Positions 1 through 64,000 of a stretch of DNA of 64,000 nt are shown piece by piece. The stretch spans positions 25,668,001 through 25,732,000 of the forward strand of contig NC_134480.1 of NCBI RefSeq assembly GCF_964194025.1, in the 5' to 3' direction. Origin of the DNA: Convolutriloba macropyga. Taxonomy: Eukaryota. Position 1 is the stretch's first letter. Each line of letters opens with the position of its first letter. Both the position numbers and the translations under genes were made by a program. The notes beneath the pieces were generated by a model. The model made no database searches. It saw only the letters and a program-made list of their open reading frames with translations, and was not told the origin of the DNA.

Positions 1-777
1 GCTTGTTTGGACACTTAACAAGCAATTTCCGTCCATCTGATCGTATTGCACCCCAAAACATAAGTGATCGTTTGTCCGAACTCAATTTTTTTGTGTTTTT
101 TCAAGAAATCTCGTTCCATTTCTTCGAAAAAACTCTAACAATTCCGTCGCTGGAGATGCGCACCCTTGTTTCATCAGTAACAACCACATTCTGCCAGAAA
201 GAGAACGGCTTCTTGAGCATGAGCATATTGATACACCATTTTGAACAAAAACACTTGCTTTTATTCTTCAAACTGACTTTTTTTGCAGCATTTCTTGAAA
301 AAACGCCTTATTTTTTTGAGAATTCGTATAACTGTACCTCTGGAAATTGTATCGTAGCAAGAGAAAGCGTTATGAGCCACACGAATTCGCTCCAGTGAGG
401 TTTTGGGATCTTTCAAAGCATCGGCAACTAACTTTTTTTCTGATTTTTTTTGACAATTTAGGGGGTCTTCCGCTCGATTTTTGGGCCTGGAAACTGTTGT
501 TTTTCAGGTAACGGTTGTATGCATACTGTGCACTGGTTCTTGATTTTAATTTGAGTTGCTTTTGTATTTTATACCATGAAAATCCGACATCTCTTAGCGT
601 AACAACTTGGCAAACGGTATAAGAACAAAGCGGTTTAACCATCTTTTCTGTTTAAGCGGAGAAATTGAGAATGAAATATCTCTTAAAACTTCTAAATTTC
701 ACACCTTTTTTCACGCCTTGTCGCAAATCATGCTTATGAAGCACGAATCATGCTTTGAAAGCCGAAATCATGCTGTA
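1..777 (-). mobile_element. Tc1/mariner DNA transposon, 5' part (frameshifted transposase, runs off the window edge)
   Basis: ORF 642-370 encodes a paired-like HTH ending in SGRPPKLS. The next frame gives WQNVVVTDETRV (first catalytic Asp) and LMFWGAI. The likely terminus is ...CTG|TA at 773-777, with three AATCATGCT subterminal repeats spaced 20 bp apart (726-774). Confidence 0.85.
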
Positions 778-1236
778 CGTAGCTTTTTGGTACCAAAGTG
801 TATTTGTCAATTGTGAGGTTGCTTTCGGACTTGTGATTTGATTAGAAAAATGTCAAAGAATGTAATCAGTCGTCTCTTTCAACGAACTAACGATGTTTTT
901 GTGACTGTTTTGGAATTTTTGGTCATTGTTATCTCATTACTTTTATCTGACATGGCAATCATGAATAAATTAGAAATTTTTATCCTCGTTTTGTAAGAGG
1001 CAGATAGGGATTAATCAGGGATTTATTTTCATTTACACTCAAACAAAAAACGACGATCAAAGTGTTCAAAAATTTTGGACTGTTAATTAGTTTTTATGTA
1101 TCAGATTTTTTGTGACAGCCTTTTATCTGTGACAAGAAACGAAAAATTTCGGAAAACCTTTTTTTATATCAGTAAGAAGAACCGAAGCACTTTTTTGCCT
1201 AACTTGCAACTTTTTGACTTGTAATCTGTTTGTTTT

Positions 1237-3126
1237 CATGAGTTTTATTGATTATTTGCGTCAGTTAATAATTTCTATTATTAACTGATGCAAACAACTA
1301 CCGAACTCAGCATACGGGTATGAAGTTTTCTTTTCTCAATATAAAGTGTAAATTTTAACTGTACACAAAACAATTTAATTCAAACATTTTTGTTTAAAAT
1401 TAGTTGTTCATAAAAAATAAAAGTTTGTATTTTTTTGTCAAAGACATAATTGATAAGAATAGCAACCAGAGAACATTTTCACTGGCAGGAAGATCAAAGC
1501 AGCTGTTTACTTTCTTTATAATTTTCAAAAGATATATAAAAGAAATTGCGGCGCAAGTTCAATTAAAAGCTGTTAAAAATATGAAAAGTTTATAAGGCGA
1601 AACATTACTGTTCTTTTTTTTCATAAAATGGGGCCCAGTAGAGCAGCTCATTTAACACCATTTTAGTTGAAACAATGACTTTTGTATTTGAATACAACTA
1701 CGATTTTGACAAACATCATTTCTTCCCCAAAAAATAGGAAAGCTCCCAAATAAATGTGTTCTCTTTCCGATGCAAGAAATCTTTGGAAAAATTAGGCAAA
1801 TAACATGATGGCCAATGTTTTGACGTTGATTTTATAGTTTTCAGAAATTCGTCAAATAAGATTGGACATAACATGAGTTAAGCACATGAGAAAACAATTA
1901 TTGCTCACATATTCTGGTTTTGAGAACTTCTCTGATGCCTAACAGAAAAGATCAAACTTCTTCGATTACTTGTTAAATTTTTCTTATAAACGAAATTTTA
2001 GTTAGCCCCTTAGTTAGCCTCGTTCAGGTTGGACAAAAAATTGTTGGCAACTTGTACGCTAAGGTTCTTTTTATGAGTTTTATTGCGGCCTGAAAAACTT
2101 TGATTGATCAATGCAAATAACTGCTCATCATACGGGTGTGAAATGGTTTTTTTTCTCGCTATCAAGTGTATATTTTACCTGTACAGAAATCAAATTAATT
2201 CAAAAGTTTTTTTTTCAAAATTATTTGTTTGTTAAATTTTTAGGGTTTGTATTTTGTGCAAAATGAATGATTGATTAAAAAAAACGCTACAAGAAAACAC
2301 GTCCACTTAATGAAAAATTAATGCTGCTGTTTTTTGCTTTATGTTTTTTTCGAAAATAAAATGTCAAAGAAAATTGCGCCGCATTTTCGATTAAAAAGCA
2401 GTTAAAAAACAGCAATTTACATTTTAAGACAAGATATTGTGATTGTGTTTCAGGAATTCAACCCATTAGAGCACATTATATGACACTATTTTGATTGAAA
2501 CAATAACTTTGATAAATGAGTGCATATAAAACTTTCTTTTCCTTCCCCTGAAAAAAGACAGTTCCTACATGTGTTCCCTTTTGTTTTGCTAGGGTTTTTA
2601 AAAAATTTTGGACTAAAACACGATATCTATTATTTCGACGTTTAATTTTTTGTGCTTAGAAATTTGACAAAACAGATTGGTCATAACTTTAGCTAAGCAC
2701 TCGAGAACACGACTATTGCTCAATTTTTTTGGTTTTGTTATGCATAGGGTTTTCAAAAAAATTGGCCAAAAACACGATATTCAATATTTCGACGTTAAAT
2801 TTTTTGTGCTTAGAAATTTGACAAAACAGATTGGTCATAACTTTAGCTAAGCACACGAGAACACGACTATTGCTCAATTTTTTTGGTTTTGCTATGCATA
2901 GGGTTTTCAAAAAAATTGGCCAAAAACACGATATTCAATATTTCGACGTTAAATTTTTTGTGCTTAGAAAATTGACAAAACAGACTGGTCACATCTTTAG
3001 CTAAGCACAAGAGAACACGATTATTGCTCAAATTTTTTGGATTTTTTTGGAGAACTTCTGTTGTGCCTAACAAAACCGGTCAAATTATGTCACTTTCTCG
3101 CTAACTTCTTCTCAATCGGTTATTCT
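1237..3126. repeat. Diverged ~840-bp direct duplication (about 1237-1980 vs about 2072-3126)
   Basis: Colinear shared blocks occur in both copies, e.g. atgagttttattg, catacgggt.tgaa, aaagaa(a)attgcg.cgca and gagaacttct...tgcctaaca. Confidence 0.7.
2590..3045. repeat. Tandem repeat, 154-bp unit x3
   Basis: aacacgatat recurs at about 2617, 2771 and 2925, and the units are near-identical. Confidence 0.92.
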
Positions 3127-3326
3127 NNNNNNNNNNNNNNNNNNNNNNNNNNNNNNNNNNNNNNNNNNNNNNNNNNNNNNNNNNNNNNNNNNNNNNNNNN
3201 NNNNNNNNNNNNNNNNNNNNNNNNNNNNNNNNNNNNNNNNNNNNNNNNNNNNNNNNNNNNNNNNNNNNNNNNNNNNNNNNNNNNNNNNNNNNNNNNNNNN
3301 NNNNNNNNNNNNNNNNNNNNNNNNNN
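3127..3326. other. Assembly gap (other gaps at about 4146-4315 and 43862-44017)
   Basis: Runs of N. Confidence 0.99.
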
Positions 3327-5149
3327 AATGAATGGAAGTGAAAAAGTGAATAAGTAAAAAATTGATTAAGTAAAAAGTGATGCAAGCATTATTTTCACTG
3401 TTGTCGACAAGAGACCTCAAAAAGCCAAAAATTGGCAAATGTGTACTTTTGAGGCACAATGAAAGATCAGAGCCATTATATCATCCAACCAACAAGAAAA
3501 TCCTTCACAAGAGAATCAATTTTAATATAAAAATGTAGAAATTAGTTAGATATTTCAGATAAATAATAACCTTTGTCAACACTAGGTCTGATACCGCGAT
3601 CATAGTCTGGTTATAAAATAAACTTCGGCTTCTGCAGCATTCGAAGTTGCCAGTTGAGAATATTGCCACATGATCAGCAAAATAGAAAAGGTTTTCCTGA
3701 ATACAGTTTAATATTGATTTTCCAGATCTATTGCTCATAATTTTGAAGCTGACTGGAAATAAAAACGATTTAGTTGAAAAACGCTAAGCTCAAATTCAAA
3801 AATAGTAAATTTTAAATTTAAAATTAGTTTGCATCGTAGAAAACGACCAACAGAAGTCTTTTGAAGTATGGTTCTGAATTACGGTTGGGTAATTATAAAC
3901 AAAAATGAATAATTGTGAGTTTTTTAAGAAATGAGTAAAGATGAAATCGGCTTGCAATAAAACAACAACCAAACAAGCAACAACCTGTTAGAGGGAACGT
4001 CGCGTCCTCAAGCCTCGTGGTCTCAGTGAGACTTCGATTAGCGCCTTCGTGGAGGAGGAAAGGCTGCACTGAGTGTTTGGCTGCCTAATTTATTCCTTTG
4101 CTTATTACCTGATATTACATTTTTATTTTAATCCTTCCATACCAGNNNNNNNNNNNNNNNNNNNNNNNNNNNNNNNNNNNNNNNNNNNNNNNNNNNNNNN
4201 NNNNNNNNNNNNNNNNNNNNNNNNNNNNNNNNNNNNNNNNNNNNNNNNNNNNNNNNNNNNNNNNNNNNNNNNNNNNNNNNNNNNNNNNNNNNNNNNNNNN
4301 NNNNNNNNNNNNNNNTGTTAGTTATTTTTATGACTGGGCCGTCTCTAAACTGTCTGGAGGGGAACAACTTGGAGTGCAGCATCCGGCTAAGTGCTACTCA
4401 TCCTCCCTTTTTTTCTGAACTACATTCATCGTTGCCGGATGGTGTACAAGGCCCTTTCAATTTTGTTAAGTTTACGAATAAGAACTACCAGTAGCTGTGT
4501 GTGAATACAAAATTTGTCACCTAAGGCTCAGTATAATCAGTAAAACATCTGGTTGTTCATATCTAAAAAGTAATTAAAACAATAGAATGACTTATATATA
4601 TTTATTGCTATATGTAGTTATTAAACCAGTTTTTACTCTGATACACACCAAATGAAAATATTAATGAATTCAATTGCAGGAAAAAACGTAACTGATTTAA
4701 AGTTATACTATGGCATCGACGTAATTCATGCAGCATAATTGCGCAATTTCATTTCCTGTGGTATTATTCGTGCTCAGTAAGCTTTTTTGCGTGTGAAATT
4801 TTGAAATTATAAGATCATTTCATCTTCCTTTTCTCTGCATAAATAAAAAGGTTAAACCACTTTGTTATTATTATTGTCGGCTTTTCATGGACACAAATAC
4901 TAAAAGAACTTAAATTAAAGTTAAAATTATTGCCCAGCATGCATGTCCTGATGCCGCAAATTCGAGAGATCAACAAAATTGTCTAGAAAATTCCAAAAAG
5001 TCAGCAAAAGATATGTTTAAAGATTCAAAAACCTAGGGGGTTCATTTAAGAAACGCTACAAAAAAAGTCTGATTGACAAAAGAAATTGTTTTTGGTCAAA
5101 ATAACGCCTCAATATGTCCATTTTGAGACATAACGATAAATATAAACAT

Positions 5150-5300
5150 TAGTAATTGGTAGCAAAATAATGTTCATGTGTATTGATCAAAAGCTTTTCG
5201 ATTTTCTTGAAAGGAATGGAAGATACTGGAGTTGCAAGCATATAGTCCCTAAATGAATCTCTTTGAGAAATCAAGGCTATTTGGAAACCGCAATTACAAA
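5150..5300 (+). mobile_element. Highly decayed Tc1-like transposase C-terminal relic
   Basis: Translation *QNNVHVY...ILELQAYSP*MNLFEK resembles the Tc1 motifs QQDNAPxH and WPxxSPDLNPIEN. Confidence 0.5.
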
Positions 5301-5927
5301 TATAGACAGTTCATTTCTTAGCAAAGTTTGCGGAAAAACTGCTGGAGTTCTGGGAACAAATTAATGTATATATTGTGAGAAACAAAAATGAAAACTACTC
5401 AAAACAATGACTAGACTTCTAAAAATTATATGCGTAATAAAATAATGGGTCACAAGAGAAGGCTTATGAACTCAATCTGTTATTTGTTTTGTTTATTTTT
5501 TACGTTATCAAGAAATTTATATGTATATGCGACTTTTGGCAACATAAAATTCGATAATTAAAACTGCGTCAATTTTGCTAAAGTTGACAATAATCAAAAT
5601 GACAAGCAACAGAGCACTCATTATTATGGCCAATTTCATATTATCAAAAGCTCACTTTTTTGGTAATTATATTTTCCCGAACACTGACGATGAAATTATA
5701 AAAACCACTGGTCTAAAAATTTACAATTATTTTTTTCCACGCAAGAAACGGTAATCAAGCACAATTAAATAGTACGAGTGATTAACTTGTTTGTTTAACT
5801 TAACACTTAGTCATTGTCATCGAGTCTCTGTGTTAGAGTATGTACTCTAGTAAGTAAGTTGTGATCATAAGATGGAGCTTGAAATGATAGCTCAGTATAA
5901 GAGAGCATAGTAAGACTCTCGCATTGT

Positions 5928-6003
5928 GGAGCAGTTGGCTGAGTGGAGAGCACAGGATTGCAATCAATTAAGAGATTTTGGGTTCGCAACCCACAAAGGT
6001 CCC
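5928..6003 (+). mobile_element. tRNA-derived SINE head (Pol III A/B boxes)
   Basis: A box TGGCTGAGTGG and B-like box GGTTCGCAACCC at tRNA-like spacing; no proper cloverleaf. Confidence 0.55.
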
Positions 6004-6649
6004 AAACTTTACTCTCACTATAATGGTGTTGACATAGAATCAACATTTCGAGCAAAGAGTTGCCCTAATACTCTGCATCAACTAAAAATGTTTTTCTTTT
6101 AAACCGGATATAAGATTATGAACGTATCAAATTAATGATTTATTTATTTTTTAGATTTATTAAAAGTCAAAATAATTAGACATTTTTTCTCTCAAAAAAT
6201 TTTAATTCGGCGCAATTACTTAGTAAGGGTGCCACACTTCTTTTGTTCTCCTTACAGTTTATCAGTGTCATCAAGTCTCTGCATGCACTTAAAATTTTTT
6301 AAATCAAATTTCATCATCAGATTGCGTGAGATATATTAGTAAATGTTCTTTTTTTGTTTGAGAAGTTTTCCTTAAGTTTTCAAAGATCGTTTATCAACCA
6401 TAAATAACTCGGAACATTCTCTGTGCTCATCAATTTCTCCTCTTTCTAAGAGCATCGATGTTTTCTTTTTTTGGCAAACTTTGTTTAAAATTTTGTATAC
6501 AGAACTTCTTGCAGAAACTTTTCAACAAACTGACTTCATTCATTGAAGTTTGGGTAAATGTGTACGATGGATAATATCGTTAAGCCAGAGTGACTTCAAA
6601 GATCTTTTGTAATGCTCCTAGGACACAACTTTTTACTTTTCTGACTTTT

Positions 6650-6737
6650 TTGGGTTCGCGGGTACTACCGTACAAGGGTTCGAACCTCTACCTCATGCGT
6701 GTCACCAACTTCGTAATCCACTGCGCCATCTGTCACT
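6650..6737 (-). mobile_element. tRNA-derived SINE head
   Basis: Minus strand has A box TGGCGCAGTGG and B box GGTTCGAACCC; the acceptor stem does not form. Confidence 0.6.
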
Positions 6738-6784
6738 TAATTCAATGATATTTCCTGTGAATATAAGATAAGCGTTGAAATTAG

Positions 6785-7115
6785 CGCGGTGAATATTTGT
6801 AAGATTTGCAATTTTAGCGGTGAAAAATTTTTTTCACCGCATTCTGCTGGTAGCGGTGAAAATTTTTTTTCACCGCATTCTGCTGGTAGCGGTGAAAAAT
6901 TTTTTTTCACCGCATTCTGCTGGTAGCGGTGAAAATTTTTTTTCACCGCATCCTGCTTGTAGCGGTGAAAAATTTTCTTTCACCGCTAAAGCGCTGAAAA
7001 AAAATTTTCACCGCTTAAAAGTTTTTTTTCACCGCATTCAACGCATTGAACGCAAATCTTACACTTTTGCTCAAATTCACCGCAAATCCTACATCTTTTA
7101 GCGATTTTTAGCGGT
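6785..7115. repeat. Array of ~36-37-bp palindromic units (GCGGTGAAAA-TTTTCACCGC plus constant linker) inside inverted flanks, MITE/foldback-like
   Basis: About 5 good and 2-3 degenerate units of agcggtgaaaa(a)ttttttttcaccgcattctgctggt. The flanks tgtaagatttgc and gcaaatcttaca are inverted. Confidence 0.85.
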
Positions 7116-7639
7116 GACACCTCGACCCGGGTCAACAACCAAATTTCGCTCAAACTGTGTTGGAAAATATTCAAATTCGACTGAGCTCGTGAAAAGAAAA
7201 AGATTGTTGTGCTGTTATACAAAATCAGAATTCAGTTTACCCGTAGTTTCTCAACTTGAGTTATTCGCTCAAAATAACTGAAAAATCAGTTTCTTTACTG
7301 AAAATGCGCACAGAGCAAAAACATCAATGATCTTAAATTAGACTCAATCAAAATTTTAGTGAGCTCAATGGGTTCGATCGACGAAACCGATTCGTAAAAA
7401 AATTAGACTTCGTCCAGCCCTTACCTCCACAAGTTTATGACAGGGCCATTAATTAATTAATTTGCTATAAAATAGACGTTAAAATCTCAATTGGAATACC
7501 CCAAAGAAACCAGTTGGCAGAATGTTTAGTACCACACAATTTACTTGAAAAAACAGTCAGTTTTGAAAGAATTCCGTTCAAACAATTTTTAGAGGAAATA
7601 GATATTTTTAAACAAGTAAATTGAAAATATAACCCCGGG

Positions 7640-9040
7640 GTTAAATATTACAAGTTGAAAATGTTTTTTAAATGTAAAAATAACTTTCAAAACCACCAAC
7701 GTTCCTTTCCAGCAGTACAAGTTTGAATTAATGCAGCAGATGCTGTTTTAACATGCGTTTAAACTGTGAGCGTGATCTGATAGTCGGGACTTCACATGGG
7801 AAGTTTATTCCATTTTTGGATGCTTCCTTTTGTAATGATCGACTGCTCGACCTTAGTAGAATTAGCTGTTCAGTTCTGTTGTTTTTTCTTACTAAGACAT
7901 TACCACTTAGAAAAAACTCTCAGTGCCGTCTGCCTTCAATAATGAAATATCATTCCTAAGTTTTGAAACACTCATCTGGCTTATTAAAAGTTCTGCAGGT
8001 AAAATGTCGGATTTTACTGCGAGATCTCTAGATCTCTCATACTGTTTTCTCATATGGCAAACTCTAATTACCCAATTAATTTGTCGATTATTTCGCTGCA
8101 TTGCAGAGAAATTCAAATTCTAAAAAAATAGAGCACTGAATGTTAAATGAGAAAGGAATAAGGATTTGAATAGCATCAATCGTGCTTTTAGAGGTAACTG
8201 ATAACGTATAATGTATATGGATCTAATCGCTGTGGTCATATTTGATAGGAATTTGTTGAGTTGTACATGAAAGTTTAATTTAGAATCAATCATTATACCC
8301 AAGTATCTGCAGTGCCTTTGTGGCTTCATTTCCTGTCCCCGAAAAAAAATATGATCAGAATTTTCATTTTCTTTTGTGACGCAATGAAGTTCAGTTTTAC
8401 CGGTATTCATGGTTAATTTGTTTTGCTTTAGATAATTTTCTAATTTGTCCAGTATTTCAGAAACACTTTTTTCCAGTTCGCTGACTTTGTTTCTGCAAAA
8501 ATGGAAACTTGTGTCATGAGCAAACTGAATTATGTCGAAGTTTCCTTGTACATTTTCTCGAAAATCATTAAAGTAGAGAAGAAAACTTAGTGGCCCTAAA
8601 ACCGTTCTCTGTAGAGCGCCATGGTTTGTTTCAAACCATTCTGAGCAAACATCAACTATCTTAACACACTGCTGTCTGTTTTTAAGAACTGAAGCAGATA
8701 AATCAACAGCACTTTCTGAAAAACCGTAAGTTTCAACCTTTTTGAGAAAAATTTCATGCGATATTGAATTAAATACTTTAGCTAGATCAATAAAAACAGC
8801 AACTGAAATTTTTAAGTTATCATAGTTTTCTTGTAATGCTTCGATTAAGTGTATAACAGCATCTGTAGAAGACTTATGTTTTTGAAATCCAAACTGTGTA
8901 TTGTTCAAAATTTTTTCTTTTTGTATAAATTCGTTAACCCGATTGAGAAGTATACGCTCAAATAGTTTTATAAACATTGGAGTAATTGAGATAGGCCTAT
9001 AGTTCTCACAAATTTTTACATCCCCTTTTTTGTAGAACAG
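7640..9040 (-). mobile_element. 5'-truncated CR1/L2-group LINE (RT domain, decayed)
   Basis: ORF 9094-8120 contains NYRPISI, QFGF, FIDLAKVFNSISH, GALQRTVLGP, FAHDT (mutated FADD) and RYLGIMIDSKLNF. Confidence 0.9.
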
Positions 9041-10039
9041 ACTAATGAAAGCAAAATAAAATAAAAAATAACCATAAGTCATCCAAGCTGTCATTTATGT
9101 TATATTAAATAGAAAGCCAAAAACGAAATCAGATTGGGTCTATAAATTGTTATTTTGTTCCTGTTAGAAAAAAAACATTTTAACTCTCCCAGGTTTCTAT
9201 TTTAATTGATAATATTTAGACATATTTAGAAATAAAAAATATCATTCATAATTATTTTTGTGCACTCTCTAATTTCCTTCTGAAAGAAGATATTCCATTA
9301 AATTATTCCACTTTCACTATTGGCGAATAAGTTGATACCACATAGGGTTGGTTGAAGTGGACACCATAACCGGTTGCATCTCATTTTGAAATATTTAGTT
9401 CTGCCAATTCTGTTTCAGTGTTAAGAATTTCAGTATTTTGAATTGTTAAAATGCCCGTTGATAAGCATATACTTTTGCCTGCATTGGAAGAGCTCTATCT
9501 CGGTACTCGTGATGAAAATTTTGTCTATCCCCCTAGTTCTATCAAATTTTAGACGTATGACCTTTTTTAAGGTGAAAATTGAAAAAAAAATCCAGCGGAA
9601 TACAAGTGATAGAAGAAGAAGTGACCTGAAAGGCACTAGACTTGAGAATGGCAAGTAATTTTATGTCGTATGAAAAAATAAAAGAAATGACAGAAGCGAT
9701 GTTTTTGGTTTCTTATTCAGTAAGCATCAATTTGGTTAGAGTTTCTTTGTTTGCAACGTGAACTAATATCCCTGCAAATATTTTTTGTCAGAGCTTCCTT
9801 ATCGAAAGAAGATTGGAAGAAAGAAAAGAAAATACTGGAGTATCGTTTTCGACTTTCTCAAAAAACGTGAACGTTAACTGGTTAGAAATCAAAATTAGAT
9901 GAGGAGCTTTATTCGTCAAAACATTTTTTGACACAATCCTCTCAATTGAGGAAACACGTCAGAAAATCGGTCGTCAGACAACTTCGTATACATAACCTGA
10001 GGACAAGCAAGTAATGAGGATAAGTTTAGAGAACTGCCT

Positions 10040-12560
10040 GTCGCTTTTAACAATTAATCGCAGAGTGCAACTCATTTTACTACTAAAGGAACAAGATATA
10101 GACATATTTTGCTTAACGAAAATATGGCTGACAGACGAAGAAAAAATTTGATAATATTTCTCTCCATGGCAAAATCGTGCAACAAAAGAGAATATAGGAA
10201 AGTTTGAAATCTTGGTGGTTTCTTTATTGCTATAAAAAGTACGCTAATTTTTTCCTGAACAACCTTGTATTAATTATCATCACCTCGTGTAGCACTCCAC
10301 AAAACAGCATATACGAGTTTTCTAAAACTGATCTTTGGAGCTCAATATATGAAGATTTATTTAAAGCAATTATTTAAAATTTTTGACTACAGGATGCAGA
10401 GAAAACTGGTATTTTTGAAATGTGATATACATTTTACACATACTGACGGGTGTACACTTTCTACAAGGAATTATCAAGAAAAAAAATTTTGAAGTGAAAC
10501 ACAAGTATGGAATCTTTGATCAACCGTCAACTCGAGGTTCAGGAGCAGAAAACAAGTGGCTCACTTTCAAATACTCAACATCAACAAAGCAAACTCGCAA
10601 TCAATTATATCACATTTCTGATCTCCACTTGTGGAAAATGTGTCCAAATGACCTATTACCTATTACAAAATATTTTATCACATTTTTTACAAGTCTTGCA
10701 AAAAACCAAACCGTCATGTTAAAAAATGACGGCTCGAAATGCCAGATTAAACCTCATCCTCTAACCTATGCATAAAAAACCAGTTGCAAACCAAACAAAA
10801 GATCAGAGAACATTAGAAATAACAGGATATGTTGAATTAATCATTGCTGAGAGATAAACAAATATTTGTCGAACTTTCTGTCCATTCATGCAATTGTACA
10901 AAAAAAATTGATTGATACAAATTTGTGTAGACACTTTTCCGAGAGCAGATTTTCCCAAATAACTGAAACATAAAGCTTGAGATTTAACAAGTTGTCGACA
11001 AATGCGCAATCAATCATTGAGAATTTTTATTCAGTTTTTGTTGAAGATAGTTCTGACAATGTGGTGCCAAAAGTAGTAAACATTATGGTGCCAAAAGGTG
11101 CCACAATTAATAAACGCCACACGTCATATACTTTATCTTAAATATTTATAGACGTATTGCTAACGCTTGCTAATTTCGCAAAGTCTGGAAAAGGCACACT
11201 TTCCTCCTCATCGCAAAAAATTAGCAATGCAAGAGTTAAAAATTACAGGTCCATTGCAATGCAACAGTTTTTAATCGAATAGTTAACGAAAAAAATATAA
11301 AAAACAGTCGAAAAGTGGCTCTGCACAGAGTATCATGGTTTTGGGCAAATGCATTCAACAGTAACCCGACTGTTACAATAATGTGATAAACTGTATCGAG
11401 CTTTAGATGAGACTTAGACCCCGTAAGCAGTTTACTTGGATATTGGTAATGCATTTGATACGATCAATTTCATTATTGATCTCCAGAAGCTCGCTTGTTT
11501 TATGTCTGACGAAAAGTTTTGACGTTTTTTCGGCTTTATATCTGACTTATTGACAGCAGAGATTAAAAATTGTAGACAGTCTCTCGACTTTCTTACAAAT
11601 CTCAAGTGGTGGATATCGGGGATCAATAAACTCGAAGTTTTGTTCTCCATGTATATAAATGACCTACCTGAACAACTTGTTAATAAATCACTCTTATTGC
11701 CGATGATTTTAATTAATAGGACAGATTTTTGGAAAAAACTGAAGATTGATACAAAAGAAATCATTGAATGGTCAGTTTCAAGAAAATCAAATTTCAACTT
11801 TGTCAAATTCAGCATTGTAAATCTCTCATTCAAGAATACAAATGTTCGGTTGATAGATTTACTTGCAATTCATATTGCTATCAAGAACGAAAATACAAAT
11901 TAAAGACCTCGGATTAATTTTTACGTCCAAACTGACCCAGAACTATTCCTCGATATGGCCACAAAGAAAGGAATTCAGAAGTTGAATCATCTTCAAAGAG
12001 TAATACCCCACAGCATAAGGGAAACTGTCAAATGCACATTGGTCAGAACCTGTATGTTCTCTGAGGTCTTTTATGCGTCAAACGTCTAAAACTCAGGACT
12101 TCAGTATCTTCAACGCTTCAAAGAACTTCAAAATTTTTTTCTAAAACGGATAACTTGCTGCTCAAACTTGGTTGACATGGAATACGTTAAAAACCTCATT
12201 ATCTTTTGCCTAATGCAGGCCACTTATTTTAAGATTTATAATAACGTCATTCTTCCTAAAGAGATTGTTTAGGGCTGATCTGCGTTGAGTGATCAAACCA
12301 CTGTTCATTAGCCTCTGGATGTGCAAAGACCACATCAAGTAAAAAGATATTCATTATAGCCAAAAAAACTGTTCGGAAGCGTTCTGAAGATATTTACTTT
12401 AAAGGAGTAGACCGATTCAATAAACCTTGTCTCTCTTAAACAGTCTTTCTAACTTTCGCCACAAAAAAATGGGGTTGGTTTCATAGAGAAGTGATAATTT
12501 TTTTGGAAAGGGAAGCAATAGAAATATTCAAGCACAAAATGTAACCTCCAGGAAGTTTTC
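10040..12560 (+). mobile_element. Decayed CR1-like LINE (APE + RT fragments)
   Basis: DIFCLTKIWL and GGFFIAIK (APE), then NYRSI, AVYLDIGNAFDTIN and YINDLPE (RT), in the correct order across many frameshifts. Confidence 0.75.
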
Positions 12561-14749
12561 GAGAATTTTTAATTATCGAAAAAAAATTTTCCTCTAATAT
12601 GAGCACTACCAAGTTGGTTGTAGCTCTGTTTGGTTGAATTCATTTTTATCATTATGACTTTGGTTGAATTCATTTTTAAAACCCATGGATAATGAGCTTC
12701 TGGCGCTTGATTATCTTTTTATCTATTATTATTTAAAAATGCTGGTGCTATCCAGAAACAATTATTTGCGTTATCCAATTATGTGTCATGTCCAGAGTTG
12801 AGCAAAAATGTAGGTGCATTACACACTTGATAGAGATTTTGAGCACACTTTTTATGGTGCAAATTTTTATCAATTGAATGACTCTGTCAAATTTGGAGCC
12901 GTCGTTAAGTCTCGTTGTGGAAGAACAAATTTTCAAATTATATCTGAAAAACCTTCATAATAAACTGTTGGAACGCACAAATTACCCTTGAATTGTATCA
13001 CTGAAGCATTTTGGAAATTATTTTAAAAAAATTGAATTATAATACGTTTTCATAGCTTTCTGAGTTCTTTTCGTAGAAAGATAAAAAAAGTTAGGAGAAT
13101 AGATGATAAGCAAGCTATCTTGTAAGGTGTTTAACTTGAATTTTAAAAAACTTTTTTTTATTGAAATATGTTATGAATTGCTTTAAATATATTGATCCAT
13201 ATTTGCATTCATGGATTACATAACAGACAATTTAATTACCACCGCTGGTCTAGATTGTCGTTTGAAGTCGTAAAACATGATTTAAGTTCACATTATGTAG
13301 AAGGTTAGACGTCAGAAAAATTTTATTCGATATTAGCATCCGCTTTTTCCGTCTATTTTGTGGTAGTCGACAAGACCAAAAACGAGACGCTCAGCTTTAA
13401 AAGGGCGCTCCTTCTTTTGTAATTTTGGGCGAGACTTGATCAGCCGCAGAAGTCAAAAAGTCATAATTACGGCTGGATGAAATAGAAAAGTAATTGTGGT
13501 CGACAGGAAAACCATAAGAGTACCATGGAATCCCCCCTTGTCTGTAATCACCATCTAGTTCATTGTTGATAAAAACTAGCGTGAATGTTAATGTGTTTTT
13601 GGGCAAAAATGATGATGTCTGTAGCTGTTGGTTATGTGTACATATATTATAAGAACTAAAATTGGGTATTTTAATTGATAAGCACAATTATGCAAAAAGT
13701 CAACCACAGACTAAACAGGGAGAGAGACATTGTACAGTCTAAAATGCTCTTTTCAATACTGATCAAACATGACTTATTCTGGAATTATTATTCTCGTATG
13801 ATCGACCACTATTATTATTAATTTATGTGCAATCAAGTTCAATCAATTTAAAAGGCCTCAACAAGTAAAAGAGAAAGTTCGATTTCGGAAAGGTGAGTTT
13901 TTGATACTGTTACTACAGAGTTTTTCCTTCAAAAACCAATTGATTTCTCTTATTGCTGGGAGCCAATTCAAGCGCCGGGAAAGGCTTCTTCTGGCTCTGC
14001 TTGCTTTTATTCTTTTTCTGGGTGTTCATGGCTAGCCTCGTAGGAGTTGATTAGCGCGTCGTTTTTTCATGCGTGGTATGATATCAAAACTTTTTTCATA
14101 GGCGAAAAAATTCGTTAATTAAGATTAATATACAAGAAGTAATAAATAGCGAGAGACGGAAAAGAAAAAAAATAAAATAAAAAAGTAAATAAAAATCGGA
14201 ATAGGGCTGTGCTCATGGTGAGGACTTAATTACTGCGCCCCGTTTGATTGAAGAATTAGAGGACTGCGTTATAACTTGCTGTTTTAGTCGTAAAAAGTGT
14301 ATTTTTGTTCATGAAGGCAAGCGTTAATACGCGTGAAAATAAATTGAGAGTAGATAAAAAGAGTGTTGTTGCAACAGTTAACAGCTAAGTTTCAAAAGGC
14401 CAAATTAAAGCGTTTAGAAGAAGAAAAGTAAAGAAGGAAGAATAAAAAGCAGTAAAAAGTGCTAAGCTAACCCAAACTTTAAAACCACTGAAACAAACCA
14501 CGCATAGCACTATATTATGTCATTAGTTGTATAGCTGTAGCTTGACTGTGTTAACGATATCAAGTGAGTGAATGTGAAAAATAATAACGTGGTTTTGAAT
14601 GAATGATGCCAATCAATTCGGATTTTTCAGTAGGTAAGCCCCAAATTTCCTAGGTAAGCGACTGGCTTAGCTGCATGGTTAGTACGTTGTTTGTTTGATT
14701 TTTGCCCCGAATTAACTAACCGGCTGGCAATAAGTCATTGGTTGATATC

Positions 14750-16126
14750 TGTTCTACGCTATAGGAAGTGGAATTTGAGATGAAGTTAAAAAATAAGAAA
14801 AGAAGACTGCAAGTTGTTGCTCTGATTCGAGCATTGTTCCAATGCTTCATTTGTTTCGTTCCCAAAAATGTTGACTGCTTGCTCATTGTACTCTGACTCT
14901 TTTTTATACTCTGACTGTATTTTCGAAAGGTATGATTTTCTCTCAAGAAGTGAGCAAATTATCAGCCATCGCAAATAATCCGCTTTAAAACAAGCTTTTT
15001 CGTGGAGAAAACAGCGCCAACCTATATAACAAAAAAATGGAATTGACCGAAAATATGGATCATTATAAGCATACAAAGATGTGTTGATGAATGTTTAAGT
15101 GCATAGTTATCCTGCTGAAATGCACGTATTAATATAGAATTCGTGAAATCATAATTGACCTTTGCTTTAAAACATTGTTTGTTTCAGCATCTTGATCTGG
15201 CTATTTGTAAAACTTGTGTGATATTCTATTGAAATTGCTAGTGTTTTTCTCGGCAAGTTTGTTTCCCGCAATTATACATTTAGAGTGGTCAAGTGTGAGC
15301 AATATCGGATAATTCTGAACTATTTTGTTTTCTTTTGAGAACACTTTTAATACTCAGATGGTTGAAGAATTACAACTCATCAGAGATCTTGCAACTCAAA
15401 ACTATATGCCATTTGAAAGATCTCTGGAATCTCAAATCCTTTCATGAACCAGGGCTTACTCATTTCCAAACGACTTTGCTGCTGCGTTCTGTTAACTGTC
15501 CTTTGGTTTGAGCTGTAAGCTGGAATACTGGCTAGTGTTTCTCTACTTATATCTTTTGGGCAGCAAATATTGTTTGGCGTGGAGTCTCGTCAGCCACTGC
15601 TGATCTCTCAACGGCGAGTGGAATTTTCTTTTTTCAATATATGCTGGATCTGTGAAATGGCTATGAACTGCGATAAATTCGATTTGTTGATGGTGTAGCC
15701 TGACTCTGTCATTGCATTTTGTAAGACAACAGCGCCAAGAAGCTGCCGGTGAATTATATAGCCTTAGCCTTTAAAAACGAGCAATTCTGATTTTTAGTTG
15801 TCTGAATGGATTGCTTTTTCAAACTTTGCTTCAAATTTATGACACCAAACATTGTGAGGCAATTTTTTAAATACTTTTCTGTTCAAACAAATTCTGTCAT
15901 TGATTTCAGCAACTGTTTTTGCGACCCCTTTTAATACTTTGTGTCCACTTTTACGTCCACTTTTGTTGATTTGTTTTGATTTAGTTCAATTGTGAGTCGA
16001 AATTTTGTTAATTAATGTGTTGCGTCACCATCTTTAAGTTTTTAGGACTATTTTGTATGGGACTATTTTGCAATTTATGACTGTTTTGTCTGACACTATT
16101 TTGTCTGGGACTCTTTGGTCTGGACA
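14750..16126 (-). mobile_element. Probable decayed Mutator-like (MULE) transposon
   Basis: Minus-strand peptides IPAYSSNQRTVNR, LAEKNTSNFNRI, DFTNSILIRAFQQ and YNDPYFR weakly resemble animal MULE transposase motifs in order. Repeated GACTATTTTG motifs at 16045-16126 resemble MuDR-type terminal subrepeats. Confidence 0.45.
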
Positions 16127-16139
16127 CGCACTTCATGTC

Positions 16140-17270
16140 ATTTAAGTTGGTTGTGCGCTTCTTTAAAATTCTTTTTTGAGCGTTTTTGACGTTTTGATTT
16201 TACATGGTTTATCCTGTCAGCAGGTTTGCCAATAAAAGTTTTCAAGAGCTCGTTTTTTATTTGTTTGCTCGAAATCTGTTCGAAATGCGATTTAAATTGT
16301 TCCGTCTCCTTTCACTGTCAATACTACCGGTTATATAAAAATTTTGTCATCAATTATCTCTGACTTTTCTATGTAGCCGTATTCAATGAGAGTGTCAAAT
16401 TGTTTTTTTTTGCACACTCCTAAAATGAAACTGGTATAAAATTTTTTGGCTGCACTGGAGCTAATGGCTTTTGGGAAATTCGCCCTGACTTAGTGATTTT
16501 GTATCTTATTGAGTCTGTTAGACAATTTTTTAATTTTGATTTGTGAAGACTTAACCCAGCCTTTAGTGTACTTTTTTTCGTGGGTTTGTCCTCGGTTTGA
16601 GGCCCTCATCAACTACTAGGCCTACCGTCTGTTCATTCCCTCCGGTATGCAATACTGCCGGCCATTGCGTAGTTCTGATTTTTCCAAAGGCGTCCATTAC
16701 GTTTATTTGTGCTCTTCATACAGCCGTTATAAGAAAGAGGTTTGCTGATTCTCATCCATTTGGCCCGATATTTGTTTTGTATTTGCAAAGAAGTTTGCTC
16801 ATTTTGTTGTTATAATCCTTTAATCTCTCTTTCGGTGTTTATTCCGTCAGCTGAGCTCTGTCTTTCGCTAACAATCTCTGGGACGCACTCTTTGATGTTA
16901 TTAAGACCTGTGGTACCGAGGTACCCAGTCCACCGATAGTACGCATTTCGCTGCCCACTGGTTGGCTTTCATTCTTTTTGCTACCGGCCTAAGCACATAG
17001 GATTTTTATTTCTTAACCTCATGACTCCGTTCTCCACTGTCACTCTTCTGAGTCAAATCTTTTTCTTGTTCTACGCAATTGACTCTCCACCTTCATCTGT
17101 TGGTTGTTTAGTTATAGCTTCCGTAGTTGTTTCTACCTCCAGCCTAGCTCAATTTTTACTCCAGTGCTGCAGCCAGCCGTTGCTGAACTCGAAACGTTTT
17201 GACAGTTTTTTTTTACATAAACTATGCGATTCGTGCATCTTGTTCGCATACAGATATAAGTGAATAAGCA
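16140..17270 (-). mobile_element. Decayed Ty3/Gypsy gag-pol relic
   Basis: Minus-strand DTLIEYGYIEKV...PVVLTVKGDGTI matches the Gypsy RT N-terminus (L...GIIE.V...PVVIVxKxDGxIR). Confidence 0.55.
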
Positions 17271-17584
17271 ATATTGTCCAGTTTTTGTTTTACTGCTAAG
17301 TATTTAAAAACAACTCGGCTCACGAACATTTTGTTTTCAGTCTGGATTTTTTCTTAGTCTTATCTAAATAGGCCCTCTACGGAATAATTCACGTGTTTTT
17401 TGTTACCAACAATTGAAATCTAAGCAACTGTGTAGTTCAATTAAGCGTTCTACTATTGCGCGCCAAAAACGCATCCATTGAGTCTTCTAGAAGTGTGATT
17501 TTATAGTAAACTCGTACTTTCCTCATAAAACTGCTAGGTTTAGAGGTTTTATAATCAAAAAGTGTAACTTGTAACAATAAAAAA

Positions 17585-17990
17585 TGATGTAAGAGTGGGG
17601 CTGCAATGGGAGGATTTTTTTAGGAAAATGCAGCTCAAAACTCTTCCGTTTTTTTGGGCTGCATTAGGCTTCCAACGGGGGTAAAATGGTGTAAAAGTGA
17701 GGGGGTAATGTAGAACTTACCCCCGAACTCTTACTTTTTTGGTCTGTCAAGGGGGGTAAATTGATGTAAGAGTTCGTGGGTAATGGAGAATTTACCCTCG
17801 AACTCTAACATCATTTTACCCGCCTTGACAGACCAAAAAGATATGAGAGTGGGGGTTAATTTGTCTTTTACCCCCTCACTCTTACACCATTTTACCCCCG
17901 TTCGAAGCCTAATGCAGCCCTAAAAAACGTAAGAGTTTTGAGCTGCATTTTCCTAAAAAATCCTCCCATTGCATCCCCACTCTTACATCA
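17585..17990. mobile_element. ~405-bp near-perfect palindrome (foldback element/MITE)
   Basis: tgatgtaagagtgggg... at the left end is the reverse complement of ...ccccactcttacatca at the right end. The arms pair along almost their whole length to a centre near 17785. Confidence 0.9.
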
Positions 17991-19159
17991 GTTTGGGTGG
18001 AAAATCTCAACCAGAGGAGTATTGACAATTGGAGTTGACAAAAACAATGAAAAGTAAAAGTATTCAATTTCAGGAGTTTATTGTTCCCCCCCCCAATTGG
18101 GTAGCAACAAATTATTTAGAACCCAGGAAATTATTTTTCCTTCGGTCTGGAACAGATTGTAAAAAAGCGATGAGTTGTCTCCAGTTAGTTCTTGATAGTG
18201 GAAAAAGTCAACTCCATAGATTTTAAGGTTTTTATATCCATCAGTTCAGGAGTTAAAAGCCGTACAGAAATGTAAAGTGAAAATATAATATTTGGGTAAG
18301 CTTATAAATATTCGGTTTTAAACGTATTCAAAAATTTGAAACAATTGATTGAAAGAGAAACTGTAGTCATCAAAAATCACATTAAAATTCAGCAGACTGC
18401 GAAAGTTTTGACAATGATTTATTTTCACCATTTGAGATAAAAATGCAATCAAATTTGTTTCTTTGTTTTTTGTTATGTACTTTTTCAGCCAGAATTAAAT
18501 TGTTTCTGAGGAGATAGTGAAGCTAAGTTTCCAATACAAGTGAAGGAAGAAAGTAATTCTATACTCTGGAACTGCAAAAATTAAGTAAGTTTTTCTAACG
18601 GGATGATGATATAGTTTTTATAGCGGGATAATGCTTTGAAATTGGGAAAAATAAAATCGGTAATAAAAAATTAGGGTTTATGGCCAGTATGGTGAAGCTG
18701 GCCATCAATATTATGCCTTTCATAAATTCTGTTATAATGTTCGCATTGTCAATATGGCCTTACAAGATTTCAAGAAAGCTTTTAATCGCGTTGTGACATT
18801 CAAACATAAGATAAATTACAGGTGCTTATACGTTATTCTTGAATCATAGCAAAAGACAACTTACTTCGCATCATTGTTTAGCTTTTTTCATTATTCAAAT
18901 TTTGTGACCTTAAAGCAGCCACTCTTGTTTTCTTTCTAAAGTTCATTTTTACCATATAAACAAACTGAACTAAGAGTTTTATAAGTTTAGGTTTTGAACA
19001 AATTGTTGCTGAAAATGGTTAAAAAAATCATTTGATTCATGATTTTTTTCAAAAATAATAGGAAAACATTATCCTTTCATGTAAAAGAAAATTAAAAGAA
19101 TTAATTGGTGAGCTCATTGACTTTCTTGAGTACAGTTTCAACAACTTACGCGATGAGAA

Positions 19160-20104
19160 CAGCGCGTGCGGTTTTAAAAGCAAAACGTATTAATGATTTT
19201 TAAATGCTTAATTTGTCTTCAAAATTGCTCAGTTTGTTTCCATTCAACAACACTCTTAATAACCGATATAATTACCGATATACCGGTTATTATTCGTTAT
19301 TTTATGAAATATGGTTCAGCGCATGTCGTTTTAAAAGCAAAAGGTATTTATGATTTTTAAATGCTTAATTTGTCTTGAAATTTGCTCAGTTTGTTTCAAT
19401 TCAACGACACTCTTAATTACCGATATAATTACCGATATACCGGTTATTATTCGTTATTTTATGAAATATGGTTCAGCGCATGTCGTTTTAAAAGCAAAAG
19501 GTATTTATGATTTTTAAATGCTTAATTTGTCTTGAAATTTGCTCAGTTTGTTTCAATTCAACAACACTCTTAATTACCGATATAATTACCGATATACCGG
19601 TTATTATTCGTTATTTTATGAAATATGGTTCAGCGCGTGTCGTTTTAAAAGCAAAACGTATTTTTGATTTTTTAAATGCTTAATTTGTCTTCAAATTTGC
19701 TCAGTTTGTTTCAATTCAACCACACTCTTAATTACCGATATAATTACCGATATACCTGTTTTTATTCGTTATTTTATGAAATATGGTTCAGCGCGTGTCG
19801 TTTTAAAAGCAAAACGTATTTATGATCTTTAAATGCTTAATTTGTCTTCAAATTTGCTCAGTTTGTTTCAATTCAACCACACTCTTAATTACCGATATAA
19901 TTACCGATATACCGGTTATTATTCGTTATTTTATGAAATATGGTTCAGCGCATGTCGTTTTAAAAGCAAAAGGTATTTATGATTTTTAAATGCTTAATTT
20001 GTCTTGAAATTTGCTCAGTTTGTTTCAATTCAACAACACTCTTAATTACCGATATAATTACCGATATACCGATTATTATTCGTTATTTTATGAAATATGG
20101 TTCA
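19160..20104. repeat. Tandem satellite, 157-bp unit x6
   Basis: Units start (cagcg) at 19160, 19317, 19474, 19631, 19789 and 19946, with few substitutions. Confidence 0.97.
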
Positions 20105-21286
20105 AATAAATTACAAAAATGTGTAATTTTTGTTTTGTAATTTTATAAAAAAAAATTCACTTTGCATTTACCACCTGATTTTGTTTCATAATGATAGTAT
20201 AACTTTTTGAAATGCTTGTTAATTTTCGCTAAAGATCGGCGGAAACCCTACAAATAAGATTACATTATTTTTATAATTACCGCATTTGGGTTTTCAAAAG
20301 AACAACTCAAACGTCTTTCTGAGGTCTTGAGATGTTCTTGGAAAATGTTCAAAGTAGTTCAAATCAATCATAATATGACAAGAATGCATCAGAGAGATGA
20401 AAGCAACTAACTGGTGAAGTCCTCCAAATGATATCTTGTGATTGTTTCTACTGTAGAAAGTTGAGTAAATATTTCAACTGTCGCCAGCCCCTTTGTATAT
20501 TTTAGAAAATCGCACCCCCCCTTTTTTTCTCAGCTTTTATTAATGCCATTGTTATTTAGCCTACAGTTCAAATAACCTAATATTCACTTCCACGCGATAG
20601 ATGATCGATGCTCAAGCCAGTGCCCCCCCCCCCAAGCATGTTGGGATGCAATAGGGAAATTGCCGACTGTTATTGCAAAAGGCCGCCAGATTTTGATTAT
20701 GTTCATTTAATCTTATATTTCGTCTTAATGCCAACGCATGAATTTCTTCTATATAATTTATCCCCCCAGGATGAGAAGTGCGAGCCAAGCCCGCTCTCAA
20801 TCAGAGCAACATGATTTGCACACGGGGTGTATCAGGCCCACTTAGGACGCACCTTGGTTTTCCAGACCTACTTGGGTCGCTCACTGGAGGTACCGCGACT
20901 GATACTTTTAGCCGTTGAAATAGCAGTAATCCAGTAATCATTGGTATAAAGTCTTCTTTTCAGAAAAATGGACGCCATTCTATGTATATAGTTTTTGATT
21001 TCTGCAGTAAAAAATGTCAGTTCCAAACAAAGAAAAATTTTCAGCTTTAGCAATTGCCGAACTTGTCTTTAGCGGGGTCTTTGAAGTTCATCAAGTAGAA
21101 TGTCGGGTTAATTACTTCTTTTCTTTCGGGCATTGCCAGCTTTCTCGATTGGACCATTTGGTTTTCAGCAGACTTTCCAGACCGCGCAAAAAAAAAAACG
21201 AAACAAAGCGAAACAAAGCAGTTGCTCTTTCTTGCTCTTTTTATGCCATTCAAAATCTTTGAAATTCACGTTGCTTTATTATCAAA

Positions 21287-22084
21287 ATGGCCAACCAAGA
21301 GAACTTTACTACAGGAAATATTTCCGAACTGAAACAAATTATTGAAAAACTTACAAATACTGTAACAAAGCAAAATCTAGTCATACAAAATCTTACGGAT
21401 CGTCTCGAAAAACTTGAGAATAACCAAATTACTTCAGAAAACAACATTTATCAGTTAGAAAAACGTTTAACAGCAGTAGAAAGATATCAAAACAGACCGT
21501 TTCTTATTTTTACTAACATCGACATCCCAGCTGATGGTAATGTACTCGCACCAATTTTACAAATAGTAAACAACATCTTACAGGTTAGTTTGAATCCCGA
21601 CGAAATCTCGATTGCCCACCCACTAAAAAATGGAAACATTGCGCCTATTATTGTTCAATTTTTGTATTTGCAACAAAGGGACATAATTCTGAAACGTGCT
21701 TCATGGTTAAGAGGTCTGAGAAATTCGATGGGGAATCCTATTTTCATTCATGAACGACTGGCGAAAAAGGATGTTATCATTGAAAAAAAGGCTCGAGAAC
21801 TGGACATTCAATATAAGATTAAGAAATCACACTTATGGGCTTTTGATGGTGAAAGATATCAACCAGTTGATGACATCAGCGAGCTACCGGATTATCAAAG
21901 GAGACAACAAAAGAGTTTGCAAACTGTACAAAATGGTACTCCATTCATGAATAACAAAAGAACCTATGCTTTTTCGCCTGATATGGACGCAACAAACAAT
22001 GGAAATGATATACCAATGAACAAAAAACAAAATATGTACGGTGTTTCATTTCAGCAAAACAAAAGTTATGCATCAAAAAACTAA
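21287..22084 (+). CDS. LINE ORF1 protein (coiled coil plus RRM-like region), 265 aa
   Basis: Intact ORF with a heptad-rich N-terminus, then ERYQNRPFLIF..I, ISIAHPL, PIIVQF and IFIHERL, typical of LINE ORF1. Confidence 0.88.
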   Translation: MANQENFTTGNISELKQIIEKLTNTVTKQNLVIQNLTDRLEKLENNQITSENNIYQLEKRLTAVERYQNRPFLIFTNIDIPADGNVLAPILQIVNNILQVSLNPDEISIAHPLKNGNIAPIIVQFLYLQQRDIILKRASWLRGLRNSMGNPIFIHERLAKKDVIIEKKARELDIQYKIKKSHLWAFDGERYQPVDDISELPDYQRRQQKSLQTVQNGTPFMNNKRTYAFSPDMDATNNGNDIPMNKKQNMYGVSFQQNKSYASKN

Positions 22085-24926
22085 CATTCACAGTCTTGCT
22101 TGTTAATATCCGGTCTCTAAACAAACACCTTGAGGAACTTCAGGTTTTTTTGCAAACATTTGAGTCCCTACCAACTGTGATTTGCCTTGTTGAAACTTGG
22201 ATACAAGAGGGTTCTCATGAAGAACACTTCAATATATCAGGTTATCAGAAAATAATTGCTAAAAACAGGGTGGGAATTGGTGGAGGAGTAGCCATGTTTT
22301 GCAGGGAGGATATTTTTCTGTTAGATAGCTTTCCAACGAACTATTATGAGAGCCTAGGTATAAAAATTAGAACAAATAACGAAAACTATACTTTGATTAC
22401 ATACTATGTTCCCCCTGGGTTCAATAAAAATCAGTTCTTGACTGAATTTGACAGCTATCTTGAGACTATGGTGGATGCGAACCAAAATCTTATTATATGT
22501 GGAGACTTCAATATAGATCAGCTATCTCTGACTCCAATAAAAAAGCGATTTGAAGATGTTATCTCTAGTAACGGTATAAACCTTATGGATTCGGGTATAA
22601 CTAGAGAAACGTCGACAACAAAATCATCCCTCGATTTATTTCTGACAAATATTAACAAAAATCTTTGCATAGTAAATTCTATCAGTTATGACATCACAGA
22701 TCATTATCCAGTATTTTTCAGTCTAACAAAAAGTATGATTAAACCCAAGATAAAAGCATCTAAACGTCGCAGTATGTCTCCCTTAAACAACAAAATACTG
22801 TTTGAAAAATACAAAAAGGAACTGGAAAACAATTTAATCATATTTCAGAACAACAATAGGGATCAATCTTTCAACGCATTTTGTAACTGTTTACATTTTG
22901 TAGTCGACAAACACCAGCCTTTGGTTGAAATAAAACAAAAGAAAAATAGGAATCAATGGGTCACAAATCGAAAAAAAAATCTTTTTGCGAAGAGAAACAA
23001 TGCAAGAACAAAATGGTTGAGAACACAAAACAACATCGATAAAAATAGATATGTTCAACTGAAAAGCAAGAGCACTCAAATCATGAACGACACAAAAAAA
23101 CATTTCATACAAAACAAAATTCAAAATTGTGGTAGGGACTCAAGGAAAATGTACAAAATCATAAACAATTTGATAGGCAGGAACAGAAGTGATGTGAGTT
23201 ATAACCTTGTTTTCAATAATATTGGAACTGATGACCCCAGTAGCATAGCTGATTATTTCAATGAACATTTTGTAAATGTTGCAGATGAAATAGTAAGCAA
23301 ATTACCTCAAATAAGCTTTCCTTCATCTAATTATGCTGAAGAACAATCTATGATGCTACATGAAACAAATTTAGTAGAAGTGCTTTCACAAATAGCCAGC
23401 CTACAAAATTCTTTTGCGCATGGTGTGGATCTGATCACTAACACCTTCATTAAGAGATTTGATAGAACCTTAGCCCCATTTTTAGTTAATTATATTAACG
23501 AATCTTTTTTGAGCGGAGTTTTCCCAAATAGCCTAAAACGAGCAACTATCCAACCGCATTTCAAAACGGGATCAAAAACTGATGCCAATAACTATCGACC
23601 AATTTCGATTTTGCCGTCTTTTGGAAAAGTATTTGAAAAAATTATGAAAATAAAAATTCTCAACTACATAGAGAAATTCAAAATTCTTGGTGAAAATCAG
23701 TTTGGTTTCCGTAATCGGAGATCAACAGTTGATGCACTCGTAAATGTAGTGGAAAACATAAGGTTGGAAAAAGAAAAAGGGAACAATAGCACCACGGTCT
23801 TCCTAGATTTGAAAAAGGCATTCGACACTGTTAATCACTCGCTGCTGTTGAAAAAATTAGAAAACTTTGGAATTAGGGGTCAGGTTTTAAGCTGGTTTTC
23901 TTCATATCTCAAATCAAGAACACAGTGTGTTATATGGAAAAATAGAATATCGAAAGAACTAATAGTAAAAAATGGAGTTCCTCAAGGTTCTGTTCTGGGT
24001 CCTGTATTATTTATACTGTACTTTAACGACTTTGTGGACGCTTGTAAATTATCCACTCCGTATTTTTTTGCCGATGATACCAGCCTCCTTTCAAAAGCAG
24101 ACCAACCTATGAAGAATTAATTACTGAAATTCATTCAGTTTCACATTGGCTACATCAAAATAAATTGGATTTAAACGAGTCAAAAACTTTTGTAATGAAT
24201 TTTTTTGAAACTAAAGCAAACACAAACATTCAAAACTGCCCAGTTCAGAAGTGCAATACCTACAAATATCTAGGAGTAATTTTAGACGCGAATTTAACTT
24301 TCGAAAAACATGTGGAATCCATTTGTTTAAAATTAAAGAAGTGGATCGGAATAATTGCAAAGCTAAGGAGAACTTGCAGTCGCAACACCGTTTTGATGTT
24401 CTACAAAACTACAGTGGTACCAATTTTTGAGTATGGACTTCTTATTTATGGTGGAACAACGTTGAATAAGCTTCAAAAAATTGAACGGTTACAAAAGAAA
24501 ATTTTGAGAATTGTCTTCAGAAAGAAACCAAAAGACACCATCTTTGATACTTTATTCGAGTTCAAAATTTTGACAATTTGTGAATTGTACATAAAACATC
24601 TGCTTTCATTCAGCCTTAAATCATACTTTGGGTTACATTCAAACAAAATGATGAATGAGATTTTGACCGCAAATCAAAATTTTTCGTACAATACTCGCTC
24701 GAAAACCACTCGCATTATACAAACAAAAACGTCAAAAAGAATTTCAACTCGGACATCTCTGGGTTATCGCGGTAGAATTTTGATAAATTTTCTACTGAAA
24801 CAAAAAATACTACCTCAGCTTGAACAAGAGACCATGTCCTGTATAAAAGTTAAAAAACTAGTCAATGCACTTCAATATAGCTTGATCATTCAAAACGATA
24901 CGTTAAAAAAACTTGTTTTTAAATAA
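22081..24926 (+). CDS. LINE ORF2 (APE endonuclease + reverse transcriptase) with one frameshift near 24100
   Basis: APE motifs NIRSL, CLVETW, GGGV, GDFNID and TDHYPV. RT motifs NYRPISILP, QFGFR, LDLKKAFDTVNH, GVPQGSVLGP and FADD. The frame resumes as TYEELITEIHSVSHWLHQNKLDLN...YKYLGV. Confidence 0.93.
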
Positions 24927-27439
24927 AATCTGGGCGCTTAATTAAGATACGTTAGTATTTGCAAGCGTCCACTCCTGATGAAATTTTGGATTTATGGATT
25001 TTTCATAGTGGATTCTGCTGTGTCCACAACTTCTGCGTGCTTTATAAACTAACAGGAGAAATTCAAATTCAATTCAATTTCAGACCGTACAGACTCTGGA
25101 AAAGTCTCTGTTCGGACGATTCAGATCATAACACAAAACTATCCAGACCGCGCTATGATTAGACTGTCCAGACTCTAGGCTTGGCTCTGATCAAATTTTC
25201 CAGACCGTGGGTGGTCCTTTCAGAGTCTGTGGAAGGATTGTGGTCCCCCACCGCGCGCAACACTAGCCGGTCTAAACAGAGCCTGGGTCGCGCACCTAAT
25301 ACTTGGCTACCTTGTGTAAGCGTCATAATTTAATGCTCTGATTGGTGAAAACTTGCTCGCTTATGTTGTGCTCAACAGGAGACCCTAATTTGCAAAATGA
25401 GGGTTTTTTCACTGTTAAATGTTATTTGCCGATATTTAAATGCACACTAGAATGTTCTTTTACATGATAATTGTTCTCTAATCTCGGCTGAAATCTAATT
25501 GACTATCGTGTTACAGGACTAACAAAATTGTACCAAAACTTGCTCTGTGAAACCGTATACTTAGCTAAAAATAGGCATAATTATCTTGCAATAAATTGCA
25601 AATGGAATATTTGCTTGTATAATTTTTATGGTTTATTAAAACTTTGAAGAACTTGCAAGAACAAGAAGATTTTTCTTACTAAGGAAACATACAGAATATC
25701 TGCTTGTATAAATTGCTTCATAATTTTGCAAATTAATTGTCATCTGTAAGTCGGATTAATTCGCAATGTATGCCATGTGTTTTTGCCCCGTATCGATTTC
25801 AAAGTTTGCGATATTTTGTGAATGGAGGTTCGTCATTTATACGCATAGACGCGTAAAAGTAGGGACAAAGTGAGGATGCAAATTTCGTAATGGCCAATAA
25901 CGGGAAAAGATGAAGCAAATCTCTACACTTGATCTACATTAATCTATATACTCTTGTCAACGCAGAACAAATGGGTTATAAGTTTCCCACCCGTGCAAAA
26001 TATTAAAATCAGTTCTTCCAAGCCGCTTAAAAAGCTCTTGCAAAAAAAGTTGCCACCGTTCCATATCGTTTAGTAACTTCTGTCAACTATTTTAACGATT
26101 AGTAATGAGTTATTACCTAGAAGTAGACTCACCAAGATTGACACTGGGCCTAATTCCTCGATCATAATTGGCTGGCAAAAAGACACTCACACCATTATCA
26201 GTGGACCACACATTGTTCACGACACAACTAATAGTTACAACAATTAACACTGATAGGTAATGTTGGTTGAGCAGCATAATTAACAAAAAGAAAAGCCTCT
26301 CTTTCGCTGGCGGAACTTGATTCAGCTAGTTAGTACAACCGAAACCGACAAAATTATTTTCAGCTATAAATATGGTACAGTTATTTTTAAATTATAGCAG
26401 AATCTATGGCAGAATTTAGTGCCTTATAGCAGAATTTAGTGTCGCTATACTGCTCAAGTTGAAAAGAAATGAACCGGTAAAATTAAACACAGAATTGGTT
26501 ATTGCTTTGCTTCAAAACGCCAAAAAATTGAACTCTAAATGTAAATAAATTTAGAGGAAACAGTCAGATAATGCACACGGCTTGTTCGCCTATCAATATA
26601 TGAAAATGGCGGCTCTATTTCCTGCAGTGATACAACACCTCAAAATTGCACAAAATATAAATAATGCAAACGATATGAAAAAGCATTCAAGTGCTACTTG
26701 ATTCTAGAAATTGCTCTTCTAGACAGGTTGTGTGAAATATGAATGGTCTCTTCCCTCACAAAAAATGAAGATGTATCAATTTTTGAGTAGCTTTTAGACT
26801 GGTTTGCTGTCTGTCAATCAATGATGAATTCCGAAGATAAATAAGTTCCATTCAGAAGAAAAGTGATAATTAAGAGCAGATTATTGAAGGTTTAATCTCT
26901 AATTACATCTCCATCAACTCAAAAATGATAATGGCAAGTATGTGCTAATTTCAGCTTAATCAGATCCCGAAAGAGCTAAAATAACAGCATACAATTTGCT
27001 TTTTAATAAGAAATCAATGAAAATTTTAGACAAGATGGCTCACCAAGTCCTGTGCGTTTTACATAAAGTTAATAAATTTGAAGGAAATTTTAGCCTAATC
27101 AGTAGAGAATCTGCGGAGAATTGTAGAATTCCAAATTGCATTGATGAAAAAAAAATAGTCAGTGAACAAAACTCTAATGGATTTCTTTAAATCGGTTCTT
27201 TTTCCTCCAAATTTGTAGGAATTTTATGATACCCCGATTTTTTCGTTAAGTCAATTTTGACCGATCGATATCTTTGGCGGAAACATACAAAAGTGGTATC
27301 ATTGAAAAGATCTTGAAAAATTGAGTTCATTTTCAACTTTTTGTTTTCTCAAAAGCAAAAAGTGTCCAAAGTTTTCAAAATGTTGAAACCTTTTTAGGCT
27401 TCTCACCATCAAAACACTTGAAACTAATCCAAATTTACT

Positions 27440-30400
27440 TTGAATTGTCTACTCTGACCTTGATATTTCATAGCTGCCACCGCAATAGCTATGCAGATTA
27501 GCTATTATTGACCAAATCTTCATTTTTAAAACTAGATTTTGTTTTGAGCCTCAACGGTCTCTTTTTACAATCGACAAGATTTAGATTGCTTTGGTGAGCT
27601 GTTTTCTTTCAAAATCTCTGATCATATTTGTGAGTTTTTGATGTCAAAGATAAGTCATATTAGAGTGGCGATTTTAGTCACGCTTGAGTATTAAGAGATG
27701 CAGAAGAGCAAGTAGTTTTGAGTCATGATGCTTTTGAACTTACTTTTGAAGTACAGCAACAATTTGGTGCTTGGATTAAATTTTGAGCTTTACGAGGTAA
27801 CTTTTTCACGTGTGGCAATTTGAATTGTTTTCTATTAATGACTGGTCTCATCAGCTTATAATGAAGAATTAATGATTCTAAATGCTATCAGGCGTTCATA
27901 GCAGGGCCTTTATTGACTTTGACAATAGTTTAGTCTCAATAAGAACAGTTTTCACTTTCTTTCTAGTGTAGCTTAATGTTGGTCAAGTTGCTTGTGTCCT
28001 CCAGGTTTGACTTATTTTTTGATGAAATAGAAGCCACGTTTTGTAAGAAGGTTTAATTTTAATTGTGGAGTTTTCGTTTTTTTGGCGTTCTTTGGTGCTC
28101 TTGAAATCCAATTGACCTGCTAAAATATTTTCTATAGTGTTTTCTATAATCTTCGCACAAATTGGTTAAATAATGCTTCGTTAATTGCTTAAGTCTTGAT
28201 GGCTTTTACACCACTTCTTTTCGGAAATTATTTAATTTTTAAAATGTTTCTTGATTTTGTTTCCGTATTCAATTTCATATTCTGTTTACATGAGAAAATG
28301 GAAAGCCAAGTAACGCTGAAGCCATAATTTTGAAAAATCAGACAATCTTCTGCAAATGGACTATACTCAACAGTTATTTGAAATTATATGCATTTTTCAA
28401 CAAAAATAACTCTGCCATCCGCCATTATTACTGACACGGGAAATATTTAAGGGGATTTGAAGATCTGTTTTGGCTCCCTGTTCAGAATACAAATTAAGAG
28501 TCTAATTAGCGCTGCATCTGATATTGACCCCGTATTACCAAAGCGTTGATCGGGAAAGTAACAATAATTAGAGTTACAAAGTTTTTATTGTACCAGTAAA
28601 TTTTTCAAGTTTTGCATACTGGGACGATTGCCAATAAATAGTGTGGTTTGCTCAGTGTTTTAAAGGGTAGTATCGGTTGAACGGGGCGTTTTCTCACTTT
28701 CAAATAATATTTTAAGACAGCCTTTACTTCTTTTATGTCCCCGTTGTGCACAGCAGTGACAGAACAGATCACCTCTTCCTCGGTATTAAATTTGATAGCG
28801 CTTTGTTGATTGTCCACTGTTATTCCAGTATCCTCTGTTCTCTTACAATTTGACAACGAAAAAATTTAGTCCACGATAATTGTTTTACGGATATCCAATT
28901 GATCACATGCAGAAACGATATGGTGACTTTTTGTTGAGGCCCCTGGATAAACGTTGTATACTATTTGCGATGTTTGTCTGTGTTTTAACGGTTTGGCGAT
29001 ATATCCAAGTACATTTGGCATTGGAATAACATGCTTGTCGAATGAAAGCGCAAAAAATGCTGTACTTGTTGCCTCTTTATCAGGTAGCATTATTTTGACT
29101 GTAACCTCTTGGAGACAAATGTGCCAAGTTCATGAACTGTTTTTAAATCTTGATTCATCAAAAGTTAGATCGTAGTAGAGAAAGCATACCGCTCAAGAAA
29201 AATTTCCTCTTGTTTTCTCCTGTGTTTTATAGCCACCTGCGGGCTTGGGAAAAACTCAATTCGCTCGTGTTGTCAAATCGGTTAAATATTTTTCTAGTGT
29301 CTCTTTTGAGGAGCTGAGTTTTCCTTCTTGGAGTTTCAGTATGAATAATTCTATTGTATTTGCAATTAGAAACCGTTTTTCGAGCAGTTTGATTGCTTCG
29401 TCAAAGATCTGGTTCTATCTGCTATAGTAGTTTGCAACTAGAATGCTAGCATTTCGAACGTTAAATGAAAATTTCCAAAAATCAATTTTTGGGGTTTAGG
29501 ATTTGCGCGAGTGATACTGAGGTTCTAATATTTTCCTTAAATTTTCTGAAGTTTCATGTTTTACCACCGGAAAAAAAATCAAAACAACAGTTAGAACAGA
29601 ATTTGTTTCTAAAAGGCGAGTTCGAATTGCATTGATTATGGTTATAGCCATTGCTGATACATCTGCTATGATTGTTTGATGGTAAAGAAAAATTATTTCA
29701 AAATGCACAATAATTGCGTCCACGCGAATTGTTGTTTGGATATCCTTTTGATCAAAAGAAGCAGCAATATGGTGACTTTTTTTAAGGCCACTGGATGTAC
29801 GTTGTATTTTATTTTCGACTTCTTTCGGTGTTTTAACGGTTTCGCGATCTGTGTTTGCGATAGAAATCAGTGGATTTGCCCTTGCAATAACTTGCTCTTT
29901 GAATGAGAATGCAAAACAGTGCTGTAATTGTTGCCTCTTCAACTGGTAGTATGATGTTGTCTGTAACCTCTTGGAGACAATTTTGCGAAATTCCTGCACT
30001 GTCTTTGTATCTTGCTCCATCATCAATTTAAATCGTAGTTGAGAAGGCAAACCGTTCATGAAGAAAATCCTCCTGTTTTCTCTTGTGTTCTATAAGCACC
30101 AGTTGTGTTGGGAAATGCTAAAATTGTTAGTGTTTTCAAATCGTTTAAGTTTTCTTCTTCGTCTCTCCCGAGGAGCTTAGTTTTCTTTCTTGGAGTTTCA
30201 GTTTGAATAATTCTTTTCCATTTGCACTTAGATATCAATTTTTGAGAAATTCGATTGCTTTGTCAAAAACGTGTCTCTATCTGTTATAGTTGTTTCCAAT
30301 TGGAACGCTAGGAATCTGCCTGTCAAATGAATTTTTTCAAAGTCCAATTTTTTGGGTTTGGTGTTTGCGCGAGTGATACTGAGCTTCTAATTTTTCCTTA

Positions 30401-31450
30401 AATGTTCTAAAGTTTTATATTTCACCACCGCAAAAAAAATAATTTTGTTTCTAAACGACCCGCTTGAATTGCATTGGTTATGACTACAGCCATTGCTGAT
30501 ACATCTGCTATGTACTCACGCCAGGTAAGAAAAACTATATCAAAATGCACGATAATTCCGTCCACGACAATTGTTGTTTGGATATCCTTTCGATCACTTA
30601 AAGCAACGATATGTTGACTTTTTGTTGAGGCCCCTGGTTAAACGTTATATATTATTTCCAAACTGTTTTTGGGTTTTAACGGTTTTGCGATCTGTGTTGG
30701 CGATAAAACTCAGTGTGTTTGTCACACGATTAACTTGCTCTCTGAATGAGAATGCAAAAAGTGCTGTAGTTGTTGCTTCTTCTTCTGGTAGTGTGATTTT
30801 GATTGTAACCTCTTGGATAATGTGCGAAAATCCTGAACTGTCTTTGTATCTTGCTTCATCAACCTTTTAGATCTTAGTTCAGAAGACAAACAGCTCATGA
30901 AAGAATTCCTCTCTACATTCCTGTGATCCATAGCCGCCTGCTGGAGTGGGAAAGCTAAATTTGCTAGTTTGGTCATATCTGTTCAATATTCTTCTGGTGG
31001 CTCTCTTGAGGAGTTGAGTCTCTGTTCAATATTCTTCTGGTGGCTCTCTTGAGGAGTTGAGTCTTACTTCTTGGAATTTTAGTATGAATCATTCTATTGT
31101 GTTTGCAATTAGATATCAATTTTCGAGAAGTATGATTGCTTTTCCAAAGGTGTGTCTCTATCTGCTATAGTTGTTTTCAATTAGAAAGCTAACAATCCGC
31201 CTGTCAAATGAAACTTTCCATAATCCAGTTTTTGGGTTTGGTATTTGCGCGAGTGAGACTGAGCTTCTAATATTCTCCTTATTTGTTCTAAAGTTTTAAT
31301 TTTCACCGCAGAAAAAAATTCAAAAAACAATTTAGCCAGAATTTGTTTGTAAAAGACGTGTTTAAATTGCATTGTTTATGGCTGTAGCCATTGCTGATAC
31401 ATCTGCTAAGTTCGCTCGCTGGCGAAGAATGATTATATCAATTTGCAAAA
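27440..31450 (-). mobile_element. Decayed Ty3/Gypsy LTR-retrotransposon relic with a triplicated gag segment
   Basis: Gag-like peptides (DLKTLTILAFP, MNGLPSQLRFKLM) and a zinc knuckle CHCCAQRGHKRSKGC near 28720-28765, followed by weak protease-like and integrase-like remnants. Confidence 0.6.
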
Positions 31451-33210
31451 CCCATTTGGATTTCTTGGGATTGAGGCCAATGGTACAATTTGCACTTGAT
31501 TCAAGGGTTGATTTGATTACCACAGAATCACTTTCAATTTTAATTTTCGTGAATATAAGAATGCCTGATTGTTTTTGATTTATGAAATATGAAGATTGTG
31601 CGGACATAAATATTATAGAATAGGACCAATTTCATCTTGAACTTAAAATAATGTTTAGGATATTTAATTCATTGAAATGTGACACATCAGATTTTGTAAT
31701 CATGTTTTAGTCACGTTTAGAGTTTCTAGTAGAACCTTGGATATACTTTCACAAAATCCGTGAAGTAGAGAAAAATGGGCAAGACGTAAAGTAATTAGGA
31801 AAGAATCTGATTAAATTTTGCGTCAAAATTTATATTGTATTGTTTGAGAGATCTATACCAAATAAAATTGAGCAAAGTCAAGACAAGTTATGTCAGCAAG
31901 ATAAACACTTGTTCTATTGTCAATAACCTAAGGCAGATGGATGTTAATTTTACATTGCTGCTTCTTCCCATCGCCAACTTTTAAATGTGCTGCTAATTAT
32001 GTAATGAAGTATCTGGTACTTATCAAATGTTTTTCAGGCCTTCGGATGTGGTTTTTGCGATTTCGAAAAACAACTATTTCAGTCATTCAAATGTTATGCT
32101 TTTCATCCGATAATATTTCATGCATTTTTAGACCAATATCATATTACTAAATATATTCAACAATGGCTCAATTTGAAGTCCCAGTCAAAGTTGAGACGTT
32201 ACATCAAGAGATTGTTTTTCATTGTATAAAAATTTTCTATAAGTTTCTGCATATTCGATATGAGTTTGCAGCACTTCATTGTTTTTGTTTGCTGAAATTT
32301 ATTCTCGGAATAAAGTAACTTGACCAGTGGTAACTTGAATTTTATTATAAATCCCTGATTGCTGTACTCATAGCAAATCTTCAGCAATGACTTTGATTTT
32401 GCTATATGTATTGCGTCGCGAATCATGAGCTTTGTGGCACATTGCATTGATCAACTACACGCCAATCACACTCCCGTTAAATGGCACTACATTCGTTTAC
32501 GTGCCGACCTGCCAGGAAGTCTGTTTTTTTATCCTTTGCCATCCGCAGGGTTATATGTCTTCAGGTCAGCCCAATTAGGTGGAATTTTATGAAAAAAAAT
32601 TAAAGAAGGTAAGTAGGTTTTGAAATTCCTTGTTGTGTAGATTACTGTAACATCTGTTAGTGATCCAGCTTTTATAGGCGCATGCTTAATTGGTTTCTCT
32701 ATTTCAGAAGAAATGGCTCTCCTACCGGTTTAGGTCAGTTTTCGAAATGTTTTCCGCTTCAGTTTTTGCGGTCTTTTTAGAGTCACTGAAATTTTTCTCA
32801 ATTGTCTGGTTAACAATGCTTGACGACAAATTTCTATGGATTTCTCCGCCATATGTTTTTGTTGATCATAAGGGTTTCATCAAAGTATTGCCGGTTGCTT
32901 CTATCAAACAATCCTATGTATAGTACCCTCGAAGGTATTTATATGCTTGAGTGGTGCGAAGCTGTGGGAATGTGTAAATGTTCCTGTTTCTGTTGATGTT
33001 AACTTTCGGTGCCATTTACACAGAACTTTTTTTATTCGTCCTTGTCGGGGATAACTATTTCACAGTTTTATCCATTTTTTGTGAAATCGATAGTTTTAAG
33101 CAAACTAGTTCCTAGTTGAATCAACTTCTTGGGGTTTGTTTCGTATGTGCAAATATTGTCTACATATCCTTCAAATAGTTCGTAATAATGTTTTCAGTGG
33201 TGTATTTCCA

Positions 33211-34880
33211 ATGTAAAAGAAACCGATTTGTCAAATTGAAATTACTTCAAACGTTTTCGAACTTTACGTTCATCGTCAGGTTAAAACTGTTTTTACAAAT
33301 TGTTAAAAGATAAAATAATTATGTGTTTACGTTTGTCTGAGACCACACTTAAAACAATTCTAGGAACTATTCTGAAAAATTCAATCAAAATTTGTTCGAT
33401 ATGTACAAAATTTAGCCTATTTACAACTCATATTTACATCCGTTATCAATTTATTTAAAAACATTCTTTTTCCGGATTTTTCAATTTCAGCCATGTTCTT
33501 GTATTTTTAGGGTTATTCTGAATTTGCCCTAAACTGAAGTTTACCTCTTGTGGAGGTTTTGCAAATTACGTTTTGTCATGCACAAAATGTTTTTTGGCCC
33601 TATGTATCTTCATCTAGTCAAAATTATAATTTGAACTAATATTTTAACGTGAGTTCCCGCTCCTATATTCATCATGTGTGTCTAGTGCCGGCTTCAGCTT
33701 GCTGATGTATATAGCTTCGATAATAATTAGTTTTTCTACCGTCTGACAGGCGTCCAGAATTTTTCATTCAATGTCATTCGTGGCGCCACGACATTCAACC
33801 AGATGTTGACCCACCTGTGAATCCTTCTTTTGATGTTCTGTTATCCTTGTGGTAACATGCCGGTTTGTTTGCCCAACATAGATGGATCCGCATCCATTAC
33901 GTTTAATCTAATATACCACGTAGGATTTCAGGTCTCCATCGAAAGCTGATTTCAGGGTGGGGAGGCATGATCTTAATTTCCGCGTCGTAAAAACCACTTG
34001 CAACTCGCATAGTTTCTTCAATTTGCTTGCAAAGCTTTGAGTAAGGTTGCCTCTGGATTTTAGAAAAATAGTTGGCTTATCATAAGATCCAGTGATGTTC
34101 TTTTGGTGTTGTTTTCAATTGGTCTTTCCCGCCACTTATTATCTTTTCTGGAGTCTGGTTCACTATTTTTGAAGACCAATCTTCTGGATATTGATTTTCC
34201 GTCCAGCAGGTTTTGTTCTTTTCAAGAGCCTGATCGAAGGCCAATCAATTAGAGGTTGCATTGAAAACCCTATGAACCGTCCCTTGAATCACATTTTGTT
34301 TATGCTGGAGCGATGCACAGCTGCGAAAATTCAGTTTTATTTCAATGTCAGTTGGTTTTTGATACCAATGACAGGTTACTTTACTTTTGCTGCTCACATT
34401 TACGTTAATTTGAAGAAAAGCCAGATTCCCTTCCATGTTAATTTTTTCTAAGGTAAATTGCAGGTTGTTGTCTAAAGAATTTGCAAATTTTAAATACTCG
34501 TCCGGGTCACCACGAACCGTGCAGATAATATCATCCACATAACTTTTATACAATTTCATCTCCTCATAACGCCCGACTATCTGTTGGTTGTTGCAATAAG
34601 TTCAAATCCAAAACACCCTTGATGTTGGTGTATTCCTCATTCGATATCTTTTGGAATCTTGCATGAAACCAGTTTTTGCATGACTCACATTCTACTCCGC
34701 TTCCTCAGAAAGTCATTCTCCGTTTACAGTCTTTGCACTTCCCCTTTTGGTGGGATCTGGAAATATTTTCATTGAGCTCTGGTTTTTGCAGTGATGCCTC
34801 AAACGATTTCATCCACACGTTTGTCAGTATTACAGCCAGTGATGCACCCATAGCCAGACCATCTCATTGTACTTCCACCT
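33211..34880 (-). mobile_element. Penelope-like element copy B (5'-truncated; RT C-half + GIY-YIG endonuclease + 3' pLTR)
   Basis: DGLAMGASLAVILTNVWMK, the PHD insert, YVDDI, NLQFTLE, WYQKPTD, YVGQTNRHVTTRITEH and EAIYISKLKPALDT. Flanked by the 10-bp direct repeat TGTATTTCCA at 33201-33210 and 34881-34890. Confidence 0.92.
33249..33279 (-). ncRNA. Hammerhead-ribozyme-like core in the PLE-B 3' pLTR (probably degenerate)
   Basis: Minus strand reads CUGACGA-U-GAAC-GUAAA-GUUC-GAAA-ACGUUU: core boxes, a 4-bp helix II and a palindromic AAACGUUU. Helix I pairing is not evident. Confidence 0.5.
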
Positions 34881-35461
34881 TGTATTTCCACCTTGAAAAC
34901 ATTTCCAAACATAATTATTCATTTTCCGTAGTGCTCCTTACTATTTTGACATTTTATGTGATACCAGTTTTCGCATTCAACTGCCTTGCTATTCCGAAGA
35001 ATTTTTTGACAGCCAGGGCATCTTTATGTCGCATTTTTGGTTCTCCAGAGGTCATCTCGTTCTCAGCACTCAGTTTGACTTCAAGGGATTTCATCCAAAT
35101 ATTGGGCAAGATAAATGCCAGGGAAGCCCCATTGCAAATCTTTGTATCAGTACCAGTTACCTTTTGAAAATAAGCGTTTGTGACTGGAAGTTTGAGTAGG
35201 AGCTTAATTGGTGCTCGTTCGATATCGGGGAGGGTGTCACTGGAGTAAAGACACCGCAGGGCGACTTCGATGGCTTCGTCAAAAAATGGTTTCATTTGTG
35301 ATAAGGACTTCCTTGAATAGATAAAATGGGGCGCGTTGGTGTCTTTTCTTTGTGGACTTTTTCCAACTCATACAGTCGAGCTGGTTGTGCTACTGTCGTT
35401 CGTACTTTTTGGTAATTTTATAATTTTTTCCGTAATTAGTTTTGTTTTTGTTCCATTGGAT

Positions 35462-35612
35462 CTATTCTGTTTTGCCCCCCCAGTGTTTTTTACGCCCCCC
35501 TACTTACAAATTATATGTTGTTATATAGTACGTTACTATGTAAAGAATTAGCACGTGCTTCTGGGGGGCGTAAAAAATATAAGCCCACTAAGCTGGGGGG
35601 GAAACAGAATAG
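35462..35612. mobile_element. 151-bp MITE inserted in PLE copy A
   Basis: TIRs ctattctgttt..cccccc(c)ag and ctgggggggaaacagaatag, with an internal inverted pair ttttttacgccccc / gggggcgtaaaaaa. Absent from the homologous position in PLE copy C. Confidence 0.85.
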
Positions 35613-35789
35613 ATTCTTTTCATTTCAAACTAAAGTTCCGTTTACATCTTTTTCTGTTTTGAAAATTATCTGGTCATTTTTTTCCACCCGCGAAAATTGG
35701 GGACAATCCAGTATATTTGATTGATATCTTGTTTTCAAAACACTGCCCTTATCAAAAGGTGTGGCTAAAAATGTAGATAACTTGATTTC

Positions 35790-38700
35790 AATAAAGGTCA
35801 ACAATAACAGAACGGTGCTAACCTCATTCGAGGTCAAACAAAAAGAGCAAAATCCAAGCAACTGATCGTAAAAACGAAAATTCAAAGTGCACTGTGTGCT
35901 GTTAGAATGAAAACTGAACACCACGTCTGCTAATGAAATGAATAAATTACCAGTCAGTTTCTGGAGGTCAAAGTTTGGTATGAAGCAGTATACATTTAAG
36001 TTCACGTTAGGTTTCAAATTAGGTTTATATGTACAGATTTATGGGTTAACTTTGGCATTAAATGCACAGGTTGAAGACTCCTCCTTGTAAGAGCGTTGTC
36101 CTCTGTGGCCTCTTATACAAAGGATTGTGCTTCTAAGTAGGGCGAAGCTCAGGGATGTTCTGATGAAATTTTTGACGTTAGGATACGTGTCTTTCGTCTT
36201 TTCAGCAATTCTTGATGCAAGTCGTTTTATAACTATTGTGGAGCCGGGGCCGCTATCTCCTGTGGTCGAGAAGATCAGAGGGATAAAAAAGCTATGCTCA
36301 ACTTCAACAATTCTGTCCTGGTATTTGGTTTCTTTCGTCATTTCGTGGAACTTGTGGCTCGCTTTGATTCCAATACGTCTGTTTGTTGGAGCAAACGGGC
36401 TGAAGACTTTAACATCATAGTATGATTTCTCAAAGCGAGAACCACATAGGCCTTTAGCTGAGATATCTAATCGTGCTTCCTCGTCCTTGCAGGTTGCGGG
36501 TTTAGGCTCTCATTGTTGAGAGGCTGCAGGTGAGGTTCAACTTCGATATCGTAACAAGTTTTTCGCATAAGCTCGGCGAAGAGGTCTCTTACTTCATTAT
36601 GCCTGATTATTGGATATCCTCCTTAGGGCAGTGAAGGGCATGGGATACAAGAAACTTCGAGCCACACGCACACTTCTCGGAAATATTTTTGAATTGCCAG
36701 CCATATCGAATGCATAGGGCGCCTCCGAACTCGGTTTTGGTTAACCAGAGGTCATGTCGTTCTATTGGCAGTGCATTCAACCATGTAGACGCGCCTTTCT
36801 CACTGGCTAGTTGTACTGAATATTTGAGATCTTCGGTCATGTTTGCAAGAATTTCTTCTGACTTCTGTTTGTTTTGGGTTTTGTTTTTGTCATCGTATGT
36901 CTGTTTTGATTCTCTCTTGATGTAGTGTCGCTGTTGTTACGTCAAAATGATCTAGTGGGCTGCTGAGAAGTTTCGATTGGTCATACGCGGGGACTAAATC
37001 GTCAAGTGCTCTGATTGCCATCCCGCCATTCTTTACAGGTAGACTCAACAGGGATCTCATACCATCATCGGGGGAGTCCTGGTCGGTCATATTCGGTATT
37101 AGGCTTTTACGGATGATGTTCTCTGAGTCAGCTAGGATGGTATCAGCTTTTGGGGTTGTACGTAGCAGGAATGTCAATTTACTTTGAGCGCCTCGGGAAA
37201 AACAGTGATAGGCTGCTTGCGGTGACGATTTGGCAAACTCGCTTAGGTTCTTCAGAAATTTTTGTTGTGTTTCTGATTGCTCTTGAACAAACTTCTGGCA
37301 GGCTTCTGCAGACCCTATTACAGAGCCGAGAACTCGTGCACCGTCAACGATTTGTACGTTTGTGTTATTGAAAAAATGTTTCGCTTTTTCAATGGTGTGA
37401 GGCTTGACAATTAGCTGGCATTTGGGGGCGTTGTCAAAGTATCCAAATCCTTCACCAATTTTGTTCAGCTGCTTGAAGAACAACAGGAGTTTTTCAATTG
37501 TTCCCGCTGCAGTGCCATCGTCATTGTACCATTTTTGCTAAACTGATTCCATGTTCATTCTGTCTATCAGCGGCCTTGACGCAATGCCATACCTTAGCAT
37601 TGCCAAAGGATCCCCTTGTGTACATCCTTCCTGGGAAAGAAGGGTCTGCTTGTCGACGTACAGATTGCTGGGGTTTTGGTAGGAGTTGTTTAGGGCGCAG
37701 TAGTTAGAAGGGCAGATTCTCCTTATGTTTTCAAGCGCTGTTGCTCTGTTCAGGTTGTTGAAGGCATTCGTTGCATCTACCTCGTTGCTGAGTAGCAGAG
37801 CTTAACAGGAGTCTTTCTCAAATTCGGTTCGCAGGGAGTGAATAGAGTACTCGATTCCCGCGGTCTGACCCATGCAAAGCTGGTCGTTTCCGCCTATCGA
37901 TCGTAATTCTGCATCAACACTTTTGGCGATACATCTTCCGATTATCCTCCGAAGTACTTCACCAATTCCTATCGGTCTAACTCCAGGGTTTTTGTCCAGA
38001 GGAATAAGTCGGCAGCTGTTATATGGCATCAGGGTTTCTGATTCGAGTTTTTGGGTCGCGATTCGTTTGGCAATAGCTGCGACTGTGTTCTTAAGGTTGT
38101 CAGAGTTCTTTTCGAAACAGGTCAAAATCCTTCTCCATTGCGCTGAGTCTAAGCCGGACGGACCATGTGCTCCGTTAGTGCGCAGGACAGCTTTTTCAAC
38201 CAATGCTGCATCGATTCTTTCGAAGACTGCTGGGTGGTAAGCAAGGGGTTGTTGTCCTGTAACAAGACACTGTTCGTTCAACGAGGATGCAGGTGGGTGC
38301 TTCGAAAGAAGAATACTCAAAACATCGCTGTCTCCAATCTTGTGTTTCAACGGAAGGACTCCTCCTTTTTCGCCGGCCAGCACTCGCATCGCGCCTGAGA
38401 CTTTTCCTGCTTTCATCATTTCATTGAAACGTTTGATTGGTTTGGGCTCACTTACTTTTTGTTTGGCTGCTGGCTTTCGTTTTTGCAATGCTCCTGCCTC
38501 ATGGAAAAGTTCCGTCAGTTTTCCACTAAACCAAAGGTCAAGACGTCGGCTTAGCGTTTTATTGGCAGAGTTGTCGTCGGCCTTCTTTGTCCGGCAGAGC
38601 AGTAGGTGGGGCATGATCATGGCAGCGAGCAATGAGAAGGGGGCATTTGCTGATTGGTCTTCAAGAGGTTTAAGGGCGTCGTTTAGTGCGTTGATAAATG

Positions 38701-39132
38701 AGTTGCCTGCTTTGCATTTGTTGATTCTCATGAAGCTTGGCTTCCAGTGAACGATTTCTTGGTAGATAGGAAGCAGGTCTTCTGGTTTTTCTAGCGCTGC
38801 CCAAAAATTTGTTCTGGTGTTTGTTGGCTTTGGGGGTTCACTGGGTTTTGAAAATTTGGGCGTACGTCTCCCGCTATGGCTTGGCCCGGTTCCGGGCCCC
38901 TCTCACAGCCAGCTTGCTCCTGAAGGTCACCAGGACCAACAAGCGAAGCAGAGTCTGGGCTAACTCGGGGAATCGCGGGCCTAAAACAGTATAAACAGAT
39001 CCACTCCACGTTTTTGGCTGTTTTCGAGACGTCTGCACATTTGATGTGGGCATATTCCTTGCATTTTTGACAGGGGACACTGTAGGAGTTGTGGTGAATA
39101 TTCTTTTTGCATATAATACAGTCCCATTTCAT
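35790..39132 (-). mobile_element. CRE-clade non-LTR retrotransposon (PHD - RT - CCHC - REL endonuclease) with a few stops and frameshifts
   Basis: GAHGPSG, RLIPLDKNPGVRPIGIGEVLRR, DATNAFN, QGDPLAM, WYNDD, CACG..SHALHC, RHNEVRD, RLDI...YDVKV and LSFALLRSTILCIRG. The N-terminal ORF 39132-38791 holds a C4HC3 finger. Confidence 0.92.
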
Positions 39133-40439
39133 GATATGAAACTATTTAATAAGTTTATCACAACAATTGGGCAGTTCTTCCGCGATCGTTTGCTCCATCA
39201 GCCGCTCCCTTACCTTGCTTGTTTGACTCTTGTTAAGTATTTCGTCATAATTGACTTTCACGTGAGGCATCAAGTACGCCTCCGGAGGTGGTTCGCTAAG
39301 GTTTACGTGAGAGCAATGATGCGGTCTTGTAATAGCTTTGCTTCACTTTCGACTGTTTGTGTTCTTTAAGTTGCTTATTTCAACCTAGGTCCAAACTGAC
39401 GTGCTCTGACTTTGCTTTGCGCTCTGAACAATTCGGAGTTGAACCATGGCTTGGATTTTTGTCTGCCTTTCGGCGATTGCTAAGGAGTTGCTTCTAGTTT
39501 CCCATCTAGGGAATTGTTGTCTTCCATTCCGCTGAATTCCAACTCCCACCATTTCTCTCTCCAATTTTTCTCTGTCGCATCTTACTTTTTGTTTCCTGTC
39601 GCAACACTTTGGACTTTCTTGGAGTCTTTTCTGTTGTCTGAACGACTATTATTGGTATATTTATGCAAGACCATTTTAAGTAATAGTAGATATCTGTGTT
39701 GTGTTCTTGTTGACAAACACGAGTTCTATGGCACTCTGTTCATTGCGACTAGAGGACAGGAAACGTAAACAATGAGAAGCTTCTCTTATCCTATTAAAAG
39801 CAAATGGTCAGTTTGTGCTTTCTTTTGGAGTATGGTATTTTGCTTTTCCTATTCTCGGTGCATTCAGTTTTAATTTTTGGGCCTTTCCCGTTATAGCCCA
39901 AGCTCAGTGATCATATATCAGTTGTTAGAAGCTAAGTCGATTATGAAATTCAATGTGCGTACGTTTCCGCTATATCTAGCATCATTAGGTAAAATGCAAC
40001 TTAAAGTTATTCTATTTACAATTAAAATGATTTCAATTCAATAAACAGGGGCAATCAACAGGGGCAACAAATTTTAACGCCAATTATTAGCGCTCTGATG
40101 TTTTTGTCACCCAATGAGTGGGGGCATCAAACTGAAATCAAATTGAATATGGTGCGAACAACTTCAAATCGGCTCAATTTGAAAATTTTATCAACCCGAA
40201 AAACTAAATTATGTATCCACTAGAAAGACCTCTAGCTAAGTTAATGCCTAAGATCACCTAAGATGCCCAAGTTTTTGTTCTTACCTGATCTAAGTGGGGA
40301 GAACAAAAGCATATTGCAAGAGGCCTATTTCTTGTTGTGAAGAAAAGAAACGGACTGCTGATATTTGATTAAATGGACTGCTAATCTGCTGTGTTGATGA
40401 GAATATCATGTTAACCAAGTTAATTGTCAGTTGATTTTG

Positions 40440-41417
40440 AACTAAGATAAACAAAACAGAGTTTCTTGGAACATTGTGTGTCAATAAAACTAATTTCTGA
40501 AATTAAGTTTTCCAATTCATTTTTTATTTGATCTTTGAATTTAGATTTTTGAAGTTCTTAGTCACTGTCTACCGTTTCGTAACATTTTGGAACAATTCAA
40601 TGTTCCGGTTCGCTAAAATGTAATTTTTGAATTGAGCCAAATTACAACTGTTAACTAGTATTCCAATGTCAACTTCTGGCTTCAGTATTCATCGCACGTC
40701 TTCAGCATTGGCTTCCTTTGTGCTATATGCAATTTTTCGAGAGTCATCAGTTTTTGTGGCACATTGCACTAATCTATTATACGCCAATCAAACGCGCGTA
40801 ATTTGCCACAATATTCGCTTAAGAAAAGTGTTTGTCCCTCTGCTTTAGCTTATCGCTTGATTTGAATTTAGCTATTGTTTTGCGGTCCTTTTTGAGCAAC
40901 CTAAAAATTTTCCGATATAAAATGATAAACAAAACTAAGATAAACAAAACAGAGTTTCTTGGAACATTGTGTGTCAATAAAACTAATTTCTGAAATTAAG
41001 TTTTCCAATTCATTTTTTATTTGATCTTTGAATTTAGATTTTTGAAGTTCTTAGTCACTGTCTACCGTTTCGTAACATTTTGGAACAATTCAATGTTCCG
41101 GTTCGCTAAAATGTAATTTTTGAATTGAGCCAAATTACAACTGTTAACTAGTATTCCAATGTCAACTTCTGGCTTCAGTATTCATCGCACGTCTTCAGCA
41201 TTGGCTTCCTTTGTGCTATATGCATTTTTTCGAGAGTCATCAGTTTTTGTGGCACATTGCACTAATCTATTATACGCCAATCAAACGCGCGTAATTTGCC
41301 ACAATATTCGCTTAAGAAAAGTGTTTGTCCCTCTGCTTTAGCTTATCGCTTGATTTGAATTTAGCTATTGTTTTGCGGTCCTTTTTGAGCAACCTAAAAA
41401 TTTTCCGATATAAAATG
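40440..41417. repeat. Near-perfect tandem duplication, 493-bp period (40440-40924, 40933-41417)
   Basis: ORFs at 40666 and 41159 differ by one residue; only one mismatch was seen between copies. Confidence 0.97.
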
Positions 41418-42870
41418 CCTGACGAACAATTCGCTGGATAATGATTTTTTCACCATTTGGTTTCGTTGATTTTTAGGGCTTCGTAAATGTATTGCCAGTT
41501 GATGCTGGATCGAAATCGTCTACGGAAAGTACCCTCTACAATATTTTTCTTATGCTGGAGGGGAGTGCAGCTACGGAAATTAAGAATTGTTCCATTGTGT
41601 TGGCTTTTGGTACCATTTACGCCTCACTTGTCTTTGTTCATCAACGTAGACTGCCATATCCATAATGGCTAGTTCATGTTAATCCATTTTTTCCATTGTG
41701 AACTCCAAATCTTATGCAAATTGTTTTCTAGTTCAAGCAAATTATTGGGTTGGTCTTTTACTGTGCAAATATGTCATCTATATATCTTGAAAATAGTTTT
41801 TGTTTTCTCGTTTGGTTATCAGTTGATGAGTTTTCACATTCGAAGCATTTCCAAACATTCCCCTATTTTTTTGTATTGCTGCTTTCTTATATTTGGACAT
41901 TTTATGATACCAGCTCTCATTTTTTCGCACTCGACGGCTCTTCTATTCCAAACCACTTTTTTATGGCAGAAGGGGCATTTTTATTGGAATTATTTGTTTC
42001 GCCCAGCCTCATCTCATACTCAGCACTAAGTTTTTCCTCTAAAGTTTTCATCCAAATATTAGCCAAGATCTTTGCCAGGGAAGCCACCCATTGCCAAACC
42101 GTATTTTTGACAGTACCAGTTACCATTGTTTTTAGAATAACATCTGCGACTGCTAGTTTGAGTAGGAGCTTAAGTTTCGATCTTTCAATATTGGGAGGGG
42201 TGACACTGGAGTAAAGACATCGTAGAGCAATTTGATGGCTTCCGAGGCGTGGACAATAGTGTTTGAACTTTTGACATCTTGTAATACAATTCGCTCATTT
42301 GCCTCAAGCTCGTTTCAAGTCTTTTTCTAGCTATAAGACTCGAATTGTCGATGTTTGCTCCTGGCACCTTTTCAGAAAGTTGAGTAAAAATTTGTTTAAA
42401 TCGTAAGAGCTTCCAGGAATAGATAAAACAGAGCGCATTGGTGTGTTTTCTTTGTGAACTTCTGTCAACTCATACAGTCTCGTTGGTTGTGCGCCGGTTG
42501 TTCGTAATTTTTGATTATTTTTCCGTAATGAGATCTTGTTCATTTTAAAGTAAAGTTCCGTTTAAATCTTTTTGTACTTTGAGAATTATCTCGGCATTTT
42601 TTTGTCTCCAGTTTCGAAAAATGGGGCAGTCCAGTATTCTGTTCATTTTTGATTCTTTTGTTTTCATAACACAGAATGTGTTACCCTTATCTAAAGGTAC
42701 AGCTAAAAGATCGTTTTCTTTAAGAAATTTTGCCACCCTTGATAGTCCTCTGTCCGCCGGTGTCTTTTAATTTCTTAGCGTACTGTTTGGTGGATGCCTC
42801 TACCTCACAAAGCTTTTCACCGCAAACACCATTTTCTTTTATACTAACTAACCCGTCATATATCGTATAG
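40440..42870 (-). mobile_element. Penelope-like element copy C (decayed), with a tandemly duplicated 3' end
   Basis: LAVPLDKGN, GAQPTRLYELTEVHKENTPMRSVLS, GLAMG.ASLAKILANIWMK, the PHD insert, RYIDDI and the GIY-YIG C-terminus KLMTLEKLHIAQRKPMLKTCDEY. Confidence 0.88.
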
Positions 42871-43457
42871 CCCGCATCATGGTGAACATGCCATAACGGA
42901 AAAGACCCGGACAATTTTTGGCGTTAAATTACTGCTCAGGTCGAGCCGCACAATAGGGACCGTTCATGCGCTTAACCGACCGCTTTAGAGCAGGTTCGTT
43001 AAGTTGTTTAACCAATTTTTTGGGTTTTGTAGCAGTCGAAAAATTCCATTTCCTGCCATTTCCGATGTATTATGGTTGGTCCGGTAATAATGGCGAACAG
43101 TCATATTACTTCAAATGTTTTAGGATCAATATCTGAAAGAACGTTGCAACTAACAAGTGCTTCAGAATTTCGCTACCCCAATGATGTCAAACTTTCTGAT
43201 AATTTAAAATTACGACTTTTTAGCCTTTTGATGAATTTTTAGTTCCTGTACCGTTGATGTTTTAAAAGAGAAAGGTTTCGATGCATGTTTATTTGGTATG
43301 CTAATTTTTGATCGCTAATTATCGCATACGCGGCAGTACTGTGGTCGCGCGTTTTGCATTTTCATTATAGCGTTCTCATTCTTCAGTTTTTCAGAGTAGT
43401 GCTTATCATATAGATTATTATAAACTATAGAATAATAGTATTATATAATCAACAAAA

Positions 43458-43781
43458 ATGTTCCGCAGTGAAAGCGTTCTGAACAATGCTAATAATCCAG
43501 CCTTTAAAAAGAAGCTCTGTATTCATTTCGCCAAAGGACGATGTAATATAGGAGCCGAATGTGGTTTTGCGCATGGAAAAGACGAATTGCGTAATTTCGA
43601 AAATCCCGGATTTAAAGCACAGCTTTGTACAGCATACGATCAGGATGGAATTTGCGAGATGGGAATCGATTGCCTGTTCGCCCATGGGGAATCAGAGTTG
43701 AGAAATGACTCTCCTGGTCAACTGAATGGTATCACCGGCGTTATTAATGGAACTGCTGAGTTGAAGAAGGAAGCGTACAAG
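43458..43781 (+). CDS. Multi-CCCH zinc-finger protein, coding exon 1 (fingers 1-2)
   Basis: ATG in caaaaATG context. Encodes FKKKLC-x7-C-x5-C-x3-H and FKAQLC-x8-C-x5-C-x3-H. Phase-0 donor AAG|GTACAT. Confidence 0.88.
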
Positions 43782-44049
43782 GTACATAACCCTATTTAAC
43801 CCATAACATTGAATTGTAACCATGCTAAAATACGTTTACCTTGAATTTTTAAATTTAGGAANNNNNNNNNNNNNNNNNNNNNNNNNNNNNNNNNNNNNNN
43901 NNNNNNNNNNNNNNNNNNNNNNNNNNNNNNNNNNNNNNNNNNNNNNNNNNNNNNNNNNNNNNNNNNNNNNNNNNNNNNNNNNNNNNNNNNNNNNNNNNNN
44001 NNNNNNNNNNNNNNNNNATAATTATTATTAGGACTTTCACAAAAGTGCG

Positions 44050-45600
44050 GGACATCTCCCGTTCTTATTTACAGTTATAGGTCATTATTTCAGTTAACTC
44101 TTAAAATTCTCGGCGACGTGCGACAGCAATCACATAAGCAAATGAACGTCCAAGTACATATGTCTGATTCGTTGAAATAATCGTGACAGTAATTCCACAT
44201 GATTTTGAGCAGAATGTTTTTCAGCCCTGCAGGCTCGCTTAGTTTAACAAAAGTTGAAAGCAAATTTGATCGATAAGCAGTCCTGTAGAAGGAATTTGAG
44301 CGCTGAACCTTCCGTTTTATTTTGGGCAGAACGAAAGAATTTCTTGGCATTCTGTCTGATGTTGAGACTTCTAAGTAAGCAGTATAGACAATATCGTACC
44401 TGCCTATGACAATTTTTGATTAGAGAAGATCAGATAATACTAAAAATTAGCCAAAAGGTAACAAATTAAGATACAATAGTCTTTCTTTATAACTTAAATT
44501 GGGAATTATCCACTTCGTAGTATCTCTGTGAAATATTTCCAAGTTCCTCATGTCTGTTTTTGACATGTAACGATTGGACGCATAAGTGACAATCAGAATA
44601 AGCGTACTTTTCGGTTGAATTTGGCTGAGATTGTGAGTTCACTGGGACGTACATTCAGGCTTCTGCGTGCTGGCTCCAAGATAAATCACTTTGCACAGTA
44701 AGAGCAAGATCTTCGACGGACTTTTCATGTTTAGGGATTGATTTGCCCAGATGAACTTGCATCTTAGGCGCTTTATTAAAGCTAATAATATGACATTTCT
44801 TAAGATTAATATTGATGTTGCTTTCATAACCCCATTGGTAAATCGAATCCAAGTCAAGCTGAGCGCGATAGCAGTCACCCAAATGTTCATTGTACAAAAG
44901 CTTTGAATCATCAGCAAACATGTTAACAGTGGAATGATAAATAACGTTCGGTAGATCATTTATGAGTATAAGGAATAGCAGGGGCCCCAATATGGCTCCC
45001 GAAGTAATAGCTGATGACTCTGAACAACAATCTTGTACTTTAACGAATTGTCATCTATTCGTTAGGTAAATTTCTATAAGCTTCAGTAGTTGTCCACCTA
45101 CCCCAGTTTTTGATAGCTTGAAGATACCGAGTAAACCGTGGTCTATCTTGTCGAAAGTTTTTAGAAAAGTCAAAAAGAAAAAAAGAAACCTCTTGCGAAT
45201 TGTTTTCAATGGCTTCAAAATATCACTGAGATAACATATCAGTTGTAAGATAACGGAACGCCGTTCTCTGAACCCGAATTGAGCATTGTTAACATATATT
45301 ATTGAGGAAATGACGATAGATTAAAATAAATTAGCTTTTTCAATATTTTCGATATGATGTATAGTAGAGTTACCGGAGGATAGGTTTCGATATCGGCTTT
45401 TGTTCTTTCCTTTTTAAAAAATTGGACTAACAGCTCCTATTTTCCATTGTTTTGGAAAAACTGAAAGATGTCTAATATTTCTGAATAAATTTTTAATCCA
45501 GCTAGCTAACTCAGAACGGCATTTTTTAAGAAAAGCAGCTGGTAGATTGTCCGGACCACAACTTTTCTTCTCGTCAACTTTGCTGAGTTCATAGTAGAGA
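44050..45600 (-). mobile_element. Decayed CR1-like LINE 3' half inside intron 1 of the CCCH gene
   Basis: KSCGPDNLP, AQFGFR, FDKIDH and GPLLFLILINDLP...FADDSK, plus a Cys-rich C-terminus. Confidence 0.88.
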
Positions 45601-45774
45601 CATCAATACTTTTTTAATCATATGCAACATTATGATTAAAATCGAATAAAACTTTGCCGATAACCGGTAGCGGTTGACCCGTTGGATAAAGACCAGTAGC
45701 TGGTCTTTATCTACGAACTTCAATGGATGATATCTTATTGCTTGTTATTGATGATGGTGATTTTTGTTGTATAG

Positions 45775-46135
45775 AGCTCGTTATGTATCCACTTCATGCG
45801 ATCTGGATCGTGCAAAGTTGGAACCGGCTGTGCTTTTGCTCATGGAAAAGAAGACCTGGTAAACGCAAAGTCCCCTGACACGAGCGACCCCAAGTACAAA
45901 ACGAAGCTTTGTATTCGTTTCGAGCAGGACTCTTTTTGTCCCAATGGAGATGGGTGCGTGTTTGCACACGGGGAACTGGAACTGCGAGAGGCCCAGGGAA
46001 GTGGAGGAGGCAAAAGTGCCTCACTGTTCAAAACTTCCCTCTGCCATAACTTCACCACTTTGGGTGTATGTCCCAACGGAAAAAACTGCTCATTTGCACA
46101 CGGAAGATACGAACTCAGACCAGTCGGATTTGATG
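45775..46135 (+). CDS. Multi-CCCH protein, exon 2 (fingers 3-5)
   Basis: Acceptor gttgtatag|AGC restores YK|SSLC. Contains the YKTKLC and FKTSLC fingers. Phase-1 donor G|GTATGT. Confidence 0.9.
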
Positions 46136-46320
46136 GTATGTGCATCCATATTTTTGCCAACGTGAATATTATTAATTACTCTTGAAACAAAGTTTGTAAA
46201 TAAGCTTTCTTGTTTTTTGTTCTGTAACAAATGAAAACGAAGGATTGGAGACACCAATTAATGATATTTGCATAAATGTAAATTTTTATTAGTTCTTAGG
46301 TTTCACGAATTTAATTTTAG

Positions 46321-46776
46321 GAGATTTCGATGCCAAAATAGCAGAAAACCGTAAATGGAAATGCACCCTTTGTAACATATTCCAACAAGCCGGACGATGT
46401 AACCGGACCAGCTGCGACTATGCACATGGTGAAGAAGAGTTGAGAAGTGAAAATCCGGAACCTCAACAGCCCAAAGCCAAGGGCAACTTCAAAACAGTTC
46501 TGTGCAAAAATTTCCAAGCGAGAGGATTTTGTTTTCATGAAGATTCTTGCAACTTTGCTCACGGAGAAGTGGAGCTCAATCAGGCCAAAGACGCCCTGAC
46601 TACAATGAAAATGCTGAGAAAACGACCGAAAGAAGAAATGCACATGAACGGGAAAGGAGGAGCAAGTGTTGCAACTGGTGCCAATGCAGTTGCACCTGCA
46701 GCTTCTGGATTTGATCAGAAGTTGTTCGCAGAATTTCTAGAGTTCAAGAAGTTTAAACAGCAGTCAGAAAGTACAG
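46321..46776 (+). CDS. Multi-CCCH protein, exon 3 (fingers 6-7)
   Basis: Acceptor aattttag|GA (phase 1). Encodes WKCTLC-x8-C-x4-C-x3-H and FKTVLC-x8-C-x5-C-x3-H. The donor is either the GT at 46771 or the GC at 46777, both phase 1. Confidence 0.87.
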
Positions 46777-47166
46777 GCAAGTTTTTTTGTCATATGTAAG
46801 AAGGACCAACTGATGTAGTTCGGAAAATCAGTTTACTCTTACAACTATTCGGAAATACATTCCTGATATTCTATTCCATGACACCGCTCAATAAGCTGAT
46901 TTTCAAGCGTTATTTTTAAAAAAAAGTATGTTTTTATTCTTGACTGGAAATTTTGATCATGTGACTTGCCTCTCACCATAAAATTGGCTTCTGTAGTCAT
47001 CGGTGGACAACTGATACTGAGAAAAGAGGGCCTGTGTTAAAATGAGCCGTGTGCATCCAATGTAAGACCTATCTCAGGCTTTATCACTTCAATTCATTGA
47101 CTAGTTTGAGTTCATAAACAGGTTCAGTTGCAGAAACACTAAGTTAATCAGTTTTACTAGCTATCA

Positions 47167-47298
47167 ACCACCGATTGGTATTTCACTTCTGAGCTGCCCA
47201 GGATGAGGTGTGCGACCCAAGCCACCTCTCATCAGAATGACTTGCGTCGGGCATCTCATCCTGGGTGTCCTTTGTGGCTATTTGTCAATCCGGTGGCT
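47167..47298. mobile_element. Short palindromic MITE-like element in intron 3
   Basis: Inverted pairs cccaggatgag / ctcatcctggg and ccaccgattg / caatccggtgg. The left arm resembles 20764-20810. Confidence 0.6.
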
Positions 47299-47398
47299 GT
47301 TTTTTAGTGTATTAAATTTCAATAACAATGTTTTGGAATAACATTGAGTAAATAAACATATCTTTGATCATCAGAGTTGAGCGAGCTGTTCGTTTTAG

Positions 47399-47742
47399 CC
47401 GCGCCTTCTGGTCCTACGTCATTTTATCCCTCTGGGCCGACAACCCCTGCAAAAAATAAGCAGCAAAACATGCAGTACCCGACTCCTGTGCCCCCGACCA
47501 CCTCAGTAGCTGAAATGGAAACCCAGGGCTACTACCAAGGCGGGTTCCAGACTACAAATATGGGCAACTCGAACGGAATGCACACTTCGGGATACCACTA
47601 CTCTCAACCAATGGGTGCCTATAACGCACGGTACGGTGGAACCAACCAGGCATTCGGTGGAAGTAATGCCGCATATGGTGGAACAGACGGGTTTGCAAGC
47701 CGACGTATTGGCGATCGTATGCATTCAGATTACGGATTCTAA
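47399..47742 (+). CDS. Multi-CCCH protein, last exon (P/T-rich then G/Y/N/Q low-complexity tail)
   Basis: Acceptor gttttag|CC is phase-compatible with exon 3, and the frame is open to TAA at 47740-47742. Confidence 0.72.
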
Positions 47743-48549
47743 AGCCGATCGTTTGCTTAACCGAATCAGTCTGTTTCGAGTTTTACATGAAAACTGCAAA
47801 TAGCTATTTGTATGGATTCATATATATGAGCGAGCTACACGTGTTAAACCATTTTTAATGTTTGTTTGATAATTCAAAGTCTACTGTAATTATGGATATT
47901 AGTATTATTATATGGGTATTAGCTATTATAAAGTTGATTATCCCATCCAAATATGTAATCTTTGTTGTCTTTGTTGTTTTCTGTCCCTTGATTAAAAACT
48001 GTCTGCAGGCTGTGAACAAAGGCCTCGTTTTGTGTGAACATATTGGAATATCAAAGATGGTGCATAAATTTTAAGTCCCTTCATTGCAATGCGTATTTGC
48101 AATGTGTATTTGTTATGTACTGATAAAAATCTTGATTTAGTTATTTAATAAATCAGCAGCAGCAGTTATATAAGCACTCGGTTGCTTTAACCATAATTTT
48201 GCTCTGTTTAAACTGAACATCTGTTAGAGTGTAAATTTGAATCTTTAGTGACCGCTGATTTTTTACACTTAAGAGAGCACTTTTCACCACTTGCTAATTC
48301 ATGAATGGCCTCAGCTAATTAATCAAGAAATTATTTGATTAGTCATTTGGTGAGCGGTGTTGTTGTGACAGGTTTAGCATGTGGTGTACCAATTAGCACT
48401 GATGATTAATAGAAAAGAAAAGAATCAATTTTCACTGTAGTGACTCAACTTATATGAGTCAGTACATAGCACTGTTTTTTGTCTGATTTAGTGCCTTAAA
48501 TTTTTTGCTTTCATGCTAAAATGTGTCCATGCTTAGTTATTTTCAGTAA

Positions 48550-49560
48550 ACCAAAAGCAATAAGTGATGAAGTTTACGGACTCGCTGATGTAAATGAGAG
48601 TTAACGTACCTGTTTAATTTTAAGATTGTCTCTGTCACCAACATATTTGCGAGTCGATCTATATAAACTATAGTTCGTTTGTTCTCGTAATGATAAGAAG
48701 GAAAGCTGATTTTGAATTTGAGCATCTGGGATCTTTATGAAATATCCAGGAGCAAGTTTCGTTAAGCTTGATCATTGATGCTCCTCCAAAGCCAAGAAAA
48801 TAGAAACTTTCGGAACATAATAAGGAACTATAACGAAAAGAATCAATTCTATTGTTTTTTCTGACAGTCTAACGTCCATGGATAATGCCACGTTCTGTGA
48901 AATATGTCAATAATCTTAGCAATGAAATTGCGTCGCATAATTTGTAAAAATAAATTCTAAGCAACACTAATTAGAGTTATTCCATCTTTATTACAGGCAA
49001 CATTACCTGAAGTAAGACTGCTTGTTGATGTCTGTCCGCATAGCGAAATGCAATCGTTGAGATTCAGACATATTTGTGAAAAGCTTTGCGAGGGGAAAAT
49101 ATTGATTTTGAGGAGAAAAGAAGGCTCTGATTACTATAGAACACGACACGGAGGCTTGTGAGTCTATGCTTTTGCACAGATCTATTGCACGCAGATTCTA
49201 CCTTCCCCTGTAACCGATTATTTGAGGGTAAGAATCGCATTAAGTGGCTGAGTAACCAAATAGGAAATGCTAACAAAGCTAAGAAATTTTCAAAATTTTC
49301 AAAATCGATGGATGGGTTCTGGTACTGTCGAGGAACTGAAGCAGTGTTCCCTTTTAATGATAATTGCCGGACAAACAACGGTTCAATTTCGTTTTTAAAT
49401 AAGTACCAAAGTCTTGTTCAAAAGCTAAGAGTATCTGCTGATTCCTAGACTAGTAGAGCTATAGTTGTTGCATCTCAACTCAATCCCCTCAGGTATTACC
49501 AGTCTTTACTGCTTCAAAATCATATCTTACAATAAAAAACAGCAAATAAATTTCTATATC
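48550..49560 (-). mobile_element. Highly decayed LINE ORF2 relic (linker and RT N-terminus)
   Basis: Fragmentary LINE-like peptides only; many stops. Confidence 0.35.
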
Positions 49561-50232
49561 TTGGAGCATTAATAGAGGGCCCTGTATTGCCGCATTCCAG
49601 CCACTACACTTTTGGAAAACCAAATTTTAAAATCTTTTGTCACTGAATTATGAAATTATCCTACATTTGGTCCAACTTTGCCCCCTTTTTTTAGAGAAAG
49701 CGAAATTCGAAAAAAATTGTGAGAAGTGTTTTAAGCAAGATCTTCCAAATGATGCTAGTGATTTTTCAATGGCTCAAAAAGGACAGAACAAAAAACAACA
49801 CCATATTACTCTTCACGTGATTTTTATATGCTGCAAAAATAGCGTTTGAACTGTGAAAAAGGGGTGAATGTACTGTTAAAAGTGACGTATGTACTCCGAA
49901 AAATAGTGTGTGGAATAAGATTAGTTTATGATCAAGAGCTGTTTCCCAGTTCATACCAGAATTACACTTATGAATGCACTAGTTGCTAGCCATTTCCACT
50001 ATAGTGCTCTTCTATTGAGGGAATAAAGCGTTTCATAGCAATTATTGCAAACGTGTGTGTCTTTTTTGATGCAAATTTTTCGCTTGACAATTTTGCGCTT
50101 TTCTTCTAGAACATTCTTTGACTTCTCAAGTGATTTTTCAAGCTTTCGTTCTTCATTTTTGAGTGATCTCTATTGCTCCGAAGTAAAGCTTGTTGCTAAT
50201 ATAAAATCGGGTGCAGCGTAGCAGAGGTAAGT

Positions 50233-50300
50233 GACTCGTAGCTCAGTGGTGCGCGTGGTCGTGGATCGGGAGGTCAGTGTTTCGAATCCCGGCGAGGGAA
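50233..50300 (+). mobile_element. tRNA-derived SINE head
   Basis: A box TAGCTCAGTGG and B box GTTTCGAATCCC, followed by a non-tRNA body. Confidence 0.6.
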
Positions 50301-51449
50301 AGGATTTTTGCACCCATAAAGAAAAATTGATCTAGGCTACAACCCCCGAAATAAATTGCTCGCCTGTCGTTCAAGAGCAATTCTTCAGACATTTGTCGGT
50401 TTATGTTTTCACTTGTGAATCAATTAACCTGGGCAATAAATTCTTGCTTCAACCAACAGAAAAACATGACTTATCTCATGATTTAAAGTAAGTGTGAAAT
50501 ACTCCATTTCAATACCTTTTGAGAATTAAAGAAGCCACTTAGTTGCACAATGTTTTATTGAATACAGCTCCAGTTTTCTCAAAATTAGTGTTTTCTACAC
50601 TGCAGTACCAAAAAAAACCAGGAACCAGTATTTCCTTCATTTCGACGTCAAATGAAAATCACATTACCTTAAGAACTGCTTTTCGCCAGAGCTTTAAAAT
50701 CAAGATTTTACTTCACCATATCTATTCTATTTAGAAATAATTTAAAGTTTCAAACTCTGGGGCCATTTCAAAAATCATGGGCCATTTCATATGGCAATTT
50801 CAAACTTCTCGTAACCTATGTTATGAGAGCCTATTACGGAGAGACTTTAAATTAAGTTAATATTGATATCATTAATACTCAACGAACAAAATTTCAAATG
50901 ATAATTTAAACTGCACTCCCATTGGCATGGTAATTATATCTGCCTTTGGAATCCAGGTGTTCTTTTTTCGGCTTGCAGTTTCCATTAAACACCAACCATC
51001 TGTCCTGAAACGGCAAGAATAAACCGCACGATTTATTTCGCTTATTTCGAAATATTTGTTTGAGGCATCTTAGATTGAGATCTGCATGGAAAATTCAACC
51101 TATATTTAAGAAAAATTTTGAAGAATTGAGTAACCATATGGAAGCGTGAAAGTTCCTTGTTTTACCAGAATGTCATTTTTTCTTTGTTTAAAAATGTTTG
51201 AATAACTGAAGAATACGAAAACAGATAATTAATCTAAAGTGACCCCAAGCGGCAAACCAGCCAGGCAAATTTGGATAATGAATATCTTAGTGACCTTATT
51301 CTTACCGCAATTAAATAGAATTAAATACATTTTGATTGTCGTCTATGACTACTAGATCTTTATTTTTGATTCCCATAACAAAAAAGTTCAAAATTGGGTA
51401 ATTGATGTGGTTGTCATCAAAGAGCTATTTGAAGCATGTCAGGAGAAGC

Positions 51450-51660
51450 ACCGTCAGGTTTTATGCACCTTGTTTTCTGGCGTTTATGGCATGATGGGCC
51501 GAGAACGCACAATTTCCTTTAAAAGACTAGCAGATAGATTGACCTCAAAATGGGAAAAGCCTTACGCGACATTTATGAACTCTGGTTCAAAAAAAGAAAT
51601 CATTTTAAAATCACGTGAGCATCAAAACTTTGTATAAGAGGCACGAGATGCAAACTGCAA
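51450..51660 (+). mobile_element. CRE-clade element C-terminal relic
   Basis: GMMGRERTISFKRLADRLTSKWEKPY...CIRGTR parallels the C-terminus of the 36-39 kb CRE element. Confidence 0.6.
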
Positions 51661-53309
51661 TGTTTCCAATTCGAAGACGGCGCCTTTGTTTCTCGAACAA
51701 TGACTTCTAAGTTCATCATAAGCTACTTTGATCATTTGCCGCACAACTTGAGGGGTATTCCGCCCAACAAACTCAAAAAGTGGGTGATCTATGCACCACG
51801 TCGATCAAATTGGGCAATAATATTGCACAATAGTTGCTTAAACATTGGACCTCAAATAATTTGTCTTAATATAAAAGAGGACGTTATTGATTATTGATTA
51901 ATTGATTCTTCTCGACTAACCCAATGATGTAGGAGTTAAACAAACAGCTTCAGAGTTGACGAAACTTCAAATAGGAAGAAAGGATTAAATGGACAGAAAG
52001 GCGACGCTAAAGTCAATTGATGAAGCTTTAAGTTGAATTAGAACCATGTGAGAAGTCAACCAGGTAATCTAATTATATTTTGTTTAAAAAAATGAAATGT
52101 AATGCCTTAAGCCGTAGTCGAATGGTTATCTGAGAACTGATTTTTTCTTGGTCAGTGTCCTTGCCAATGACAATCTGTCTCGCAATGACAAACTATCTTG
52201 CGGTTAAGGTTTGGTTGAGTTTTTTGAAAATAAGACTGCATATGCGGTGATATTTCCCTAATTATGTATAGACCTGCAAATAATCCGGAATTAGAATGCC
52301 TTTCAATTGAAACTAAAGAAACCAAATTCAACGGGAAAAATAAATAGCCAATGAGACCGGAAAAATTACATTGAATTGTTTTATGTACTTAACGGCAAAA
52401 TTTCTTATTCAACGATTTTTAAATATTGTGAAGCATTAATTTATAGGTTGAAGATAGATTGAAGCATTTGAAGAGCTCCTTTTGAACTTCAGTGACACAG
52501 CAGGCAAATAATCTGTTCGATTATATAGAGGGCAGCTTGTAAGAGGTTGCAATATCATTTGTACTTACCATTATAACCTGCTCTCAAAGTAAGTTCGTGG
52601 CGATAGTCCTGCTGGTTAGTTTAAATTTTTTCGTCTGAGAAATTTAACTTTTTGAGTCACTATTAGAGACTGGAAAGCTTTGCACATTATATACAAAAAT
52701 CTGACAAAATTTATGAAGAAATTTGTGTTCTAAACAGGCATTTTGTGGAGATGTATTTTCAATTTTTTTAAAATCTGTTTTGATTGCAAAGTGCAACCAG
52801 TTGCAATAAATGGTTAATTAAATTTACACTCCCTGATATTCATTTAATTGTTATTGTAATCATAATATGATGAAAATTTGTTAAAAGACTTCACTATGAA
52901 AAACTCAATGATATAACAGGTGTTTTAATGCACTGACACTTGTTTTATGGTATCATTTCATGTTTTGAGGTATCAAATTTCTGTTTAGTTTTTTGAACTT
53001 CAACTTAGTGCGAGTAGTGAACCCTACTCGAAGTCTATGGTGGTTTTAAAAAATAAAATTTGCTCATAGATACGATTGAGTGTCTAAGCTAATTACTGAC
53101 CTACTTCTACAATGGAATTTTGGGGGCTTTTTAATTTCTTTATATTCAGACTTTTACCAAGTTTTAACGCTCACTAGCATTTAGTTTGTTTAAGAAACTC
53201 AGTTTGCCTATTTTGAATAAGCCAGGTATTTCAAAATATTTGCAATTTCATACCAGGTATTGCAGCCTTCACAAATTTTTGCTACTCTCAGCATGTGCCA
53301 CTACTGTAT

Positions 53310-54875
53310 AACAATGCCAGTCTTCAAAGTGAATCGGGTGTTCAAAAGGAGATCCTCTGGGTCCACTTCTCTTTTCGTTGACGTTATGGCCTGTTATAGA
53401 AAAAATAAGAGACGCGATTCCAAATCTTACCCAGCACACTTGGTATTTGGACGATGGTTTCGTTGCAGGTTCCAAAGATCAAATCCGAACTACGCTCGAT
53501 ATCTTAGCCAATGAAGGTCCAAAAGGGGTCTGTATTTGAGGAACGACAAGTGCGAACTCTGCTCAATCGTAGATCTACCCTCAGTTGATCGAGAAGTTAC
53601 AAGAAATTCGGGCAATGGTTTTGAACTACTGGGTGCTGCAGTGGGATCACCACAATTTATTTCTTCTTGCCTGCAGAAACGTGTTCAGAAGGTTGTGTCG
53701 CTCTTGGAAAATTTGAGTTATCTGGATGATCCTCAATGTGCTCTCGGCATACTTCGTTATTGCCTAGGGACACCAAAGTTAGTCTAATCTTTACGCACTA
53801 ACACGTCGACAAGAGATCTGATCGATATTTTAAAAGTCTTCGATTCCAGTCAACGGGATGCGTTAGATCAAATAATCGGTAATGTCACCTGTGACAATGC
53901 GTGGAGGCAGTCAATGTTGCCAATAAACATTTCTGGCCTCGGAGTTCGACAATCGCAAGAGCAATACAGAGCCGCATATGTGGGCTCAGTGTTAGCTTCT
54001 AATGACTTGGTTCAGAAAATTACAAACCAGCGCGCGTCTGACAGGGTTTTTAAGGAACTCTATGCAAGCCTTGAACCTTTCAACTTTAATTCCTACAAAC
54101 AGAAAATTCAAGAAGCTAAAGATACTCAAAATTTTTCTGAGCTGCTAAGAAATCAGTCGGCAAACAGGGAGAAAGCAAGACTGCAATCACTCTGTTTGCC
54201 TCATTACGGCGCATTGCTTGCGGCACCTCCAGTTCCTGCCTTAGGTCTCCATCTCAGTCCCAGTGAATTTCAAATTAGTGTAGTTGCAGTTTATGAAGTT
54301 GAAAGAAAATGCCACTACTGCAGGTCTGGGACCCTTGAAATTTTTGGTGACCACGCCGTCATCTGTCACGGAAGAGGGGATGCAATTTCTCGGCATGACA
54401 GGATTCGTGACCGTTTTGTATCACTTTGCTCAGCAGCTAACTTGTCCCCAGTCATCGAAAAACGGAACCTTATTGCAGGAAACATTTCTCGCCCTGGCGA
54501 CGTATTTCTGCCTTCATGGAAATCAGGTCGTCCAGCTGCTCTAGACGTCACCGTAACTTCTCCACTGCAACCAAACATTATAAATCATGCGGCATATAAT
54601 TCTGGTTACGTGAATGAAGCTGCTAAAGAGCGAAAGTATGCACAACACGAAAAAATTGCCCTGAGCAAGGAATTTCGTTGTTTCCTCTTGCTGTTGAGTC
54701 ATTGGGTGGTCTGTCAGTTACTCTCAAGAAAGCGTTAAAGCGCATAGCTCTGTTAGCTGACAGCAGGAATTATCAGTCGCAAGGACATGCTATCGCTTTT
54801 GATAGATTGGCTCAGTCGGTTTCCGTTGTGATTGTACGAGGATCGGCTACAATGTTGCTTGCACGAGTCCCGTAA
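53310..54875 (+). mobile_element. 5'-truncated CRE-clade retrotransposon, second family (RT C-half + REL)
   Basis: GDPLGPLLF, WYLDDG, LPINISGLG, CHYC..DHAVIC..RHDRIRD, RPGDVF...ALDVTVTSP and FPLAVESLGG. Confidence 0.9.
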
Positions 54876-56479
54876 CCCCAACTTTCGCAATTTTTTTGGG
54901 CAAATTCTATTTTGGGCATAAATTGTGAACTCCAAGAAGAGTGGACTTTTTTGAGAAGTGTCACCCAATGAGAGGGGACCTTCGTTTTTGTAAATATCAT
55001 CTCACCCAACGAGCGGGGAGAACATAAATAATTTTCAAGAGGTCAATGAAGATTGAAACGAGAAGAATTCTGAAAATTAAGGAGAACAGGACTGATGTTA
55101 TAGAGAGCGATTGAGATGAATAAAGAATTCTTCAACAAAACAAACACACTTATTTGGACCTTTAATGAGCAAAAACTTTTGATTCCTAATCAAAGTTTGA
55201 TAACAAAGATTTGTATTAATTCGTTTCTAACTTTTGAATAATTAGGCTAAATGGTAAGCGTTTGTTGTTGAGAAGCAGATCTTGGAATAATACTTTTTAT
55301 CAAGAACCAAACTTTTATTCCCCAATTCATCTGTTTAGTCTTCAATATGTTCCTGGTAAAGCAGAACTATAAGCTGTGCGAGTGGGCCACAGATTTGAGG
55401 AGCTCTATTTTTGTTTTTAGAGGGTCAGGGTTTCTACTTTGGTAAAGTGATCAATTATTTAGAACCATTTAGCGAGTTATTCTTTCCTGTATTAAAATTC
55501 AAATTGTCAAAGAGGAGACCTAAATTTTTTTATTCAGTTTTTCTGTTTTAATCCCCAATTTGATATCTAATTTTGTATATATTTTATTTGAAATATAGTA
55601 CCTCAGTTTTGTCATTGCCGAGCTCATAATGCTGTTCAAAAATGTTTCAAAATTATTGAAATTTCCCAGTATGAAATCACTGTTCAATATTAAAGCTTGT
55701 TTCCTATCTTCTAAAAAACAAATTATTGCACTATCAGAGAATCAATGAAACCTTCCTTTCTAAATTTGTTCATGCTCTATTGAATTTAATTAAATTTATT
55801 TTCGTAAGCTCAAAGCAATTGCAAAAGCCTTTTATCAGAAGAAGTGGAGTTACATAAAGCTGAAAAATGATTTTCATGGTTTTTTTAACATTTAGCTTGC
55901 AATCTTTTGCACGCCAGTGGAATTAAGCATTTCCTTCTTTCTTTATTTCAAGAATGTTTAAATTAATTGTTTGGAAATTGTCTTCAAGGAAGTATAAGCC
56001 TTTTTTTGCTCCGTTAAATGAAGTACATGCTCGCAATTGCCTAATTTAAGTTGAATGATTGGAAACAGCAACTGAAAAGAATCTGTGCTGAACAACAATA
56101 AACCTAGAGGCTTGATGGTTCTACAGTTTGCGAGTGCCCGAAATTTACAAATCCTAAACACACCTGGAAAATCAATTGACCGCTGCTTGGAGAATTCCTT
56201 GTCTTCAAATTTTTTGCTCCTGAAATACAGCAAAATTAGTTTTGAAAGTTTCACTGTTGGTAAATCAGCTTCTGGACTGAACATAATCTTGGGTTGCTTC
56301 TGGTTTTTATTTTAATACTAATACCGTCAACTATAATTGAGATGAAAACGTTTCTTTTCCTCCAGTCATGATCTAGTTGACAGCAATGTTCAGTATCATT
56401 ACGCTTGTTATAAACCATTCTAGAACTAATTGAAGGTGAGCACAAGGTTTGGAAAAATGAAATTTATAATGGAGGAAAA

Positions 56480-56890
56480 GTAGTAGTAGTAGTAGTAGTA
56501 GTAAAAGACTTCAATTAAACCAATTTATGGATTTTAATACAACACATCAGAAAGATCTATGCATATGGTACAAACAAGAAAATTTATCTATAGCTATTAC
56601 AACTAGGGAAAAAAATTAATTACAAAAATTTAAGAACGGCAAAACGCACAACAGCATTTAATGGACCAACTACAGGTCACGTCCGGATTAAACTTTGAGT
56701 CACGCAGTGTGGAGAAAAAAGTTTTCAGTAAAATTTTGTAGTTGGCTGGTGGTCTCAGGATGTTGAAGTTACCAGTGTCGCTGAAGTCATTCACATAGAT
56801 TTGTACCCGCTTAAAAAATGATTTAGCTGTCAGCTGCTTTTTCGTGGGGCTCACTACAATATGATCATGAGAGTTAGTTCGAAGCATTTT
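56480..56890 (-). mobile_element. CR1-like LINE 3' fragment with (TAC)n tail
   Basis: C-terminal peptide KSFFKRV...FNPDVTCSWSIKCCCAFCRS, and a (TAG)8 run on the plus strand at about 56480-56503. Confidence 0.65.
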
Positions 56891-57599
56891 AGAATATGTC
56901 TTGATAGAGAAAAAGTCTTTTAGTAAATAGGAAAAAACATTGCATGGAACTAGGAATCATCATCAATTCATACGTGAAGTTGATATTCAACTGATTCAAT
57001 TGAATAAGATTTTTGCTAAAATTGCTGTAGCGATAAGGGCAATTGAATTAATACGGCATCAGGTAGTTCTTGAAGCTGGGTTGATAGTCGCTGGTTGTTT
57101 CTTTTCGAATTTATATAAGTATAATACTTAGTTTATTGCTGACATGGTTCTAATTTAAATCAACAGTCTTCTAAATGAATTCATCGTCTCCCTCCTCGTC
57201 TAAATTCATCTTCTAAATTGAAGCAAGTACTCTGCGAGATTATCCTCAATTTATTCGGCTTCTATAAATCGGCCCGCTTTGTGGGCGAGCTATTTAATGT
57301 TGGGCGCTATCCCCCTCTCGTCGTGCGGTAAAGATCAAGGTAGCTTCTGGTTAAATTAGTAATCATTAGTCAGAATTTTCTTTAAAAAATTCGATGTTTA
57401 GCCCTTTTTACTATTATCTCTGTTGGCTTATCACCTAGTATCAATATTAGCAGTACCATTGGGTTCTAGTGAGGCATAATTCAGCGTAATTGTGTTTGAG
57501 TTTATGACTACTGTTTTTTAAGACTATTCTCAATATATTTATTTTTTTTACTTTTGAGAGTATTAGTGTGTTCCTTGTTATCTTTTTGTTTCATCTCAT

Positions 57600-58700
57600 T
57601 AGGGACATTTTCATTAGGTTGCTCATATGAATTGTTTTAATCGAGTAGTTGTTTCAATTCAAAGTTAATTCTTTCTATGACTGACTTTCATTCTTTTCAA
57701 GCAATATTATCGAATTATCTCTCTCCTTAATGACAAGTCTCATCGGTTGCTTAGGATGCCTAAATTCATCGAATCAGTAGTTTCATTTTTTTGCTGTTTT
57801 TTGACTTGTACGCTTTTCATTTTCGATAAAAATTTTCTGAGATTTTGGGTTTTACTAGTATTTGTACTTTTACAATTTTATCGCTTAATCTCATTGATAG
57901 CAGTTGTCAGCCGTTGCTTATGAGTAATAGGTGATTCTAATTAGTGATTTGAGTTCACAGCAATGGTTTTTAAGTTTTTGACACCTGCTTATCAAAAAGT
58001 GGAAAGTTGATTTTCGAAAAATGGAAAGTTGATTTCTTGAGTCTTTCGTGTTTTTGTTGTGATCTTTTCATTTAGTCTCATAAAAAAACAATGAATTGTT
58101 ATTGGCCTTCTAGTGCGCCACTGGTTTTCATTTTTTTAATTTATGCCAATGTTTTGATTTGTCTGTTATTCAGTACACAAGGTTGCTGTATCACGTGCAT
58201 TACCGCATTCTGAGGACGCATAGATTCAATGTTTTCAAAAATTTTGTTGATTTTAGGGTTTTTTAAAGCTCTAAATATTGCGAAAGGAAATTGTCTAATT
58301 ATTTTTTTGGGTTGTGTGCATTTTTGCGCATGTTGGGTCAGGGGTTTTGTTGACTTCCTTAGATTGATGTTGCTGTAAAGTATTAATTGCAATGACATTG
58401 TTTAAGTCAATTTTCTGTTTTGTTATTCAGAACTTGTCCTGCTATGTTTTTTGAATACTTGGAAAGTCCAATGTGATTCCATTAGAGTCACTTGAAATGT
58501 ACTTAAACGGTAACTAATACTAAAACTAAAACTCGTGCTATGATCTAAAGACGAGATTTCGAAGAAGAGTTGCTTTTCTAAAGCTATTGCAATGTGTTCT
58601 ATACTAATTTGACCAAAAATGGAAGTAATAATCTCCACTTCTAATCTCTTCGGAAATGTAATTTCGGTAGTAAGATATTGTTTTGACAGAATTGTATAAA
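57600..58700 (-). mobile_element. Decayed LINE APE/linker relic
   Basis: ISSLDHST-like APE C-terminal motif. The block acttgtcctgctatgttttt also occurs near 60535. Confidence 0.4.
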
Positions 58701-58890
58701 CTTAAAAATGTATCTCGTTTTGTCGTGTTTGTCTTCGCATAACTGCTGTAGAAGCTCTACTGATGTAATATAGACTTAGCCAGAAAAAAGAATTTCACTT
58801 TATACACTCATTAATGACGGGTGAGATTTGTGAGGTTGTATGAAAACAGTGCCACTTAGCATTGGCTAGATGGTTTGTCTCTAGACTGGT

Positions 58891-59048
58891 ATGGCTTCCA
58901 GCAGCCCCAGTGGGATAAGTGCCTCTGACTCAGACGAGCTCCTGTGTCCCCCCGCCTACTCTTCCGAGCTGCCTCCTTCCAACACACAACTCATCCCATC
59001 TACCTCAGGCACAAACAATGTACCCACTAACCCACACATCGGATACGA
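58891..59048 (+). CDS. DDHD1: DDHD1-like phospholipase, first coding exon (S/P-rich N-terminus)
   Basis: MASSSPSGISASDSDELL... is open to the donor GA|GTAAGG (phase 2), which matches the next acceptor. Confidence 0.65.
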
Positions 59049-59315
59049 GTAAGGGCTGTGATTAAACTTAATCTAGGCTTTTTACCGGCATTATTACTAT
59101 TCTTATATACCATCAAAAAGTGTAAAATAAAGCACATGTATCATCAGGATAGCAAAGGTAGCTCAAAAGTTATTTCGTTTGTTAAAAGTGATAAAGCGAT
59201 AATTGTCAAGAGTCTAATTGAAAACTGCAATTTTTTATGTTAAAGCTTCAGCTCTCCAAATGGTGAATACTGTTCTACTGTGCATTCAATAAGGAATCAT
59301 AAAGGGTTTATTTAG

Positions 59316-59536
59316 CTGGACCAGTCAACCTCTAGAGCCCTCAGAGGTGCGCTGGTTCTTCGAGGACTCCAAAATCAAAGGAAAATGGTCGCCATTCATG
59401 GGCGGAGACTCTCTAGCTCTCGAGACACAGTACAGAGCTGCAGTTAGTGGAGGAAGTTGCCAAAATGTATTTGTGAGAGGGAAACTGTACGAAGTAGATG
59501 TGAGTCAGAGGACTTGTTCTTCAATATACTGGCCAG
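59316..59536 (+). CDS. DDHD1: DDHD1/PA-PLA1 family intracellular phospholipase A1, exon 2 (gene continues downstream)
   Basis: Acceptor tttatttag|C and donor CAG|GTGAAT. LEPSEVRWFF..KWSPFMGGDSLALE...VRGKLYEVDV...IYW matches the DDHD1 N-terminal motif as recalled (EEVRWFY...W.PF.GYDSL.IE...VRGGLYEVDV...VYW). Confidence 0.82.
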
Positions 59537-60099
59537 GTGAATAGATAGCTAGATAATATAACAAACTATTTCCTTATCATGCTTGGTATTTTAAAAGTTG
59601 ATGAAGGCCTTTTGCGAGACAAAATTACTCGTTATGACCAAATTTACTCGTTATGAGCCATTTGTTTTGGTACTACAAACACATACGCAAAATGATACTA
59701 ATTTTTGCGGGTTTTTTCAAGTTTTTTGCAGGGGCAAGGGAATCTCCTTTAAGGTTTGATAATAGGGCACTGTATAACAATGTCGAATTGTGGCATTTTT
59801 TAAAATAAAATCTGCAATTTTTTTAAAGGTTTCCTTAAGTTTTTGTCATTTTTTGATATTTGTCCATTCTCAAGTGTCAGGAAACCTATTCCATGGTCTG
59901 AAAAAAGTTACTGCATGGTTGTTAATTTCGATAGATTGGTTGTTAATTTAGAAGTTGGTTTTCAACAACTTAACGTTTCGAATTTCAGAAAAAATTTCTG
60001 GTAAAATTTGTAGTTTTTATAAAGTTTTCATTTGTCTTTTATTCAGTTTTTTTATAAAAAGTTATTGCCTATCGACATTTGAACCAATTATTTTTTAGG

Positions 60100-62500
60100 C
60101 TTTGAATTGGGCTTTGAGACACAGAAATGATTCTTAAGATATTGATATTGCAATTTTCAGCAACATTTAGTTAAAATTTGCAATTGACTTTATTTTTTTT
60201 TAAATTTTTGGGTCATTTTCGAGTTAATCGATCTTCAAGAGCCAATGAATGTTTCCAGGCTTTTCAGATATAATACTGCAGCAGTTTTTGGAAACAAAAA
60301 TTGGTTTTGAACATATTTTTGAAATAGGTATATTTAAAGGGATCAAATTTTGCCTTAGGGGTAAAAGCTTCAAAATTTTAGCAATGATAATATTTTTGTT
60401 AAGTTTGTTTGATTGTTTGTTTCTCAATTTTTGAGATGATTTTGTTTGTGTTTAACCTGGCATTGTTTAAACGATCTGCTGGTCAGGTAGAGTACTTCTA
60501 AATTTTTCTTTCAATTCTTTGAATTTTTTTCAGGACTTGTCCTGCTATGTTTTTTATTTCGTTGTCGCGATTTTTGTTACGACCTTTGTGACGTCACAAC
60601 CACTTCAGGTCCGCTTTTTGTTCATTCGTTCATGCAATTTCAACTGAAGTGCGTACGTGACGTCATTTTTCGTTTTTAGTGGAGCGAGTTTTTTTGTTCA
60701 TTCGCGTCCTTAAATTTTTGGTCACACTTGACTTACCTCACTCTCAAAAATGACTTCCTCACTTTGAAATTGACTTTTATGTACTTTAATCCAAAGAGAT
60801 AAGAAGAGATAAATGAAGGTTATTTGAGAGTAGCTAATAGAGGCAGCAAAGACTTTTACAGATTTTTAATATAAAATGTCAGCCTTCAATGAAGACGATT
60901 TTTTGGTCAGTCTTTTTTGCTGTTTTTTTGAGACTGCAGATCTACAAAGCTATTGCGGCTATTTTCTGGCAATCTGCCAGCCATGTTTTTTTTTAGTCAC
61001 CCAATGAGTCAGTGAGGAGTACAATAGCAACCGTGCTACCATATTAGATTCAAGTAGGAAATTTAAAAAAATTAACGTGATAAGAATGAAGAACAGAAGA
61101 GGTTTTTTCGATAATCTGGATATTTTATGAAGATCATTTTATTGAAATTGAGTCGACAGCTTTTACCATGATTTAAAAGCAACAGGTTTGAATATGAATA
61201 GTTCAGTCGTTGCTTGTGAAAAGTTTTAGGCCAATAGTTGATACCAAACTGTAATTTGTTATGCAAAGCTTTGATTTCCTCGCCTTTTCCTGCAACTCTA
61301 TAAATGAAGATATTTTTGTTACGACCCGCTTTATTGGGGGAAGGAACCATATGCTCAACTGTTTTTTTTTCTTCAGTCAATTTTTGCCGATCGATGCATT
61401 CATAGTACATAGTTGTGAATGCTATCATTAGAAAGCTGGTCCAGTGCAGAATTTGAAATTGAAAAGAATTTTTTGAACTTTGCGGTTTACCAGGAGCTAC
61501 GGGTGTTTAAAGTTTTGTGAATGTTATACTAATGTTCGTTGGATTGATGATATTTTTCGTAATTTTGCAAATTTTGATCAATTTCGGCTCAAAATATGAT
61601 GAAGTTGTTAAGGGTAGTTATATTGGTTTACGTTGAAGATATAAGAGAGTTGTTGAATCGTTTGAATCAACTGTTTTGTCTGAAATTTTTGCTTAATTTT
61701 AGAAAAGTCGGCATTTTTTCTTTTCACAAAAAGGATATCAAACATGCTTATTTGGCCCACTTTGTCTAGGTTGACTGGTAGCGAAGGCAAAAAAAAACTG
61801 CTGACAAAATCTTTTTTTTACTCGGATAAAGCCTTATGTTGCCTCCGGTTCCGGAGAAAGTGTTCTGGACCTAACATTTTGCGGTCTTTCGCTAATTTAT
61901 ATCGATGTTTATAAAAAGTGTTTCCTTTTTCTGATATATAAGAGTGTCAAAAAATTATTTCGCGTTTATATGGAGCGATTTAACGACCGAGCAGCATTAT
62001 AAAATTCTGTTTTGGTCTCATCGTTGATTTTTGCAATGAAAAAGGATTCGGATAGTTTTTTGGGTCTGTCCTTTTTAACATTTTTGATTTTTTTTAATGC
62101 CAATTACCGGCAAGTCTGTATTCATTTGAAGATTCAATTAATACGTGGTCACATTCATGTTCAAATGGGTGTGCTGATTTAAAGCTGCTGCTACGTGTTT
62201 TAATATGAGTTTTTGTATTTTTTTTTAGCTTTGATGCAATTAATTTTCGAAAACTTCGATTTTCGCGAAATGTCCGCTTCTTGGCGTGCAAAATCTAAAT
62301 GAATTAAGTTGGGGTTAGCTAAGCTGAATAATGATGAAGCTTTGTTCATTGAAGGGTATTAGTGTTTTTAGTTTTGTTTGAAAGTTGGTTAGAACTTGAT
62401 TTTTAGAAGTAATTGAGTTTGAGTAGAATCTTATTTTTTCTTTGACAAAATTAAGTTTTTACTCCAGAAATTAAATTAATGTTAGTTTGTTTCTTTAGCC
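60100..62500 (-). mobile_element. Highly decayed LINE relic(s) in the DDHD1-like intron
   Basis: Remnants KTRSSS...CDHVL (APE), GSFPNK and NYSLVS (RT N-terminus) occur in LINE order. Confidence 0.4.
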
Positions 62501-64000
62501 AAATGTGGATTATGATGATTGGTTCCTTTTTTTGTCCATTTTATGGAAAGAAAAAATAAACAGATTGGTATCAACCTCACTGATATATATGTCTGTCTTA
62601 ATTTGAGAATGCCTTATTAAAAAGAATGAACTACCCTTTTTTATTTTGATTTTTGGTATCTCGTCTTAATTTCGTAGATATATAAGCCGAGAATGTGGAT
62701 GAACGGGGTTGCAACATTGTGCTAACGCGCCTTACCGAGATTTTTTATGTTGTCTGGACATGGACGGGGGACATCAAAATGTCGGTACTGTATTGGAGCC
62801 ATCTTTAAGTAACTCGTAAAAGACAAAACGCTTGACATATTATTTGAATATAGTGGATAAATTAATTAGTTTTCCCTTTTCTTTTTTATCCTTCTTTCAT
62901 CACTTGCTTTCACTCTCTCTCGTAGAGTCAACCCAATTCTGTGTGCTTTAGCACTGGGGCCTGTGCACTATCTCCTCAGATTATAAGCTTAGGCGGAGTT
63001 AAAACTAATAGATTAATAGATCTTAAAGTATCTTATAACGAAACAGATTAATAACGGATATCCTTGAGACTTAGCATAAGTCACCTAAACTAGGTTCAGC
63101 TGACCAATCGTTATACCAAGGACCCGTCGTAGTATTTTGTTTCAATTTGACGATAATTGCATGCAGTTTATTTTTAATCTTCTCTGAGCACTTTTTTCTA
63201 CACCCTGCATAGATGTCCATTGACTAAAACTAACTATCAAGCATCCAGCTTTTGAATGGTTGATGAATGTTGAAAATGAAAAATAATGCTTGGAGTAAAA
63301 TTTTTATGAATTCAGTCGTTAATACTACTACTACACTACAGTTGGGTCTTATATCACTGCCAAGTAACTTAGAATTTAATCAAACAGAATTCTCGAACAA
63401 CGCTTTGCCTCTATTAAACGGAACGTTTTGCCTCGGACAACGCACTCGAAAATACTTTGCTAAATTTTAAATCAAAATTGTACTGAATCAACCATTAGCC
63501 AGTCTACAGCAACATAGAGAAATCTAGCAGCAGCACTCTAGCTTTTGGAGATGATGCCACACCAACTAAAAGTCAAAGCAAAATTATGCGGACCGTTATC
63601 CGTGACCATGCTTGTGCCCTTTTGTTAAAATGTGCCCGAATTCTGATATTGTAGCCGTTTCATGTTCAATGCACAACACTATATATAAATCGCAGCCAAA
63701 TATTAAACTATACCGGAAGGATTGTCGAATTTAAATTGGAACGATAAATATTTTGTCAAATTATCAACTCAATTATCAACATAATATTTAATACTGTCTA
63801 GATATTGCTCTATTAAGTCTCTGAGCTAATGGGACAGTGTGCCGGGTTCAATGTTTACTATATGTATTTGCCACCGAAATCAGTTTTCGACTTGTTTATT
63901 TTTTGGAGTTTGACGCTAGGTATTATTTTAATGCGCATGTAGTATAGACGTGAAGCAAATATGACAGTTTAACAAATGAACGAGGAAATATTTGCAAATT

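Follow-up and report, generated by a model that had tools for sequence, protein, structure and literature searches.

A PHD finger between reverse transcriptase motifs B and C in a Penelope-like element family of Convolutriloba macropyga, with a proposed role in histone docking

The stretch of DNA considered here, which we call the window, comprises 64,000 nucleotides of the Convolutriloba macropyga genome (contig NC_134480.1, positions 25,668,001 to 25,732,000), with three runs of N (3127-3326, 4146-4315 and 43862-44017) that make up 526 bases together. On its minus strand, at 33213-34872, lies a decayed, 5'-truncated Penelope-like element (PLE), hereafter copy B, in which residues 453-868 of an 868-aa open reading frame (ORF) and the 3' untranslated region can be recognized by blastn and tblastn. 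It shares 88.6% identity with the intact copy L008 (1499-3187) over 1691 nt by blastn, and 76-85% amino acid identity with the family protein by tblastn; its 3' terminus is the canonical 3' end of the family, ...GGTTTCTTTTAC. Read in the direction of translation, the element begins with reverse transcriptase (RT) motif 4(B) and its helix, DGLAMGASLAVILTNVWMKSFE (34798-34863), which was aligned to the invariant G-A-M-G...N-W columns of two alignments (A1 and A2). There follow a decayed C4HC3 PHD finger (34593-34737), identified by nucleotide alignment to two intact copies and by weak PHD matches on its pieces, and the catalytic YVDD of RT motif 5(C) (34530-34541), read directly from the peptide. 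RT motifs 6-7 and the thumb occupy 34083-34529 (tblastn), with one stop at 34245-34247; homologues of this thumb region carry a precomputed match to HTH_animal (PF26215). The element closes with a stop-broken GIY-YIG endonuclease (EN) bearing a CCHH motif (33662-33922), assigned from a weak GIY-YIG match on one piece and from the intact ORF, and with the 3' untranslated region (33213-33661; blastn).

The finger of copy B is badly damaged. On the minus strand, from 34740 down to about 34630, one reads KCKDCKRRMTF, a stop and then GSGVECESCKNWFHARFQKISNEEY, after which the next frame continues with VFWI, a stop and TYC. Nucleotide alignment to the two intact copies places the first stop at 34705-34707 and shows Phe in place of the sixth zinc ligand at 34654-34656; the frame is shifted by the loss of 2 nt between 34613 and 34612, and the seventh ligand has become a stop at 34602-34604, such that two zinc ligands are gone in all. 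The two broken pieces still return PHD matches, albeit weak and sub-threshold ones (E 0.007 and 0.025). An earlier note, made from the letters of the window, had read these peptides as a decayed C4HC3 PHD finger with one frameshift and two stops. All of the peptides that it quoted are indeed present on the minus strand, its count is borne out by the alignment to intact copies, with one more ligand lost besides, and the finger is genuine, as the intact ORF described below makes clear. Copy B itself is an ordinary dead repeat, namely a 5'-truncated insertion of a high-copy, recently active canonical PLE with a C-terminal endonuclease.

Copy B is nested within an older PLE of a related family, just past the finger of that older element. 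The 5' part of the recipient, corresponding to about residues 242-534 of a diverged PHD-bearing PLE, lies at 34925-35786 on the minus strand and includes the remnant of its own finger, CPGC...CENWYHIKC (34922-35023, minus strand; peptide read and weak domain match), while the 3' part lies at 32444-33212, also on the minus strand, with a decayed motif C, YVDN, near 33100 and a GIY-YIG remnant at 32444-32575 (tblastn and blastn for both parts). The sequence TGGAAATACA flanks copy B on both sides and may represent a target-site duplication. Further along, at 41324-42857 on the minus strand, tblastn reveals copy C, a further decayed member of the diverged family, in which a PHD remnant separates motif B from motif C; the older PLE and copy C thus carry finger remnants of the same kind at the same B-C site. 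A direct repeat, 40508-40924 and 41001-41417 (99.8% identical, period 493), holds the GIY-YIG end of copy C's family and looks like a pseudo-LTR or partial tandem. A PHD-like stretch at 38986-39123 (minus strand), 30% identical to the PLE finger by tblastn, stands at the start of a neighboring non-LTR-type retrotransposon (ORFs 36039-38731); in this genome, it would seem, retroelements have repeatedly taken up PHD fingers as accessory domains. Several copies are accompanied by a hairpin that contains long runs of G and of C, found in the window at about 35480-35600 and in another locus of the family (L013:721-915). Its Rfam match, to MIR7533, reaches 45 bits where the gathering score is 230, and the hairpin is probably a MITE-like palindrome, not a microRNA.

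What is said below of the intact protein was read from natural open copies and not from a consensus sequence. The same genome (1.18 Gb) contains 2068 first-look candidate copies of copy B's family, and an uninterrupted frame of 869 codons is found in 6 of the 19 other copies fetched. As these open copies differ from one another by just 2-4 residues, the family has been recently active. The 868-aa protein opens with a helical N-terminal region, continues with a TERT-like RT and a thumb, and ends in a GIY-YIG endonuclease that bears CCHH. Three Pfam domains exceed their cut-offs: RVT_1 at residues 334-482 (31.8 bits versus 29.6), with the match ending at the start of the insert; PHD (PF00628) at residues 498-546 (26.8 bits versus 24), covering profile positions 1-47 of 47; and GIY-YIG at residues 774-851 (25.6 bits versus 22.6). 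The element is accordingly a PLE with RT and C-terminal GIY-YIG, as the earlier note had proposed, and its PHD call is upheld by a full-length match. All six open copies carry the insert in frame, with the sequence CKDC-x12-CESC-x4-H-x2-C-x17-CTYC, a complete C4HC3 arrangement, with the hallmark Trp (WIC) two residues before the seventh ligand; the in-frame check that the note had suggested thus comes out positive. A DKG motif is found at residue 253, upstream of the RT core, and the CCHH motif of the endonuclease, CNGC...H...H, begins at residue 781. No CX2-5CxxC linker is present upstream of the endonuclease in the 868-aa ORF, the sole match to that pattern lying inside the PHD region at residue 492. 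We regard the identity and anatomy of the element, that is, a PLE family with a PHD insert of which copy B is a dead member, as very nearly certain.

Other features of the family are of the kind known for PLEs. The 5' flank of L008 is the element's own 3' end, which indicates a head-to-tail tandem. Contigs from four sequencing runs display 5'-truncation and element ends, their depth climbs toward the 3' end of the element, and no recurrent joint spanning the finger is seen among them; near-identical pieces also occur in runs labeled as other organisms, and the element was found in none of the runs catalogued as RNA. One such run (X6) contains a 355-base contig with zero differences from L008:1686-2040, across the finger region, from which it would follow either that the family is common to closely related hosts or that the labels cover one species complex. 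An Rfam hammerhead search of L008 and L013 gave no match at E ≤ 0.1, the sole Rfam match being the MIR7533-like hairpin described above, where it should be borne in mind that the 5' end of the full element is outside both loci and that minimal PLE hammerheads may escape the models. No common target is obvious in the 3' flanks of ten copies.

By the criteria of Craig and co-workers (Craig et al., 2021, PMC8557442), the presence of DKG and CCHH and the lack of a CX2-5CxxC linker class copy B's family, on its motif features, as a canonical Penelope/Poseidon-type PLE. The same features rule out the Hydra clade, whose members have an endonuclease without CCHH, DKT in place of DKG and a CxCX5C linker (PMC8557442). 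The likeness to Penelope/Poseidon-type elements extends to the single ORF, the TERT-like RT, the HTH_animal thumb and the C-terminal GIY-YIG, as well as to 5' truncation and head-to-tail tandems (features per PMC8557442). What sets copy B's family apart is the RT4(B)-RT5(C) interval, which measures 33 aa in ordinary members and here contains a PHD insert of 74 aa.

The size of this insert was determined from homologues. A search of 5.8 billion proteins yielded 261 PLE homologues, and spacing was measured in the best 120. The Y of YxDD stands 107 aa from the G of GLAMG in the intact copies and exactly 33 aa from it in 88 of these 120, hence an insert of 74 aa; the stretched B'-to-YxDD spacing that had been noticed in copy B therefore holds, in sharpened form. 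A long spacing of 95-121 aa is found in 20 of the 120, whose RT regions share 41-98% identity with that of the query and which are drawn from several assemblies and from a Tara Oceans marine metagenome. Four more (P0029, P0034, P0035 and P0040), with spacings of 71, 83 or 194 aa, have other, non-PHD inserts, unrelated to the finger, in the same B-C loop, on account of which this loop appears to be a permissive insertion site. One of these inserts adds 161 aa and has C2H2-like GEKPY.C..C linkers, and the others add 38 to 50 aa of low-complexity sequence; a reading of the P0029 insert as C2H2 fingers was rejected, Pfam giving only a sub-threshold zf-H2C2_2 match.

Upon alignment of 17 long-spacing homologues (32-53% identity), no variation is seen at C54, C57, C70, C73, W76, C81, W97 and C99, and the His ligand, H78, is retained by 16 of the sequences, with only the eighth zinc ligand varying in its setting (CxxC, CxC or CxxH). 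Selection on the finger was judged by this ligand invariance across families, between which amino-acid identity is at most 60%, a divergence that would saturate dS, the copies within a family differing by post-insertion decay. In a maximum-likelihood tree of the RT core, from which the insert columns had been removed beforehand, the RTs that bear the finger are grouped to one side of a branch supported at 99% SH-aLRT, and a single gain of the finger would suffice on this topology; path lengths within the PHD group match those among ordinary PLEs. That the finger is conserved across so deep a group on one side of the tree argues for a folded zinc module that selection has maintained. When 1.84 billion representatives (50% identity clusters) were searched exhaustively with a profile, 260 matches at E ≤ 1e-10 were obtained, and among the best 150 of these 260 the finger is contiguous with motif B and/or motif C in at least 72 clusters. 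Clusters in the ESM Atlas have been automatically named 'PHD-finger/Reverse transcriptase', so the combination of PHD and RT is already present in automatic catalogues; the Atlas taxonomy places the one relative whose phylum is known in Cnidaria. Two side observations belong here. On a metagenome-assembled contig (L021:747-5580), two PHD-bearing PLE ORFs, one of 729 aa on the minus strand and one of 859 aa on the plus strand, are arranged head to head, an inverted pair of a kind described for PLEs. Two further proteins, P0142 and P0149, have three tandem PHD fingers each; matched to the PLE-finger profile, the individual fingers reach 34-56 bits, and the majority of them equal or exceed the score of Pygo (47 bits against PDB).

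The predicted structure bears on how such a module might be accommodated. An AlphaFold2 model of the full protein, built on a 66-sequence alignment, has a pLDDT of 88.2 and a pTM of 0.80, and its top solved fold is that of Tribolium TERT (3du5, E 5.6e-7). Within this model the finger has a pLDDT of 81-91 and its flanking linkers 65-76 or < 50, values that fit a predicted autonomous domain on flexible tethers. Judging from secondary structure and general polymerase architecture, the loop from the B helix to the C strand would be situated at the base of the palm and clear of the active site, and from such a position the finger could project from an intact polymerase. Modeled alone, the finger has a pLDDT of 85 and superposes on the human Pygo1 PHD finger (2dx8) to 1.0 Å over 56 columns, with TM 0.75-0.81 to Pygo PHD; the lone model also matches MLL3 PHD6, BPTF and MLL1 PHD3. 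In profile searches against solved structures, Pygo1/2 come out best (E 1.3e-11), followed by MLL1 PHD3 (E 2e-7), and all 79 of the PDB sequence matches listed are of PHD type.

With the Pygopus PHD fingers (2dx8, 2vpe, 4up0), MLL1 PHD3 and MLL3 PHD6, the PLE finger shares a helix-containing loop before the last ligand pair, a Trp divider and a Val floor. It differs from them in its low identity (27-30%), in the equivalents of Y341 and D352, in its C3-C4 spacing (CxxC as opposed to Cx3C) and in being embedded in a polymerase, whereas the Pygopus and MLL fingers belong to a Wnt co-activator and a methyltransferase, respectively. To examine the histone-tail pocket, we read the profile alignment of the finger and Pygo1 against the residues defined by Fiedler and co-workers (Fiedler et al., 2008, PMC2726290). 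The pocket divider W366 of Pygo1, essential for H3K4me binding, corresponds to the invariant Trp (W76 of A2), so that the aromatic wall between the K4 and A1/R2 pockets is present. The pocket floor is represented in the PHD-bearing clade by an invariant Val at the position of V350 and by Gly, Ser or Ala at that of A356, and the strand residue I357 by Val, Ile or Phe (Pygo1 roles per PMC2726290). On the other hand, the cage wall Y341 is replaced by Gly in copy B's family, and the pocket lip D352 by Tyr, with Arg, Phe, Trp or Asn in relatives (PMC2726290 for both roles). The methyl-lysine pocket has accordingly not been conserved as a whole, even though the H3-tail-binding groove, on the evidence of these aligned residues, looks preserved.

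These residues also decide what can be kept of the ING-type aromatic cage that had been suggested from copy B. The Trp before the His ligand, noted there as retained, is invariant in the 17 aligned homologues and the Trp wall stands; the finger, however, is closest to those of Pygopus, MLL1-PHD3 and MLL3-PHD6, not to ING, and the second cage residue, which precedes the first Cys (Pygo1 Y341, ING2 Y215), is the non-aromatic Gly just mentioned, with Tyr only in P0014 and P0023. A predicted complex of the finger and two Zn with residues 2-40 of H3 from the same genome scored 0.32, the mark being 0.34 and the controls scoring 0.00, a result that counts neither for nor against binding.

Taken with the Pygopus/MLL-type kinship, the retained Trp divider, the floor of Val and a small residue and the hydrophobic strand residue make docking on the H3 tail, in our view, the likeliest role for the finger. 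Through the finger, the ribonucleoprotein of RT and endonuclease would dock on the N-terminal tail of a histone (H3), and this docking would tether target-primed reverse transcription to particular chromatin, or bias it toward such chromatin. For tethering of the RT-endonuclease particle to histones by the finger we put the chances at a little under even, and for the whole of our best explanation, which joins the anatomy of a PHD-bearing canonical PLE to histone docking, at about even. A more specific proposal, that an old and widespread clade of canonical animal PLEs reads H3 tail methylation through a Pygopus-like finger in a surface loop of the RT palm and thereby steers target-primed reverse transcription to particular chromatin, we consider rather unlikely. 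The main competitor to histone docking is that the finger acts as a protein or nucleic-acid adaptor, recruiting a host factor or aiding assembly or import of the ribonucleoprotein, with no choice of site by chromatin mark. The closest solved fingers, those of Pygo and MLL1 PHD3, do bind non-histone partners (BCL9 HD1 and Cyp33) on another face (PMC2726290), the K4 pocket is only partly conserved, and the unrelated modules found at the same loop in other PLEs imply a site tolerant of various modules. The invariant non-ligand residues, however, namely the Trp divider and the Val floor, are the very ones with which Pygo holds the H3 tail, and we accordingly hold the adaptor role to be doubtful, if a serious contender.

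It is also conceivable that the finger binds no ligand whatsoever and is a purely structural zinc module that stabilizes the RT of this lineage. Zinc ligands and the core Trp are indeed the most conserved positions, and the variable last ligand pair is what one would expect if the fold alone mattered. Such a role sits poorly with the low-confidence linkers that flank the finger, as opposed to packing into the palm, with the existence of 88 related RTs that do without it and with the conservation of surface positions used for ligand binding in Pygo; we judge it improbable. Least credible of all is that the finger lies outside the element's protein, as a chance Cys/His pattern, a host exon captured by this one copy, an assembly chimera or a spliced intron. 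The state of copy B, in which this region is broken and its pieces fall below the PHD threshold, might on its own invite such a reading. It is contradicted by the six natural open copies, whose frame runs through the finger, by a PHD score over the Pfam cut-off in the intact ORF, by conservation in 20 divergent homologues, found in other assemblies and in a marine metagenome, and by their position on one side of a tree branch; nor does any recurrent joint cross the finger in the four runs. We attach almost no weight to it.

The earlier note knew of no PHD finger inside an RT, which is incorrect for PLEs as a whole. In the Chlamys PLEs of Chlamydomonas, PHD insertions have been reported at two places, in the interval from RT2a to RT3(A) and within the endonuclease (Craig et al., 2021, PMC8557442). 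Copy B's family and Chlamys elements are thus alike in having a PHD finger inside the PLE polyprotein, in some Chlamys families inside the RT. The latter are elements of green algae with an N-terminal endonuclease, a CxC motif and an IFD (PMC8557442), whereas copy B's family has an animal-type host, a C-terminal endonuclease and its PHD finger at the B-C loop, and the two look like independent acquisitions. A looser parallel, which we offer as functional analogy only, is to the chromodomain of chromoviruses and the PHD fingers of CR1 ORF1 and Rehavkus, likewise accessory domains of chromatin-reader type encoded by transposons (PMC8557442 and general knowledge); those domains are found at the ends of integrases, in ORF1 or in a transposase, as opposed to the catalytic core of a polymerase. 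Our search of the full-text literature, with Repbase and Dfam outside its scope, found no account of a canonical animal-type PLE with a PHD finger in the interval from motif B to motif C, and the only work it returned linking PHD fingers with PLEs was that on Chlamys (Craig et al., 2021, PMC8557442). A PHD finger in a PLE RT is not in itself new, then, the Chlamys insertions having been published, at another site. What is described here is a real architecture, conserved at the level of the family and of moderate interest, with a reader function that we propose.

To our knowledge, integration-site choice by PLEs is poorly understood, and chromatin tethering, which is established for LTR elements (through chromodomains and contacts between integrase and host factors), is not so for PLEs. 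The RT can take up whole domains in its B-C loop, a tolerance of relevance to RT engineering. For the biology of the family, a reader-type domain in the RT core of young, high-copy elements supplies a concrete hypothesis for PLE targeting, and one with convenient controls in the form of thousands of dated insertions, PHD-less PLE families in the same genome and a small domain that can be expressed separately. If the hypothesis is true, these elements would be the first PLEs guided by a chromatin reader, and their polymerase would be one that carries its reader inside the catalytic domain.

What the first reader, a model, noticed from the sequence alone, without database searches (positions are those of the whole stretch)
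41773..42100. Second, diverged PLE (copy C) has the same intra-RT PHD finger
Seen: reading through small indels gives GLAMG-ASLAKILANIWMKTLEEKL...KCPFCHKKVVWNRRAVECEK(C)ESWYH.KCPNIRKQQYKKIG.NVWKCFECEN...LFSRYIDDI. The PHD spans 41836-41977 at the same position as in copy B. The DNA and linker residues are strongly diverged from copy B, while the Cys/His/Trp pattern is kept. Inference: the insert is an old, selected feature of the lineage rather than a one-off insertion.
Basis: partly seen in the sequence, partly recalled or inferred. Interest (0 to 1): 0.75.

Follow-up and report, generated by a model that had tools for sequence, protein, structure and literature searches.

The report
Dead Penelope element keeps PHD finger
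This is a long-dead copy of a Penelope-like jumping gene whose copying enzyme carries a zinc-binding PHD finger in its catalytic core; a whole branch of these elements inherited the finger once and kept it under selection, but its function is untested.

Summary
On the minus strand, 42857-41151 is a decayed Penelope-like element (PLE), copy C, with 13 frameshifts and 4 stops. A PHD-type stretch lies at 41977-41836, between RT motif B (GLAMG/ASLAKILANIWM) and motif C (YIDD). Seven of the eight zinc ligands and both hallmark Trp are readable; ligand 4 is lost at a frameshift.

The inference also holds, but on evidence from intact relatives. Thirty canonical PLE proteins have a fixed 33-residue B-to-C spacing. 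All 46 distinct PHD-bearing segments have 95-121 residues. On an RT tree built without the insert, canonical PLEs are one side of a 100/100 branch and all PHD-bearing elements are on the other. Copy C groups with other dead copies of its family, next to intact P0226 and then to the copy B family. Across 15 intact lineages, seven of the eight ligand positions and both Trp never vary. Other insert columns carry 2-3 bits of entropy. A PHD-only tree repeats the RT groupings.

Copy C itself is a fossil: dead copies of its family keep only 42 of 61 ligand positions. The modelled fold matches Pygopus and MLL PHD fingers.

This scan has noted the same feature many times elsewhere in this genome. I found no published description for animal elements.

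The parts
41151..42857 (-). Copy C: a decayed Penelope-like element (N-terminal region, RT with PHD insert, thumb, GIY-YIG remnant)
   Evidence: tblastn with P0147, P0226, P0143 and P0163. Frameshift-aware alignment to P0226: 51% identity, 13 frameshifts, 4 stops.
42451..42498 (-). RT motif 1/2 region (TGAQPTRLYELTEVHK)
42267..42290 (-). RT motif A remnant (IVLQDVKS; intact relatives have IVSLDVKSLYTNVP)
   Evidence: P0013 and P0226 for the intact form
42046..42103 (-). RT motif B (YGLAMG, a frameshift, then ASLAKILANIWMK)
41981..42045 (-). Upstream linker of the insert, variable between families
   Evidence: alignment; entropy of 2.5-3.2 bits
41836..41977 (-). PHD finger remnant. Ligands 1, 2, 3, 5 (His), 6, 7 and 8 and both Trp are readable. 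Ligand 4 is lost at a frameshift. There are three frameshifts inside the finger.
41788..41835 (-). Downstream linker of the insert
41773..41787 (-). RT motif C (RYIDD)
41546..41593 (-). Thumb region (GTILNFRSCTPLQHKK)
41151..41321 (-). C-terminal GIY-YIG endonuclease remnant; the stretch between thumb and endonuclease is shortened or unrecognisable
   Evidence: P0226 residues 500-556, 49% identity
40440..40924 (-). Second unit of a 493-bp tandem duplication of the 3' part of copy C (duplicate of 40933-41417, 99.8% identical)
   Evidence: blastn; the endonuclease remnant repeats at 40828-40658
34885..35786 (-). Copy C2, 5' part: a second C-family copy, running from the N-terminal region to the end of its PHD
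   Evidence: blastn to copy C at 72-80% identity
32265..33180 (-). Copy C2, 3' part (motif C onward), separated from the 5' part by the insertion of copy B
   Evidence: blastn collinear with copy C 41798-41079
33647..34872 (-). Copy B: a 5'-truncated PLE of the P0147 family, nested inside C2, with its own PHD
   Evidence: 343/410 identical to P0147, 3 frameshifts, 6 stops

Best explanation
Copy C is a molecular fossil. It is a dead member of an old family (the C family), for which I found no intact member. The family belongs to a clade of Penelope-like retrotransposons whose RT carries a PHD zinc finger. The finger sits on two flexible linkers in the loop between the motif B helix and the motif C (YxDD) hairpin. 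Shown: the insert was gained once at the base of this clade, was inherited vertically with the RT, and is kept by purifying selection on its eight zinc ligands and two Trp while the elements are active. After a copy dies, the ligand codons decay only slightly more slowly than the rest of the sequence. Inferred, about 35-40% likely: the finger is a tethered protein-binding module of the Pygopus/MLL/BPTF type. It would dock the RT-endonuclease particle on a histone tail or another chromatin protein during target-primed reverse transcription, and so bias where or how efficiently the element integrates. Nothing here tests what it binds. The confidence given (0.85) is for the shown part (identity, single origin, selection), not for the inferred mechanism.
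For: Identity: alignment to P0226 and P0147 across RT, thumb and endonuclease. Insert position and size: 30 canonical PLEs have a fixed 33-residue spacing from motif B to motif C, against 95-121 residues in all 46 distinct PHD-bearing segments. Single origin: on the RT tree built without insert columns, canonical PLEs form one side of a 100/100 branch. The C family (99/83) is sister to P0226 (100/95), and that pair is sister to the B family (97/91). Co-inheritance: the PHD-only tree recovers the same groups (98/99, 95/96, 89/81), and Mantel r = 0.67 with 0 of 5000 permutations as high. Selection: seven of the eight ligand columns and both Trp are invariant in 15 intact lineages, and ligand 1 is Cys in 14 of 15, against 2-3 bits of entropy in most other insert columns. 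Dead copies keep 42 of 61 ligand positions. PHD identity: Pfam PF00628 scores 28.5 bits against a cutoff of 24 on P0033. The AF2 model of the insert has pLDDT of about 90 in its core. Its top Foldseek hits are all PHD fingers at 1.0-1.7 A rmsd. The best sequence match in the PDB is the Pygo2 PHD, E = 1.7e-9. Tethering: low-confidence linkers flank the finger in the whole-protein model, and linker length varies between lineages. Activity of relatives: P0143 (859 aa) stands for 242 member sequences and P0147 for 104.
Against: No binding, zinc or retrotransposition data exist. The residue before ligand 1, which is aromatic in the Pygopus chains aligned, is not conserved here, so the methyl-lysine pocket may be incomplete. 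Some lineages vary the last ligand pair: Cys-x-Cys in six, Cys-x2-His in the P0163 family, and one family lacks ligand 1. Hosts of most relatives are unnamed ENA assemblies, so breadth beyond acoels is not shown. The tree is unrooted, so 'one gain' assumes that the root lies on or beyond the canonical branch. Only the 30 nearest canonical PLEs were sampled.
Confidence: 0.85

Rival explanations
1. The fingers of the B and C families are independent, convergent or recently exchanged insertions at the same RT loop, and not an ancestral feature.
For: PHD fingers have been inserted more than once in PLEs: Chlamys elements carry them between RT2a and RT3(A) or inside the endonuclease (PMC8557442). 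Flanking linkers of the B and C families are only 7-10% identical.
Against: The insertion point is the same in every lineage. All PHD-bearing elements lie on one side of a 100/100 branch. The PHD tree repeats the RT tree, and PHD non-ligand divergence tracks RT divergence.
Confidence: 0.04
2. The finger is kept only as a structural zinc module, or binds nucleic acid (template RNA, primer or target DNA) beside the active site. On this reading it is not a chromatin or protein reader.
For: It sits inside the catalytic domain next to motif C. The only invariant positions are the ligands and two Trp, plus near-invariant Val, Ser and Glu, so no obvious peptide-binding surface is conserved. The position before ligand 1 is not conserved. 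Some lineages change the last ligand pair.
Against: Canonical PLE RTs function without it, with a fixed 33-residue spacing. Long, variable, low-confidence linkers suggest an autonomous tethered domain and not a packed structural element. The closest sequence and fold relatives are histone-tail readers. The invariant Trp in the W-[FY]-H stretch aligns with the Trp of the WFH stretch in Pygopus fingers. From general knowledge, that Trp lines the methyl-lysine pocket.
Confidence: 0.3
3. The Cys/His pattern in copy C is a reading artefact: it was assembled from three frames by choice, or it comes from assembly errors in a live gene.
For: The finger must be read through three frameshifts, ligand 4 is missing, and no Pfam model reaches threshold on the pieces.
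Against: The same frame path is forced by alignment to intact proteins over about 430 residues. A second copy, C2, reads the W-Y-H-x2-C segment in a single frame. Nine other C-family copies show the same insert with different lesions. Copy C also has 4 stops, an internal loss between thumb and endonuclease, and 72-80% DNA identity to C2. That is real age and not sequencing error.
Confidence: 0.02

Closest known systems
Chlamys Penelope-like elements of Chlamydomonas with PHD insertions (Craig et al. 2021, PMC8557442)
   Same: A PLE whose single ORF carries a PHD finger inserted within the RT or the endonuclease.
   Different: Chlamys elements have an N-terminal endonuclease and occur in green algae. 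Their PHD lies between RT2a and RT3(A) or inside the endonuclease, in five families. Here the elements have a C-terminal endonuclease and are animal-type, the finger lies between motifs B and C, and it defines a whole clade.
Canonical C-terminal-endonuclease PLEs (Penelope/Poseidon type)
   Same: N-terminal region, RT motifs, thumb and a GIY-YIG endonuclease with Cys inside the core. They are 33-42% identical to the PHD-bearing proteins.
   Different: The spacing from motif B to motif C is fixed at 33 residues with no finger. Motif B reads GLAMGSPPAPHLANGW instead of G[LV]AMGASLAVILANLW. They are separated by a long 100/100 branch.
Pygopus, MLL and BPTF PHD fingers (histone H3 tail readers)
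   Same: C4HC3 ligand spacing, W-[FY]-H before ligand 6 and Trp two residues before ligand 7. The fold matches at 1.0-1.7 A. The best PDB sequence match is Pygo2, E = 1.7e-9. Precomputed PF27108 PHD_Pygo hits were also listed.
   Different: The finger is embedded in a polymerase loop. The position before ligand 1 is not conserved. No BCL9-type partner or histone binding was tested.
Chromodomain-bearing integrases of chromoviruses, and PHD fingers in CR1 non-LTR elements and Rehavkus transposons
   Same: Mobile elements that carry a chromatin-reader module thought or shown to steer integration. CR1 and Rehavkus are cited in PMC8557442; the chromovirus case is from general knowledge.
   Different: Those modules are terminal appendages and not inserts in the catalytic core of the RT.
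Insertion in fingers domain (IFD) of telomerase RT and of Naiad/Chlamys PLEs
   Same: A lineage-specific insertion inside the RT core of the PLE/TERT lineage (PMC8557442).
   Different: The IFD lies between motifs A and B, is not a zinc finger and packs against the RT. This insert lies between motifs B and C and is an autonomous PHD fold on linkers.

Membership tests
Penelope-like element (C-terminal endonuclease type) | RT with PLE-type motifs, with PLE RTs as nearest relatives | tested here: met
   Copy C aligns to P0226 over about 430 residues at 51% identity. It sits inside a PLE tree. The modelled RT fold matches group II intron, retron, TERT and LINE-1 RTs.
Penelope-like element (C-terminal endonuclease type) | C-terminal GIY-YIG endonuclease with Cys residues inside the GIY-YIG core | tested here: met
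   Copy C keeps only a remnant at 41321-41151, 49% identical to P0226 residues 500-556. Intact relatives carry PF01541 (precomputed) and the stretch VVYEISCSGCESTYVGQT. A piece of copy B matches PF01541 at E = 0.012, below the cutoff.
Penelope-like element (C-terminal endonuclease type) | Hammerhead ribozyme in pseudo-LTRs | tested here: inconclusive
   No Rfam family reached its gathering score anywhere in the window. The copies are old and no pseudo-LTR was delimited. Some PLE clades lack canonical hammerheads (PMC8557442).
PHD finger (PF00628) | C4HC3 zinc ligands with spacing C-x2-C-x(9-21)-C-x(2-4)-C-x(4-5)-H-x2-C-x(12-46)-C-x2-C | tested here: met
   Intact relatives show the full pattern in 33 of 46 distinct segments. 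The others are single-ligand lesions or lineage variants of the last pair. Copy C has 7 of 8 ligands at the right spacing, with ligand 4 lost at a frameshift.
PHD finger (PF00628) | Conserved Trp two residues before ligand 7 | tested here: met
   Invariant in 14 of 14 intact lineages that have the column, and present in copy C as VWKCFEC.
PHD finger (PF00628) | Profile match above the curated cutoff | tested here: met
   P0033 scores 28.5 bits against a cutoff of 24. P0086 scores 19.5 bits, below the cutoff. Copy C's own pieces give no PHD hit, and a piece of copy B scores 16.8 bits. The test is therefore met for the lineage and not for the fossil alone.
PHD finger (PF00628) | PHD fold | tested here: met
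   The AF2 model of P0226 residues 144-255 with 19 sequences has pLDDT of about 90 in its core. The top 50 Foldseek PDB hits are all PHD fingers, with target-normalised TM-score up to 0.81 and rmsd 1.0-1.7 A.
PHD finger (PF00628) | Binds two zinc ions; binds a histone tail or other ligand | not testable with these tools
   This needs protein biochemistry.
PHD-bearing PLE clade (as delimited here) | An insert of 62-88 residues between motif B and motif C, and placement on the PHD side of the 100/100 branch | tested here: met
   Copy C has the insert at the same columns and sits in the clade, sister to P0226.

The most novel reading that the evidence does not exclude
The RT-embedded PHD finger is a chromatin reader. 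It docks the Penelope RT-endonuclease particle on a specific histone-tail state and so chooses integration sites. That would be the first case of a reader domain built into the catalytic core of a reverse transcriptase. It was gained once, possibly by capture of a host Pygopus-like finger, and it founded a successful clade in acoels and in other, still unnamed marine hosts.
Probability: 0.3. Interest if true: 0.8.

Novelty: new variant of a known kind. Interest (0 to 1): 0.5.

Why it matters
Accessory chromatin-reader modules are one of the few known ways in which retrotransposons choose their targets. For Penelope-like elements, target choice is almost unstudied. A PHD finger kept by selection inside the RT palm of a whole clade gives a concrete and testable handle. 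Intact, abundant relatives exist in the same genome (P0143 and P0147). Ligand mutants, histone-peptide binding and insertion-site profiling are all feasible. The fixed 33-residue spacing against 95-121 residues is also a simple diagnostic for annotating this clade. Copy C itself has no function. Its value is as a dated fossil: it shows that the finger was already present in an old family with no intact member found, and it shows what neutral decay of the finger looks like.

Tried and rejected
1. Selenocysteine or a shared-stop master. The ligand-4 codon is TGA in L007 and TAA in L001, which recalled the Naiad selenoproteins (PMC8557442). More copies showed TGT (L011), TGC (L010), TTT (L012) and TCT (L008). 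These are independent lesions, so the idea was rejected.

2. An intact C-family protein. An HMMER search of 1.84 billion representatives with copy C's 125-residue piece found only 20 fragments of 207 aa or less. The nearest intact relative, P0226, comes from another sample.

3. Naming the hosts. Cluster look-ups gave no names. Sequencing-run names are coded and no run is on record as RNA. A region-limited search with the Tara-derived P0162 gave only 7 unnamed hits. The only NCBI names seen were Symsagittifera roscoffensis for PHD-clade fragments and Hydractinia for a canonical PLE.

4. Hammerhead ribozymes. No Rfam hit was found in the window.

6. Model coordinates are not exposed, so I could not measure where the finger sits relative to the active site.

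7. Literature. Searches for Penelope-like with PHD, PHD finger, Pygopus or acoel found only the Chlamys case.

Broken copies were read through with X or marks at each break.

Full report
**What is there.** The window is AT-rich eukaryotic DNA, about 33-36% GC. Three-frame translation of the minus strand between 42860 and 41150 shows pieces of a Penelope-like element (PLE) reverse transcriptase. A frameshift-aware protein-to-DNA alignment against the nearest intact relative, P0226, gives 218 identities in 429 aligned residues (51%), with 13 frameshifts and 4 stops.

The landmarks are:
- RT motif 1/2 at 42498-42451
- motif A remnant at 42290-42267
- motif B at 42103-42046
- PHD ligand codons from 41977 to 41836
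- motif C (RYIDD) at 41787-41773
- thumb at 41593-41546
- GIY-YIG remnant at 41321-41151

One qualification applies. The fourth ligand falls at a frameshift and is not readable, so seven of the eight ligands and both hallmark Trp are present. The PHD piece of copy C alone reaches no Pfam threshold.

**Context in the window.** blastn of copy C against the window shows a second copy of the same family, C2. It is 72-80% identical at 35770-34885, and its alignment resumes collinearly at 33180-32265. The 1.7 kb between these two parts is copy B. Copy B is a 5'-truncated element that is 84% identical in protein to P0147, with 3 frameshifts and 6 stops. Copy B is thus nested in C2 and is younger than C2. 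The 3' part of copy C carries a 493-bp tandem duplication at 99.8% identity. No other PLE copy of these families is in the window. No Rfam family, hammerheads included, reaches threshold.

**Relatives.** An HMMER search of 1.84 billion representative proteins with copy C's best 125-residue piece returned only 20 short fragments. One of them is the window's own C2 ORF. The fragments that reach the linker begin the same finger (KCPxCHKK). Fetching their loci gave seven more C-family copies and one close relative, L010. All of them are dead, with up to 10 frameshifts and 1-8 stops each. All carry the insert or a remnant: L009 has an internal deletion and L006 a rearrangement. I found no intact member of the family.

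Iterated searches from a better-preserved element in L002 reached intact proteins:
- P0143: 859 aa, a cluster of 242 sequences
- P0147: 708 aa, 104 sequences, the copy B family
- several lineages only 40-50% identical to the query P0086: P0162, P0163, P0167, P0168, P0170, P0173, P0176, P0181 and P0184
- P0226: the nearest intact relative of copy C

The only source names are Symsagittifera roscoffensis (an acoel) on some fragments and Hydractinia on a canonical PLE. P0162 comes from a Tara Oceans marine metagenome contig, and P0226 comes from another sample. The host of the window is therefore probably S. roscoffensis or a close relative. The published genome has 36.7% GC (PMC9911081). I could not confirm the host, because run and organism names are coded.

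**The insert is a clade character.** In 30 canonical PLE proteins, the distance from the motif B glycine to the R of RY[VM]DD is fixed at 33 residues. In all 46 distinct PHD-bearing segments it is 95-121 residues. The alignment places the extra 62-88 residues at one point in every lineage, copies C, C2 and B included.

I built an RT tree on 320 columns with the insert columns removed. Canonical PLEs form one side of a 100/100 branch and every PHD-bearing sequence lies on the other. The C family (99/83) is sister to P0226 (100/95). That pair is sister to P0147 plus copy B (97/91). Next comes the P0143 group (100/99), and then deeper lineages. The tree is unrooted, so a single gain assumes that the root lies on or beyond the canonical branch.

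**Selection and co-inheritance.** Across 15 intact lineages, whose mean RT identity is 54%, seven of the eight ligand columns and both Trp are invariant. Ligand 1 is Cys in 14 of 15 proteins, and the ligand-8 column is empty in P0163. Most other insert columns carry 2-3 bits of entropy, and mean non-ligand identity in the finger is 23%.

PHD non-ligand identity tracks RT identity (Mantel r = 0.67, with 0 of 5000 permutations as high). A tree of the finger alone recovers the RT groupings: crown group plus P0286 at 98/99, the P0143 trio at 95/96, and P0226 with copy C and L007 at 89/81.

The dead C-family copies behave differently. They keep only 42 of 61 ligand positions. Their pairwise identity is 62% at ligands and Trp, 51% in the RT and 47% at other finger positions. 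Copy C's 7 of 8 is therefore what neutral decay allows. The case for selection rests on the intact lineages.

**Is it a PHD finger?** Pfam PF00628 passes its cutoff on P0033 (28.5 bits against 24). An AlphaFold2 model of the region from motif B to motif C of P0226 has pLDDT of about 90 across the finger. Its best Foldseek PDB matches are all PHD fingers: MLL3 PHD6, Pygopus, MLL1 PHD3 and BPTF, at rmsd 1.0-1.7 A. A profile of the insert finds Pygopus 2 as the best solved sequence (E = 1.7e-9). Precomputed annotations list PF27108 PHD_Pygo.

In the whole-protein model, the order of elements is:
- the motif B helices at residues 150-168
- a low-confidence linker
- the finger at 186-234
- a second low-confidence linker
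- the motif C hairpin at 249-260

The RT part of the model matches group II intron, retron, telomerase and LINE-1 RTs.

**Mechanism.** It is shown that the finger is an autonomous PHD fold on variable linkers in the loop between motifs B and C. It is also shown that canonical PLE RTs do without it and that it is selectively maintained. It is inferred, at roughly 35-40%, that it docks the RT-endonuclease particle on a histone tail or a chromatin protein during target-primed reverse transcription.

Points for this inference are the closest relatives, which are histone-tail readers, and the invariant W-[FY]-H Trp. That Trp aligns with the Trp of the WFH stretch in Pygopus fingers; its role in the methyl-lysine pocket is from general knowledge. 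Points against are that the position before ligand 1 is not conserved and that no binding data exist. The main rival, at about 30%, is a structural or nucleic-acid-binding role next to the active site.

**Known or new.** Craig et al. 2021 (PMC8557442) describe PHD insertions in five Chlamys families of Chlamydomonas. Those insertions lie at other positions (RT2a-RT3(A), or inside the endonuclease), and the paper's domain scheme for animal PLEs shows none. Further full-text searches found nothing on a finger between motifs B and C in animal PLEs. The searchable library lacks most subscription journals and Repbase reports.

The scan's own notes record this same feature in many other windows of this genome, and for copy B in this window. 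My tests agree with those notes. They add the clade-wide spacing rule, the insert-free RT tree, the PHD-RT congruence, the neutral-decay contrast and the nested B-in-C2 structure.

**Limits.** Hosts of most relatives are unnamed. Broken copies were read through with marks at each break.

Noticed in passing
window 32265-35786: Nested structure. Copy B (34872-33647, plus its 3' tail down to about 33181) is inserted into a C-family copy, C2, just after C2's PHD. C2's alignment to copy C resumes collinearly at 33180. The B family was therefore active after C2 had inserted.
   Followed up: partly
window 40440-41417: A 493-bp tandem duplication of the 3' (endonuclease remnant) part of copy C. The two units are 99.8% identical, although the element itself is old (72-80% identity to C2). 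This points to a recent duplication, gene conversion or an assembly artefact, and not to a pseudo-LTR formed at insertion.
   Followed up: no
window 38791-39132 (-): The ORF that begins a neighbouring retrotransposon (noted by the scan as CRE-clade) starts with a PHD finger: PF00628 at 23.6 bits, just under the cutoff of 24. The finger aligns weakly (30% identity) with the PLE finger. Two retrotransposon classes in this genome carry PHD fingers.
   Followed up: partly
P0021 (493 aa, 40 member sequences): A variant of the P0143 family in which motif B and the upstream linker are deleted, so that WYV joins directly to the finger (…WYVHKNGLCPCCSRKV…). It may be an amplified deletion derivative.
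   Followed up: no
P0162, P0167, P0289, P0259, P0299, P0181; P0163 family; P0173 family: Deep PHD-bearing lineages vary the last ligand pair: Cys-x-Cys instead of Cys-x2-Cys, or Cys-x2-His in the P0163 family. The P0173 family lacks ligand 1 and the second Trp. The finger's zinc site 2 is evolving within the clade.
   Followed up: no
window 43458-47742 (+): A run of ORFs encoding tandem CCCH zinc fingers (C-x8-C-x5-C-x3-H type, for example CIHFAKGRCNIGAECGFAHG). This is probably exons of a host gene next to copy C. An N-run at 43862-44017 interrupts the region and was left unfilled.
   Followed up: no
window 41676-42214 (+): Two open frames of 117 and 154 aa run antisense to copy C. They have no family match and low-complexity composition, and are almost certainly spurious.
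   Followed up: no
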